Part shown: piece after piece, positions 1 through 64,000 of the stretch | How positions within the stretch are numbered: position 1 is the first letter of the stretch | How the letters are laid out: each line of letters begins with the position of its first letter | DNA from: Mobula hypostoma | Taxonomy: Eukaryota | Length of the DNA stretch: 64,000 nt | Assembly: GCF_963921235.1 (NCBI RefSeq) | Contig: NC_086108.1 | Span: forward strand, 79,796,001 to 79,860,000 | Direction of reading: 5' to 3' | Made by a program: the position numbers and the translations under genes | The notes under the pieces: model-generated | What the model was told of the DNA's origin: nothing | The model's database searches: none | Seen by the model: the letters and a program-made list of their open reading frames with translations, nothing else

Positions 1-290
1 TATAAGCACCAGAGGTCCCACATGAACCCTTGTGCAACATTGCTGGTCACAGACATCCAGCTAGAACTCTGTCTTCTATGTGCAAGCCACTTCTGAATCC
101 AAAATCACAATTCACCCTGGATGCCATGTATCTTTATCTTCTGAATCAACCAACCATGAGGACCTTACTAGAGTCCATGTAGATAATGTCTACTGCTTTG
201 CCCAATTCAAGCTCCTTTGTCACCTCAAGAAACTTGATCAAGTTCGTAAGGCATAAACTGTCCTGCACAAAACTATGCTGATTGTCCCCA
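1..290 (-). mobile_element. Degenerate CR1 LINE ORF2 (RT) fragment
   Basis: Reverse complement of 11-50 resembles the VTSGVPQGSVLGP-coding region of the better CR1 copies in this window; highly decayed. Confidence 0.65.
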
Positions 291-488
291 AGCTAATAGA
301 TTGGAACTCTGTTTGCTTATTTACATATAATAACTTTGCAGGAATATTTTTATATCCTTATTTTGTTTAGTATCTTTAATTTCACTCGTCCAATGTGCCA
401 TTATATCCTTACTGTTGAAATTAAGACTTTGTGAGGAAGAAACATTTGACTGGATACTCGGATAAGGACCAAATATGTGCTGTAGATG

Positions 489-1033
489 TGTAACGACCTG
501 CTAATTTAATGGTTTCTCTGTAGCACAGTGTTTGGGTTATGTCTAGAAACAACGGGGCTTTGGAATGTGCACTGGCCAATGAGGAGAGATGTTTTTCTTT
601 CTCGTGTGTCCGAGTGGAGGTTTTGCGGTCTTTTGTTCGGCGGAAGATGGAGAGAGAAGATGCCAGAACAGGGAAGTTGTAGTTTGCAGGATGGAGTGGA
701 CTTGAATGGGGTTGGGAGTTGACGGCGCCTGGGTGGAAATCGATGGAGAATGAACAGACGGGAAAGCAGCAAGCTCCAATGTTGCGCATTAGACTGTTTC
801 ATGAGATCGGGCCCTTTTTCTTTTTTGTTTCTTTACTAACCGTATAGTCAAATTAAGAATTATAAAGCTAAATTGTTTAATTGCATATTGTGTACTGTTT
901 GTTATTTTGTGGCACTGATTTGTAATGGGGGAAAACATCACGCAGCATCCACCCAAACAAGATTTCTCAAGTTCGGCCAGGCCGGAGGCTGTCTTCCCCT
1001 ACATTAAACCTCTAGCCAAGCCTGAGGGTTACA
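489..1033 (+). mobile_element. Solo LTR (Gypsy-type, 545 bp)
   Basis: Starts TGTAAC (489) and ends GTTACA (1033). Flanked by a perfect 4-bp TSD GATG (485-488, 1034-1037). CCAAT near 576. Orientation tentative. Confidence 0.8.
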
Positions 1034-1129
1034 GATGCAAAACAGCCTAAGTCTTTGACTAGGCAGTTAGTGGAATTGGTAGCTCAGGTACAGAGAATTC
1101 AATGAGTCCAAGGGATCTGTTTGCAGGGA

Positions 1130-1210
1130 ACCACAAAATGCTGAAGGCAGCATCTATAGAGGGGAATAAACTGTCAACGTTTTGGACCAAGTCCCTTCAT
1201 AGGGACTGGT
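1130..1210 (-). mobile_element. Penelope-like terminal repeat (pLTR) fragment with decayed hammerhead motif
   Basis: Similar to the reverse complement of 22916-23015 (gtcaacgttttggaccaagtcccttcatagggactg). Confidence 0.65.
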
Positions 1211-1387
1211 GGAGGCAAGTTCCCAGGAAGGTCGCGCAGCTGTGATCAGCAAGCATGTGATCAAAGAGTTGGAGGGTAGCAGAGATCATTGGGGTGGGGC
1301 AGGGGAACAATGAGAGTGAGACTCACTGAACTCCCAACAAAGAGAAGATTTGAACTTCTTCAGGGCAGTGGAGCAGCAAATCATAAT

Positions 1388-1587
1388 AAACACAAGGGAT
1401 TCTGCAGATGCTGGAAATCCAGAGCAACACACACAAAATGCTGGAGGACCTTTGCAGGTTAGGCAGCATCTTCGGAGGGGAATAAACAGTAGACGTTTTG
1501 GCTGAGACCCTGGTGAAACATTGACCATTCATTCTCTTCCATAGGTGATGTCTGACCTGCTGCAGCACTCCAGCACTTAAGTGTGTT
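1388..1587. mobile_element. Old Penelope-like inverted pLTR pair
   Basis: The 1388-1511 minus arm includes the 3' tail (aaacacaagggattctgcagatgctggaaat). The 1514-1587 plus arm lacks the tail. The junction lies within the hammerhead region. Confidence 0.65.
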
Positions 1588-3104
1588 TGGAGTGAAGTGG
1601 GAAAGTGCATCTAAGGATCTGGCCAATAGAGGGGGTACTTCCACCATTCACATTTAAAATGACATCACTATCCCCTTAAGGCTAGTTAGGGATGGGCAAT
1701 AAATCCTGTTCTTGTCACCCATCCTTGTAATGCAAGGATGGATGCAATAAAAATTAAGATTGTAATAGCTCATTCGAAGAAACAAATTAGATCAGTGAAT
1801 TGTACGTTCTTTACAATTAGTGGGAATTATAGAACATGGTGGGAGTTGTATGCTAGAAAATATCAAATAACTTGTTGAAAAACATTTGTTTCCATATAAT
1901 TAACATTCTGCAATGTAATATTCGCAACTTACTATACATAACATATACACTGTAGAATTCAAACCTCTGGCTTGTGTAGTTCAGTGGCCCAGTAATTAAA
2001 GCCTTCAGGCTGTTCATAAAGGCTATGGGGGTGGGGACCGGTGTAGTTTGAAGAATTCCATCTTTATATAATCTAATTTGAATGCTGTTTTATAAATTCA
2101 TGAGTACATTAACATTTTAAATGCATTTTCTAGATAGATGGCTTCAATATTTGAGTCCATTTTTCTCCCCTCCCCCTCTCTGAAAGATAGAAATAAAACA
2201 GATGGCTGAAACAGCCAAAAGATCTGATCTCAGCATGAGACCTACTACAACTGTTTCCTGTGTGTACAGCTTAGGCCTCAAACTCTGTGTGTGGTATTAC
2301 CTGCTTCACAGACATGCCTTTGCTTCCCTTCTCCCTCCTTCACTGCCTCATCTTGTCCCCCCCCTCAGGCCAGCTCATCTAGCTCAATTACAAAGCAGAC
2401 AGTCAAGCGATTACTAGTCTTTAATTCTGGATTCAAACTAGCACCTTCACCCAAATGACAATGTCATCTTCCCATATTGCCAGCAGCACCATGTGTTCCA
2501 CATTAACTCCATTTACCCTTCTCCCCTTGACCCTCACTGATATTGCAATTAGCACCCTGTCTGTCACTTCCTCATACGGAATGCAGCAATGGTATGCAAT
2601 GATGTAAGACTAAAGAGAAACCCAGAGGCCAAATAGTCAACAAAAAAAAGCGAAGCATTGCCAATATTTAGAACATTTTTGTCAGAAAGATCAAATCTGT
2701 CTCCAATTCCTTTTCTCCCCCAGAGAGTAAGGGAAAGGAATAAGGCTATGTTAATATTGAGACGGTTTTTGGCCTTTGTACTTGAACCTGTTGTAATGTG
2801 TATTCTTTATTCTTGAATATAATCCCATATTTTCCCTTAAGCAGTCTCACATTTTGTGAAATATAGCATTATTGAAAAGATGGATGCTACTGTCTGCTGC
2901 CAAAGATGAATTTCAGCTTTGTCAGAGCTGCTTCCCTGACCAAACATTCCAGAAAAAAATCTAGAAACAACTGTGCATATTCATGAAGTACTTTCCACTT
3001 GTGATTCAGCTTAATCAAGCTCATTTTAAATCGAAGCCAGTCTGTTTCCATATGTTGAACTCACTATTTAATGCTATAATAACATCTTACTAGAGAAACA
3101 ACTA

Positions 3105-3340
3105 GACCATGGTGAATCTGTGGCATTCTCTGCCCAATGAAGCAGTGGGGGCTACTGCGGTAAATATATTTAAGACAAGGTTGGATAGATTTTTGCATAG
3201 TAGGGGAATTAAGGGTTATGGGGGAAAAGGCAGGTAGATGGAGATGAGTCCATGGCCAGGTCAGCCATGATCTTATTGAATGGCGGAGCAAGCTCGACGG
3301 GCCAGATGGTCTACTCCTGCTCCTGTTTCTGATGTTGTCA
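3105..3340 (+). mobile_element. CR1 LINE 3' end
   Basis: gtggtgaatctgtgg-like segment through tcagccatgatc...ctactcctgctcct matches the 3' ends of the CR1 copies at 41750-41970 and 52660-52870. Confidence 0.85.
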
Positions 3341-3632
3341 TGAAGAGTAAATGGGAAGTTCACGATTGAGAAATTAGATGATGTTTTTAGCATCTTATTC
3401 TTCTTCAATTGAATTTCGGGACACCTTGGATGACAAAGCAAATTAAAGGTTTTATTGGTCTTTATGATCACAACATCCTTCTGCAATTTCTCTCTGTAGT
3501 ATTAGCTCCATGGGACTGTCTTTGTATTTGCTTTCAGCTCTAAAGGGAGAACCTTGTTATCTATACCAATGGACTTCCTTCTCAATGTGCATGTTTTGTG
3601 GCAGTGTGATGGATGAAGAATTGGAGTGAAGA

Positions 3633-3945
3633 AGGGATTAGCTTTATTTGTCACATATACATCAAAACATAAATAAAGTGTCTTGTTGGTGTCAAATCAA
3701 ATCAGTGAGCATTATGTCGGGCAGCCCTCATGCCAACAAGCTTCCAGCGTCAACATAGCATGCCCACAACTCACTAACCAGTACGGTTCATCTTTGGGTT
3801 GTGGGAGATAACCGGAGAACCTACAGGAAACCCATGCTGTCACAGGGAGAATGTACAAACTCCTTACAGTCGATAGTGGGAATTGAACCTGATCTTACAG
3901 CTGGCTTTACATTAAGCTAACAGCTATGCTACCATGCCACCCAAA
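3633..3945 (-). mobile_element. V-domain (HE1-like) tRNA-derived SINE
   Basis: Reverse complement of the V-SINE central domain (gggagataaccggagaacctacaggaaacccatg...gggagaatgtacaaactcc); B-box complement gggaattgaacc. Confidence 0.75.
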
Positions 3946-4414
3946 CCACACTGGTATTGTAAAACATGAACTATTAATCTAATAACAAGAGTCTAAGTCC
4001 TCCTATGTCAGTTATGAATTTAATGCCATGCAATAAATTTAAATGTAGAAATTAGATCTTGTTTTTAGATTGTAAGACATAGTGGCAGAAGTAGGTCATT
4101 TGCCCCATTTAACCATGCCATCGTAGCTGATTTATTTCCCTCTTAACCCCATTCTCCTGCCCTCTCCCCATAAATGTTGACACCCCTACTAATTAAGTAC
4201 GTATCAACCTTTGTTTCAAACATACCCAATGACTTGGCTCCAGCAGCCATCTGTGCACATGAATTCCACTGATTCACCACCCTCTGGCTAGAGAAATTCC
4301 TCCTATTTTCTGTTCTAAAGAGGTGTCCTTCTGAGGCTTTACCCTCTGTCTCTAGACTCTCCCACTGTTGAAAATATCATCTTCATGTCCACTGTATCCA
4401 GGCTTTCAATGTTC

Positions 4415-4932
4415 TGAATCAGATTCAAAATCAGGTTTATTACCATCAGCATGTGACATGAAGTTTGTTAACTTAGCAGCAGCAGCAGAACAATGCAATA
4501 CGTAATATAGAAGAAATCAATAAATAAATCAATTACAGTATATGTATATTGAATAGATCAAAAATTGTACAAAAAACCCAGAAATACTGTCTATTAAAAA
4601 AGAGAGATAGTGTCCAAGGGTTCAATATCCATTTAGGAATCGGATGGCAGAGGGGAAGAAGCTGTTCCTGAATCACTGAGTGTGTGCCTTCGGGCTTCTG
4701 TATCTCCTACCTGATGGAAACAGTGAGAAAAGGGCATGCCCTGAGTGCTGGAGGTCCTTAATAATGGGTGCTGCCTTTCTGAGACACTGCTCCTTGAAGG
4801 TGGCCTGGGTACTTTGTAGGCTAGTACCCAAGATGGTGCTGACTAAATTTACACTCCTCTGCAGCTTCTTTCGGTCCTGTGCAGTAGATCCACCTCCCCC
4901 CCCCCATACCAGACAGTGATGCAGACTGTCAA
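4415..4932 (-). mobile_element. Rex1/Babar-like LINE 3' end inserted in CR1
   Basis: ORF 4673-4951 (KAAPIIKDLQHSGHALFSLFPSGRRYRS); same family as 13143-13650; possible TSD aatgttc (4408-4414, 4933-4939). Confidence 0.75.
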
Positions 4933-5629
4933 AATGTTCAAAATATTTCAATGAGATACCCCTTTCATTTTTATAAAATCCAGTGAGTACAGCCCAGAGC
5001 CATCAAACACTCCTTATACGTTAACCCTTTTATTCCTGAGATTCCTGAGTTTTTTTTTGCTTGTCGACCTTCTCCTGACGTACTTCAATGCCAGGACATC
5101 CTAATATGTCCAGTTCCTTCTGCAGACTCCCTGCTTCCTCAACACTACCTGCCGTTCCACCTATCTTTGTATCATCCGCAAACTTGACCACAAAGCCGTC
5201 AATTCTGTCATCAAGATCATTTACATATAATGTGAAAAATAGTGGACCCAACACCAAGCCCTGCAGAACACCCCTAGTCACTGGCAATCAACCAGAAAAA
5301 GTCCCCCTTATTTCCACTCTCTGCCTTTTTTGCAATCTTCTGTCCATGCTAGTATCTTTCTTGTAATATCATGGAACAGACTCTCCTTTGTCTATACTGC
5401 CTCTCAAAGGAATCCAATAGATTTGGCAGGGTAAGGTTTCCTCTTAAGAACCCCATGGTGACTTTGGCCTATTTTATCATGTACCTTTATAAGTACTCTG
5501 AAACCTCATCCTTAATAATCAGGTTAATAATAGGACTTGGGCTATATTATTATTATTTTTGTAAATGTATGTTTTTCTGCTATCATTATTACATGTGCTA
5601 TTTGTGCTGTGTGTTACTGTTGATATGTA

Positions 5630-7225
5630 CAAACCCCATTTCCAGAAAAGTTGGAATATTTTCCAAAATGCAATAAAAACAAAAATCTGTGATGTGTTAA
5701 TTCACGTGAACCTTTATTTAACTGACAAATGTACAAAGAAAAGATTTTCAATAGTTTTACTGACCAACTTAATTGTATTTTGTAAATATACACAAATTTA
5801 GAATTTGATGGCTGCAACACACTCAACAGAAGTTGGGACAGAGGCATGTTTACCATTGTGTTTCATCACCTTTCCTTTTAATAACACTTTTTAATCGTTT
5901 TGGAACTGAGGATACTAATTGTGGTAGATTTGCAATTGGAAATTTTGTCCATTCTTGCTTGATATAAGACTTCAGCTGCTCAACAGTCCGTGGTCTCCGT
6001 TGTCTGATTCTCCTCTTCATAATGCGCCATACATTTTCAATAGGAGATAGATCTGGACTGGCAGCAGGCCAGTCAAGCTCACACACTCTGTGTCTACAAA
6101 GCCACGCTGTTGTAGCCCGTGCAGAATGTGGGCTGACATTCTCCTGCTGAAATAAGAACGGACGTCCCGGGAAGAGACGTCACCTTGATGGCAACATATG
6201 TCTCTCTAAAATCCTAATATACGTTTCAGAGTCAATGGTACCTTCACATACATGCAACTCATCCATGCTGTGGGGACTGATGCACCCCCATACCATCACA
6301 GATGCTGGCTTTTGCACCTTTCACTGATAACAATCTGGATAGTCGTTTTCATCTTTGGCACGGAGAACTCGATGCCCGTTTTTTCCGAAAACTAGCTGAA
6401 ATGTGGACTCGTCTGACCACAGCACACAGTTCCACAGTCTTTCGGTCCATCTGAGATGAGCTCGGGCCCAGAGAACTCGCCGGCGTTTCTGCATAGAGTT
6501 GATGTATGGCTTCCTCCTTGCGTAATACAGTTTCAAGTTGCATTTCTGGATGCAGCGACGGACTGTGTTGAGTGACAATGGTTTTCCGAAGTACTCCCAA
6601 GCCCAGATGGCTATAATTGTCACAGTAGCATGACGGTTTCTTAGGCAGTGCCGCCTGAGGGCTCGAAGATCACACGTGGTTTCTGACCTTGCCCTTTACG
6701 CACTGAGATGTCTCTGAATTCTCTGAATCTTTTCACAATATTATGTACTGTAGATGTTGAAAGACCTAAATTCTCTGCAATCTTGCGTTGAGAAATGTTC
6801 CTTTTGAACTGACTAACAATTCTCTCACGAATTTTGGCACAAAGTGGTGAGCCATGACCCATCCTTGCTTGCAAAGACTGAGCCTTTGATGGACGCTACT
6901 TTTATACCCAGTCAAGATACCTCACCTGCTACCTGCTAATGCCTGCTTCATGTGGAGTCTTCCAAACTGGTGTTACTTGAATATTCTGTGCACTTTTCAA
7001 TCTTATTTTAACTCTGTCCCAACTTTTGTTGGGTGTGTTGCAGCCATCAAATTCTAGATTTATGTATATTTACAAAATACAATTAAGTTGGTCAGTAGAA
7101 CTATTGAAAATCTTTTCTTTGTACTTTTGTCAGTTAAATAAAGGTTCACGTGAATTAACATATTACAGATTTTTGTTTTTATTGCATTTTGGAAAATATC
7201 CCAACTTTTCTGGAAATGGGGTTTG
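5630..7225 (-). mobile_element. Full-length Tc1-family DNA transposon (~210-bp TIRs, TA TSD)
   Basis: TA|caaaccccatttccagaaaagttgg ... ccaacttttctggaaatggggtttg|TA; TIRs ~5630-5842 and ~7012-7225. Confidence 0.95.
5850..6862 (-). pseudogene. Frameshifted Tc1 DD34E transposase
   Basis: Segments MGHGSPLCAKIRERIV (HTH), VLWSDESTFQL, FQQENVSPH and WPAASPDLSPIENVW lie in different frames. Confidence 0.93.
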
Positions 7226-7289
7226 TATCTTGGACCCTGAGGTAGCTGTTTTGTTTGGCTCTATTTACATGTATGGTTACATGACAAGT

Positions 7290-7605
7290 GTGTTGGTGCG
7301 TGGCCAAGTGGTTAAGGCGTCGGTCTAGTGATCTGAAGGTCACTAGTTCGAGCCTCAGCTGAGGAAGCATGTTGTGTCCTTGAGCAAGGCACTTAACCAC
7401 ACATTGCTCTGCGACGACACCAGTGCCAAGCTGTATTGGCCCTAGTGCCCTTCCATTGGACAACATCGGTGGGTGGCGTGGAGAGGGGAGACTTGCAGCA
7501 TGGGCAACTGCCAGTCTTCCATACAACCTTGCCCAGACCTGAGCTCTGGAAACCTTTCAAGGCACAAATCCATGGTCTCATGAGACTAACGGATGCCTAT
7601 AATAA
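7290..7605 (+). mobile_element. tRNA-derived SINE with CORE-like domain and RTE-like tail
   Basis: A box tggccaagtgg, B box gttcgagcc, gtgtccttgagcaaggcacttaacc domain; 9-bp TSD atgacaagt (7281-7289, 7606-7614). Confidence 0.85.
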
Positions 7606-7788
7606 ATGACAAGTAAACTTGAACTTGAGCTCTTAATAATTAACATTCTACCAACTACTGAAGTCAGGCTAACTGGCCTATAATTTACAGTCCTTTGCCT
7701 CCTTCCCTTCTTAAAGAATGGAGTGACATGTACGATTTTCCAGTCCTCTGGAATCATTCCTGAGTCTGGTGACTCTTGAAAGATCACT

Positions 7789-9630
7789 ACAGTCATAGGG
7801 TAGTAGTGGAGAGTTATTTGTCAGATCGGAGGGCCATATCCAGTGGTGTTCTTCAGGGTGCTGGGTCCCTGGTGTGTGTCTTTTATATTAAGGATTTGCA
7901 TGAGCATATGGGTGGTCTGAATATTAGGATTGCAGGTGACAACAAAATTGGTAGTAGTGAAGAAGATGATCTAAGGTTACAAAAGGATCTACTGTAGATC
8001 AGTTTGAAAAGTGGACAAAGGAATTGCAGATAGCGTTTAATACCTGAAGATCCAGGGGTGCAAATACAAATACGTAGTTCCCTGAAAGTGGTAATACAGG
8101 CTGACGAGGTGGTTTAAGTTGGCACTGGTGAAGCATGGTGACTTCTTGTCCGTAGCTAATAAAACAAACAAAATTACTAACTACTTTATTAATTGCACTT
8201 TTTTTCTGTAAATGATCACTGCAGTCAATAGCCTGTAACTTCCCTTTCAGAGTTAAGCTTTTGAACCACTTATATGACCTGGCATTTTTGTGATGTGAAC
8301 TGAAGTGCTGAATGTGCAGGATGATTGCAGCATGGTGTGTATGTGCTGAATCGAAGCAGTAAGGCTGGGCCCGAGGGCAGGGATTGAGCCAAAGATTGGC
8401 CATTGCTGGTGCAGACTTGGAGCTGATTCAATGTGGCAGAACCAAAGTGAGGTAAGCAGAGTTGAGGTGGCAGAACCTCGCCCTGGGCCCAGGCCCGAGA
8501 GCAAGGTAAGACCCAAGGTTTGATCAATTTAAGTGCTGTGCTGTATTGGAAAGTTTGGGTATAGGCAAATTGAAGCAGCAGGGCCCAGGCCCGAGAGCAT
8601 ACAGAAGCGGCAGGACCCGAGCCTAAGAGCATGGAATGACCTGAAGTTTGGATGATTTAAGTGCCGGACCAGATTGTAAAGGTCAGGGTGTTGGGACCTG
8701 AGGCAAGGGATGGGCTCATTGTTCCGCGAGGTTTACTTGTCTCTGCACGGAACTGAGGCTGTGGCCTGTAACTAACAGGCTACTGGATCGGCTGCAGTTA
8801 TGACTGGCTTTGTGGCTGTGAACTCACTTTCTTCAACTTCAGTTGATTGCTTGCTTTTGTTGTTAACATGATTTGATTTTTTTTGCACTTTGGTTGTTTG
8901 ACGGTCTTTTTTTTTAAAGGTTCTATTGAGTTTCTTCGTTTTGTGGCTGCCTGTAAGGAGACAAATCTCAAGTTTGTATATAGTATACATGTCTTCATAG
9001 TAAATATACTTTATACTTTGAACTTTTGGAAGTATATAGCACATGCCTTCATCAGATGGGGCACTGAATACCTGAGTTGGGATATTATGTTCCAGCTCTA
9101 CAATATACCTGGAATACTGTGTGCTCTTCTTGTCACCATATCAAAGGAAGGATACAATTAAGCCAGCGAGGGTGCAGAAGAGATTCACAACAATTTTGCC
9201 AGGACTGGAGGACTTGAGTCATGAGGATAGGCTGAGACAGTGTTCTCTGGAGCAGAGGATGCCAAGAGGTGACCCTGGAGAGATTTATAAAATCATGGGG
9301 AGGTATCTTTTGCTGAGAGCAGGCGAATCTAAAACTGGGAGGCAAAGGTTTAAGGGGAAAGTGGAAAGATCAATGTGGACTTGGGGTGCGAGAAACTTTT
9401 TCGCACAGGGTCTAGTGACTATGAGTAACGAGCTGCGAATGGAAGTGGTAGAAATGGATACAATTACAACATTTAAAAGCCATTTAGACAGATTCATGCA
9501 TAGAAAAGGTTTAGAGGGATATGAGCCAAATGCAAGTAATTGGGACTAGCTCAGGAAGGCACTTTGGTCGGCATAGACGCACTGGGGGCAAAGGACTTGT
9601 TTCCATGCTGTATACTGCTATGACTCTGTT
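7789..9630 (+). mobile_element. Degenerate CR1 LINE 3' part (7789-8118 and 9035-9630)
   Basis: ORFs 7776-7997 (SSGVLQG) and 9121-9549 (RVQKRFTTILPGL...TFKSHLDRFM). Confidence 0.8.
8120..9030 (+). mobile_element. Non-coding LINE-tailed repeat with internal GC-rich repeats; second copy at 55986-56421
   Basis: 8620-9025 aligns by eye with 56000-56420; ends tactttgaactt; repeated gggcccaggcccgagagca units. Confidence 0.65.
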
Positions 9631-10411
9631 GCAGAAAGAAAATATTTGAGCAATAAAGACCTTTTTATCTTTCTCTTAAGTTTCTGCACATTATTCTCCC
9701 TAGCTTTGCCTTGTAAGTTGTGACTCATATTCTTCCTTCATCTTCGTGTCGCTGCATCGCAATCTTTACAGACACGTACTGTAACTTGCACTATGTCTGG
9801 ACATCAGAGTTGCGGAACTCCTCACGTCTCTGCTTTGTTTTCCTCCCACCCTTCCCACCCCTTAATCTGCAAGGTTTTAAAACTTGATAAAAACCCAAAC
9901 CACTTGGTATATTTTGTCTTCCTTCCTCGTCTTTTTCAATATTGGTGGTCCTGCATGATGGGCTTTAGTCCTCCAAACATATTCTCAAAGTAAATATAAA
10001 ATTAAAACCACAAGTCTCAACCAGTTATTAGTCTTTTCAAATGAATAAAAAATGAAGTTGTTTCAATGAAAGAGTACTCTGATTCCAATGTCCATGAAAC
10101 ATAAGGAGAATCACACAAAGATATGGCATAAAAGAGAGCATTCAATCCTTTGTGCCTATGTGGCTCTTTGAAAGAGATATTCTTTTAGTTCCTCTTTCCT
10201 GTTGCTATTACCAGAACACTGCAAAATTGTCCCCTTCCAGTGTTTAACTGATTTCCTTTTGAAAATTACTCCTTTTTATCTTTTATTCTTTTTTCAGAAA
10301 TGCATTACAGATCAGAGCAACTTGAGGCATAACTTTCTCTCCTTACCTTCTTTCATCCTTTACCTTAAATATGTATCCTCTGCCCCCAACTCTTCTACTG
10401 CTGGAAACAGT

Positions 10412-10700
10412 TCAGATTCAGAATCAGGTTTATTATCACTGACGTATATCATGAAATGTGTTGTTTAGCAGCAGCAGTACAGTGGAAGACATAAAAAATA
10501 CTGTAAGTAACAATAAATAATGCAAAAAGAAGTATGCTAGGTAGTGTTCAGGACTGTTCAGACTGCTGATGGCAGAGAGCAGGAAGCTGTTCATAAAACA
10601 TTGAGTGTGAGTCTTCAGGCTCCTGTACCTCCTCCGTGATGGTCGTAATGAGAAAAGGACATGTGAGGGTCCTTAATGATCGATGCCACCTTCTTGTAAT
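10412..10700 (-). mobile_element. Rex1-like LINE 3' end
   Basis: tcagaatcaggtttattatcac tail complement and ggaagctgttc...cctgtacctcctcc, as in 4415-4932. Confidence 0.75.
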
Positions 10701-11617
10701 ATTTCAATGCACAGATGTAATGAAATTATCTGTTTGAAAGGAATGCAATACAAAGTTTTCACTATGTTTTGGTATATATGACAATATTAAACTGATTTAC
10801 CAATTTACTCCTAATTATTATCCCTTTGTACCAAATTTGCATAAATTATCATTAATCCATTATGTCCACACTATCACTTCACCTCTACTTCTTGCTGTCA
10901 TTTGGTTTCCCAAGAGTGATTTTAACTTTTTTTTAACAGGAAATGCTAGTATCTGACACACAATCGGAGTGGACAACTTAATCACCTCAACACTGAACTG
11001 ACTCCACAACCTATTGCAACCCTCTCACGGGGGCTTGTATACGAACTTGGCTCGTTAGCTAACTCTGCTGGCAGCCAGGTGACTCAGCAGTGAGAAGGCC
11101 ATCTCTCATAAACAATATACGCCTACACTTGGTATGACTTGGGGTTCAACCAAACAGGAAAGTTGGGATGTTCCGATAAAGGAGCATTGATTGTCGTGAA
11201 TGCTGTGTAAATACTGCTTACAGACACAATTATTGGGCACCAAGAAATGACAGATCATACACCAGCATAAAATTATGAAGAAAATATACTTACCAATTTT
11301 CAACTTTATCAAACATTTAACAGGAAAAGAGAAGAAAGATAAAAGAGCCCATTACATTAAACCAGTCCAATGTGCACGTAAACTTTGGAGCTCATTTCTG
11401 GAGTAGTTGGGTGTATCACTTTACTTACACGCTGAACCCACATTCTGTGTGAAAGATACCAACCACAGTTCGGACTTCCCTCAAAGACCATCTCAAATGA
11501 ACAGGTTAACTCAGAAATATCGGCACTTCCTCCTTGAAGCCATTCATCTAAACAAAGCAACACACATAAAAAATGCTGGTGAATGCAGCAGGCCAGGCAG
11601 CATCTCTAGGAAGAGGT

Positions 11618-11660
11618 ACAGTCGACGTTTCGGGCTGAGACCCTTCGTCAGGACTAACTG
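11618..11660 (-). ncRNA. Minimal type I hammerhead ribozyme (intact core)
   Basis: Reverse complement cagttAGTC-CTGACGA-A-GGGTctcaGCCC-GAAAC-GTC-GACTgt: stem I AGUC/GACU, core CUGANGA and GAAA, stem II hairpin, GUC cleavage triplet. Confidence 0.8.
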
Positions 11661-12251
11661 AAAGAAGAGATGTCAGGGGGGGATGGAGCTAAGAGCTGGA
11701 AAGTTGATTGGCAAAAGGGATACGAGGCTGGAGAAGGGAGAGGATCATGGGACAGGAGGCCTAGGGAGAAAGTAAGGGGGAGGGGAGCCCAGAGGATGGG
11801 CAAGGAGTATAGTGAGAGGGACAGAGGGAGAAAGAAGAGAGAAAAAAATTATAAGGGATGGGGTACGAAGGGGAGGTGGGGCATTAACGGAAGTTAGAGA
11901 AGTCAATGTTCATGCATTCTCCTGATGGCATGAACATTGACTTCTCTAACTTCCGTTAATGCCCCACCTCCTCTTTGTACCCCATTCCTTATTTATTTAT
12001 TATTTTTTTCTCTCTTTTTTCTCCCTCTGTCTCTCTCACTATACTCCTTTCCCATCCTCTGGCTCCCCTCCCCCTTTCTTTCTCCCTAGGCCTCCCATCC
12101 CATGATCCTCTCCCTTCTCCAGCCTCGTATCCCTTTTGCCAATCAACTTTCCAGCTCTTAGCTCCATCCCACCCCGACCCCCCGTCTTCTCCTATCATTT
12201 CGGATCTGCCCCTCCCCCTCCAACTTTCAAATCTCTTACTATCTCTTCTTT

Positions 12252-12294
12252 CAGTTAGTCCTGACAAAGAGTCTCGGCCCGAAATCTCGACTGT
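12252..12294 (+). ncRNA. Mutated hammerhead motif (probably inactive)
   Basis: ctgacaaagagtctcggcccgaaatctcgactgt: G8 changed to A and stem III disrupted relative to the 11618 copy. Confidence 0.6.
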
Positions 12295-12603
12295 ACCTCT
12301 TCCTAGAGATGCTGCCTGGCCTGCTGCGTTCACCAGCATTTTTTATGTGTGTTGCTTAAATTTCCAGCATCTGCAGATTTCCTCGTGTTTGCGTATCTGA
12401 ACAAAGCACTTCTTACAACGTGGTCTCTCCTTCAGGCAGCATTCTGCAGGCATCCTCCCTTGTGTCCCGCTCCAAACCAAACCCCTGTCCTTCAGAAATC
12501 TCCGTTACAACATGTACCCAGACAATCCTGATTGGCTGACACAACATTCCTAAGTTTGGGCAACATGGTTCCTTATCTTTAGCCGCAGCCAAAACACTCT
12601 TAC

Positions 12604-15540
12604 TAAGATCATAAGATATAGGAGCAGAATTAGGCCATTCAGCCCATTGAACCTGCTCTGGCATTTCATCATGGCTGATCCAGGATCCTACTCAACCCCA
12701 TGCACCTGTCTTCTCACCATATTCTTTGATGTCCTGACTAATCAGGAAACAATCAACTTCCACTTTAAATATACCCATGAACTTGGCCTCAATCACAGTC
12801 TGTGGCAGAACGTTCCACAGATTCAACACTCTCTGGCTAAATAAACTACTCCTTACATCTGTCCTAAAAGGCCACCCCTCAATTTTGAGGTTGTGCTCTC
12901 TAGTTCTGGATACCTGCACCATAGGAAACATCCTGCCCACATCCACCTTATCTAGTCATTTCAACATTCGGTAGGTTTCAATGAGATCACCGCACATTCT
13001 TCTAAGTTCCAGTGAGTCCAGGACCAAAGCTGCCAAATGCTATTCATATGTTAACCACTTCATTCCTGAAATAATCCTCGTGTACGTCCTCTGGACTCTC
13101 TCCAATGACAGCACATCCTTTCTGACATAAGAGGCCCAAAACTCAGAATCAGGTTTATTATACCAGCATGTGACATGAAATTTGTTAACTTAGCAGCAGC
13201 AGTTCAATGCAATACATAATCTAGCAGAGAGAGAGAGAAAAAAATAATAATAAATAAAATAAAACAATAATAAATAAATAAGTAAATCAATTACATGTAT
13301 TCAATAGATTTTTTAAAATGTGCAAAAACAAGCTTCAATACCCATTTAGGAATCAGATGGCAGAGGGGAAGAAGCTGTTCCTGAATCGCTCAATGTGAAC
13401 CTTCAGGCTTCTGTATCTCCTACCTGATGGTAACAGTGAGAAAAGGGCATACCCTGGGTGCTGGAGGTCCTTAATAATGAATGTTGCCTTTCTGACACAC
13501 CGCTCCCTAAAGATATCCTGGGTACTTTGTAGGCTAGTGCCCAAGATGGAGCTGACTAGATTTACAACCTTCTGCAGCTTCTTTTGGTCCAGTGCAGTAG
13601 CCCCTCCGTACCAGACAGTGATGCAGCCTGTCAGAATGCTCTCCACAGTTCAACTGTTGACAATACTCCAAGTGCGGCCTGACTGGTGTCTTATAAAGCT
13701 TCAGCATTATCTCCTTGCTTTTATATTCTATTCCCCTTGAAATGAATGCCAACATTGCATTTGCCTTCTTTACCACAGACTCAATCTGTAAATTAACCTT
13801 CTGGGAGTCTTGCTTGAGGACTCCTAAGTCCATCTGCACCTCTGATGTTTGAATTTTCTCCCCATTTAGATAATAGTCGGCACTGTTGTTGCTTTTACCA
13901 AAATACATTATCATACATTTTCTAACACTGTATTCCATCTGCCACGTTTTTGCCCATTCTTCCAATTGGTCTATGTCCTGCTGCAATCGCATTGCTTCCT
14001 CAGCACTACCCACCCCCACACCTACAATATCTTTGTATCATCCACAAACTTTGCCACAAAGCCATCAATTTCATTATCCAAATCATTGAAAAACAGTATG
14101 AGAAGTAGCGGTCCTAATACTGACCCCTGTGGAACACTACTTGTCACTGGCTGCCATCCAGAAAAGGCCCCCTTTATTCCCACTCAATGCCTTCTGCCTG
14201 GTAGCCATTCCACTAGCCAGTTGCTTTACTGTAATGCCATAGGATTTTATCTTGTTAAGCAGCCTCATGTGCCACCTTATCAAATGCCTTCTGAAAATCT
14301 AAGCAAATGACATCCACTGCCTCTCCTTTGTCCTCCCTGCTTGTTACTTCCTTGAAGAATTCTAATAGATTTGTAAGACGAGATTTCCCTTCACAGTAAC
14401 CATGCCAACTTTGACTTACTTGATCATTAGTCTCCAAGTACCCCAAAACCTCATACTTAATGATAGACTCCAACCACTGAGGTTAGGCTAACTGGCCTAT
14501 AGTTTCCTTTCTTTTGCCTCCCTCCTTTCTTAAAGAGCGGAATGACATTTGTAATCTTTCAGTCCTCTGGGACAATGCCAGAATCAAGTGATTCCTGAAA
14601 GATCATGATCAATGCATCCATTATCTCTTCAGCAACCTCTCTCATGACGCTGGGATGTAGTCCATCTTGTCCAGGTGACTTATACACCTTAAGATCTTTG
14701 AGTCTGCCTATCACTTCTTCCTTTGTAATAGCAATGGCACTCACTTCTGCTCCCAGACACTCACGGACCTCTGGCACACTGCTCGTGTCTTCCACAGGGA
14801 AGACTGATGCAAAGTACTCATTAAGTTCATCTGCCATTACTTTATCCGCCATTACTACCTCACCAGCATCATTTTCCAGTGGTCCAATATCAACTCCCAC
14901 CTCCATTTTACTCTTTATATAACTGAAAAAACTTCTGGTATACTGCTTTATATTACCGGCTAGTTTGCCCTCGTATTTAATCTTTTCCCTTCTTACAGCC
15001 TTTTTAGTTGCCTTTTCTTGGATTTTAAAAGCTTCCCAATCATCCAACTTCAGACTCACTTTTTGTCCCCATATATGCCCTTTCCTTGGCTTTAAGCAAT
15101 CCTTGTAAGCCACGGTTGCCTACCCCTGCTATTTGAGAACAACTTCTGCTGTGGGACGTATCTATCCTGTGCCTTGTGAACTATTCCCAGAAACTTCTGC
15201 TATTTATGCCCTGCCGTCAATCCACCTAAGCAAGCTCCTCCCTCGTGCCTCTGAAATTCCCTTTATTCCATTGTGATACTGATATATGTGACTTATGCTT
15301 CTCCCTCTCAAATTGCAGTATGAATTCAGTCATATTATGATCACTGCCTTCTAAGGGATTCATTACATTAAGATTCCTAACAAGATCTGGGTTATTGCAC
15401 AACACCCAATCTAAGATAGCCTTTCCCCAAGTAGGCTCAAGCATAAGCTGCTCTAAAAAGCCATCTCATAGGCATTCAACAAATTCCCTCTCTTACAATC
15501 TGAAACCAACCTGATTTTCCCAATCCCTTTGCATATTATA
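12604..15540 (-). mobile_element. CR1 LINE ORF2 remnant (endonuclease C-terminus through RT to 3' end)
   Basis: ORFs 15226-15444, 14559-15113, 14255-14473 (DFQKAFDKV), 13534-14019, 12692-12946; 3' UTR at 12604-12690. Confidence 0.92.
13143..13650 (-). mobile_element. Rex1-like LINE 3' end inserted in CR1
   Basis: ORF 13353-13646 (ESILTGCITVWYG...SGRRYRS...RFRNSFFPSAI). Confidence 0.85.
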
Positions 15541-15599
15541 TATTACACTGCTTTTACAGAAAACTGCTAAAATAAAAATACCTCATAGCATAGCCGTAG

Positions 15600-15860
15600 A
15601 AATCTTACCCAGGCCATTACACTGTAGACTCACTTTCAAGGACTCAACAACTCGTATTCTCAGCATTATTTCTTTTTTACTATTTCCACAATTTATCTTC
15701 TTTTGCACATTGGTGGCTTGTCGGAATTATTATTTAGTTTTTCACAAATTTTATTGTATTTATTTGTTTTCCTGTAATTGCGTGCAAGAAAATGAATCTC
15801 AAGGTAGTACATGATGACGTATACAGTACTTGCTTTGGTAATAAATCTACTTTAAACCCC
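15600..15860 (+). mobile_element. Rex1-like LINE 3' UTR fragment
   Basis: gactcactttcaaggactc...gcaagaaaatgaatctcaagg...aataaatctacttt; homologous to 57040-57265. Confidence 0.7.
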
Positions 15861-16103
15861 TGAGTATGTGGAAAGAGAATCAAAGTTAATATTTCAGGTC
15901 CATGGCCTTCCATGGATAAATAAATGGGAATAGTTAAGCTTTCGGCTACAAAAATTGTCTTTTACTCGTTTTGAATATTTGTAGTAATCCATGGTTACTG
16001 CAACTACTGGCAATTCATATCAAGATGATGAACCTCTATGTAACACGCTTATTAATGTCTAACTAAGCTCTTTGTATTTCCATCTTAAATGATGACATCT
16101 CCT

Positions 16104-16918
16104 TTGTCACATGGAAAGGAAACTTTGTCACATGGTGTGAGCAGAATTATCTGCAGCTTAATGTGAAAAAGACTAAGGAGCTGGTGGTAGACCTGAGGAG
16201 AGCTAAGGTACTGGTGACCCCTGTTTCCATCCAGGGGGTCACAGTGTGGACATGGTGGAGGATTACAAATACCTGGGGATACGAATTAACAATAGACTGG
16301 ACTGGTCAAAGAACACTGAGGCTGTCTACAAGAAGGGTCAGAGCCGTCTCTATTTCCTGTGGAGACTGAAGTCCTCTAACATCTGCCGGACGATGCTGAG
16401 GATGTTCTACGAGTCTGTGGTGGCCAGTGCGATCATGTTTGCTGTAGTGTGCTGGGGCAGCAGGCTGAGGGTAGCAGACACCAACAGAGTCAACAAGCTC
16501 ATTCGTAAGGCCAGTGATGTTGTGGGGATGGAACTGGACTCTCTCACGGTGGTGTCTGAAAAGGGGATGCTGTCCAAGTTGCATGCCATCTTGGACAATG
16601 TCTCCCATCCACTGCATAATGTACTGGGTGGGCACAGGAGTACATTCAGCCAGAGACTCATTCTACCGAGATGCAACACAGAGCGTCATAGGAAGTCATT
16701 CCTGCCCGTGGCCATCAAACTTTACAACTCCTCCCTTGGAGGGTTAGACACCCTGAGCCAAAAGGCTGGTCCTGGACTTATTTCCTGCATAAATAATTTA
16801 CATATTACTATTTAACTATTTATGGTTTTATTACTATTTATTATTTATGGTGCAACTGTAACGAAAACCAATTTCCCCCGGGATCAATAAAGTATGACTA
16901 TGACTTATAACTATGAGT
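16104..16918 (+). mobile_element. Young 5'-truncated Rex1/Babar-like LINE (RT C-terminus)
   Basis: WCEQNYLQLNVKKTKELVVD then ORF 16246-16815 (YKYLG...KKGQSRLYFL); tail aataaagtatgactatgac; TSD atgac(a/t)tctcct at 16092-16103 and 16919-16930. Confidence 0.88.
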
Positions 16919-17362
16919 ATGACTTCTCCTCTATGTTGTTCAGATATCAAATCCAAACAGTAGAATCTAATTCCTTCATTATTTAAAGATCCCTTGTCCC
17001 CTTCAAGACCGTTGTCTCTCAAGGTTAAAAGTCTTTTTTCTTTTAGCCCATCCCAAATATCAGATGCTTTAATCTAGGTGTCGATAATCAAGTAGTCCTC
17101 TGGAACTTTGATATCCTACATCATGTCAGGTAATCAAAACTGACTCAAGCACTCCAGATCATGAACATGTACACTAATACAATCTCCAGATTTTCTTTTT
17201 GTTTGTAAACCCTGAATATCACTCTGTGATATCCTCACCCTTTGGAATTATATCAGCTCATACTACTGACATTGAAGAACATATATAGATAACTTTAAAT
17301 CTTTATTTCATCTTTAGTTCATCATCTGTTTTACATTTGTTCCATGCACGAACTTAAGGATC

Positions 17363-17626
17363 CTTTATTTATTGAGATACAGTGCAGAATATGCTCTTCT
17401 AGTATCCCCCTCGATTTAATCCTCGCCTAATCACAGGACAATTTATAATGACCAATTAACCTACCAACCGGTATCTCTTTGGACTGTGGGAGGAAACCGG
17501 AGCACTTGGAGGAAACCCACATGGTCATGAGGAGAACATATACACTCCCTTCGGGCAGCTGTGGGAATTGAACCCAGATCGCCTGTACTGTAAAGTATTC
17601 AGCTAACCACTACGCTACTGTGTTGC
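17363..17626 (-). mobile_element. V-domain (HE1-like) SINE
   Basis: ggactgtgggaggaaaccggagcacttggaggaaacccac; gggaattgaaccc; taaccactacgctac. Confidence 0.85.
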
Positions 17627-18617
17627 ATCTACAAACGGTAATACATTCCTCAAAGATAATAATTATCATGGAGAAGGGCAACAGTACTGAAGTAGATCCC
17701 TATGACTATAGTGTAGGTATTGAGATCAAACTCTACTAGAGAAAGATTTTCCTTGACTGTGCCTCCCTGCCTTGTGATCTTGCAGCGCTCTTTTTGTGGA
17801 GAGTGGTGGAAACAGGGCAATATAAATTCTTTATCACCTTTCTTTAGTTTTTGGAATCTGGAAACATTTATGTCATTCTTACCTGTGGATATGGAGGTTT
17901 TACTTAAGCTTATTGTCTACCCCAATGATGGAACCCAGGGGTCTAACACTGATATTATGGTAAACTTGCTTCAAATCTGATTTCTTCTAATCATCTCCTT
18001 AAGTAATATTTCATTGACAAGAAGTGGTCAACCCACACACATGCATAACCACTGACACACAGTCAACGATTATATAAATTAAGCTCTTTTTTGGGGCTTG
18101 CTAAAAACCACACACAGATGGAAATCATGAAAGCAAGCAGACTTAATAATCTATCCTGTTACCATTTCACCAGCAGTCAGATGTATTGGCATCATGACAG
18201 TTAACTGGCTCCAGCTCCATTAAGAACACATGGATTTGTTTGGACTCTGGTAAACCAGCTTGGATTTTTAGCCAATAATCTGTTGCATAGCCAATAAATC
18301 TTGCTCCCGCTGCAACAGCATCAGCACAGATTGTTTGTTTAGCCTGTTACTTTAGCAAATTTGATATCTTCATGCATTGTCTTTGTGATTCAATTATGCT
18401 ACAAGAAGAAGGTATTAATATGGAGGGAATTTAAACTTCCCTCAATCTCAATTAAGCAAGTGGCATTAGATGTCCGATTTCTTTATACGTTCTAAATAAT
18501 CCTGTTTTCAAAGGAAATGATATAGTAGAGGCTTTCAGATACTTGTTGTAGCTTCATGTATACTGTAAACTCACTTGGTTCTCTAATACAATTCAAGGAA
18601 GAAAACCAGTCAGCATA

Positions 18618-19140
18618 CGTTCAGTGACAACTTTATTGGATGCACTTGTACACCTGCTCATTAATGCAAATATCTAATCAGCAATCATGTGGCAGCAATT
18701 CAGTGCATTAAGGCATGCAGACATGGTCAGGAGGTTCAGTCATTGTTCATACCTAATATCAGAATGAGGAAGAAATGTGATCTAAGTGACTTTGACTATG
18801 GAATGATGGTTGTTGCCAGATGTGATGGTTTGAGTATCTCAGAAACTGCTGAGCTCCTAAGATTTTTATGCACAACAGCCTACAAAGTTTACAGGGAATG
18901 GTGTAGAAACTAAAAGCATCCAGTGAATGGCAGTTGTGTAGGCAAAAGCACCTTGTTAATGACAGAGGTCAGAGGAGAATGGCCAGACTGGTTCAAGCTG
19001 ACAGGAAGGAAACACTAATTCAAATAACCATGTGTTACAACATCTCTGAAAGCACAAGACGTTGAACCTTGAATTGGATGGGTACAGCAGCAGAGGACCT
19101 TGACATTACATTTACTGGCCACTTTATTAGGTACAGGAGG
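18618..19140 (+). mobile_element. Non-autonomous Tc1/mariner-derived element
   Basis: Encodes MRKKCDLSDFDYGMMV...LSISETA (Tc1 N-terminal HTH); copies at 27132 and 62676. Confidence 0.85.
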
Positions 19141-19329
19141 TTGCTGAAAACTGCAAGATGTTACTTGTGAAGCACAGCAACACACAGCTTACAAAAATTC
19201 TGAACTACACTCACTAGAATCTTCAGCCTGTAACTTCCCATTAACTAATGTACTTTTGAACTGTCTTAACGAATTAGCAATTTCAGGATCTTTTGAAGGA
19301 CTTGACTGACTTAACTCTCAAGAATGCAG

Positions 19330-20050
19330 GTAAGATGACAAAGGTAGATCGCCATGGCCAGAAGAGAGGGAGGACGGGAGGAGTCCAAGCCAGACCAAAA
19401 CTTTGGGTATGAAATTTCCTCTACCCAGTATCTTGTTAGCAAGTGTACAGTAACTGGAGAACTTAGGGCAAGATTACTGTATCTGAGAGAAATGATGGAT
19501 TGCTATGTTTTGTGTTACATGGAGACGTGGCTCAGCAGATTCAGTGATCAGACTTGAGGGCTTCCCGATCCACTGGATGGACCAGACTGATGATTTGAAG
19601 AATGCAAAAGGTGTTTCATGATAAACTCTTTGTGGTGCTCAGATGCAGCAGTCTTGTTGCACTCACGTTCCCCTGACCTTGAAAATCTGGCTGAATGGTA
19701 CCACAACAACAACCTCTCACTCAACATCAGCAAGACCAAGGAGCTGATTATTGACTTCATTTGGAGGAAACTGGAGAGCCACATGTCAGTCTTCATTGGG
19801 AGATCAGGGGTGGAGAGGGTCTGCAAATTTAAATTCTTCAGTGTTATCATTTCAGAGGATCTGTCCTGAGTCCAGCATGCAAGTGCCATTAAAAAGAAAA
19901 CACGGCAGTGCCTCTACTTTCTTAGAAGTTCGCGAAGATTTGGCATGTCATCTAAAAATTTGACAAACTTCTGTAGGTGTGTGGTGGAGAGCATATTGAC
20001 TGGTTGTATCACAGCCTGCTATGGCTTTGAACAGAAAAGCCTACAAAAAT
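19330..20050 (+). mobile_element. Internally deleted Rex1-like LINE
   Basis: CYMETWL endonuclease motif joined to NLSLNISKTKELIIDF...FKFFSVIISEDLS. Confidence 0.75.
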
Positions 20051-20724
20051 TTGCACTGAATTCTAAATAAATATCATGCTTATGAATGTGTGGATGTCCC
20101 AATGAGCTTTCAGATGAATCCTAAGCATTATTTCTTCAGCTTGAACCAAATCATATCACCAACAGTAAGCAAAGTAGCCCAGAAAGGGCACTTAATAACT
20201 GCTTCTGGGTACATAATTGAAAAGCCTCAGAAAATTTACTGAATAAGTGCACATTTAATATTATCACAACCCTCACCATTGTGTTTTTTTGCTCGGTAAT
20301 ATACTAGTCTATGTAGCCTTGCTTACATGTTTGTAGATTGATTTTATCGTACTAGCATATGTTAGCTCATCTATTTTAAGCAAATTGTGAGTCTCTAATT
20401 CCTCCAATTTATTTGTAACCTTTTCAGTGAAAAGAAAAGAAGTTACAATAAACCATTCAAATTGCAGCAGTTTTATTTCTTGTGATATTCATGCTCTAAA
20501 TTTTAAGAAATAGTTTAATTTCAAAACTATTATTTGCAAAGGGATGTCAAAAGATTCTAGTTCAATGCTCCTGTTCTAACAGCTAAAAATTGGCTACAGA
20601 TTGATTAAAATTGCAAGTGAGTTATTCAATAGTCATTGCAGGCTTGAAAAAATGATTTTAATGATTTTATCCTTTGATAAGGGTATTGGTTGCAGAATTT
20701 TGTTATTCAACTACATACTGTTAT

Positions 20725-20960
20725 TTATTATCCACAAGGGCAATGATTGCCAAGGGACATTATAAAGCTTTAATAAGAAAGGCAGTTTGTTAACAGCTCA
20801 GAATGGATTTGTTAAGGGAAGGTCCAGTGTTAATAAATTGAATGTGTTTTTCTGGAGGTGACAAGGAACGTCAACAAGGAAAAGATTTTTCTCAATCAGC
20901 GATCACCACATTTAAAAATGTCCTCTTGTAAAGCTGTGACCTGCAGGGTTACAGACCTAG
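20725..20960 (+). mobile_element. Ancient CR1 RT fragment
   Basis: cagaatggatttgttaagggaaggtcc resembles the QHGFVKGRSC motif. Confidence 0.55.
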
Positions 20961-21384
20961 TGCTGGAAGATAAGATTAGCCTGCTTTACTCCTTTTCAAC
21001 CAGACGGTCTCCTATTGTGTTGGAAATTTTCTACTCCACAACTGAGCGATTTTCTGTTATTTCAGGAGAGCAGAAAGTACTTGTTGTGTAAGTACAAGGA
21101 CTGCTTTGTCGTTAGCACAAGTTTTACTCATTCTGTGCCACAGGATAATAGTTAAAATGCTAGTCACAGTTGCCGTGTAACTGTACAAATACCCTTTTGC
21201 TCAATGGAGTAAAACTGTACAAGATTCTGTAAGCAGGGATTCATTGAGACAAATTTCCTAAGGTAACAAGTAGCCAATTGGACTTTTGATGCCTGAACAG
21301 AACCAGAGCAGCTAACATAAAGCCACTGAGGAAGGTAATAAATAGACTCCAGACAGTTCTTCATGGAAAAGGAAAATAAGCGGA

Positions 21385-21825
21385 ATCACCATGATAGGCT
21401 GGTACGGGAATTGCAAGGCATCTGACTGTAAGTCCCTACAAAGGACTGCAAGGACTGCTGAGAAGATCATCAGTGTTCCTCTTCCACCCTTCAGAGATAC
21501 TTATCGGGAGTATTTCATACGCAAGGCCCTTAGCACTGTCAATGAACCCTCCCATCCGTACAGCAATCTCTTTGACCCCCTACCATCAGGCAGGAGGCAT
21601 CATAGTATTTGGACAACAACTGTTAAGTTCGGAAGCAGCTTCCTCCTCCAGGCCGTAAGACTACTGAACTCCCTACCACCACCCAGGTCTCATCACGTAT
21701 GAAGCACGGGTAGCGCTATGATGTTTACTTTTTAATTTGTGTCAAAATGCACTTTATTAAATGTTAATTTACTAGTGGTAGCATTATTTTACGTGTTATG
21801 TGTGTGAGTTAAGTTGTGCACTTTG
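21385..21825 (+). mobile_element. Rex1-like LINE 3' end
   Basis: ORF 21391-21702 (WYGNC...LPSGRRHHSI...SSFLLQAVRLLN). Confidence 0.82.
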
Positions 21826-21827
21826 GA

Positions 21828-23015
21828 GACAAATTGACAACCGATATCTTTTATAAACCTACTGACGCTCATGGTTATCTTGACTATACCTCTTCCCTCC
21901 CTATCTCCTATAAAAATGCTGTTCCCTTTTATCAGCTTTTTTGCTTCTGCCACATCTGTTCCCACGATGCAGCTTTCCATTCCAGGGCATAAAGAATGGG
22001 GTGTTCCCTCCCTCTGCTATTGATGCTGCCCTCATCTGCATTTCCTCTTTTTCCCATACATCTGCATGTAGCCCATCTTTCAGCCGCTGTAACAGTGATA
22101 GAACTCCTCTTATCCTTACCCACCACCCCATTAGCCTCTGCATCCAATACACTATTCTCCGCGACTTCCGCCATCTCCAAAGGGTTCCTACCTCCAAACC
22201 TCCCTCCGTTCCTCTGCTTTCTGCAGGGATCGCTCCCTCCACGATTCCATTATCCGTTCGTCCCTCCCACTCATTTCCCTCCAGGCACTTATCACTGCAA
22301 GCGGCCTAAATGCTCCACCTGCCCGTACACCTCCCCCCTCACCTCCATTCAGAGCGTCAAATAGTCCTTCCAGGTGTGGCAACACTTCACCTGCAAACCT
22401 GCTGGAGTCGTCTATTGTAACTAGTGCTCCCGATGCGTCACCCCTATATTGGTGTAACCCGTCGTAAATTGGGGGACCACTTTATCAAGCACCTCGGCTC
22501 CATCTGCCGAAAGTGGGACTTTCTGGTGGCCAAACATTTCAATCCTGACTCCCATTCCCATTCCGAAGTGTCGATTCATGGCCTCCTCTTGTGCCAATAT
22601 GGGGCTACCCTTAGGGTGGAGGAGTGACACCTTATATTCCATCTGGGTACCTCCAGCCTGATGGCATAAATATCAATTTCTCCTTCTGGTGAACAAGTTC
22701 CACCCTCTCTCAATTCCCTACTCTTATCTTTTACTTCCTCTCACCTACCTATTACTTCCCCCTGGGTCCTCTGCTTCCCTTTTTCCTACCGTCCACTCCC
22801 TTCTCCTGTCTGATTCCTCCTTCTCCAGCCCATGACCTTTCCAACCCACCTGGCTTCACCTATCACCTTCCAGCTCCCCCCACTTTTCTATTCAGGTATC
22901 ATCCCCCTTCCTTCTCAGTCCTGAAGAAGGGTGTCGACCTTAAACATTGATTGTTTACTCTTTCTATAGATGCTACCTGACCTGCTGAGTTCCTCCAGCA
23001 TTTTGTGTGTGTTGC
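21828..23015 (+). mobile_element. Penelope-like element remnant: RT C-terminus, GIY-YIG endonuclease, pLTR
   Basis: DKLTTDIFYKPTDAHGYLDYTSS, C..PKCSTCPY, HFTC..GVVYC, YIGVTRRKLGDHFIKHL, VAKHFN; pLTR with decayed hammerhead at 22916-22953; many frameshifts. Confidence 0.9.
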
Positions 23016-23289
23016 ATATTCAGAGTTGGGCTTGTCTGTAAATGTGTGCTGTCACTGTAAGTGCACAGTTCCATGGAACTACATATCTCTACCCAAAATG
23101 TTAAACTAATCTATGCAATTGCAAACTATTGAAACCTGCTGTTATCTTCATATGTAAAGAGTATGAAAACTCAATGTGCTTTAAATTCAGAGAGATTCTT
23201 TCCGCGATTCTTTTGGGAGACTCTCCTAAATGTCTGCTTTTACTGAATGAAGATTCTTTACAACTACAGCTTTGATCAGGGTGTGACTC

Positions 23290-23535
23290 ATCATAGTCAT
23301 GACAATGAGGAAGAGAGTTTTTGACCCTTAGAGGGCTATGGAATTCTCGATTGCAGTGGGCTCCAGAGTCTATTATTGAATATATAAAGGGTTGAGATTG
23401 ATTAAAGGATTATGAGAGAGTAAAGGTTTATGGAGAAAGGCAGGAAAGTGCAGCTGAGGCCAAGCCACTAAATATTGGATCAGGCATGGAGGCCGTCTGG
23501 CTTATTTCTGATCCTGTCTTATTTCCTCTTATGAC
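23290..23535 (+). mobile_element. Old CR1 3' end
   Basis: tatggagaaaggcaggaaagtg...tggcttatttctgatcctg. Confidence 0.65.
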
Positions 23536-24014
23536 TCAATATGCTTGCATCTCAGTTGAACTAGTGAACATTGAAAAATATATCTCCAAATAATCTATCA
23601 AAAAGAAATAAATCTTACTGAACAGAGGTTGCAATGATATACTTGTTGCAGCTGCCTCATTTAATTATCTTATTTGCTATTAATTTGAATTGCCTCACAT
23701 TGAAAGAACTATTTCTCCCACAAGACACTTCATTACCAATGAGTTGTCAGTGCTACACTTTCAATTTCAAATAAAGGAATCCCTCTACTTCACCAGTATT
23801 TTACAGAACCATGATTCTGAAGTTAATCATAATTATTTCTAAGTGTTTTTCAAAAGACGAGCCCCTATGGGAAGATTGTGGTTTTAAGGAGGATGCTATT
23901 AGAGAGGTTACTCCTTTAACATCACATTGCAAATAGACATCCCAAAGAACCACAAGCCTCAATATACTCTTAAGAGGATATTTTTCCATTCCACTGTTAC
24001 AACTTGAATCGATT

Positions 24015-24310
24015 ACCGTGGTAGCGTAGCAGTTAAAACGATGCTATTACAGCTTGGGGCGTCAGAATTCAGAGTTCATTCCTGGCGCCCTTTGTAAGGG
24101 GTCTCTGCGTGTCCTCCCTGTGGATTCATGGGTTTTCCCTGGGTGCTCTCGCTTCCTTCCACAGTCCAAAGATGTACCGAGTAGGTTAATTGGTCATTGT
24201 ACATTGTCCTGTGCTAGTGTTAAATCGGTCTTGTCAGAGGCTGCTGGGTGACGTGGGCTGAAGGGCTGGAAAGCCCTTGTTCCATGCTGTATCTTTAAAT
24301 TACTTAATTA
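24015..24310 (+). mobile_element. V-domain (HE1-like) SINE
   Basis: ggtagcgtagcagtta A box; gggtgctctcgcttccttccacagtccaaagatgtac. Confidence 0.85.
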
Positions 24311-25439
24311 ATCAATTAAGATTGTCACATCCATATGTCAAGCAAAAATTACTGTTTTGTAGTTTACTGACCCAACAAAATGTACTGTATGTTAATATGA
24401 TGAGAGGATTGGAATCATTTCCGTGACATTGGTCATAGATTCATGACATGTACAGTGCTAAACAGGCCTTTTGGTAAAATATGTCTATTCTGACCATTCT
24501 ATACAGTGTATGTATACTAGTCCCACATTTGGTCTGTAGCTTTCTGTGCCTTGCTCTTCATTGGAGTTTCGAGTTCCATATGTCCTTGAAGGTTTAATTC
24601 TACCATAAATCATGTTGAATGCCAGAGGGAGCAACATTTCATTTGCACATTTTGAAACTGATGGAAGTAAAAATAATTTATTGAATCCATCAGCTTTAAG
24701 AAGAGAGCAAAATAGTGAAATGGATCACTCATCCAGTGTCTACCTGACTAAAGCCAGTCTACCTGACCTGACCTGACTGTGTTGGTTTGAGCTTGGTATG
24801 TATTTCATTGGAAAATAATGGGCTGGGTCATGTTGACTCAGTATTTTATCTGGATCAGTTTGACTCAATGTCTTGAGGGTTGTGGTTTTGTCAGGTAGAC
24901 ACTTAACCAGGGAGCAAAGACAAAGGACTTGACTTAGAATAGGAGGACGATTTTGGAGTGTCTGCTTCAACTGTTGATGATAGGTTGTGATATCTGGCAA
25001 TGGAGTAAATGGGAAATGATACCCATGCTCAGGGAACTAATCCGAGACATTAGCTGGCAGAGACAGGGTGTGGTACGCATCAAGGGGTTGGATGAGAAAC
25101 ATGTCTTGGGGCATGTTTCACAGGTCAGAAGGTGACATCTGCCCATGGAGAATGCACAAGATATATCACACAGACTGGAGTGGGGTTTGTGGAGGGCTCG
25201 AGGCAGACTGCAAAAGCCATCAAGATAATGAAGGTGAGTTGTGCTTTGCTTTCCTTGGGATCATGGTCATTTGATGACATGCTCGGGTGGAGGGGTTTTG
25301 AATGAGGGAATCTAACGTGGGCTCAGAGTGTTACCTTTAGCTGCAGATTTCAAATCTAGGGTGGTGTTCGTGTCCAGGCTCAACACTCAACATAAGAGTA
25401 GGATTTATTATATCTCTCCTTCTCCCAAGAAAATACTGG

Positions 25440-25830
25440 TAATTGCTTTTCACCAGTGCAATGCTATCAATCTGGGCATTAGTGGCATATACATGGGTTA
25501 ACAAATGCCAGGTCAAATCCCACTCCAGAGCCATAAGCACGTAACCTAGGCAGCACTGAGAGGGTGCCACATTATTGAAAACGCCAAAGTTTCTGACAGT
25601 ATGTTCGTCCAATGCCTTTTTGCAGTGTGTAAAAGATCTATTGGCACTTTTTATAAAAGAGAGAAAGATTTATCACATTCTTCATGATATTTCTCTCTCA
25701 ACCTTGTTAAAATGTTTATATTTACTATTTGAGGGCTTTACAACCTGATAATTTGAGTTCTTTTTTAAAAATATTGATTATTTTGTGAAGAACTTTGGGA
25801 TGTCTCAGTGCCATGAAAGGAACTATGTGT
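25440..25830 (+). mobile_element. Ancient Deu-domain SINE remnant
   Basis: gtgtgtaaaagatctattggcactttttataaaagagag...atatttctctctcaacc resembles the Deu domain; L2-like tail gtgaagaactttgggatgtc...atgaaaggaactat. Confidence 0.6.
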
Positions 25831-25914
25831 CCCTCACTTCTTTCATCCTAAGTATCCAATTCATCACAAGTGTACTTGAATAATCAGTGTTTCCGGTAGA
25901 GACCATTCATCAAG

Positions 25915-26001
25915 AACGATGAAGGGTTTCAGCTCAAAATGTTGAATTTTTGTTGTCCTCCATAGATGCTGCCTGAATTGCTGAGTTCTTTCAGCTTTTT
26001 T
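25915..26001 (+). mobile_element. Penelope-like pLTR fragment with decayed hammerhead
   Basis: gatgaagggtttcagctcaaaatgttga...catagatgctgcctgaattgctgagttc; continues after 26640. Confidence 0.7.
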
Positions 26002-26640
26002 ACTCAGTCCTCTTTTATTGTCATTTAGAAATGCATACATGCATTAAGAAATGATACAATGTTCCTCCAGAGTGATATCACAGAAAAACAGGACAAGCCA
26101 AAGACTAACACTGACAGAACCACATAATTATAACATATAGTTACAGCTGTGCAAAGCAATACCATAATTTGATAAAGAACAGACCATGAGCACGGTAAAA
26201 AAAAAGTCTCAAGTCCCGATCGACTCCCGAGTCCCTGATAGCAGGCGGCAAAGGAGAGAAACTGCCTGCCATAAACCTCCAGGCACCGACAACTGCCGAT
26301 GCACCCAACCACAGCCGACACTGAGTCCGTCCATCCGAAAACTTTGAGCCTTCGATACAGCCTCCCGAGCGCCATCCTCTGCTGAGCGCCTCCGACCTCG
26401 CCCCAGCTGCCAAAACAAGCATAGCCAAGGATTCAGGGCCTTCTGCTCCGGAGATTCCGGTTACCACACAGTAGCAGCGACAGCGAAGCGGGCATTTCAG
26501 AAGTTTCTCTAGATGTTCCTCCGTACTCTCACATCTGTCTCCATCAAATCAGAATTGTGCATGGTACCCTACTTGACAGACTACAGATATCATTCACCGG
26601 AGAGGCCGCGCATGCTGCATTGCGTCGCCATCTTCTCCTC
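26002..26640 (-). mobile_element. Short non-autonomous LINE-derived element
   Basis: The minus-strand 5' end is GAGGAGAAGATGGCGACG and CpG-rich; the 3' end is aatgacaataaaagaggactgagt; short ctttt duplication at the flanks; interrupts a pLTR. Confidence 0.7.
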
Positions 26641-26654
26641 CTTTTGTGCATGTT

Positions 26655-28220
26655 TCTCAACATCCTCATTAATCTTTTCTGCACCAGTTTCAGCTTAGTG
26701 ACATCCTTGCTGTAGCTGGGAGACTACAATTGCACACAATATTCTAAATGTGGTACTACCAATGACTTGTTCGGTTGTAACATGATGTCCGAACTGTTTT
26801 ATTCAGTGCCATAACCAATAAGGCAAGAGTGCCAAATGCCTTTTACATCACCCTGTCTACCTGTACCTTCACTTTCAAGGAATTATGTACCTAGAATTAT
26901 GTATCTAGATAATTCTGTTCTAACATCTACTGCATAAATCCTCATAAACCTTGTTGGTATTCCAGTTATATTACCTCTGTCATTCTTTGGGTCACTTCAT
27001 TGACATAGTTGATGTAAATCATGTTGTAATAGTAGTAAACACTATTCATTGTCTACAATGCCACCAATGTTGGTGTCATCCACAAACTAACTTACCATGC
27101 CAAGTTCATTCTCATTCAAATTGTTGATATACACTCAGTTGCCACTTTTTTAGTTGCTCCTGTACACCTGCTCATGAATGCAAATATCTGATCAGCAAAT
27201 CACATGGCAGCAACTCAATACATAAAAGTATGCAGACATGGTCAAGCTGTTCAGTTGTTATTCAGACCAAACATCAGAATGAGGAAGAAATGTGATCTAA
27301 GTGACTTTGACTGTGGAATGATTGTTGGTGGCAGGCAGGGTGGTTGGAGTATCTCAGAAACTGCAGATCTCCTGGGATCTTCACACACAGTCTCTAGAGT
27401 TTACAGAGAATGATACGAAAAGCGAAAAAAAATCATGTAAATGGCAGTTCTGTGGGTAAAAATGCACTGTTAATGGAAGAGTTCAAAGGAAAATGGCCAG
27501 ACTGGTTCAAGCTGACAGGAAGGTGAGAGTAACTCAAATAACCATGTGTTGCAACTGTGGTGTGTAGAAGAGCATCTCCAAATGCACAATATGTCAAACC
27601 TTGAAGCAAATGAGCTACAGTAGCGAACGACCCTGAACAAGTGGCGATTTTATTCGGTACAGAAGGTGTAGATGACAAACAATAGCAGACCCAGTGCTGA
27701 TTCCTACAGTATTCCACTGGTTACAGGTCTCCAATCTAAAAAACCACCACCTAACCCCACCTTCTGACTCCGTCTACCAAGACAATTTTGGACTCAGTTG
27801 GCTAGCAGACACTGGATTTTATGTGATCAAATGTTGTGACGTGTTTACATTGTGGGATCTTATAATTGGCCTTGCCAAAGTCCCTGCCCTCACCAATATT
27901 CTTCACTATTTCTTAAAACAACTCAGTCAGATTTGTAAGTCATAAATGCCCATGCACAAAGCCATGCTGATTATTCTGTATCAGTCCTTGCCTTTCCAAA
28001 TGCTAATAGATCCTCTACCTCAGAATTCTTCCAGTAACTTTCCCACCACTGATGTTAGGCTGACTGGCCTGTATTTCCTATAGCCTTATTAAAATAAAGG
28101 CATAACATTTGCTACACTCCAGTCTTCCTGTACCCCTCCCTAGTCTAAAGATAATGCAAATATCTTTGTAATTTCACCCTTATCTTTCCAAAATGTCCGA
28201 GGATACACTTGAGAATTCAT
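26655..28220 (-). mobile_element. Old CR1 fragments
   Basis: Complement of RPHLEYCVQ (cacaatattctaaatgtggt), DDT (ggtgtcatcc) and NYRPVSLTS (gatgttaggctgactggcctgta) coding motifs. Confidence 0.7.
27132..27670 (+). mobile_element. Non-autonomous Tc1/mariner-derived element
   Basis: TA|cactcagttgcc; ORF 27204-27413 (MRKKCDLSDFDCGMIVG...SISETADLLG). Confidence 0.87.
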
Positions 28221-29753
28221 ATAGTTGCTGGGGACTTTCTTCAAGCAGGCTTAATTGAATTTCTGCTCAATTATCATCAACATATCACCTGCAGCACCAG
28301 GGGACCCAAGACAATCAACCACTATACACTATCTTAAGAAGTACCTACTGTTTCATCTCTAGACCACATTTTGGGAAATCTGATCCTGTGGTTGAACTGC
28401 TCCTACCTGCTTATGGAGAATCTAAATGAGTACACCATGGTTTCATGGACTTTATAAAAGTCAGTCATGGATGAGTGTGTTCCCACAAAATTATTTAAGA
28501 GTCTTCCCTGACCAGAAGCCCTGGATGAACCGGGAGATGCAAAATCCACAATCAGATGGCCAGATTAGTAGCATTCAGATCCAGCAACTGAGTAAAATAC
28601 ATGAGGTCCACGTATGACCTCTGGAAAGCCATCTCAAATGTGAAGTGCCAATTCTGGACCAAACTGGAATCACAGATGGATGCCTGACAGCTGTGGCAGG
28701 GCTTGAATGCTATCACCTCCTACAAAGTAACACCACGTGACATCTGTATCAACAAAGTTTTGTTCCCAAAATAGTTCAATGCCTTTTATGCTCATTTTGT
28801 CAAAACATTCACAAACTACTACAGCACTTGACAATCCTGTGATTTCAGTCTCTGAGGTTGACATTACTGTGTATTTAATATCTCAGTAATAATTGTGTAA
28901 TATTGTAAATATATCCTTTGATTAAGCATTCTTCGCTACTTAAATAATTCATTACAAGTTGTATGTCAAAGTCCGTAAAGTCCTAACGTCGTCACGCCAC
29001 CATGTGATACACTTAAATTAAAAAATGAAGTTGGACCCACATTGTGGATTCCTGTCTTTATCTTGCAATTTATTTTTTTATGTTTTGGAGTTACAAACAT
29101 AACAGTGGTGATGAACTGTTTTTAAAATGAACCGAGACAACTACAGTACCTACCTGCTGAAGTGCAGTGAGAAACAGTTGAGTAAAAAAATAATCACACA
29201 ACATATTTTCTTTCGTCAGAACAGCACATTTTCTTCACAGAAGGAAAGACAATCAATTTTCACAAAGGCAGAAAACAGAAGAATTCAGGAGATCATAACA
29301 GTGATCAGACAATCCAGCTGATAATAATCATAAAAAAGGAGCAGAAATGGCTAGCTACATCGGAAAAATTGACGCATTTGATTACACAAAAGATAACTGA
29401 ATATGTATACTGAACAGATTAAGCAGTATTTTAAAGCAAATGAATTAGCCCATGAGAAGTGAGTACCAGTTTTGCTGAGTGCATTGGGTTTAAAGGCATA
29501 CAGTTTGCTTAGAAATTTAACTGCTGCAAGCAAACCAGCTGAAATTAGCTTTGTTGATTTTGGGAAAGTAACGTAGGAACGTTTAGAACCAAAACCATTG
29601 TTGATTACAGACTGTTTCAGGTTTCATAAACAGAATCAAAAGGAAGGGGAGTCCATTTCATCTTACTTGGCTGGATTGAAGAGATTGTCTGAGCATTATC
29701 AGTTCAGTAATGGGCATAATGATGTACTGAGAGATCATTTAGTTTGTAGAACC

Positions 29754-30549
29754 TGTTGTAAAAAAAATACTACTTCTACTTATAACAATGCTTAGTGAGG
29801 CACAGAGAGATCTGTATTTACTGACAAGTACCTTTATTGTTCTAACTAACAAGTGCATGAAGTCATACACTACATACCTTGTGTGCACACCCGCTAAGTA
29901 TCCCTGACTCTCCTGAACAGTCAAAGAATAGCAAAGGTATTACCTGGGCAAAGGAGTTTATGCTGGCCAGGCGTTCCTCGTTCCGATTCACTACGTGTTT
30001 CACGTAGGGTTGCTCATGCTTGTATCTGCGATGGTTATTCTTCGAAGTTACCGCTACTGGCGCACACAAAGCATCCACTTTTATAGCCATTCCCTATCAA
30101 GTCAAATATCGCATTCCAGTGTCATTGGCCACAGGCCATATGTCTGTCCTTTAACACCTTGTTATTGGCTCTGCTCCAAGCCAGCATCAATTTATTGTCC
30201 TCGTCCCATCAAGCGACAGTCAATAATTTATGGCTTTTTGTTCTCAATCAGCAATGAGCTCGAATCAACCCCAACATTCACAAACCTGCATGTTATAGCC
30301 AACCAGAGAACATCTCACAAATAACTTATTTGGAAATGATCTCCAGTCCAACAGATTACCTGAATCATTGTGTCTTCTTTAAAACATTGATCAAGCCCAG
30401 CATGTCAAGCTCACGAAATGGAGAATAGAGTGTTTTCACAAAATGGCAGCCTCCATCTCCAAGCATGCGGCAAGAACAAAGACTGCTTCTGTTGTTCTTG
30501 ATTCATTTGAATTCACTGATTTGTAGATTGTCATTCTTTTTGGCCAACA
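29754..30549 (-). mobile_element. Solo LTR of a different family inserted into Gypsy gag
   Basis: TGTTG...CAACA termini, TSD aacc/aatc. Removing it restores gag as seen at 60721-60780. Minus-strand CCAAT (~30125, ~30165), TATAAAA (~30079-30085) and AATAAA (~29833-29838). Confidence 0.82.
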
Positions 30550-31029
30550 AATCTTACAAGAAGGCATTCAAAAACATCTCCTAACTGAAGCACAGCTTAC
30601 ATTTAAAAGAGCAGTTAAAATAACAATCAATGGAAACAGCAGACAGAGACAGAGTTGCAGTCAAGAATGTAAGTGAGTGTGAACAGAATTGCAATGTCTA
30701 AACAGAAATTGGCCTGGCTGAACAAATTGTGTTACTGTTGAGGCAGGGGCTCACATACACCAGACCAATGCAGTTTAAAGCTGAAACTTGCAGGAAATGC
30801 AGCAAAGTAGGACACATATAAAAAGCATTCCAGGCATAAAAAAATAAATGAACTATATAGGGAAGAGAAAAAGATTTTAAAAAGTCAAGTTGCAGTTTCA
30901 AAAAGTGCACTCATCTGCATGCTGTTGATGAAAAATCAGATAATTATGAGAATGACACATGACTGGGCAGCCTTGGGATTTACAATGTGAAAACTAACAA
31001 TAGAAAAGTAATATGGCTTACATCAGAAG

Positions 31030-31240
31030 AAGAAGAAAGCCCTTAACTCCCAGTGGAGTCATTCGGATGCCGTCATGATGGCGCATTTTTAGCAGGCTTT
31101 CTTATTTTTACGAGGCCAATTTGCTAGCTCGACGCTCAACCCAGCACGGATGGAAAGCGTGCAAGGGAGCCAGCTAGATTCGAACTTGGGAGCCTTCGCT
31201 CCGAAGTCCGGCGCTGATGCCACTATGCCACCAGCCAGCT
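31030..31240 (-). mobile_element. tRNA-derived SINE with (ctt)n tail
   Basis: A/B box complements ccactatgcca and gattcgaac; TSD tta(c/t)atcagaag at 31018-31029 and 31241-31252; same family as 37127-37321. Confidence 0.85.
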
Positions 31241-31334
31241 TTATATCAGAAGTGAAACGCAAATTCTGAAATAACTAATAGAGTCAACTGAAAGTGAATT
31301 AAGAAAGGTACTGAGTGATGCCACTACTATCTCC

Positions 31335-32005
31335 ATGCTGTACACCATAAACTATTGCCCAACAGATGGCAAGCAGGTACTGATGCCAACCTCTGTGCCT
31401 CATGTTGGAAAGCTTATTGACCAAGGAAGGACCCTGCTGCTCAGAGGATTCATGAAAGTGATGAAAGCAGTGGTCTGATTACAACAGTTTTTGTAGGCAA
31501 CATATCTGAGAAAGCTTCTGATATGCTAATCAGGCAGTTACTTGCAGAATGAGGCTTGGTTTTAAACTGGAAGAGTGTTCAATGAGCTTCAGGAAAGTTA
31601 CATAGATTCAGCTTTTGGTTTTATAAAGAACCAAAATCTCCTCTGTGTGCATTAAGGATATTGCATGCACTTCGAGAGCGAGACAAAAAGCTACTTGTAA
31701 AAGTAGATGTGAAGACCAAAGCCCAGCTGGGTGAATGGAAGGCCAAAAAGAAAGGAATCAAAGGATGTATGAAAGCAAAGGATTTGCGAGTTGATGTTGC
31801 AGACCAAGAGGAGAGGTCAGATTGTAAAAGGAGCAATAAAAGGATTAATAAAGGAGTATTCCAGGGAACTAAATGCAGCTTTAAAAGATCAAGATACATA
31901 TCCTAGAAAGAACAAAAGGACTGGAAGCAAAAGCAAAAGAAGCCAGAACCGGGAGAGAAGTATGGATCAAAGTAGATCCAGAGGCAAAAGCAAAGAGAGG
32001 GTGAG
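31335..32005 (+). pseudogene. RBM25: Processed (intronless) partial pseudogene of RNA-binding motif protein 25
   Basis: Translates to VLMPTSVPHVGK..PRKD..ITTVFVGNISEKASDMLIRQLLAE*GLVLNWKSVQ*ASGKL..F.FYKEPKSPLCALRILH...KKLLVKVDVKTKAQLGEWKAKKK and TKRRGQIVKGAIKGLIKEYSRELNA..PRK, matching the vertebrate RBM25 RRM region as I recall it. Stops at 31550 and 31583; frameshifts near 31420 and 31795. Confidence 0.92.
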
Positions 32006-33582
32006 GAAAGGTGTCCAAAGCTGTCAGAGCTGCTCCTAACACCACCACAGAGAAATCCCCAGAGCATGAGATTGTTTTCATCATCACAAATCTCACCTGC
32101 CAGGCACCTACACATACATAAGTTGAGATGCAATCTACATTGAGTTGGAGTTTATAGCTAATCAGGGAGGACTGTTGTGTATTTAATATTTGAGTAATAT
32201 TGTTAATATATTGTTTGTTTAAGCATTCTTGTTTGATTAAATAATTCATTATGGGTTATATGTGAAAGTACATAAAGGGCATACCTCATCACGCCTCCAT
32301 GTGATATGTGCCCACCTCACTTAACGTAAAAAATTAAGTTAGACTCATATTTTGGACTCACATCTTTCTCTTGCAATTAGTTTTTATGTTTTGGAATTAC
32401 AAAGCACAATAGATATGAGAGCAACCTTAAGTAACGTGACCTCACGGAACGCATCCGGCCCCGATGAGGTAGCTGACCGAGTACTGAAGACCTTTGCTGA
32501 TCAACTGGCTGGAGTGTTCCCTGATATTTTCAACCTCTTGCTTCAGCAGTCTGAGGTACCCACCTACTTTAAGCAGGCTTTAAATTATACTGGTGCCCAA
32601 GAACAACATGGTAACCTGCCTTGATAGCTATTGTCTAGTAGCACTTGCATCCATGGTGGTGAAGTGCTTTGAGATGAAAAATACCAACTCATGCCTGAGG
32701 AATGACTTGGATCGATTCCTATTTGCCTGCTGTCACAACAGCTCTACAGAACGTGTCATTTCATTGGCTCTCCACTCAGCCCTGGAACGGTGAAGATGCA
32801 TACATCAGGATACTCTTCATTGACTACAACTCAGCATTCATCTCCTCAAAGCTAATCAGTAAGCTCCAAGATCTCAGTTCAATATTTCTTTGTACAACTG
32901 GATCCTCGATTTCCTCACTTGCAGACTCCAGTCAGTTTGGACTGGCAACAACATCTCCACAATCTCCATCAGCACAGATGCACCGCAAGACTGTGTGCGT
33001 AGCCCCCTGCTTTACTTGCTTTATCCTTATGACTGAGGCTAAGCACAGCTCCAATGCCATATTTAAATTTGCTGATGACACCATTTCTGGCTGAAGCAAA
33101 GGTGGCGACTAATCAGCATATAGGAGGAAGACTGAAAATCTGGCTGGATGGTGCCACAACAATAACCGCTCCACTTAATGTCAGCAAAACCAAAGAGCTG
33201 ATTATTGACTGCAGGAGGAGGAAACCGTAGGTCAATGACCAGTTCTCATCGGGGAATCAGAAGTGGAGATGGCCAGCAACTTTAAATTCCTTGACTTTAA
33301 CATTTCAGAAGATCTGTCCATGGTTCAGCATGTAAGTGCCATTACGAAGAAGGCATGGCAGTGCCTCTACTTTCTTAAAAGTTTACAAACATTTGGCATA
33401 TCATCTAAAAATTCGACAAACTTCTACAGATGCTCAGTGGAGTGTACACTGACTGGTCCCATCACGGCCAGGAATGGAAACACCAATGCTCGAACAGAAA
33501 AGCCTACAAAAACTTTATCAAGCAACACACATGAAAGATGCTGGTGAACGCAGCAGGCCAGGCAGCATCTCTAGGAAGAGGT

Positions 33583-33625
33583 ACAGTCGACGTTTCAGGC
33601 CGAGACCCTTCGTCAGGACTAACTG
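33583..33625 (-). ncRNA. Minimal hammerhead ribozyme (intact core)
   Basis: Reverse complement cagttagtc-ctgacga-agggtctcggcct-gaaac-gtc-gactgt. Confidence 0.8.
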
Positions 33626-34043
33626 AAGGAAGAGTTAGTAAGGGATTTGAAAGTTGGAGGGGGAGGGGAGATCCAAAATGATAGGAGAAGACAGGAGGGG
33701 GAGGGATGGAGTCAAGAGCTGGACAGGTGATAGGCATCGACTTCTCTGGCTTCCGCTGATGCCCCACCTCCCCCTCGTACCCCATCTGTTACTTATTTTT
33801 ATACACACATTCTTTCTCTCACTCTCCTTTTTCTCCCTCTGTCCCTCTGAATATACCCCTTGCCCATCCTCTGGGTCCCCCCCCCGTCTTTCTTCCCGGA
33901 CCTCCTGTCCCATGATCCTCTCGTGCCCCTTTTGCCTATCACCTGTCCAGCTCTTGGCTCCATCCCTCCCCTCCTGTCTTCTCCTATCATTTTGGATCTC
34001 CCCCTCCTCCTCCAACTTTCAAATCCCTTACTCACTCTTCCTT

Positions 34044-34086
34044 CAGTTAGTCCTGACGAAGGGGCTTGGCCTGAAACGTCGACTGC
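34044..34086 (+). ncRNA. Minimal hammerhead ribozyme (intact core)
   Basis: cagttagtc-ctgacga-aggggcttggcct-gaaac-gtc-gactgc. Confidence 0.75.
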
Positions 34087-34890
34087 ACCACTTCCTAGAG
34101 ATGTTGCCTGGCCTGCTGCGTTCACCAGCAACTTTTATGTGTGTTGCTTGAATTTCCAGCACCTGCAGAATTCCTGTTGTTTGCGTTTTTAAAAACTTTA
34201 TCAAGCTTAGTATGCATTATGATTGACATCAGCTCCTCTTTTGTAATGTTGATAGGTTCCAAGTACTATTCATTTATCTTAATTTCTTTGATCCCATGAC
34301 CTTCTCCACAGTAAATAGAGATTAAAAAAATATTAATTTAAGGCTTTTCCCATCTCCTGTGGCTTCACACATAGACAACCATATTGATTCTTACGGATCC
34401 TATTCTCTCCTTAGATGACCTTTTGCTCTTAATATAATTGTAAAATCTCTTAGGGTTCCCCCTTCCCTTATCTGGCCATGCCTCTCCTTTCAGGGAACTG
34501 TACCTGTACCCTAGGCCTCTCTGTTCATGTCTTCATTTTTCCCTCCTGATATGTTTCTTAAGGGCCAAAAAGGCAACCAGCACTGGCTAATATTTCAGGC
34601 CTTCATACTTGATAAACACTGAGACACACAGTGGAACATCATAAATTTCTAAATTAAAATTACTGAACTTAGCACAGGGTCCCTTAGTGATTCTCCCTGC
34701 TTGGCCAAATACTCCATCCACCACTCACTGAGCCTTTAACAAAATGGATTCACAGAGTCATAGAATGCTACAGGTCAGAAATAGGCACTTCAGCCCATCA
34801 AGTCTGTGCTGAACTATCATTCTGCCTACTCCCAACGACCATAGCTCTCCGTACGCCTCCCATCCATGTACCTATCTAAATTTCTCTTAA

Positions 34891-37027
34891 AGAGAAGAAG
34901 TCATCACCCTGACACAGTGGAGTCCAGAAAACAACCTCTCCCTCAAAGCCTCAAAAACAAAGGAGCTGGTTATGGGCTACAGGAGGAATGGAGACAGGCT
35001 AATGCCTATAGACATCAATGGACCTGGGGTTGAGAGGGTGAACAGCTTTAAGTTCCTCGGCATAAACATCACCGAGGATCTTACCTGGTCTGTACGTACT
35101 GGCTGTCTGGTGAAAAAAGCATAACAGTGTCTCTTTCACCTCAGACGGTTGAAGAAGTTTGGTATGGGTCCCAAATCCTAAGAACTTTCTATAGGAACAC
35201 AATTAAGAGCATCCTGACTGGCTGCATCACTGCCTGGTATGGGAAATGTACCTCCCTTATTCGCAGACCTCTGCAGAGAGTTGTGCAGACAGCCCAACAC
35301 ATCTGTAGATGTGAACTTCCCACTATTCAGGACATTTACAAAGACAGGGCCTGAAGGATCATTGAGGACCCGAGTCATCCCAACCACAAACTGTTCCAGC
35401 TGCTACCGTCCAGGAAATGGTACCACAGGACCACCAGGCTCCGGGACAGCTTCTTCCACCAGACCATCAGACTGCTTAATTCATGCTGATACAACTGTGT
35501 TATATTGTTATATGTTATATTGACTACCCTGTTGTACATAATATTTATTATAAATGACCACAAATTGAACATTGCACATTCAGACAGAGATGTAACGTAA
35601 AGCTATTTACTCGTCATGTATGGAAAATTGTTGGAATCGATAGTTACGGTTGAGATTATGGAGTACCTGGAGGCACATGACAAGATCGACCAAAGCCAGC
35701 ATGGTTTCCTGAAAGGAAAATCCTGCCTGACTAACCTGCTGCAATTTTTTGAGGATATTACAAGCAAGGTAGACAAAGGAGATGCAATGGATGTGGTGTA
35801 CTTGGATTTTCAGAAGGCCTTTGACAAGGTGCCCCACAGGAGGCTGCTTAGCAAGATAAGAGCCCATGGAATTACAGGAAGGTTACTAGCGTGGGTGGAG
35901 CATTGGTTGAGCAGCAGAAAACAGAGAGTGGGAATAAAGGGATCCTATTCTAGCTGGCTGCCGGTTACAAGTGGAGTTCCACAGGGGTCGGTGTTGGGAC
36001 CACTGCTTTTTACGGTGTATGTCAATGATTTGGACTATGGGATTAATGGATTTGTGGCTAAATTTGCCGATGATTCAGAGATAGGTGGAGGGACAGGTAG
36101 TATTGAGGAAACAGAGAGCCTGCAGGGAGGCTTAGGGGAATAGGCAAAGAAGTGACAAATGAAATACAATGTTGGAAAGTGTATGGTCATGCACTTGGTG
36201 GAAGAAATAAATGGGCAGAGTATTGTTTAGATGGAGAGAGAATGCAGAACACAAAGATGCAAAAGGACTTGGGAGACCTTGTGCAGGATACCCTAAAGTT
36301 TAACCTCTAGGTTGAGTCGGTTTTGAAGAAGGCGAATGCAATGTTGGCATTCATTTCTAGAGGCATAGAATATAAGAGCAGAGATATGATGTTGAGGCTC
36401 TATAAGGCACTCGTGAGACCACACTTGGAGTATTGTGTGCAGTTTTAGGCTCCTTATTTTAGAAAGGATATACTGAAATTGGAGAGGGTTCAGAGAAGAT
36501 TCACGAGAATGATTCCAGGAATGAAAGGATTACCATATGAGGAATGTAGCAGCTCTTGGGCTGTATTCCCTTGAGCTCAGGAGAATGAGGGGGATCTGAT
36601 AGAAACATTCCAAATGTTAAAAGGCTTTAACAGATTAGATATGACAAAGTTATTTCCCATGGTAGGGGTGTTTAGGACAAGAGGGCACAACTTCAGGACT
36701 GGAGGATGTCCATTTAGAACAGAGATGCGGAGAAATTACTTTAGTCAGAGGGTGGTAAATCTGTGGAATTTGTTGCCATGAGCAGCTGTGGAGGCCAAGT
36801 CATTGGGTGCATTTAAGGCAGAGATACATTGTAGATTGGTTCTTGATTAGCTAGGGCATCAAAGGCTATGGGGAGAAGGCAGGAGAGTTGTGATGACTGG
36901 AAGAATTGGATCAGGCATGACTGAATGGCAGAGCAGACTTGAAGGGGCGAATGGTTACATTTGCTACTATATCTTATGGTCTTATATGAAGGATGTAAGT
37001 AATAAAGTCAATTCAATTTAATTCAAT
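34891..37027 (+). mobile_element. Rex1-like LINE 3' part; tail (aataaagtcaattcaatt) displaced to 36985-37027 by a CR1 insertion
   Basis: KTKELV, SFKFLGINITEDLTW and SILTGCITAWYG motifs at 34940-35480. Confidence 0.82.
35620..36984 (+). mobile_element. 5'-truncated CR1 LINE
   Basis: ORF 35616-36143 (SQHGFLKGKSCLTNL, DFQKAFDKV, SGVPQGSVLGP, FADD); tail tcttatggtcttat. Confidence 0.95.
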
Positions 37028-37126
37028 ATCTGTTGAAATCAAACCCACATCCACTACTTCCACTAGCACTTCGTTCCACACTCTCACCACCCTCTGAGCA
37101 AATAGTAAGTTCCCCCTCATATTTCC

Positions 37127-37321
37127 TGTAGTGGCATCAGCACCGGACTTCGACGCAAGTGGTCCCAAGTTTGAATCTGACTGGCTCCTTGCATGCTTTT
37201 CTTCCATGCTGGGTTGAGCATCGAGCTACTTTATGAGAACTTGGCCTCATAAAAAGCAATCAAATGCTATGGAAATGGCGAAAAAGCTGCCTGATGCACC
37301 ACAAAGCATGAAAAGGAACAG
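37127..37321 (+). mobile_element. tRNA-derived SINE (same family as 31030-31240)
   Basis: tgtagtggcatcagcaccggacttcg...gtttgaatc; TSD catatt(t/c)cc at 37118-37126 and 37322-37330. Confidence 0.8.
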
Positions 37322-37685
37322 CATATTCCCTTAAATATTTCACCTTTCACCCTTAAGCCATGACCTCTAGTTCTAGTCTCATCCAACTGCAGCAGAAAAA
37401 GCCTGCTTACATTCATTCATCAAAAACCATCATAATTTTCTATACTTCTATCTAATCTACCTCATTCTACACTCTAGTTTCCTAACTTATTCAACCTTTC
37501 CATATAACTCAGGTCTTTAAGTCCCAGCAACAACCTTGTAAATTCTTTCTGCACTCTTTCAATGTTATTTATATCTTTTTCTGTTGGTAAGTGACTATTA
37601 ACTACACACAATAAATATTACAATTAGGAAAGAATGCAAATGTTAATGTACATGACCTCAAATAAGCAAATAAATAATGGATTAT

Positions 37686-37830
37686 AAACACAAGAAAGTC
37701 TGCAGAGCAACACACACAAAATGCAGGCGGAGCTCTGTGGGGCAGGCAGAATCTATGGAGATGAATAAACAGTCAACATTTGGGGCCAAGAAGCTTTTTC
37801 AGGACTGAAACGGAAGGGGAAAATGCCAGA
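37686..37830 (-). mobile_element. Penelope-like pLTR fragment
   Basis: aaacacaagaaagtctgcagagcaacacacacaaaatgc...cagtcaacatttggggccaagaagctttttcaggactga. Confidence 0.75.
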
Positions 37831-37926
37831 ATAATGAATTTATTTCTAATCATACCTACCTTGAAGCTGCGATTAATAGCGCACAACATTATAAGTTAAA
37901 CGTCCAAATGACCACCATCTGCATTT

Positions 37927-37953
37927 CCAGCATCTGCAGATTTTCTCGTGTTT
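37927..37953 (+). mobile_element. 27-bp Penelope 3'-tail-only insertion
   Basis: ccagcatctgcagattttctcgtgttt matches the tail at 12364-12390; flanked by perfect 13-bp TSD accatctgcattt (37914-37926, 37954-37966). Confidence 0.85.
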
Positions 37954-40127
37954 ACCATCTGCATTTGCAAATTGTTTTAAAGTTACCCTAATTCATCCAG
38001 TGAGACACTGTATGGTACAATGTCTGGTGTAGTATTGTGCCTTCTAGGACAGAAGCCAAGTTTCACCTCTTGTTTGTGCTGTTAGGTGAGTTCAATTTAG
38101 GAATTTCTGAACAGTAATGACATCACTGGGGAGATACGGTATCTTGGAGAACCAACTCAGCCAAGTGGTGTGGGGCAGTTGAATTAGCACAAAGATTTAA
38201 AGTGACAAGATCAGTGAACACCTCTATATTAATGAATATATTACTTCTGACATTAATTCAGCTTACACACACCATTGCTCTCAGTAATGTCTTCTGGCAA
38301 CCTTTTCCTTATGATGTCATTGACATACCATACATTTAAAAAAATGTGAAAAACTAAATCAAAGTCATAAAAAAGGTAGGTTGTTTTTTAAATGGTGAAT
38401 ATTTGGGTGAACCTAGGATGGCAAAAATGTTTTAAATATTTTCGGGTTTTTTTAGATTAATAATGATATCTTAAATTTTCGATTAGCATTCTGCGATTTC
38501 TCTTGAGTATAATTAACTGTCCAATACTGTCATGGATTCCAGCTGTCAGAAAAAATATTTTCTCAGTGCAGAATGTTGGCAACAGCCCCAACAAATTCAC
38601 TGGCTTTAGCAGACTAAATAAACACAGCTGCATCCCAGAGCATGTGAGGAGAAAGTAAGGCTTGTGTTCTGGGAAAGATGCTGGGAATGACAAGCCTGCT
38701 TCAAGCCATAATGCTGCTTGCTCGTGCATCCGACGTGCTAGTGCTGGCTGCACAGACAGACATGACCATTAACATTTTTGAACTCAGTGGTTCTGCCTTT
38801 GCCAGGACAGGAGCTAGAGGGGAGGAGGTAGGGTAGAAGGGGTGGAGCTTTATGGGTCAGGTCAAGCCTAAGGAATGTTTCCACTGAGGATATAAGTTTC
38901 CTTTTCAATTAACACCATCCAAGCATATTTTTCAGTCATGTTTTTTAATATATGTAGACTAACATTCACACGTACACTGAAACATTCTTCCACATTCTTC
39001 TTTGCTATTATACTGCATTAAAAATATATTTTAGTTGTCAATAAACTCCTGGATAAGACTACATAATCTGTTCTACACATGAAACACATCTGTGTGGAAC
39101 ATTGCTTCTGAAATTTGGTTCAAGTCAAAGTCAGTGCAACTGAATTTCAAATGATGAATTCAATTTGAATATATCATTACAATGAATATTTAACATATGA
39201 GAAAGAGCTTGAATTGATTTTACCTTCTTTTGTCTTATAATTCCCTTTTTACCATTTTACTTGGTTCATCGATACTAAAAGCTGGCCTAAGTATTTGAAG
39301 AATACTAGAAGTAGCATTTACTGTAAGTAATGCAACGTGACAGTGTGTCAGCTTGCTTATGCTGATCTCATCTCTCAGTTCAAAGGCTATAGATTCTGAC
39401 CCACTGTGCAACTCAAGGTGATAATCCTTCATACCCAATCCCCCCAGCCCGCCGTAGCCAACAATCAAAATCCTTGACAAGACCGCTGGAAAATGTGCAT
39501 CACATTCCGCATCTTAGGAGGCTCCTCTCTGTGACAGAATCCTCCACTGCCTCCGGCATGCAGCATAGCCTCAAGCCAGCTGAAAAAAGGGTTGGTCAAA
39601 GACTGGGACAACAAACCTGGAACTGAGCTGATTGTCAACAGGACAGTGATAACTCCACTTCCTTGCATGCTTCAGGGACATGAACAATCAACATCAGACA
39701 CATGAAAGCACTGGAGAACCGATGGCAAGGCTATTTTTGCAGAAACTTCCAAATCCATTGGCAGGCAGGATATGAGAACCATTATTAGCAGCCTCTCCCA
39801 GTCAAATCCCCAGCATTTTGACTGTCTTCATACTCAGCCAACCAGTCACCCCGTTCCCAAAACAAGGTCTCTGATCTAAGCTCTATTAAGGCAAGGGATT
39901 TCCAGAAGGAAAGGGAAAACATTTCAAGGACATACACAAAATTTCCTGGAAAAACTGTACGTCATGGGAATTTCTGGCTCAATAGCACCCAGGTTGGAGA
40001 AAGAGCACCCGAAACAGTGTAGCCTTTATCCTTCTATGATCAGAACATATTGAGGCCCAAAATCCTAAACAACACATCAATCTGCCCTGTCAATACCTCC
40101 TGCCCCATCCATGGCAGAGTTGCGTCT

Positions 40128-41972
40128 GATAAAAGCTTTTATAGATATGTAAAAAGGAAAAGACTGGTAAAGACAAATGTAGGTCCCCTACAGACAGAAA
40201 CAGGTGAATTGATTATGGGGAGCAAGGACATGGCAGACCAATTGAATAATTACTTTGGTTCTGTCTTCACTAAGGAGGACATAAATAATCTTCCAGAAAT
40301 AGTGAGGGACAGAGGGTCCAGTGAGATGGAGGAACTGAGCGAAATACATGTTAGTAGGGAAGTGGTGTTAGGTAAATTGAAGGGATTGAAGGCAGATAAA
40401 TCCCCAGGGCCAGATGGTCTGCATCCTAGTGTGCTTAAGGAGGTAGCCCAAGAAATAGTGGATGCATTACTGATAATTTTTAAAAACTCGTTAGATTCTG
40501 GACTAGTTCCTGAGGATTGGAGGGTGGCTAATGTAACCCCACTTTTTAAAAAAGGAGGGAGAGAGAAACCGGGGAATTATAGGCCGGTTAGCCTAACGTC
40601 GGTGGTGGGGAAACTGCTGGAGTCAGTTATCAAGGATGTGATAACAGCACATTTGGAAAGCGGTGAAATGATCGGACAAAGTCAGCATGGATTTGTGAAA
40701 GGAAAATCATGTCTGACGAATCTCATAGAATTTTTTGAGGATGTAACTAGTAGAGTGGATAGGGGAGAACCAGTGGATGTGGTATATTTGGATTTTCAAA
40801 AGGCTTTTGACAAGGTCCCACACAGGAGATTAGTGTGCAAACTTAAAGCACACGGTATTGGGGGTAAGGTATTGGTGTGGGTGGAGAATTGGTTAGCAGA
40901 CAGGAAGCAAAGAGTGGGAATAAACGGGATCTTTTCAGAATGGCAGGCGGTGACTAGTGGGGTACCGCAAGGCTCAGTGCTGGGACCCCAGTTGTTTACA
41001 ATATATATTAATGACTTGGATGAGGGAATTAAATGCAGCATCTCCAAGTTTGTGGATGACACGAAGCTGGGTGGCAGTGTTAGCAGTGAGGAGGATGCTA
41101 AGAGGATGCAGGGTGACTTGGATAGGCTGGGTGAGTGGGCAAACTCATGGCAGATGCAATTTAATGTGGATAAATGTGAAGTTATCCACTTTGGTAGCAA
41201 AAATAGGAAAACAGATTATTATCTGAATGGTGGCCGATTAGGAAAAGGGGAGGTGCAACGAGACCTGGGTGTCATTATACACCAGTCATTGAAAGTGGGC
41301 ATGCAGGTACAGCAGGCGGTGAAAAAGGCGAACGGTATGCTGGCATTTATAGCGAGAGCATTCGAGTACAGGAGCAGGGAGGTACTACTGCAGTTGTACA
41401 AGGCCTTGGTGAGACCACACCTGGAGTATTGTGTGCAGTTTTGGTCCCCTAATCTGAGGAAAGACATCTTTGCCATAGAGGAAGTACAAAGAAGGTTCAC
41501 CAGATTGATTCCTGGGATGGCAGGTCTTTCATATGAAGAAAGACTGGATGAACTGGGCTTGTACTCGTTGGAATTTAGAAGATTGAGGGGGGATCTGATT
41601 GAAACGTATAAGATCCTAAAGGGATTGGACAGGCTAGATGCGGGAAGATTGTTCCCGATGTTTGGGAGGTCCAGAACGAGGGGTCACAGTTTGAGGATAG
41701 AGGGGAAGCCTTTTAGGACCGAGATTAGGAAAAACTTCTTCACACAGAGAGTGGTGAATCTGTGGAATTCTCTGCCACAGCAAACTGTTGAGGCCAGTTC
41801 ATTGGCTATGTTTAAGAGGGAGTTAGATATGGCCCTTGTGGCTACAGGGGTCAGGGGGTATGGAGGGAAGGCTGGGTTCTGAGTTGGATGATCAGCCATG
41901 ATCATAATAAATGGCAGTGCAGGCTCGAAGGGCCGAATGGCCTACTCCTGCACCTATTTTCTATGTTTCTAT
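40128..41972 (+). mobile_element. Young 5'-truncated CR1 LINE with uninterrupted RT frame
   Basis: ORF 40050-41882 is CR1 ORF2 from DKSFYRYVK onward: KSPGPDG, NYRPVSLTS, QHGF, DFQKAFDKV, GVPQGSVLGP, FVDD; (tttctatg)n tail. Confidence 0.97.
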
Positions 41973-42049
41973 GATATCTAGGCTTCATCAGCCACATCAC
42001 ACCCACGTAATCTGAAGAACAAAAGCAAAATAGCCTCTACCCTAAGGAG

Positions 42050-42262
42050 CTGGTTATGAAGGAGAAGAAGTCTTCAGATGACGTTAAGCTGAGGGCCTTC
42101 CCATTTCGGTTTCTGTCTAAGATCACATTTGATAAGAAATCCAGGGTTTGGCCAACAATTGTTCTCATTTGACACCAGCAAAACAGATATGAGGTATTTG
42201 TTGAGCACATATTGGCTGCCATGATTTCCTACATTATAGCAGTGATGGCATTTCAGCAAGTG
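42050..42262 (+). mobile_element. Ancient Deu-domain SINE remnant
   Basis: cagatgacgttaagctgagg...tggccaacaattg...attggctgccatgatttcctacattatagcagtga. Confidence 0.5.
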
Positions 42263-43040
42263 GGATCACATTTGACCTGGCCTGCCCCTTGCATTTGCCC
42301 CCTCATGAAATCCCAGCAGCCCCACAAACTATCGTGACCTGCAGGCCTACGCAACCCCAAAGTCTCACTGCCATAGCTGTACCATGGTATGGAGCAGTCT
42401 GTAAGTGCTGAGTAGACCTCTGAAAATCAGAGGCATTCAGAAACAGCTGATATTGATTTAAACAATTTAAAATAAAGTTTGTTGTTGCCTGGGGATTTTT
42501 CTGACATTATCGTGGACTTATATTTAAATTCAACCTTGATGACCAAAGTTAACAAAGCTAAAACTGTGCTCATTTCTATTAAAAGGGGTCAAAGAGGGTA
42601 CCCTGTGCATTTTGAACCTTCACAATGCAAGGTGGGGACATGAAGAGCAATAATTCTCTTCCAAATTGATGCTAAGTACATCTCAATCCATAAAATATAC
42701 AAAAAAAGGTGCAAAATTAAAGCAAAAATCTTATCCTGATAGTTTTTGTATATACCCACTAAAGCAGCTTTTGCTTTTAATCTTGATGTTAATACTTTTG
42801 CGAAGAAGGGCTAGAAAAGTCTGACAAAAATTCATAGCTGACCAATAAATGTGATGTAGTAAATGGAATCTTTAGTTGAGTGAGTGGAACATTGTAGAAC
42901 CTGAACAGGTTGTTAAAGAAAGTTTGCAGATCCACAAGTCAGCATCCTTCTCTATTCTCACTGCCTTCTACATTAGCCTGTTCCTTTAATGCAACATGGA
43001 CATCTGCCTGAAACAGTGAAGCCCTTTTGCTAAATACGTA

Positions 43041-44340
43041 CAGTGCCTATAAAATGTATTAACCACCCCTCCCAGAAGTTTTCATGTTTTATTGTTTTAC
43101 AACATTGAATCACAGTGGATTTAACTTGGCTTTTTTGACACTGATCAACAGAAAAAGACTCTTTCTTGTCAAAGTGAAGCAGGTCTCTACAAAGTGATCT
43201 AAATTAATTACAAATATAAAACACAAAATACTTGATTGTATAAGTATTAACTCCCTAAAAGTCAGTATTTAGTCGATGCACCTCTGGTAGCAATTACAGC
43301 CTTGAGTCTGTGTGGATAGGTCTCTTTTAGCATTGCACATCTGGACACTGCAGTTTTTCCCCATTCTTCTTTATGAAACTACTGAAGCTCTGTCAGATTG
43401 CATGGGGATCTGAGTGAACAGGCTTTTTCAAGTCCAGCCACAAATTCTAAATTGGATTGTGGTCTGGACTCTGACTTGGCCACTCCAGAGACCCTGACTT
43501 GGCCACTCCAGGAAATTTGTTGTTTTTAAGCCACTCCTGTGTAGCTTTATGTTTGGGGTCATTGTTTTACTGGAAAACAAATCTTCTTCCAAGTCGCCCT
43601 TCTCTTGCAGATTACATTAGGTTTTCCTCCAGGATTTCCCTGTATTTTGTTGCATTCATTTTACCCACTACCTTCACGAGCCTTCCAGAGCCTGCTGCAG
43701 TGAAGTATCCCCACTGCATGACGCAGCCACCACCATGCTTCATGGTAAGGATGGTGTGTTTTTGACAATGTGTGGTGTTAAACATACTGCTTAGTCTGAT
43801 GGCCAAAAAGCTCAGTTTTGGTTCATCAGACTATACAAACTTCCAGCTGACTTGAAAACCTCCCACATGCCTTCTGGCAAACTCTAGCTGAGATTTCATG
43901 TGACTTTTTTTCTCTTTGCCACTCTCCCATGATGCTGCGACTGGAGAAGCACCTGGGCAACAGTTGTTGTATGTGCGGTCTCTCCCATCATGTAACTCCC
44001 TCACAGTTGTCACAGGTCTTTTGATGGCCTCACACACTAGTCCCCTTCTTTCAAGGTCACTCCAGGCAAATTTACAGCTGTGCCATATTCTTTCCATTTC
44101 TTGATGATTTGCTTAACTGTACTCCAAAGAATATTCAGTGACTTGGAAATTTTCTTGTATCCATCTCCTGACTTGTACTTTTCAATAACCTTTTCACAAA
44201 GTTGTTTGGAGTGTTCTTTTGTCTTCATGGTATAGCTTTTGCTGGGATACTGACTCACCAGCAGTTGGAGCTTTCAGGTACAGATGTAATTGTACTACAA
44301 TCATTTAAAACACCTTGACAGCACACAGGTGATCTTCACA
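43041..44340 (-). mobile_element. Second Tc1-family transposon, decayed, one terminus missing
   Basis: TA|cagtgcctataaaa terminus; ORFs MKTKEHSKQLCEKVIEKYKSGDGYKKISKSL and KHGGGCVMQWGYF...MNATKYREILEENL. Confidence 0.9.
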
Positions 44341-44775
44341 GACCCCTGAGGGAGCAGAGGCACCGTTGTGCTTTCTTTGCAATTACCTTTATATATTGAA
44401 TCCAGGACAGGTCCTCTGAGATAGTGACTCCCAGGAATTTAAAGTTACTAACCCTCTCCACCACTGATCCGCCAATGCGTACTGCCTCATGGACCTCTAG
44501 TTTCCCTCTCCTGAAGCCACAATCAGTTCCTTGGCCTTGTTGACATTGAGTGAGAGTTTGTTGTTAATGCACCACTCAGCCAAATTTTCAATCACCCCCT
44601 TGTATGCTGATTTCTCAGCACCTTTGATACAGCCCACGACAGTGGGGTCATCAGCAAACTTGCATATGGTGTTGGAGCTGTACATAGGCTTACAGTGAGT
44701 AAGCAGGGGGCTAATCCCTGTGGAGATTGTAGAGGAGATGTTTTTGCCAATCCAAACTGACTGGTGTCTACAAGT
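44341..44775 (-). mobile_element. Rex1-like RT fragment
   Basis: ORF 44497-44685 (KFADDPTVVG...LSLNVNKAKELIV). Confidence 0.82.
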
Positions 44776-44779
44776 AAGC

Positions 44780-45072
44780 TCAGCTTTATTGCTTTATTTG
44801 TTTCATGTACATAAAAGTGAAAAACGTTGTTTGCATCAACAACCAACACAGTCAAGTATTGTGCAGCCCGTAGGCACTACCGCACTTCAGGCACCCAAGT
44901 AGCATACCCACACGAACTCACTGATCCTAAACCTCTCTGTACATCTTTGGGATATGAGAGGTAACACTCGTGGTTACAGAGAGAACATACAAACAGCAGT
45001 GGGAATTGAACCCCGATCAGTGATTGTGGCGCTGTAAAGCAATTGCTCAACCTCTACACTACAGTGCTGCCC
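44780..45072 (-). mobile_element. V-domain/HE1-like SINE, partial
   Basis: gggaattgaacccc...ctctacactacagtgctgccc; same layout as 3633-3945. Confidence 0.65.
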
Positions 45073-45963
45073 TAAGTACAAAGATATAAAAGAATGGAGA
45101 TGCCTTTTCCTTCTCCTCAAGTGAAAGACCCATTAAAGAATCCTCATAGCAACTTATCTGTGAGCCTGTGATAATTCCCTTGGACTTAGATGGGAAATTC
45201 CTGTCCCCCAGCTCCACTTAGTGTCTCATCCCATTTCATTAAATGGGAAAATAGGGGCTGCATTGTATCTAAGCCTGACAAGAAAATTGACAGGGATCTG
45301 GAAAAGAATTAAATTGGTTGAATCCTTTAAGAAATTTAGGGCTTAAGTGTTGATGTTGTGCAAAACCACTTAGTTGTCAAGAATCAGACTGATCTATGAA
45401 TTCCAGCTGCTGCAATATTGCTCGAGACTCATTGCAGTCGCATAAAGAAGTTGTTTAGACAAGTTAAAAACCTTTATATTATGACCGAACTCGGGAAATA
45501 ATGAAGTACATAAAGCTTCCGGACAGCTCAAGACATTATAAAGAAATATTGTAGAAGTATCCAAGACCAGCTGATTCAGAAAATAGAACAATCCAAGTAC
45601 AGTTATGTATTTAACCAGGAGAAAGGTACATTTGCTAAGAAAGAGGCAATTGGGATTATTAATGTGCAGAATTGAAGAATGTTTCCAGGAAGAGAGAGGT
45701 AAACAAAAATGAGTCCTTCACTCCACCATATCTCCACCAACCATCAACACCTATCTACACTAAATGTATTTTATTGTAGTCCCCCCACATTCCGCTGAAC
45801 TCCCTCCTAGATTTGACCACACACCTATGCTAACCTACTAACCCATGTCTCATTTGACCTCTCTCATCTCATGACCTCTTCCCCGCCCCCACAGACACCC
45901 CTGATTCTCCTACCATATAGGGACAGCGTACATTGGCAAATTGTCCTACCAATCAGCACATAT

Positions 45964-46212
45964 GCCACAATGGCATAGCGGTTAGTGTGACGCTATGACA
46001 GCTTGGGGTGTCAAGAGTTCAGAGTTCAATTTTGACGCCATCTGTAAAAAGTCTGTATGTTCTTCCCGTGAGCGTATGCACTTCCTCCAAGAGCTCCAGT
46101 TTCCTCCTACAGTCCAACGATTAATAGGTCATTGTAAATTGTCCTGTGATTAGGCTAATGTTAAATAGTTAGGTTGCTGGGCGGTGTGGCTCATTGGGCT
46201 GGATCTCTAAAT
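45964..46212 (+). mobile_element. V-domain (HE1-like) SINE
   Basis: tggcatagcggttag; gagttcaatt; ctccagtttcctcctacagtcc. Confidence 0.8.
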
Positions 46213-47464
46213 AAAAAAATATAAAATCTTTGGCACGAAAACATACTTCTGAAAATATGTTTTGAATACCAAGTTACAGTAAAGGGCATTGATCCACTTG
46301 CAGTCAGTATCCAAGACGGTCAAGTCAGTCGTTTTTAAGGGAAAAAAGGGCTCATTGGGAATTTCCACCGCAACCTCAAACTGAAACCTCAGATCAACTA
46401 CATATGAGGGGCAGTCACCAGTTGTTTGCCAAAGTTCCAACGCCATTGAGAAGCCACCAATGCACCTCCTCCGCCAAAGGAACGAGTATGCTATGGGCCA
46501 AAAGGAAGCAACTCCATATGTAGAGATCAAAACCCAACAATATAAATTTAATGAACTATTTAGAAAGGGAGATTATTTTTTCACTAGGAAGCCAAAAATG
46601 CAGGTCCTGACTTGATAAACAATACTATCCTAACTTTTCCAAACACTTCAGTGAAGATTGCAGAAAATGCGGATAAGATTCTGTCTTGTGACGTTGAACC
46701 AGCATGAGTGGCCTCACCCCATGTACAAGTGGAGCCTGAGGAGAAACAGGAGGTAGTTGCCCCCTCCACTCTGAAATCTGTTAGTGGACTCCTCCGGGAT
46801 GTACAAAGCCAGGGAGTAAAATTTGAAATCCAATCCATCACTGCACAACTACTTCAGAAGCTCAAAAAATGGACCCATATATTCAGAACAAAATGACCAT
46901 ATATTAAAAATGCCTAATTGTGTTCTAGATATTCAAAAACATACACAATCCATTAAAAAGTAAAAAGCTAAAAAACAAAAAAAAGGTTAAAAGATTTTTC
47001 CGAACACTTTTAGACACCTTTAAACACTTCAGTTTAACAAGCCATTAGGGATTTAAAAGAACTTTTGGAAAGATTTGAAAGAGAATTTTTCAACTAATAA
47101 CACATCTGAAAGAGTTTTAAAGTTACAAGTTCTTACCTGAGGCTCTGATAGAAGTTCCCTTGCGCCTCCTTGGGCTTAGCGCTGAATTTCCCAGTGATTT
47201 GGTAATATGGACTTGTAGGGGAGTCAGCTCTTTCCCATGCTAAATTCCAGGAGGACTTCAATGCCAGAGAAATCTAACTAATGCCCATATATTGCTGTGT
47301 GGGAATTCTGGAATTTTGTGTTTGCATATGCAGGCACAGAAATCATGATTTGCCATCCACTTTATAGTTTCAATGTCATTACTCCAATAAAATCTGAAAC
47401 AATACCAGGGATTTCAATAAGCAATGTGAGAGAAATAGAGAGATGCACTTTATAAAAGTGAGTG

Positions 47465-47710
47465 TCATAGTAGCTATTACATCACCAGCAACCCAGGTTC
47501 AGTTCCACTGCTGTCTGTAAGAAGTTTGTACATGCTTACCATGACCAAGTGGGTTTCCTCCAGGTGCTCGGGTTTCCTCCCACAATCCAAAGATGTACAG
47601 GTTGGTAAATTAATTGGCCACATGAGTGTAACTGTGTGGCATGGGCTTTTTGGGCAGGAAGGGCCTGTTACCATGAACTACCTGTAAATAAAAATCTAAA
47701 TAAAATAAAA
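47465..47710 (+). mobile_element. V-domain (HE1-like) SINE
   Basis: ccaggttcagttcc; gggtttcctccaggtgctcgggtttcctcccacaatccaaagatgtac. Confidence 0.85.
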
Positions 47711-49124
47711 AGCTTATCAACAAGAATTAATAGAAGAGTAGAAAGCCTGATGCAGGAGTAGTTCATTATAAATTTCAAGAATCTGTAGTTTATTTACAAA
47801 GGTCAAGCATTCAAATTCTGAGCATGTACAGTCTTCCAACTCCTAGAAGAGACAGGTCAGATTATGCACATCAAGTTAAAGTGCATGATTGTAAACTATG
47901 CAAATACAATAAAAATATATATGGAAATATACTACATTATTTTGCCATGATCCAATCAAGCATGATATGACCTTCTGAGGAGATATATGTCACATATGGA
48001 ACTATATTAAACTTCATTTGCTTTTTAGAGCTGCTGAATCATACAATATTGGGACATGCCCTTCTACCTACAGAATCCACACTAACCATCAAATTCACAT
48101 TTCCAGTAATTAATATAACTATTTTATTCATCCCACACTTCCATCAACTTCACCACTTCTAGAGGCAATTTACAGTGGCCAAATAACCCACTGATTCAAA
48201 TATCAGTCATTGATTCATATATCACAAAGTCAGACTCTGTGGCTCTCTGAATTCCTACTGACTAATGAGCATCAACTACACAAGTCTCAGACAAATCCTA
48301 CTTTTTCTCCCCACAATCCTCTCAGTTTCCCTCAGATTTTAACCACTCTCCGACACACCAAGGGCAAGCTGCAGTGACCAATTTGCAATTTTCCATCCCT
48401 CAGGAACCATTCCAGAATCTAGTGATTCTTGAAAAATCCTTACTAATGCCTCCACAATCTTTTCAGCTACCTCTTTCAGAACCCTGGGGTGTAGTCCATC
48501 TGATCTAGGTCACTTATCTACCTTCAAACCTTTTGGCTTCCCAAAAGCCTCCTCCTTAGTAATAGCCACTCCATTCACTTCTGCCCCATGACATTCTTGA
48601 ACTTCTGGCATATTGCTAGTGTCTTCCTCAGTGGAGATTTATGCAAAATACATATGAAGCTCATATGGCATTTCTTTGTCCCCCATTATTTCTTTTTTCC
48701 AGTGGTCTGCTATCCGCTCTCACCATGCTTTTTTGAAAAAACTTTTCGTATCCTCTTTTATATTATTGGCTCTCCTACCTTCATGTTTTGTTTTTTTTTC
48801 TCCTAATGACTTTATAGTTGCCTTCTGTTGTTTTTAAAAGCTTCCCAATCTTCCACCTGTCTACTAATTTTTGCTATATTTTATGTCCTCTCTTTTCCCT
48901 TTAAAGAGTCTTTGACTTACTTTCTCTGCTATGGTTACCCTATCCATCCTTTAGAATACTCTGCCATCTTTTGGATGTCTCTAACCTGAGCCCTCCAATT
49001 TCCCTCGGAAACTCCACCATTGCTGCTCTGCCATTATCCCTGCTAGTGTCTACTTCCAATCAACTTTGACCAGCTCCTCTCTCATGCCTCTGTAGTTCCC
49101 TTTAGTCCGCTGTAATACTGATAC

Positions 49125-52100
49125 AGGAAGGGATGGATGCTTGGAGTACAGGAGACCCCGGGGGATGTGCCTCTTGAAAACAGGTTCACCCTCTTGGAAG
49201 CTGTCGGGACAGAAGACAGTGCCAGTCTGAGAGGCGGACGGGTCTGCGAGTCAAAAATTGGCGCTGAAACAAAGCCGAGGAGACAGATGTCAGGCAGAGC
49301 TGTGGTAGTAGGGGACTCCATAGTGAAAGGTACAGATAGGGGTTTCTGCAACAATAGACGGGATCTAAGGATGGTGTGTTGCCTCCCTGGTGCCAGGATC
49401 CAGGACGTCACGGACCGATTGCAGGGCATCCTCAAGGGAGAAGGTGATCAGCCGGACGTGGTGGTGCATGTCGGCACAAATGACGTCGGGAAGAAGAAGA
49501 GAGACATTTTGCAGCGTGACTTCAGAGAACTTGGAAGAAAGCTGAAAAGCAGGACCTCCAGGGTGGTTATCTCAGGTTTGCTTCCAGTTCCTTGGAAGGA
49601 CAGGAACAGGGAGATAGAGGATCTGAATATGTGGCTGAGGAGCTGGTGCGGAGAGCAGGGATTTAGATTCTTGGACCACTGGGATCTGTTTTGGGGTAAG
49701 AGTGAATTGTACAGAAGGGACGGGTTGCACCTTAACATGCGGGGGACCAGCATTCTGGCAGGCAAGTTTGTCACTGCTACATGGGTGTGTTTAATCTAAG
49801 TAGTTGCGGGGAGGGGACGAACTGGAAATATAAGAATGGAGTGAAAGGGAATGAGAGAATAAGAAAAGTTAAGAAAGACAAACAGAATTGAAGGGGCAGA
49901 AAGATCAGGAAGGGATCGGAGAGTATGGGCAAGTGCAAAAGGAATCGATGTGAAAGGTGAGGGGAGTAAAAGTAATACTTTAAAAGGATTAAAAGTATTA
50001 TGTATGAATGCATGGAGTATAAGAAATAAAGTGGATGAGCTTGAGGCTCAGTTGGAAATTGGCAAGTATGATGTTGTGGGAATAACAGAGACATGGCTGC
50101 AAGAGGACCAGGGCTGGGAAATGAATATTCAGGGGTATACATCCTATCGAAAGAACAGACAGGTTGGCAGAGGGGGTGGGGTGGCTCTGTTGGTGAGGAA
50201 TGAAATTCAGTCATTTGCGAGGGGTGACATAGAATCAGAAGATGTAGAGTCAGTATGGATAGAACTGAGAAACTGTAAGGGCAAAAAGATCCTAATGGGA
50301 GTTATCTACAGGCCGCCAAACAGTAGCCTGGATATAGGGTGCAGGTTAAATCAAGAATTAAAATTGGCATGTCGCAAAGGTAATTCTGTGGTTGTTATGG
50401 GGGATTTCAACATGCAGGAAGACTGGGAAAATCAGGTTGGTACTGAACCCTAAGAAAGGGAGTTTGTGGAATGCCTCAGAGATGGATTCTTAGAGCAGCT
50501 TGTATTAGAGCCTGCCAGGGAGAAGGCAATTTTGAATTTAGTGTTGTGTAATGAGCTAGATTTGATAAGGGAACTTGAGGTAAAGGAGCCATTAGGAGGT
50601 AGTGACCATAATATGATAAGTTTTAATCTACAACTTGAGAGGGAGAAGGGAAGATTGGAAGTGTCAGTATTACAGTTGAGCAAAGGGGACTATGGACCCA
50701 TGAGGGAGGAGCTGGCCAAAATTGACTGGAAAGGTACCCTAGCAGGGATGAGAGTGGAACAACAATGGCAGGTATTTCTGGGAATAATACAGAAGCTGCA
50801 GGATCAGTTCATTCCAAAGAGGAAGAAAGGTTCTAAGGGGAGTAAGGGGCAACCATGGCTGACAAGGGAAGTCAAGAACAGTATAAAAATAAAAGAGAGG
50901 AAGTATAACATAGCAAGGATGAGTGGGAAGCCAGAGGATTGGGAGACTTTTAAGGAGAAACAGAAGATAACTAATAAGGCAAAACGGGAGAAAGGATGAG
51001 GTACAAAGGTAAGCTAGCCAAGAATATAAAGGAGGATAGTAAAAGCTTCTTTAGGTATGTGAAGAGGAAAAAATTAGTTATGACCAAAGTTGGGCCCTTG
51101 AAGACAGAAACGGGTGAAATTATTATGGGGAACAAGGAAATGGCAGACGAGCTGAACAGGTACTTTGGATCTGTCTTCACTAGGGAAGACACAAACAATC
51201 TCCCAGATGTAATAGTGGCCAGAGGACCTAGGGTAACAGAGGAACTGAAGGAAATTCACATCAGGCACAAAATGGTGTTGGGTAAACATGGTGATGGGAC
51301 TGAAGGTTGATAAATCCCCAGGGCCTAATGGTCTGCATCCCAGGGTACTTAAGGAGCTGGCTCTAGAAATCGTGGATGCATTGGTAATCATTTTCCAATG
51401 TTCTATAGATTCAGGATTAGTTCCTGCGGATTGGAGAGTAGCTAATGTCATCCCACTTTTTAAGAAAGGAGGGAGGGAGAAAACAGGCAATTATAGACCA
51501 GTTAGTCTGACATCAATGGTGGGGAAGATGCTGGAATCGATTATAAAAGATGTAATAGTGGCATATTTGGATAGCAGTGGCAGGATAGGTCTGAGGCACC
51601 ATGGATTTACAAAGGGGAAATCTTGCTTGACTAATCTTCTGGAATTTTTTGAGAATGTAACTATGAAAATGGACATGGGAAAACCAGTGGATGTAGTGTA
51701 CCTGGACTTTCAGAAAGCCTTTGATAAGGACCCACATAGGAGATTAGTGTGCAAAATTAGAGCAAATAGTATTGGGGGTAGGGTACTGACATGGATAGAA
51801 AATTTTTTGGCAGACAGGAAACAAAGAGTAGGGATTAATGGGTCCCATTCAGAATGGCAGGCAGTGACTAGTGGGGTACCGCAAGGCTTGGTGCTGGGAC
51901 CGCAGCTATTTACAATATACATTAATGATTTAGATGAAGGGATTAAAAGTAACATTAGCAAATTTACAGATGACACAAAGCTGGGTGGCAGTGTGAAATG
52001 TGAGGAGGATGTTATGAGAGTGCAGGGTGACTTGGACAGGTTGGGTGAGTGGGCAGATGCATGGCAGATGCAGTTTAATGTGGATAAATGTGAGGTTATC

Positions 52101-52878
52101 CACTTTGGTGGCAAGAACAAGAAGGCAGGTTACTAACTGAATGGTGTCAAGTTAGGAAAAGGGGAAGTACAATGAGATCTAGGTGTCCTTGTTCATCAGT
52201 CACTGAAAGTAAGCATGCAGGTACAGCAGGCAGTGAAGAAAGCTAATGGCATGTTTGCCTTCATAACAAGGGGAGTTGAGTATAAGAGCAAATAGGTCCT
52301 TCTGCAGTTGTACAGGGCCCCTTTGAGACCACACCTGGAGTATTGTGTACAGTTTTGGTCTCCACATTTGAGGAAGGACATTCTAGCTATTGAGGGAGCG
52401 CAGCATAGGTTCACGAGGTTAATTCCCGGGATGGCGGGACTGTCATTTGTTGAAAGATTGGAGCAACTGGAGTTGTACACACTGGAATTTAGAAGGATGA
52501 GAGGGGATCTGATTGAAACATATAAGATTATTAAGGGATTGGACACAGTAGAGGCAGGAAACATGTTCCCGATGTTGGGGGAGTCCAGAACCAGAGGCCA
52601 CAGTTTAAGAATAAGGGGTAGACAATTTAGAACGGAGTTGAGGAAAAACCTTTTCACACAGAGTTCTGTGGAATGCTCTGCCTCAGAAGGCAGTGGAGGC
52701 CAATTCTCCGGATTCTTTCAAAAAAGAGTTAGATAAAGCTCTTAAAGATATTGGGAGAAGGCAGGAAAAGGGTACTGATTGTGGATGATCAGCCATGATC
52801 ACAGTGAATGGTGGTGCTGGCTCGAAGGGCTGAATGGCCTACTCCTGCACCTATTGTCTATTGTCTATTGTCTATTTT
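49125..52878 (+). mobile_element. Near full-length CR1 LINE (ORF1 esterase, ORF2 APE endonuclease-RT, disrupted)
   Basis: ORF2 pieces 49950-50453 (VGITETWL, GDFN), 50466-50999 (SDH), 50996-51310, 51288-52136 (FTDD), 52308-52736; (tattgtc)n tail. Confidence 0.95.
49137..49799 (+). CDS. CR1 ORF1 C-terminal SGNH/GDSL esterase domain (5'-truncated, open frame)
   Basis: LENRFTLL, VVVGDSIVKG, CLPGARIQD, VVHVGTND, RRDGLHLN. Confidence 0.85.
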   Translation: MLGVQETPGDVPLENRFTLLEAVGTEDSASLRGGRVCESKIGAETKPRRQMSGRAVVVGDSIVKGTDRGFCNNRRDLRMVCCLPGARIQDVTDRLQGILKGEGDQPDVVVHVGTNDVGKKKRDILQRDFRELGRKLKSRTSRVVISGLLPVPWKDRNREIEDLNMWLRSWCGEQGFRFLDHWDLFWGKSELYRRDGLHLNMRGTSILAGKFVTATWVCLI

Positions 52879-53539
52879 CACATCTGATTTAGCTTCTCCT
52901 TCTCAATTTCCAGGGTGAATTCTATCATATTATGATCACTCTCCCCCAAGGGTTCCTTTACCTTATGCTCCCTAATTAGATCTGGTTCATGACACAAAAC
53001 CCATTTCAGAATTGCCTTTCCCCTAGTGGGCTCAATCACAAACTGCTCTAAAAAGCTATCTAGTAGGCATTCTACAAATTTCCTCCCTTGGGATCCAACA
53101 CCAGTCTGATTTTCCCAATCCATCTGCATATTGAAATCCCCTTTTGACTATCGTAACATTGCCCTTTTTGGCATTCATTATCTGTCTCCCATTGTAATAT
53201 GAGACCACCACCTTAGAACTGTTTGGAGTCTGTATATACAGTAATCCATCAGTGTCTTTTTATCCTTGCAGTTACTTAACTCTAACCACAAGGAGTCTAC
53301 ACCTTGTATCGTATGTCACCTCTTTTAAGGATTTGACTTGATTATTTTTTACCAACAGAGCCATCCCACCCCCCTCTGCCTACCTGCCTGTCCTATTGAT
53401 ACAATGTGTATCCTTGGATGTTAAGTTCCCAACTTCAAAAAAGGCAACGAAATTAACGAGACAGAACTTCAGTCAAAGAAAGTCATGTTGAATGTCCCTG
53501 ATTATCATCTGCTTTACCAAATATGAGGTGCGTGAAGTG

Positions 53540-55375
53540 GACATTGGCCAAGTGTGATCTGTTGCACTTTGGAAGATCTAAAATAAAGGGGTAGTACACA
53601 GTTAGTGCCTGTACCCTTCACAGTGTTGATGTGAAAAGGGATCTTGGGGTCCAATTTGATAGCTCGTTGGAAGTGCCTCACAGGTTGATAGGGTGGTAAA
53701 TGAAGCTTATGGCAGGCTTGTCTTTCTTAGTCAAGGCATGAGTTCAAGAGCCAGGAAGTTATGTTGCAGCTTTATAAAACTCTATTTAGTCTGCATTTTG
53801 AGAATTGCTTTCAATTCTGGTCACCCCATTATAGGAAGGATGTTGAGACTACGAAGAAGGGTGCAGAAGAAGTTTACTGAGACACTGCCTGGATCAAAGA
53901 CCCTCTGTTATAAGAACAGGGTGATCAAACTTGCATTGTTTTTCTTTTCTAGAGTAAGCAGAGGCAGGGAGGAGCCATGATTTTTTAAACAAAATAAACT
54001 CTATTTATAATTTTAAAAATATTTACAAGAGCAAACCATGCATCGTCTTTTCATTTTTTTTTTTGCTTTCGAAGTTGAAGTTTTTAGTACAGTTCCATTA
54101 CATTCCTACATATCAATCAATAGGACTGCTGCCACTCATGTGCCCCCTGGGGTGCTATCCTGTTACAATAATTGAGGGGCTTCCTCCCCAAACCAGCCTC
54201 TCCCTCTCCACTTGCAGAAGAACTCTACATTGTGGTTCTTCCCCACTGAGCCCTTACGGTGGCTGCATCCCTCAGCATGTACTCCCACAGCCGGGAATAA
54301 GCCAGTCGGCTGTGTTTCTCCACAGGATATCTCGATGTGCTGGCAGACCAGCAACATTTGGGGAAACCCAAGGGCTGATGGTTTGCCAGCAGTATTTGAT
54401 GTTCGTCTGTGTGTGTGTATGTGTGTGTGTGTCCTTGGGAACAGCCCATAGATCAGAGAGCTCTCTGTCACGCAGCTACTTGGGATGAACCACAACACAG
54501 GCCTTTTCATCTTTCTCCACACCCTCTTTGCAAACCCACAGTACACAAAGAGGTGAGTTCCTGCCTCTTCCCCACTGTAGTCATCCCATGAGCAGTGTGT
54601 TGTGGGAGCTGTGCTCCGGGCAAACAGGACAGATCAGGGCCCCTCTCACTGCCAACCAGGTGGTGCCTGTTGGTGAAGCGTTCTGCCAGATGGTCTGCTC
54701 AGAGGACTACCCCATTGTATCCATCGAGTCCTTGTCTTTCAATGTCTTCAGGATGTTCTGTGCTGACCACTGCCTGATGGACTTGTGGTCAAAGGTGTTG
54801 GTCCAGAAGAACGTTTCCACAAACAACAAGTAGTGCAGCATCACTCAGCTGACTGGGACATTGCACGGCAATGGGCAAGAGCTATTCTTTGCAAAACTGG
54901 GGACAGATAGTACCTCGGCAAGTAGTTGTACTTTGTGCCCACATATCTAGGTTTCATGCACGGCCTGATACAGCCACACACGAAGGTGGTCATCAAGGTA
55001 AGGCTGACATATTGAAGTTTATAACGTTTGAGAGTCATAGATAGATAGCTGGTATCTTTTGCCTAGGGTCACAATAACTAATATGAGAGAGTATGCACTT
55101 AAGGTGAGAGGGCGAAAGTTTGAAGGGAATGTGCGGGGCAAGATTTTTACGCAGATAGTGACGGGGGACTGGAATATGCTGCTAGGGGGAGGAGGCAGAA
55201 AAAATAGAAGTGTTTAAGAGGCTCTTGGACAGGCACATGAATATGAGGGGGCTGGAGGCCTACGGAACAATCACAGACAAAAGGGATTAGTTTAATTAGG
55301 TGTCTTTAACTTAAGCAGTTCGGCACAATATCATGGGATAAAGGTCTGCAATGTCCTACATTCTATGTTCTAACA
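53540..55375 (+). mobile_element. Old CR1 3' part (53540-53979 and 55036-55375)
   Basis: RVQKKFTETLPG; 3' UTR ending ttctatgttctaa. Confidence 0.75.
53980..55035 (-). mobile_element. Tx1-clade (L1-like) LINE ORF2 3' end
   Basis: CGFAKRVWRKM...VTESSLIYGLFP, AYSRLWEYMLRDA...QWGRTT and GTKYNYLPRYYLSPVL motifs; A/T-rich tail at 53980-54065. Confidence 0.75.
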
Positions 55376-55934
55376 TTGCTAATTAATCAGCAATGTGTTG
55401 GTGATGGTCAAGCCATACAATGGTTTAATGCATCTGTGCTTTGGGTCTACAGGATTTAAAGAATGGCATAGCAAGGGAGCAGTCAACAGTGCTGACTGTC
55501 TTATCATTAATATGTCAGCAATACATATTGAGATTACTGCCGAGGGTTGCTGTGTGAAAATTCATTTTAATAGTTTACTTAGTAAAATTGTATGTCTAAG
55601 AGTACCTTTAGGATCATCCCAGGTTGAAGATATTTCCAGCACATAGTATGAGAAGATATTCAGAAGGATGGAAGCTAACAGAAATAATGTTATCTTGGTA
55701 TTGTGAGAGATTTAGGCAAATTAATGCTGGGATTGCCAAGAGTCATAAACCTGCTTAGAGAGTCTCTTGAAAGAAACAGCAAAACGAATAAAAGATGCGT
55801 AAAAAAGAAGAGAGCATGGTTCGGATGGTGGGGGTCCTTAATGATGGATGTTGCTTTGTGTGGCAGTGTTTCTTGTAAATGTGTTCATGGTGGATGGACA
55901 GGACTTTGCCTTAGTTACAAGATAAGGACAGAAC

Positions 55935-57270
55935 TGTGAATAGGTGGTGATGAATCAACATATAGGAGGGAGATAGGAGGAGTATATCAAGGCAGCAGTG
56001 CCCAAGTCTGAGAGCAGGGAATGAGCCAAGGTTTGGCCGATTTAAGCGCGAGGCCAAATTGAAAAGGTCATGGTGTCAGGGCTGGAGGCAAGGGATGGGG
56101 TGATGCTCAGCTCTCTGCCTGGTGAGGTTTACTTCCCTCTGAACTGAAATGAGGCTGGGGCCTACTACTAACAGGCTCCTGGACTAGCTGTGACTGGCTT
56201 TGTGGCTGTGAATTCACATTTGTGAACTTTAGTTCTCAATGTTACTTGCTTACTGTTTATTGTTTGCAAAAATTTTTTTGCACTTTGGGTGCTTAACAGT
56301 CTTTTTTTAACGGGTTCTATTGGGTTTCTTTGTTTTGCGGCTGGCTCTAAGGAGATGAGTCATAAGGTTGTATATAGTATTCATACTTTGATAATAAATG
56401 TACTTTGAACTTTGAACTTTGATTGAAATTCTGATTGAATGGTGGCACAACAATAACCGCTCACTCAGCGTCAGTGGAACCAAAGAGCTGGTTGTTGACT
56501 ATGGGAGGAAGAAGTCAGAGGTCTATGAGTCACTCCTCATTAGGGGATAGGAGGTGGAGAAGATTAAATTAATTGACATTATTACACCAGAGGATCTGCC
56601 CTAGGACCAAGCTTACAAGTGCCATAACAGAGAAGACACATTGTGCCTCTACTTTCTTAGAAGTTTGCATAGATTTGGCGCGTTATATAAAGCTTTGAAA
56701 AACTTCTATAGGTGCCCGGTGGAGAGTATCTTGACTGATTACTTCATGGCCTGGTATGGAAACACCAATCTCCAGAAGTCTCCAGAAAGAGGTGCAAGCA
56801 ATCCAGTCCTCTCCATCCACCATGACCACATTTACAAGAAACACTGCCACAAGAAAGCAACATCCATCATTAATGACCCCCACCATCCGAACCATGTTCT
56901 CTTCTTGCTCCTGCCAGTGGGCAGAATGTACAGGAGCCTTTGGTCCCACACCACCAAGTTCAGGAACAGTTATTACCCTACAACCATCAGGCTCCTGAAC
57001 CAGTGTTGATAAACTTTACCTTGAATTGATTGCACAACCTATAGACTCATGTTCAAGGACTCTACATGTCATGTTCTCAGTAGTAGTTATTTATTTTATT
57101 TTATTTGCACAATAAGTCTTCTTTCGTACTTTAGTTGTCAGTCTTAGTTTGTGTATAGTTCTTCAGAAATTCCATTGTACTTCTTTATTTGCCTGCAAGA
57201 AAATTAATCTCAATGTAATACTTAGTGACATGTATGTACTTCGATAATAAATTTACTTTGACTTTAGACT
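55935..57270 (+). mobile_element. Rex1-like LINE 3' part, interrupted at 55986-56421
   Basis: ORF 56641-57009 (LYFLRSL...ESILT...TTKFRNSYYPTTIRLLN); tail tttactttgacttt. Confidence 0.85.
55986..56421 (+). mobile_element. Non-coding LINE-tailed repeat (family of 8120-9030)
   Basis: Sequence similarity to 8620-9025; tail tactttgaactttgaacttt. Confidence 0.7.
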
Positions 57271-59029
57271 AGTTAATATTTTACTTGAAAAAGGAGCTGA
57301 TGGATAAGAATGATCATGTCACTGTATGTAAGTTTTTTTCATTTTGAGCAGCAAACACAAGAGACAGTGAAAGAAAAGTTGAAACAGCGTGGAAGGGACA
57401 TTTTTAAAGTGAAAAATTCTGCAACACCTGGAAAAGCACATTAAAAATTCTTTGTGTGCCAGGCCAGCAGCTTTTTATTCGCACATGACTGAAATGGTCA
57501 TAGTGAGAGATCTTCACTCAAAATCATGAAGTGTTTCTCTCTCCGCTCATGTTGCCTGATCCGTTCAGCATTTCCAACATTGGCCGCTTTGATTTCAGAT
57601 TTCTTCCCTTCACATTATTTGAGATAATTGCATTGTATTCAGATTAGGTGTTTTAATGATCTCACTGGTCATTCTTACCAGAACTTTAAATTAACCAGGG
57701 TTTAGATTTGCAATACCATAATTATAAGAATGTAATAGAATTTAAGGTTTACTTGAATTACAGAGTAATTAAAAATGAGTTTCACTAATGAAAGGGCAAT
57801 ATAATACTAAACAAATGCAAAATCCTAGAAATCAAAAGTAAAGCGAGGAAATGCTTTATTGGCAATTAGATCAGGAAGCATCTGTGTAGAGAAAAATTAA
57901 CATCAATAGCTCTGATGTGATGATAGTTTAGCTTTTCATCAGAACTGGATGTAATTAAGTTTATAATAATTTTAAAGTTATATCAAGCCACCTAGTGAGA
58001 TTGATAGGAAGCATATGTGCCCCTGAAGAAAATAAGTCATTTTGAATAAAACTTAAGATATTCTTCATGGAGTCTCCTGAAAATATACAACACATTCTTG
58101 GAGGTATCAGCAGGTGGATAAATGTGTCGCATTGTGAGCTTTGTATTCCCACGCTGTTCTTTGCATCTCCATCCAAAAACATAAGGGAAGGAAGATTCCT
58201 GCTGGAAAGCCCACTGTCCCAATCTAACGGAATCAGCTAAAGGAAATTGTGAAATCAGGAACAGTCAGGGTGAGAATAGATTGTTCCTGTTTTGTTGGAT
58301 GATTTAAGGAGTCATGAAACGTGATTAGTTTACAGTTCTTTTCAGCAAAATAATACCCACAACATAACGAGAAACAAATGCTGAATAGGAGACTCTGAAC
58401 TAATGCTCAAGCAATTGCAGATACCTGCGGCTAATAGCTTAAAAACCACAGTAGTGCAAAGATACAGCTAGAAATGTTGGGAGGTGGAACTACTGGCAGC
58501 CATGGATGGATGTGGTACCTGGACCATTTGCTCAAACAGTACAGGTGATGTAGTTAGAGAGAGGGCAGTGCCATTCCTAAAGTGAGTAATAGAGGCTGCT
58601 TGACCTAAAAACTGCAGTTGCTTAACTATTTTCATGGTACTCTGCAGGATGTTCAGGTCTTTGTCCATGACAAAAATCCTACTGGGGTCTTCCAGGTAGT
58701 ATAAGTTCTGCTGGGCCAATTTGAGTTATCCTGTCTGAATTCCCATTGAAATCTGTGAATACTTCTAGGAATGACTCCAAGGTAATACCAAGAAGAACAG
58801 GAGATCATTGTTAATTTATTAATGTTACTGGGGCTCTGGGACTTACTCATGAATTCCACCTCTCAGCAGGTGAGCATTCAGCACAGTTATCGGCTCTCTT
58901 TTTGGTTTTGCTGCTATTCAACTTCAGTGGTGTGAACCACAGTTGTTTAGTCAAAGGAGGAAAGGAGCCTGTGCAAGACTGCTTTGAATCAGTGTCTGGA
59001 CCATATTCACTGATTCAGCTTATCTGAAT

Positions 59030-59887
59030 AAATATGCTTGTCATCAGCTTCATCAAGACCTGTGTGAATCAGTATGTACCTTTGAGAACATAACTGATTT
59101 TTCCCAAATGAAAAGCCCTGGATGAACCCAGAGGTTCACTGCTGAGGGCTAGATATATGCTATTTGAGATTGGTGATCCAGATGCTGACAGGAAGACCAG
59201 GTACAACCAATGGAAGTCACCATTTGAAAAGATAATTCCATGTGTAATTAGAGACACAGTTGGATACCCAGCAGCTGTGGCAGGATTTACATGCCTTTAT
59301 TTCTTGAAAGGCAAAACTTAATGGCATAAATAGCAGTGATGCTTCACCTTCCAATGAGCTTAATGTCTGTTATACATGCTTTGAAAGAGAAAATGACACT
59401 ATACCTATGTGAGTCCCCCCAGCCTATGGCGACCCTGTGATCTATCTCAGGAGTCATTGTCAGTGCATCCTTCGAGGAGAACCCTCGCAAAGCATCGGGC
59501 CTGCCAGTGAACCTGGCTGGGTACTGAAACACACTTTTCGTCCCTCTTCCCTCCGGGAGAAGGCTCAGGAGCTTGAAGACTCGTACGGCCAGATTTGGGA
59601 ACAGGTTCTTTCCAACTGTGATAAGACTGCTGAACGGATTCTGACCTGTATCTGGGCCGTACCCTCCAAATACCCGGACCTGCCTCTCAGTTTTTTTTGT
59701 ACTACCTTACTTTCCATTTTCTGTATTCTATTTATGATTTATAACTTAAATTTTTAATATTTACTATTGATTTGTACTCCAGGGAGCGTGAAGCGCAGAA
59801 TCAAATATCGCTGTGATAATTGTATGTTCTAGTACCAATTGTTTGGCGACAATAAAGTATAAAGTAAAGTATTTTTTTAATCCCAAG
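59030..59887 (+). mobile_element. Rex1-like fragment plus an inserted LINE 3' end (59533-59870)
   Basis: aaagccctggatgaac, cagctgtggcagg, gcatcgggcc motifs; the insert ends gacaataaagtataaagtaaagt. Confidence 0.7.
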
Positions 59888-62350
59888 TGTTGCATATTTA
59901 TGTTGCAGTAAAATTTGAGTAATCTTGTAAATATATTGGGTGATTAAGTATCCTTGTTCATTTAAATAATTCATTAGGGGTTACATGTATAGGAGTTACA
60001 TGCATTAAATACATCATCATGCTGCCAAGTGATACGTGCGCATCTTGCTTAAAGTAAACTTGAAGTTAGGCTCACATTTCAGACTCCCATATCTTCATTT
60101 GAATTAGTTTAATGTGTTGAAGTTACAAAACATAACATTGGTGATAAAACGAACCTGAGACAGATATTGACCTGGTGAAATGCAGTAAGACACTCAGACT
60201 GAAAAAAGTGCAGCAAGGAATGTTGAGTGAAAACCACAGCCCAGCACATGCAGACTGCGGAGTTTTAAAAAAGGTAGTCAACTAAAGAATTCACGGGTTC
60301 ATAATCAGTGAGTAATGGGTGATAATAAGCATGAAAAACAGCAGGAATGGGTGGCTACATCAGAAAGATAGACACGTTTGAGTACACAACGGCTACCAGG
60401 ATTTTATATACAGAGCAAATTGAACAGTATTTTGAAGTAAATGAAATAGCAGTTATAGCCAACAAGTACCAATTTTGCTAAGAGTTTAAAGGCATACAGT
60501 TTGCTTGAAGGTTGACTGCTCCAACCAAACTAGCAAAAATGAGCTTCGCTGATATTGTCAAAGTAATACAGAAACACTTAGAATCAAAGCCATTATTGAT
60601 TGCAGAACGCTTTAGGTTTTGTAAGTTGAATCAAAAAGGAAGGGGAGTCTATTTCAGCTTATGTGACTGAACTGGTCTGAGCATTGTCAGTTTGGTAATC
60701 GTCTTAATGATGCGCTGAGAGATCATTTAGTTTGTGGAATCTTGCTAGAACGCATTCAAAAATGGCTCCTAAGTGAAGCACAACTTGCTTTTAAAAGAAG
60801 AGTTGAAATTGCTGTATCAATGGAAACAACAGATGGAGGCGCAATTGAATTGCAGTCGGGAATGAAAGTGAACGTGAACAAGATTGCAGTGTCTAAACAG
60901 AAACTGGCTGGGCTAAACAAATTGTGTTACTGTTACTGCAGGGACTCACATACACCAGACCAATGCAGATTTAAGGGTGAAACTTGCAGAAAATGCTGCG
61001 AAGTAAGACATATACAAGGAATGTGTTGGGCTAACAAAAATACACAGTCTGAACAGAGAAGAGAAAAGGCTAAAAAGCAAAGCTGCGGTTTCAAAAAGAG
61101 CACTAATCTGGATGTTGTGAATAAAAAATCTGAAACAAAGGAGAGTGCCACGGGGATATGTAGCCTTGAGATTTACAACGTAAATCTCAAAACAATTAAA
61201 ATGGAATGAGACACCTGTTCAGCTGTTTCAGTTCTCCTATGGGAATGACATTAGTAACAGTGAAATACAATAACCAACAATCCACATTGGGCTTGTATGT
61301 GGTAAAAACCTGAGTGTCAGCATTGCGGGGACGTGATTGGCTGAGACAACTGCAACATGATTGGAGATCCATTCACAACTTGCGAGCCACATCCTCTGCA
61401 ATGAAGCTACCTGAAAGTGAATTAAGAAAAGTGCTGGATGATGCCACAACAGTGTTCGAGAATGGCAAGGAAAACTCAAACATATCAAGGGTAAAATAGT
61501 GTTAAATAAAAATGCGCACCCAAGTTTTGGAAAACTCATTTAGTTCCTTATACCATCTGTGATAAAGTAGCCAGTGAGCTAGTTCACATAGAGGCTTCAG
61601 GAACTCCTTGCAAGGTTGAGTAGAGCCCATGGGCAATGGCAATGGTCTCAGTAGCCAAGAGGATGTATACGTCAGGATCTGTGGAGATTTTAAGGTCATA
61701 TCAACCCAGTACTGGAAGTAGATCAATACATTCTGTTCAGGATAGAGGATAACTTAAAAGAAAACTTTCTGGTGGAAAACTCTTCAGCAAAGTGGACTTA
61801 GCTGAAGTCAACTTGCAGATGGAGTTGGAGAGTCCAATGTGTTTCTCACCATAAATACTTACAAAGGGCTTTGTCACTATAATAGGCTACATCTGCACTC
61901 TGGCACAAAGCTACGTTTCAAGTGCTGCAAGGTTGCCCGGGCACCTGGTGTCACCTGGATGACATCATTGTACCGGTAAGCATGACAAGGAACATCTCCA
62001 AAACCTCAAGACAGTGTTAAGAAGATTAGAAGATTATGGGCTCAGAGTATGACAGGATGTGTATGAACTCTTTAAACCAAGCATCACTTACTGTGGTCAC
62101 ATGATTGACACACAAGGATTAAACTAGTGTGCTGAGAAAATTCAAGCAGCGCGAATGCCCCAAGGCCAAAGGACATGTCACAGCTGTGGTCTTTTCTAGA
62201 ATTTGTCAACTATTATTACAGGTTCCTGCCAAACCTGTCTATTGTGGTCCACTTCTTGAACTCATTACTGCAGATTGGGAAGAAACAGCAATAGACAAAG
62301 CGGTGTGAACTGGCTTTCCGAAATGTGAGGGAAATGGTGACATCAGACAT
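59888..62350 (+). mobile_element. Second Gypsy copy of the same family (5' LTR, PBS, gag, decayed pol RT)
   Basis: LTR 59888-60137, PBS tggtgata, gag from 60347, ORF 60742-61209 with CYCY..SHTPDQCRFKGETCRKC knuckle, RT motifs VRICGDFK, FSKVDL, HLDDII. Confidence 0.9.
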
Positions 62351-62675
62351 ATTAATAATCACAGAAAAATTTAACTAACTTAAATTAAATGGTTGGGAAA
62401 TAGATAAAGGAAATAGGGAAAAGAATAACATATTCAAAACTCATACCTAACTGAATGTAGAAAAAAAATGCAACGGGGAGGATTCACTACAGGATTGTAC
62501 AAGGAATGAATAGATAAGAGAAGCAAAAGTAGAGATGCACTCACTCAGGGAACAGCGTCCAAAATACCATAAGCACTTAAAAATCAGAGTAACAAATTGG
62601 AAAGATGCTTACATGAAGATTGAAGAACGAGGGTGCTGTGAAACATAGTTCATAACTAATTTAAGAAGGGAAATA

Positions 62676-62972
62676 CACTCAGTGGCCACTTGATTAGGTA
62701 CACCAGTACATCTGCTCTTTAATGCAAATATCTAATCAGCCAAATTTGTAGTAGCAACTCAACTGTCGTTCAGACCGAGCATCAGAATGGGAAAGAAATG
62801 TGATTGAAAGGACTTTGACCGTGGAATAATTGTTGGCGCCAGATGGGGTGCTTTGAGTATCTCAGAAGCTGTTGATCTCCAGGGATTTTCATACCATCTC
62901 TAGAGTTTAAAAACAATGGTACAAGAAAAAAACAAAAAAAATTCATACAGTGAGCAGTAGTTCTGCCGGCAG
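62676..62972 (+). mobile_element. Non-autonomous Tc1/mariner-derived element, truncated
   Basis: TA|cactcagtggccacttgattaggtacac; atgggaaagaaatgtgat. Confidence 0.8.
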
Positions 62973-62994
62973 AGCAGTGTTTAAAGTAGGCATT

Positions 62995-63855
62995 GGAAAA
63001 TTGTCAGAGGTTACTGCGGGACATCGATAGGATACAAAACTGGGCTGAAAAGTAGCAGATGGAGTTTAACCCAGATAAGTGTGAGGTGGTTCATGTTGGT
63101 AGGTCAAATATGATGGCAGAATATAGTATTAATGGTAAGACTCTTGGCAGAGGGATCTTGGGGTCTGAGTCCATAGGACATTCAAAGCTGCTGTGCAGGT
63201 TGACTCTGTGGTTAAGAAGGCATACGGTGCATTAGCTTCCATCATCTGTGGAATTGAGTTTAAGAGCTGAGAGGTAATGTTGCAGCTATAGAGGACCCTG
63301 GTCAGACCCCACTTGGAGTACTGTGCTCAGTTCTGGTCACTCACTACAGGAGGGTTGTAGAAACTATAGAAAGGGTGCAGAGGAGACTTACAAAGATGTT
63401 GCCTGGATTGGGGAGCATGCCTTATGAGAATAGGTTGAGTGAACTCGGCCTTTTCTCCTTGGAGTGGCAGAGGATGAGAGGTAACCTGATAGAGATGTAT
63501 AAGGTGATGAGAGGCATTGATCGTGTGGATAGTCAGAGGCTTTTTCCCAGGGCTGAGATGGCCAGCATGAGAGGGCACAGTTTTAAGGTGCTTGGAAGTA
63601 GGTACAGAGGAGATGTCAGGGGTAAGTTTTTTTATGCAGAGAGTGATGAGTGTATGGAATAGGCTGCTGGCGACGGTGGTGGAGGTGGATATGATAGGGT
63701 CTTTTAAGAGACTCCTGGATAGGTACAAGGAGAGTAGAAAAATAGAGGGCTATGGGTAAGCCTAGGTAATTTCTAAAGTAAGTACATGTTCTGCACAGCA
63801 TTGTGAGCCGAAAGGCCTGTATTATGCTGTAGGTTTTCTATGTTTCTATGTTTCT
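62995..63855 (+). mobile_element. 5'-truncated CR1 LINE
   Basis: ORF 63375-63662 (QRRLTKMLPGL...RGHSFKV); (tttctatg)n tail. Confidence 0.92.
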
Positions 63856-64000
63856 AACTCAGACATATCAAGGGTAAAAGAGTGTTAGATGAAAATACCA
63901 CACACAAGTTTTCAAACCCTGTCTGGTTCCTTATACCATCCTTGATAAAGTAGCCAGTGATCGAGATCTCATGGAGGATGGAGGAGTTCATTCCAAGGTT
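63856..64000 (+). mobile_element. Gypsy pol fragment (continues beyond window)
   Basis: Homologous to 61473-61617 (aactca.acatatcaagggtaaaa...ttccttataccatc..gataaagtagccagtga). Confidence 0.8.

Follow-up and report, generated by a model that had tools for sequence, protein, structure and literature searches.

A Ty3/Gypsy-derived family in Mobula hypostoma that carries spliced RBM25 mRNA sequence in place of its pol core

LTR-mediated retroposition in animals has been described with all of its structural features, including secondary retroposition of its products (Tan et al. 2016, PMC5131818). The RBM25 family reported here resembles the retrocopies presented in the cited sections of that study: a partial spliced mRNA replaces part of an internal open reading frame, both LTRs are kept, microsimilarity is found at both switches, neither a poly(A) tail nor a target-site duplication (TSD) accompanies the captured piece, and non-autonomous re-retroposition was both predicted and seen. 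It differs in scale, as the amplified cases given there comprise 18 sites for nine retrocopies, whereas about 2,300 or more copies, with deletion subfamilies, are found here; the species set in those sections holds no cartilaginous fish. Maize Bs1 is likewise an LTR element with pieces of host mRNA and with switch points common to all copies (PMC5131818, PMC13317346). However, according to these sources Bs1 has one to five copies, combines pieces of three donor genes and has a hybrid ORF that is considered functional, whereas the RBM25 family has one donor, thousands of copies and no sign of function. Crocodilian ERVs carrying KIT-ligand or nectin3 mRNA are also ancient, amplified vertebrate LTR captures shared between species (PMC4299795). 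According to the cited part of that report, they are retroviral, hold whole ORFs under purifying selection, number nine and six copies and have kept pol; the RBM25 family, in contrast, is of Gypsy type, holds a partial coding sequence that replaces pol, and has decayed neutrally. The mechanism is thus already published, and the copy number of the RBM25 family is far above that of the published cases compared, as far as the cited portions go. No paper on an RBM25-Gypsy family was found in a search of the openly accessible literature; an entry in Repbase or Dfam, or a larger published case, may already exist.

The window (the whole stretch of DNA analysed, 64,000 nucleotides) lies on contig C50 of the 3.48-Gb genome (G000:C50) and holds one copy of this family at 28865-32411 (Table 1). 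This copy is a decayed Ty3/Gypsy element and, by its LTRs, PBS-like site, polypurine tract (PPT), 5-bp TSD and the pol order of its partners, a non-autonomous derivative. Its LTRs belong to one family and lie where the preliminary description had placed them; they are 76% alike (K2P 0.209), and their TG...CA ends, intact in other copies, are mutated here. The PBS-like TGG-start motif is present in most of seven other copies compared. Matches to the gag zinc knuckle (zf-CCHC, E 0.059) and to the RRM in the insert (RRM_1, E 0.0057) stay under the cut-off. The limits proposed earlier for the RBM25 piece, 31335-32005, were too narrow, the actual extent being 31319-32009. About 390 nt of the captured piece (the end of exon G, exon H and most of exon I) are missing from the window copy, a deletion common to L017, L004 and L020, and six junctions are retained (B/C, C/D, D/E, E/F, F/G and I/J). 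The copy is dead, as had been concluded from two stops and frameshifts: the RRM frame has two stops, and deletions of 1 nt and 8 nt were seen.

Table 1 Features of the window copy and of the sister copy used for comparison (positions are those of the window)
Feature	Position	Strand	Basis or remark
TSD, left copy (GACAT, 5 bp)	28860..28864	+	Flanking 5-mers compared
5' LTR	28865..29104	+	LTR alignment
PBS-like site, TGG-start motif directly after LTR	29105..29120	+	Motif; candidate
Decayed gag, weak zinc-knuckle match near end	29349..30950	+	74-76% to sister copy
Later 800-bp repeat insertion within gag	29750..30549		Skipped in other copies and in relatives' contigs
Later high-copy short repeat, SINE-like by eye, replacing most of protease region	31030..31276	-	79% to 37129-37255
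5' pol remnant upstream of switch	31277..31318	+	84-88% to pol-bearing copies
5' switch block, 12-nt similarity between pol and host mRNA, across exon B/C junction (31328/31329)	31319..31330	+	Alignment
RBM25 exons C (48 nt), D, E, F and most of G, spliced, RRM included	31329..31917	+	Host-gene alignment; junctions at 31376/7, 31546/7, 31604/5, 31765/6
RBM25 exon I end spliced to first 28 nt of exon J	31936..32009	+	Alignment; 3' switch block is 32000-32009
Gypsy integrase C-terminal tail and 3' untranslated part, shortened here	32010..32163	+	Joined out of frame to RBM25
Polypurine tract	32164..32172	+	Sequence
3' LTR	32173..32411	+	LTR alignment
TSD, right copy (GATAT, 4/5 match)	32412..32416	+	Flanking 5-mers
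Pol-bearing sister copy running on into RT, 3' part lost; comparison partner, outside the chimera	59896..62340	+	Alignment

Several other repeats surround or interrupt the element. The 800-bp insertion in gag is itself a repeat (summed depth of ~2,000-6,500 in relatives), and the SINE-like repeat, two copies of which are in the window, reaches a summed depth of 23,000-102,000 in relatives. This repeat looks tRNA-like by eye. Pfam gave no match for the 800-bp insertion (minus frames), the RT of the sister copy or the flanking LINE, and ARAGORN found no tRNA. The sister copy is truncated after RT, and another piece of the same pol region restarts at 63856-64000. On the right, the element is flanked by a frame that translates as LINE RT-like (family assigned by eye). 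Contigs of relatives skip the whole element (joints 28857 to 32479-32495) and join its two flanks, indicating that it inserted into an older repeat.

A protein search with the insert returned 229 of 303 candidates at E<=0.001; the best match, at 75% identity with E 1.5e-38, was an RBM25-like protein of the shark Heptranchias, and RBM25 accounted for most of the named hits. The host gene, found with the C-terminal part of the protein, lies at G000:C1:99.79-99.84 Mb; that part matched four exons at a single locus on the minus strand (G000:C1:99.79-99.80 Mb; 4 matches among 9 candidates), while a PWI-family search for the host gene gave other genes, RBM25 not among them. Nine host exons (B to J) have canonical AG/GT ends and an open frame. 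Exon-by-exon alignment showed that the eight introns between them, 28,147 bp in all, are absent from the captured sequence, in line with the earlier view that an intronless insert derives from a multi-exonic parent. The longest copies hold the last 10 nt of exon B, exons C to I and 28 nt of exon J (mRNA positions 41-1112). Although the reading of the insert as RBM25 was borne out, the stretch MLYTINYCPTDGKQ corresponds to a 48-nt host exon that the preliminary description had not recognised. This in-frame exon C (host G000:C1:99832586-99832633, L065/L066 region) is present in 88 of 94 copies and in two related isoforms (P0121 and P0122), one of them from a shark, and is absent from the bony-vertebrate proteins inspected. 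Use of an alternative acceptor located 12 nt before the exon that follows exon C would lead to a stop in the host.

Similarity to the sister copy had been thought to end near 31326; it continues to 31330, through a block that is also found in the host mRNA. At this 5' switch, pol and host mRNA are identical at 8 to 11 of 12 positions (mean 9.0) in eight pol-bearing copies, three of 11 having been dropped for a weak anchor; random pairs give 3.1/12, and the 12 nt upstream and downstream average 6.4 and 3.6. The pol frame continues into the RBM25 frame at this junction, and at the 3' junction RBM25 meets the integrase tail out of frame. There, a purine-rich block matches at 9, 9, 9 and 6 of 12 positions in the four partners that retain the region. 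The blocks at both switch points were delimited by eye, making their chance values (7e-4 for 9/12) optimistic. A stretch that straddles the host B/C splice junction and leads on into exon C can occur only in spliced RNA or in cDNA made from it. Between the switch sites, partners hold ~2.4-2.6 kb that the chimera lacks, with the pol order RVT_1, RT_RNaseH, Integrase_H2C2, rve in three partner copies combined. The earlier statement that pol had been replaced therefore holds for the RT-RNaseH-integrase core, and not for the 5' pol remnant and the integrase tail, which remain. In three pol-bearing partners (L080, L081 and L078), large internal deletions of pol rejoin at the same 3' tail site; the Gypsy family thus also includes plain deletion derivatives.

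The features of an LTR-mediated retrocopy are thus found together: an intronless, partial copy of a multi-exon gene, a discontinuous element, microsimilarity at the junctions, and neither poly(A) nor TSD. In our judgement, the family very probably arose by a double template switch onto a co-packaged spliced mRNA, followed by normal integration and copying in trans. An active Ty3/Gypsy element would have packaged spliced RBM25 mRNA along with its own RNA, and the reverse transcriptase would have switched from element RNA to mRNA and back at the two short stretches of similarity, so that ~1.07 kb of mRNA took the place of the ~2.5 kb encoding RT, RNaseH and integrase. The chimera, retaining LTRs, PBS, gag and PPT, would have integrated normally and been transcribed from its LTR; its amplification suggests that the RBM25 piece was co-transcribed with the LTR. 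No RNA dataset was listed as containing the window copy, a result that is uninformative as to its expression. Pol-bearing relatives would then have copied it in trans, with immediate amplification in the same burst as these partners to ~2,300 or more copies; deletion subfamilies would have arisen in the purine-rich part along the way, before neutral decay set in. In one of 94 copies (L175/L016, G000:C67:49.97 Mb), 160 nt of extra integrase DNA precede the usual 3' switch, a sign of secondary recombination with a partner or of a second switch, which fits continued co-packaging with partners.

The possibility, raised in the preliminary description, that the chimera had been amplified into a non-autonomous family proved real, and the family is large. 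A search of the genome with the insert gave 3,371 first-look candidates; of the 40 that were scored, the 39 others showed 75-82% similarity. In all 29 other fetched loci, Gypsy joins RBM25 at the same site. A 23-nt pattern of the chimeric junction has 1,489 genomic matches with <=3 mismatches (control 2), and all 29 distinct exact matches run on into RBM25. As 35 of 54 independently found copies passed this filter, correction sets a floor of ~2,300 chimeric copies. None of 19 pol-bearing loci matches the junction pattern. Conversely, a 23-nt pol pattern from immediately beyond the switch matched 3,228 times (control 8) and was passed by 15 of 19 partner loci and none of 94 chimeras; the chimeras make up 32% (raw) or ~36% (corrected) of family copies at the switch site. 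They are dispersed over many contigs. In 19 of 24 copies with both ends placed, the 5-bp flanks match at 0.55 of positions vs 0.30 when shuffled (0 of 2,000 shuffles as high), with 4 or 5 bases matching in only 7 of the 19. These duplications show that the copies integrated separately, in the manner of integrase. The copies sampled were the best-scoring ones, with no random draw, and no intact autonomous partner was present among the 10 pol-bearing copies fetched.

The chimeras and their pol-bearing partners belong to one burst, as mean LTR K2P is 0.238 both for 23 of 41 chimeras (the fetched stretch of 17 did not include an LTR and one had too little aligned) and for 8 of 10 partners. Copies are 86.9% identical to the host (82.5-89.9%, window copy 84.9%; 77 of 84 copies with enough overlap) and 17.7% apart mutually, and their tree is star-like, with 95% of its length terminal. 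All sampled copies have decayed neutrally: private non-synonymous and synonymous rates are equal in 87 copies (0.057/0.057 for transitions and 0.0169/0.0171 for transversions; ratio ~1). Only one near-fixed non-synonymous difference separates the copies from the host, and there they side with the shark outgroup, so that amplification followed soon after capture. Near-fixed synonymous differences number 21, vs 15.4 expected for one neutral lineage (P 0.10). A short form (33 copies, insert of ~620 nt) carries diagnostic changes in 29 of 32 and 31 of 32 copies that are rare in 14 longer ones (1/14 and 2/14), indicating that master elements evolved by deletion. Multiples of three make up 42 of 78 internal deletion events, the largest class (450/453 nt) keeping the frame and a shared class of ~157 nt not; from microhomology pairs alone, 50-71% would be expected in frame, and the purine-rich alignments are ambiguous.

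In the origin proposed above, the RBM25 cargo would be a passenger, and the success of the chimera may have come by default, as copying is expected to be efficient for a shortened element that retains every cis signal, regardless of its cargo. A different role for the cargo, which we regard as improbable, is that it conferred an advantage, through an in-frame Gag-protease-RRM fusion or through RBM25 RNA that protected the element against small-RNA silencing or disturbed the host's own RBM25, which would account for a pol-less element reaching a third of the family. RBM25 loss de-represses transposable elements in mouse ES cells, according to the cited part of PMC12925954, and a captured fragment could blunt the silencing of an element, as proposed for gene capture in maize (10.1101/777037); the same part of the maize study found no higher copy number for capturing elements. 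Selection on the cargo in master elements was considered and found no support, the synonymous excess having a P of 0.10 and the linked subfamily changes being non-synonymous. Neither the intact ORF nor the purifying selection of a functional retrogene was seen, the window copy being broken and N/S being ~1 over 87 copies, and no intact fusion protein was present among 93 protein hits of 156-497 aa. Because the copies radiated in a star-like burst, hardly any changes from the master line are left; a cargo advantage is compatible with the data but gains no positive support from them, and tests of selection on it have low power. Stop-free frames of 284 and 235 codons cross the junction in L163 (2219-3073, minus strand) and L164, as expected by chance among thousands of copies. 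A second Gypsy family carries SUDS3, with at least 119 intronless-length Sds3 matches (150 scored); 11 of 15 fetched loci (L183-L197, on many contigs) lie downstream of the gag of a related Gypsy family (70% gag match). Membership of these chimeras in the RBM25 family was rejected, only a 130-nt gag stretch being alike, at ~70%. If a cargo advantage were true, the SUDS3 family would point to host silencing factors having been captured repeatedly as a means of evading silencing.

LTR-mediated retroposition, as first suggested for this locus, is also supported over the alternative that a LINE-made RBM25 retrocopy landed in a Gypsy element, lost its poly(A), its TSD and most of pol by deletion, and was then amplified as a non-autonomous LTR element. 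LINE remnants flank the window element, showing that LINE activity existed, and decay could hide the hallmarks: with each copy ~11% decayed, a short poly(A) or a TSD that the founder lost by deletion would no longer be visible. However, both ends of the captured piece lie inside coding exons and both show pol/mRNA similarity, at the 5' end across a splice junction, and the long copies stop after the first 28 nt of exon J, with several exons of the gene still to follow. No run of >=6 A or T occurs in the window between 31280 and 32173 and no TSD was found around the insert, as had been noted before, while the missing stretch of pol means that Gypsy DNA is not contiguous across the insert. With the best match to RBM25 and nine parental exons, none of the three observations that would have spoken against LTR-mediated retroposition (another best match, a single-exon parent, or a poly(A) tail with TSD in contiguous Gypsy sequence) was made, and the LINE route is very unlikely.

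Just as unlikely is a donor in the form of an older RBM25 processed pseudogene, used as RNA by template switch or as DNA by recombination. The data establish a spliced donor and not which molecule it was, and the surplus of synonymous sites separating most copies from the host points in this direction; that surplus is not significant, though, and a decayed donor would have passed on many non-synonymous differences instead of the single near-fixed one. Repeated independent captures at a hotspot (a recurrent switch site is described for BLASTOPIA in the cited sections of Tan et al. 2016, PMC5131818, and the short form could reflect a second 3' switch) or segmental duplication (one C96 locus pair shares >300 40-mers), in place of one retrotransposed chimera, are least likely of all, since the copies share the same mRNA, the same isoform (with exon C), the same base position at the 5' junction and the subfamily-diagnostic changes, have separate TSDs and are dispersed over many contigs; the derived changes in common and the separate target sites go far towards refuting this reading. 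The two C96 loci, L121 and L131 (G000:C96:22.42 and 23.60 Mb; exact 40-mers), probably arose by a recent segmental duplication and were merged into a single entry; in L121 the RBM25 piece occurs as a tandem pair.

The capture of RBM25 mRNA by the Gypsy element can be placed relative to several lineages. Where host and Heptranchias codons differ, the copies are host-like at 6 of 7, and at 12 of 12 in the comparison with P0122, so capture followed the split of the host line from the Heptranchias and P0122 lines. Four other, related organisms (X5, X8, X14 and X20) hold the family, with a summed depth of ~6,400-11,500 over 31283-31753 compared with ~8-11 for single pieces (4 of 24 runs examined). 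One X5 contig bridges the flank and the 5' LTR (28699-29048; 32 differences and 10 gaps in 341 nt), and the window insertion therefore predates the split from X5. In the stingray Hypanus sabinus, gene model P0167 (383 aa) has the Gypsy-RBM25 junction at its start, followed by a GTF2IRD2-like transposase part; it probably represents nested elements annotated as one gene. An absolute age was dropped, the sole rate at hand being per generation and from one shark (7e-10, in the cited part of PMC10587355).

LTR-mediated capture, known from cases with single or few copies, can thus found a non-autonomous vertebrate family of thousands of copies, one accident having led to an estimated ~1.5-2 Mb of RBM25-like DNA (copy number x insert length). 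Copies of this kind would be mistaken for independent pseudogenes of LINE origin or would end up in gene models, as P0167 illustrates. The cargo-bearing and pol-bearing copies of this one family form a large matched sample in which the benefit of a captured sequence can be tested, and the family preserves an ancient germline mRNA isoform of RBM25 together with its switch points.
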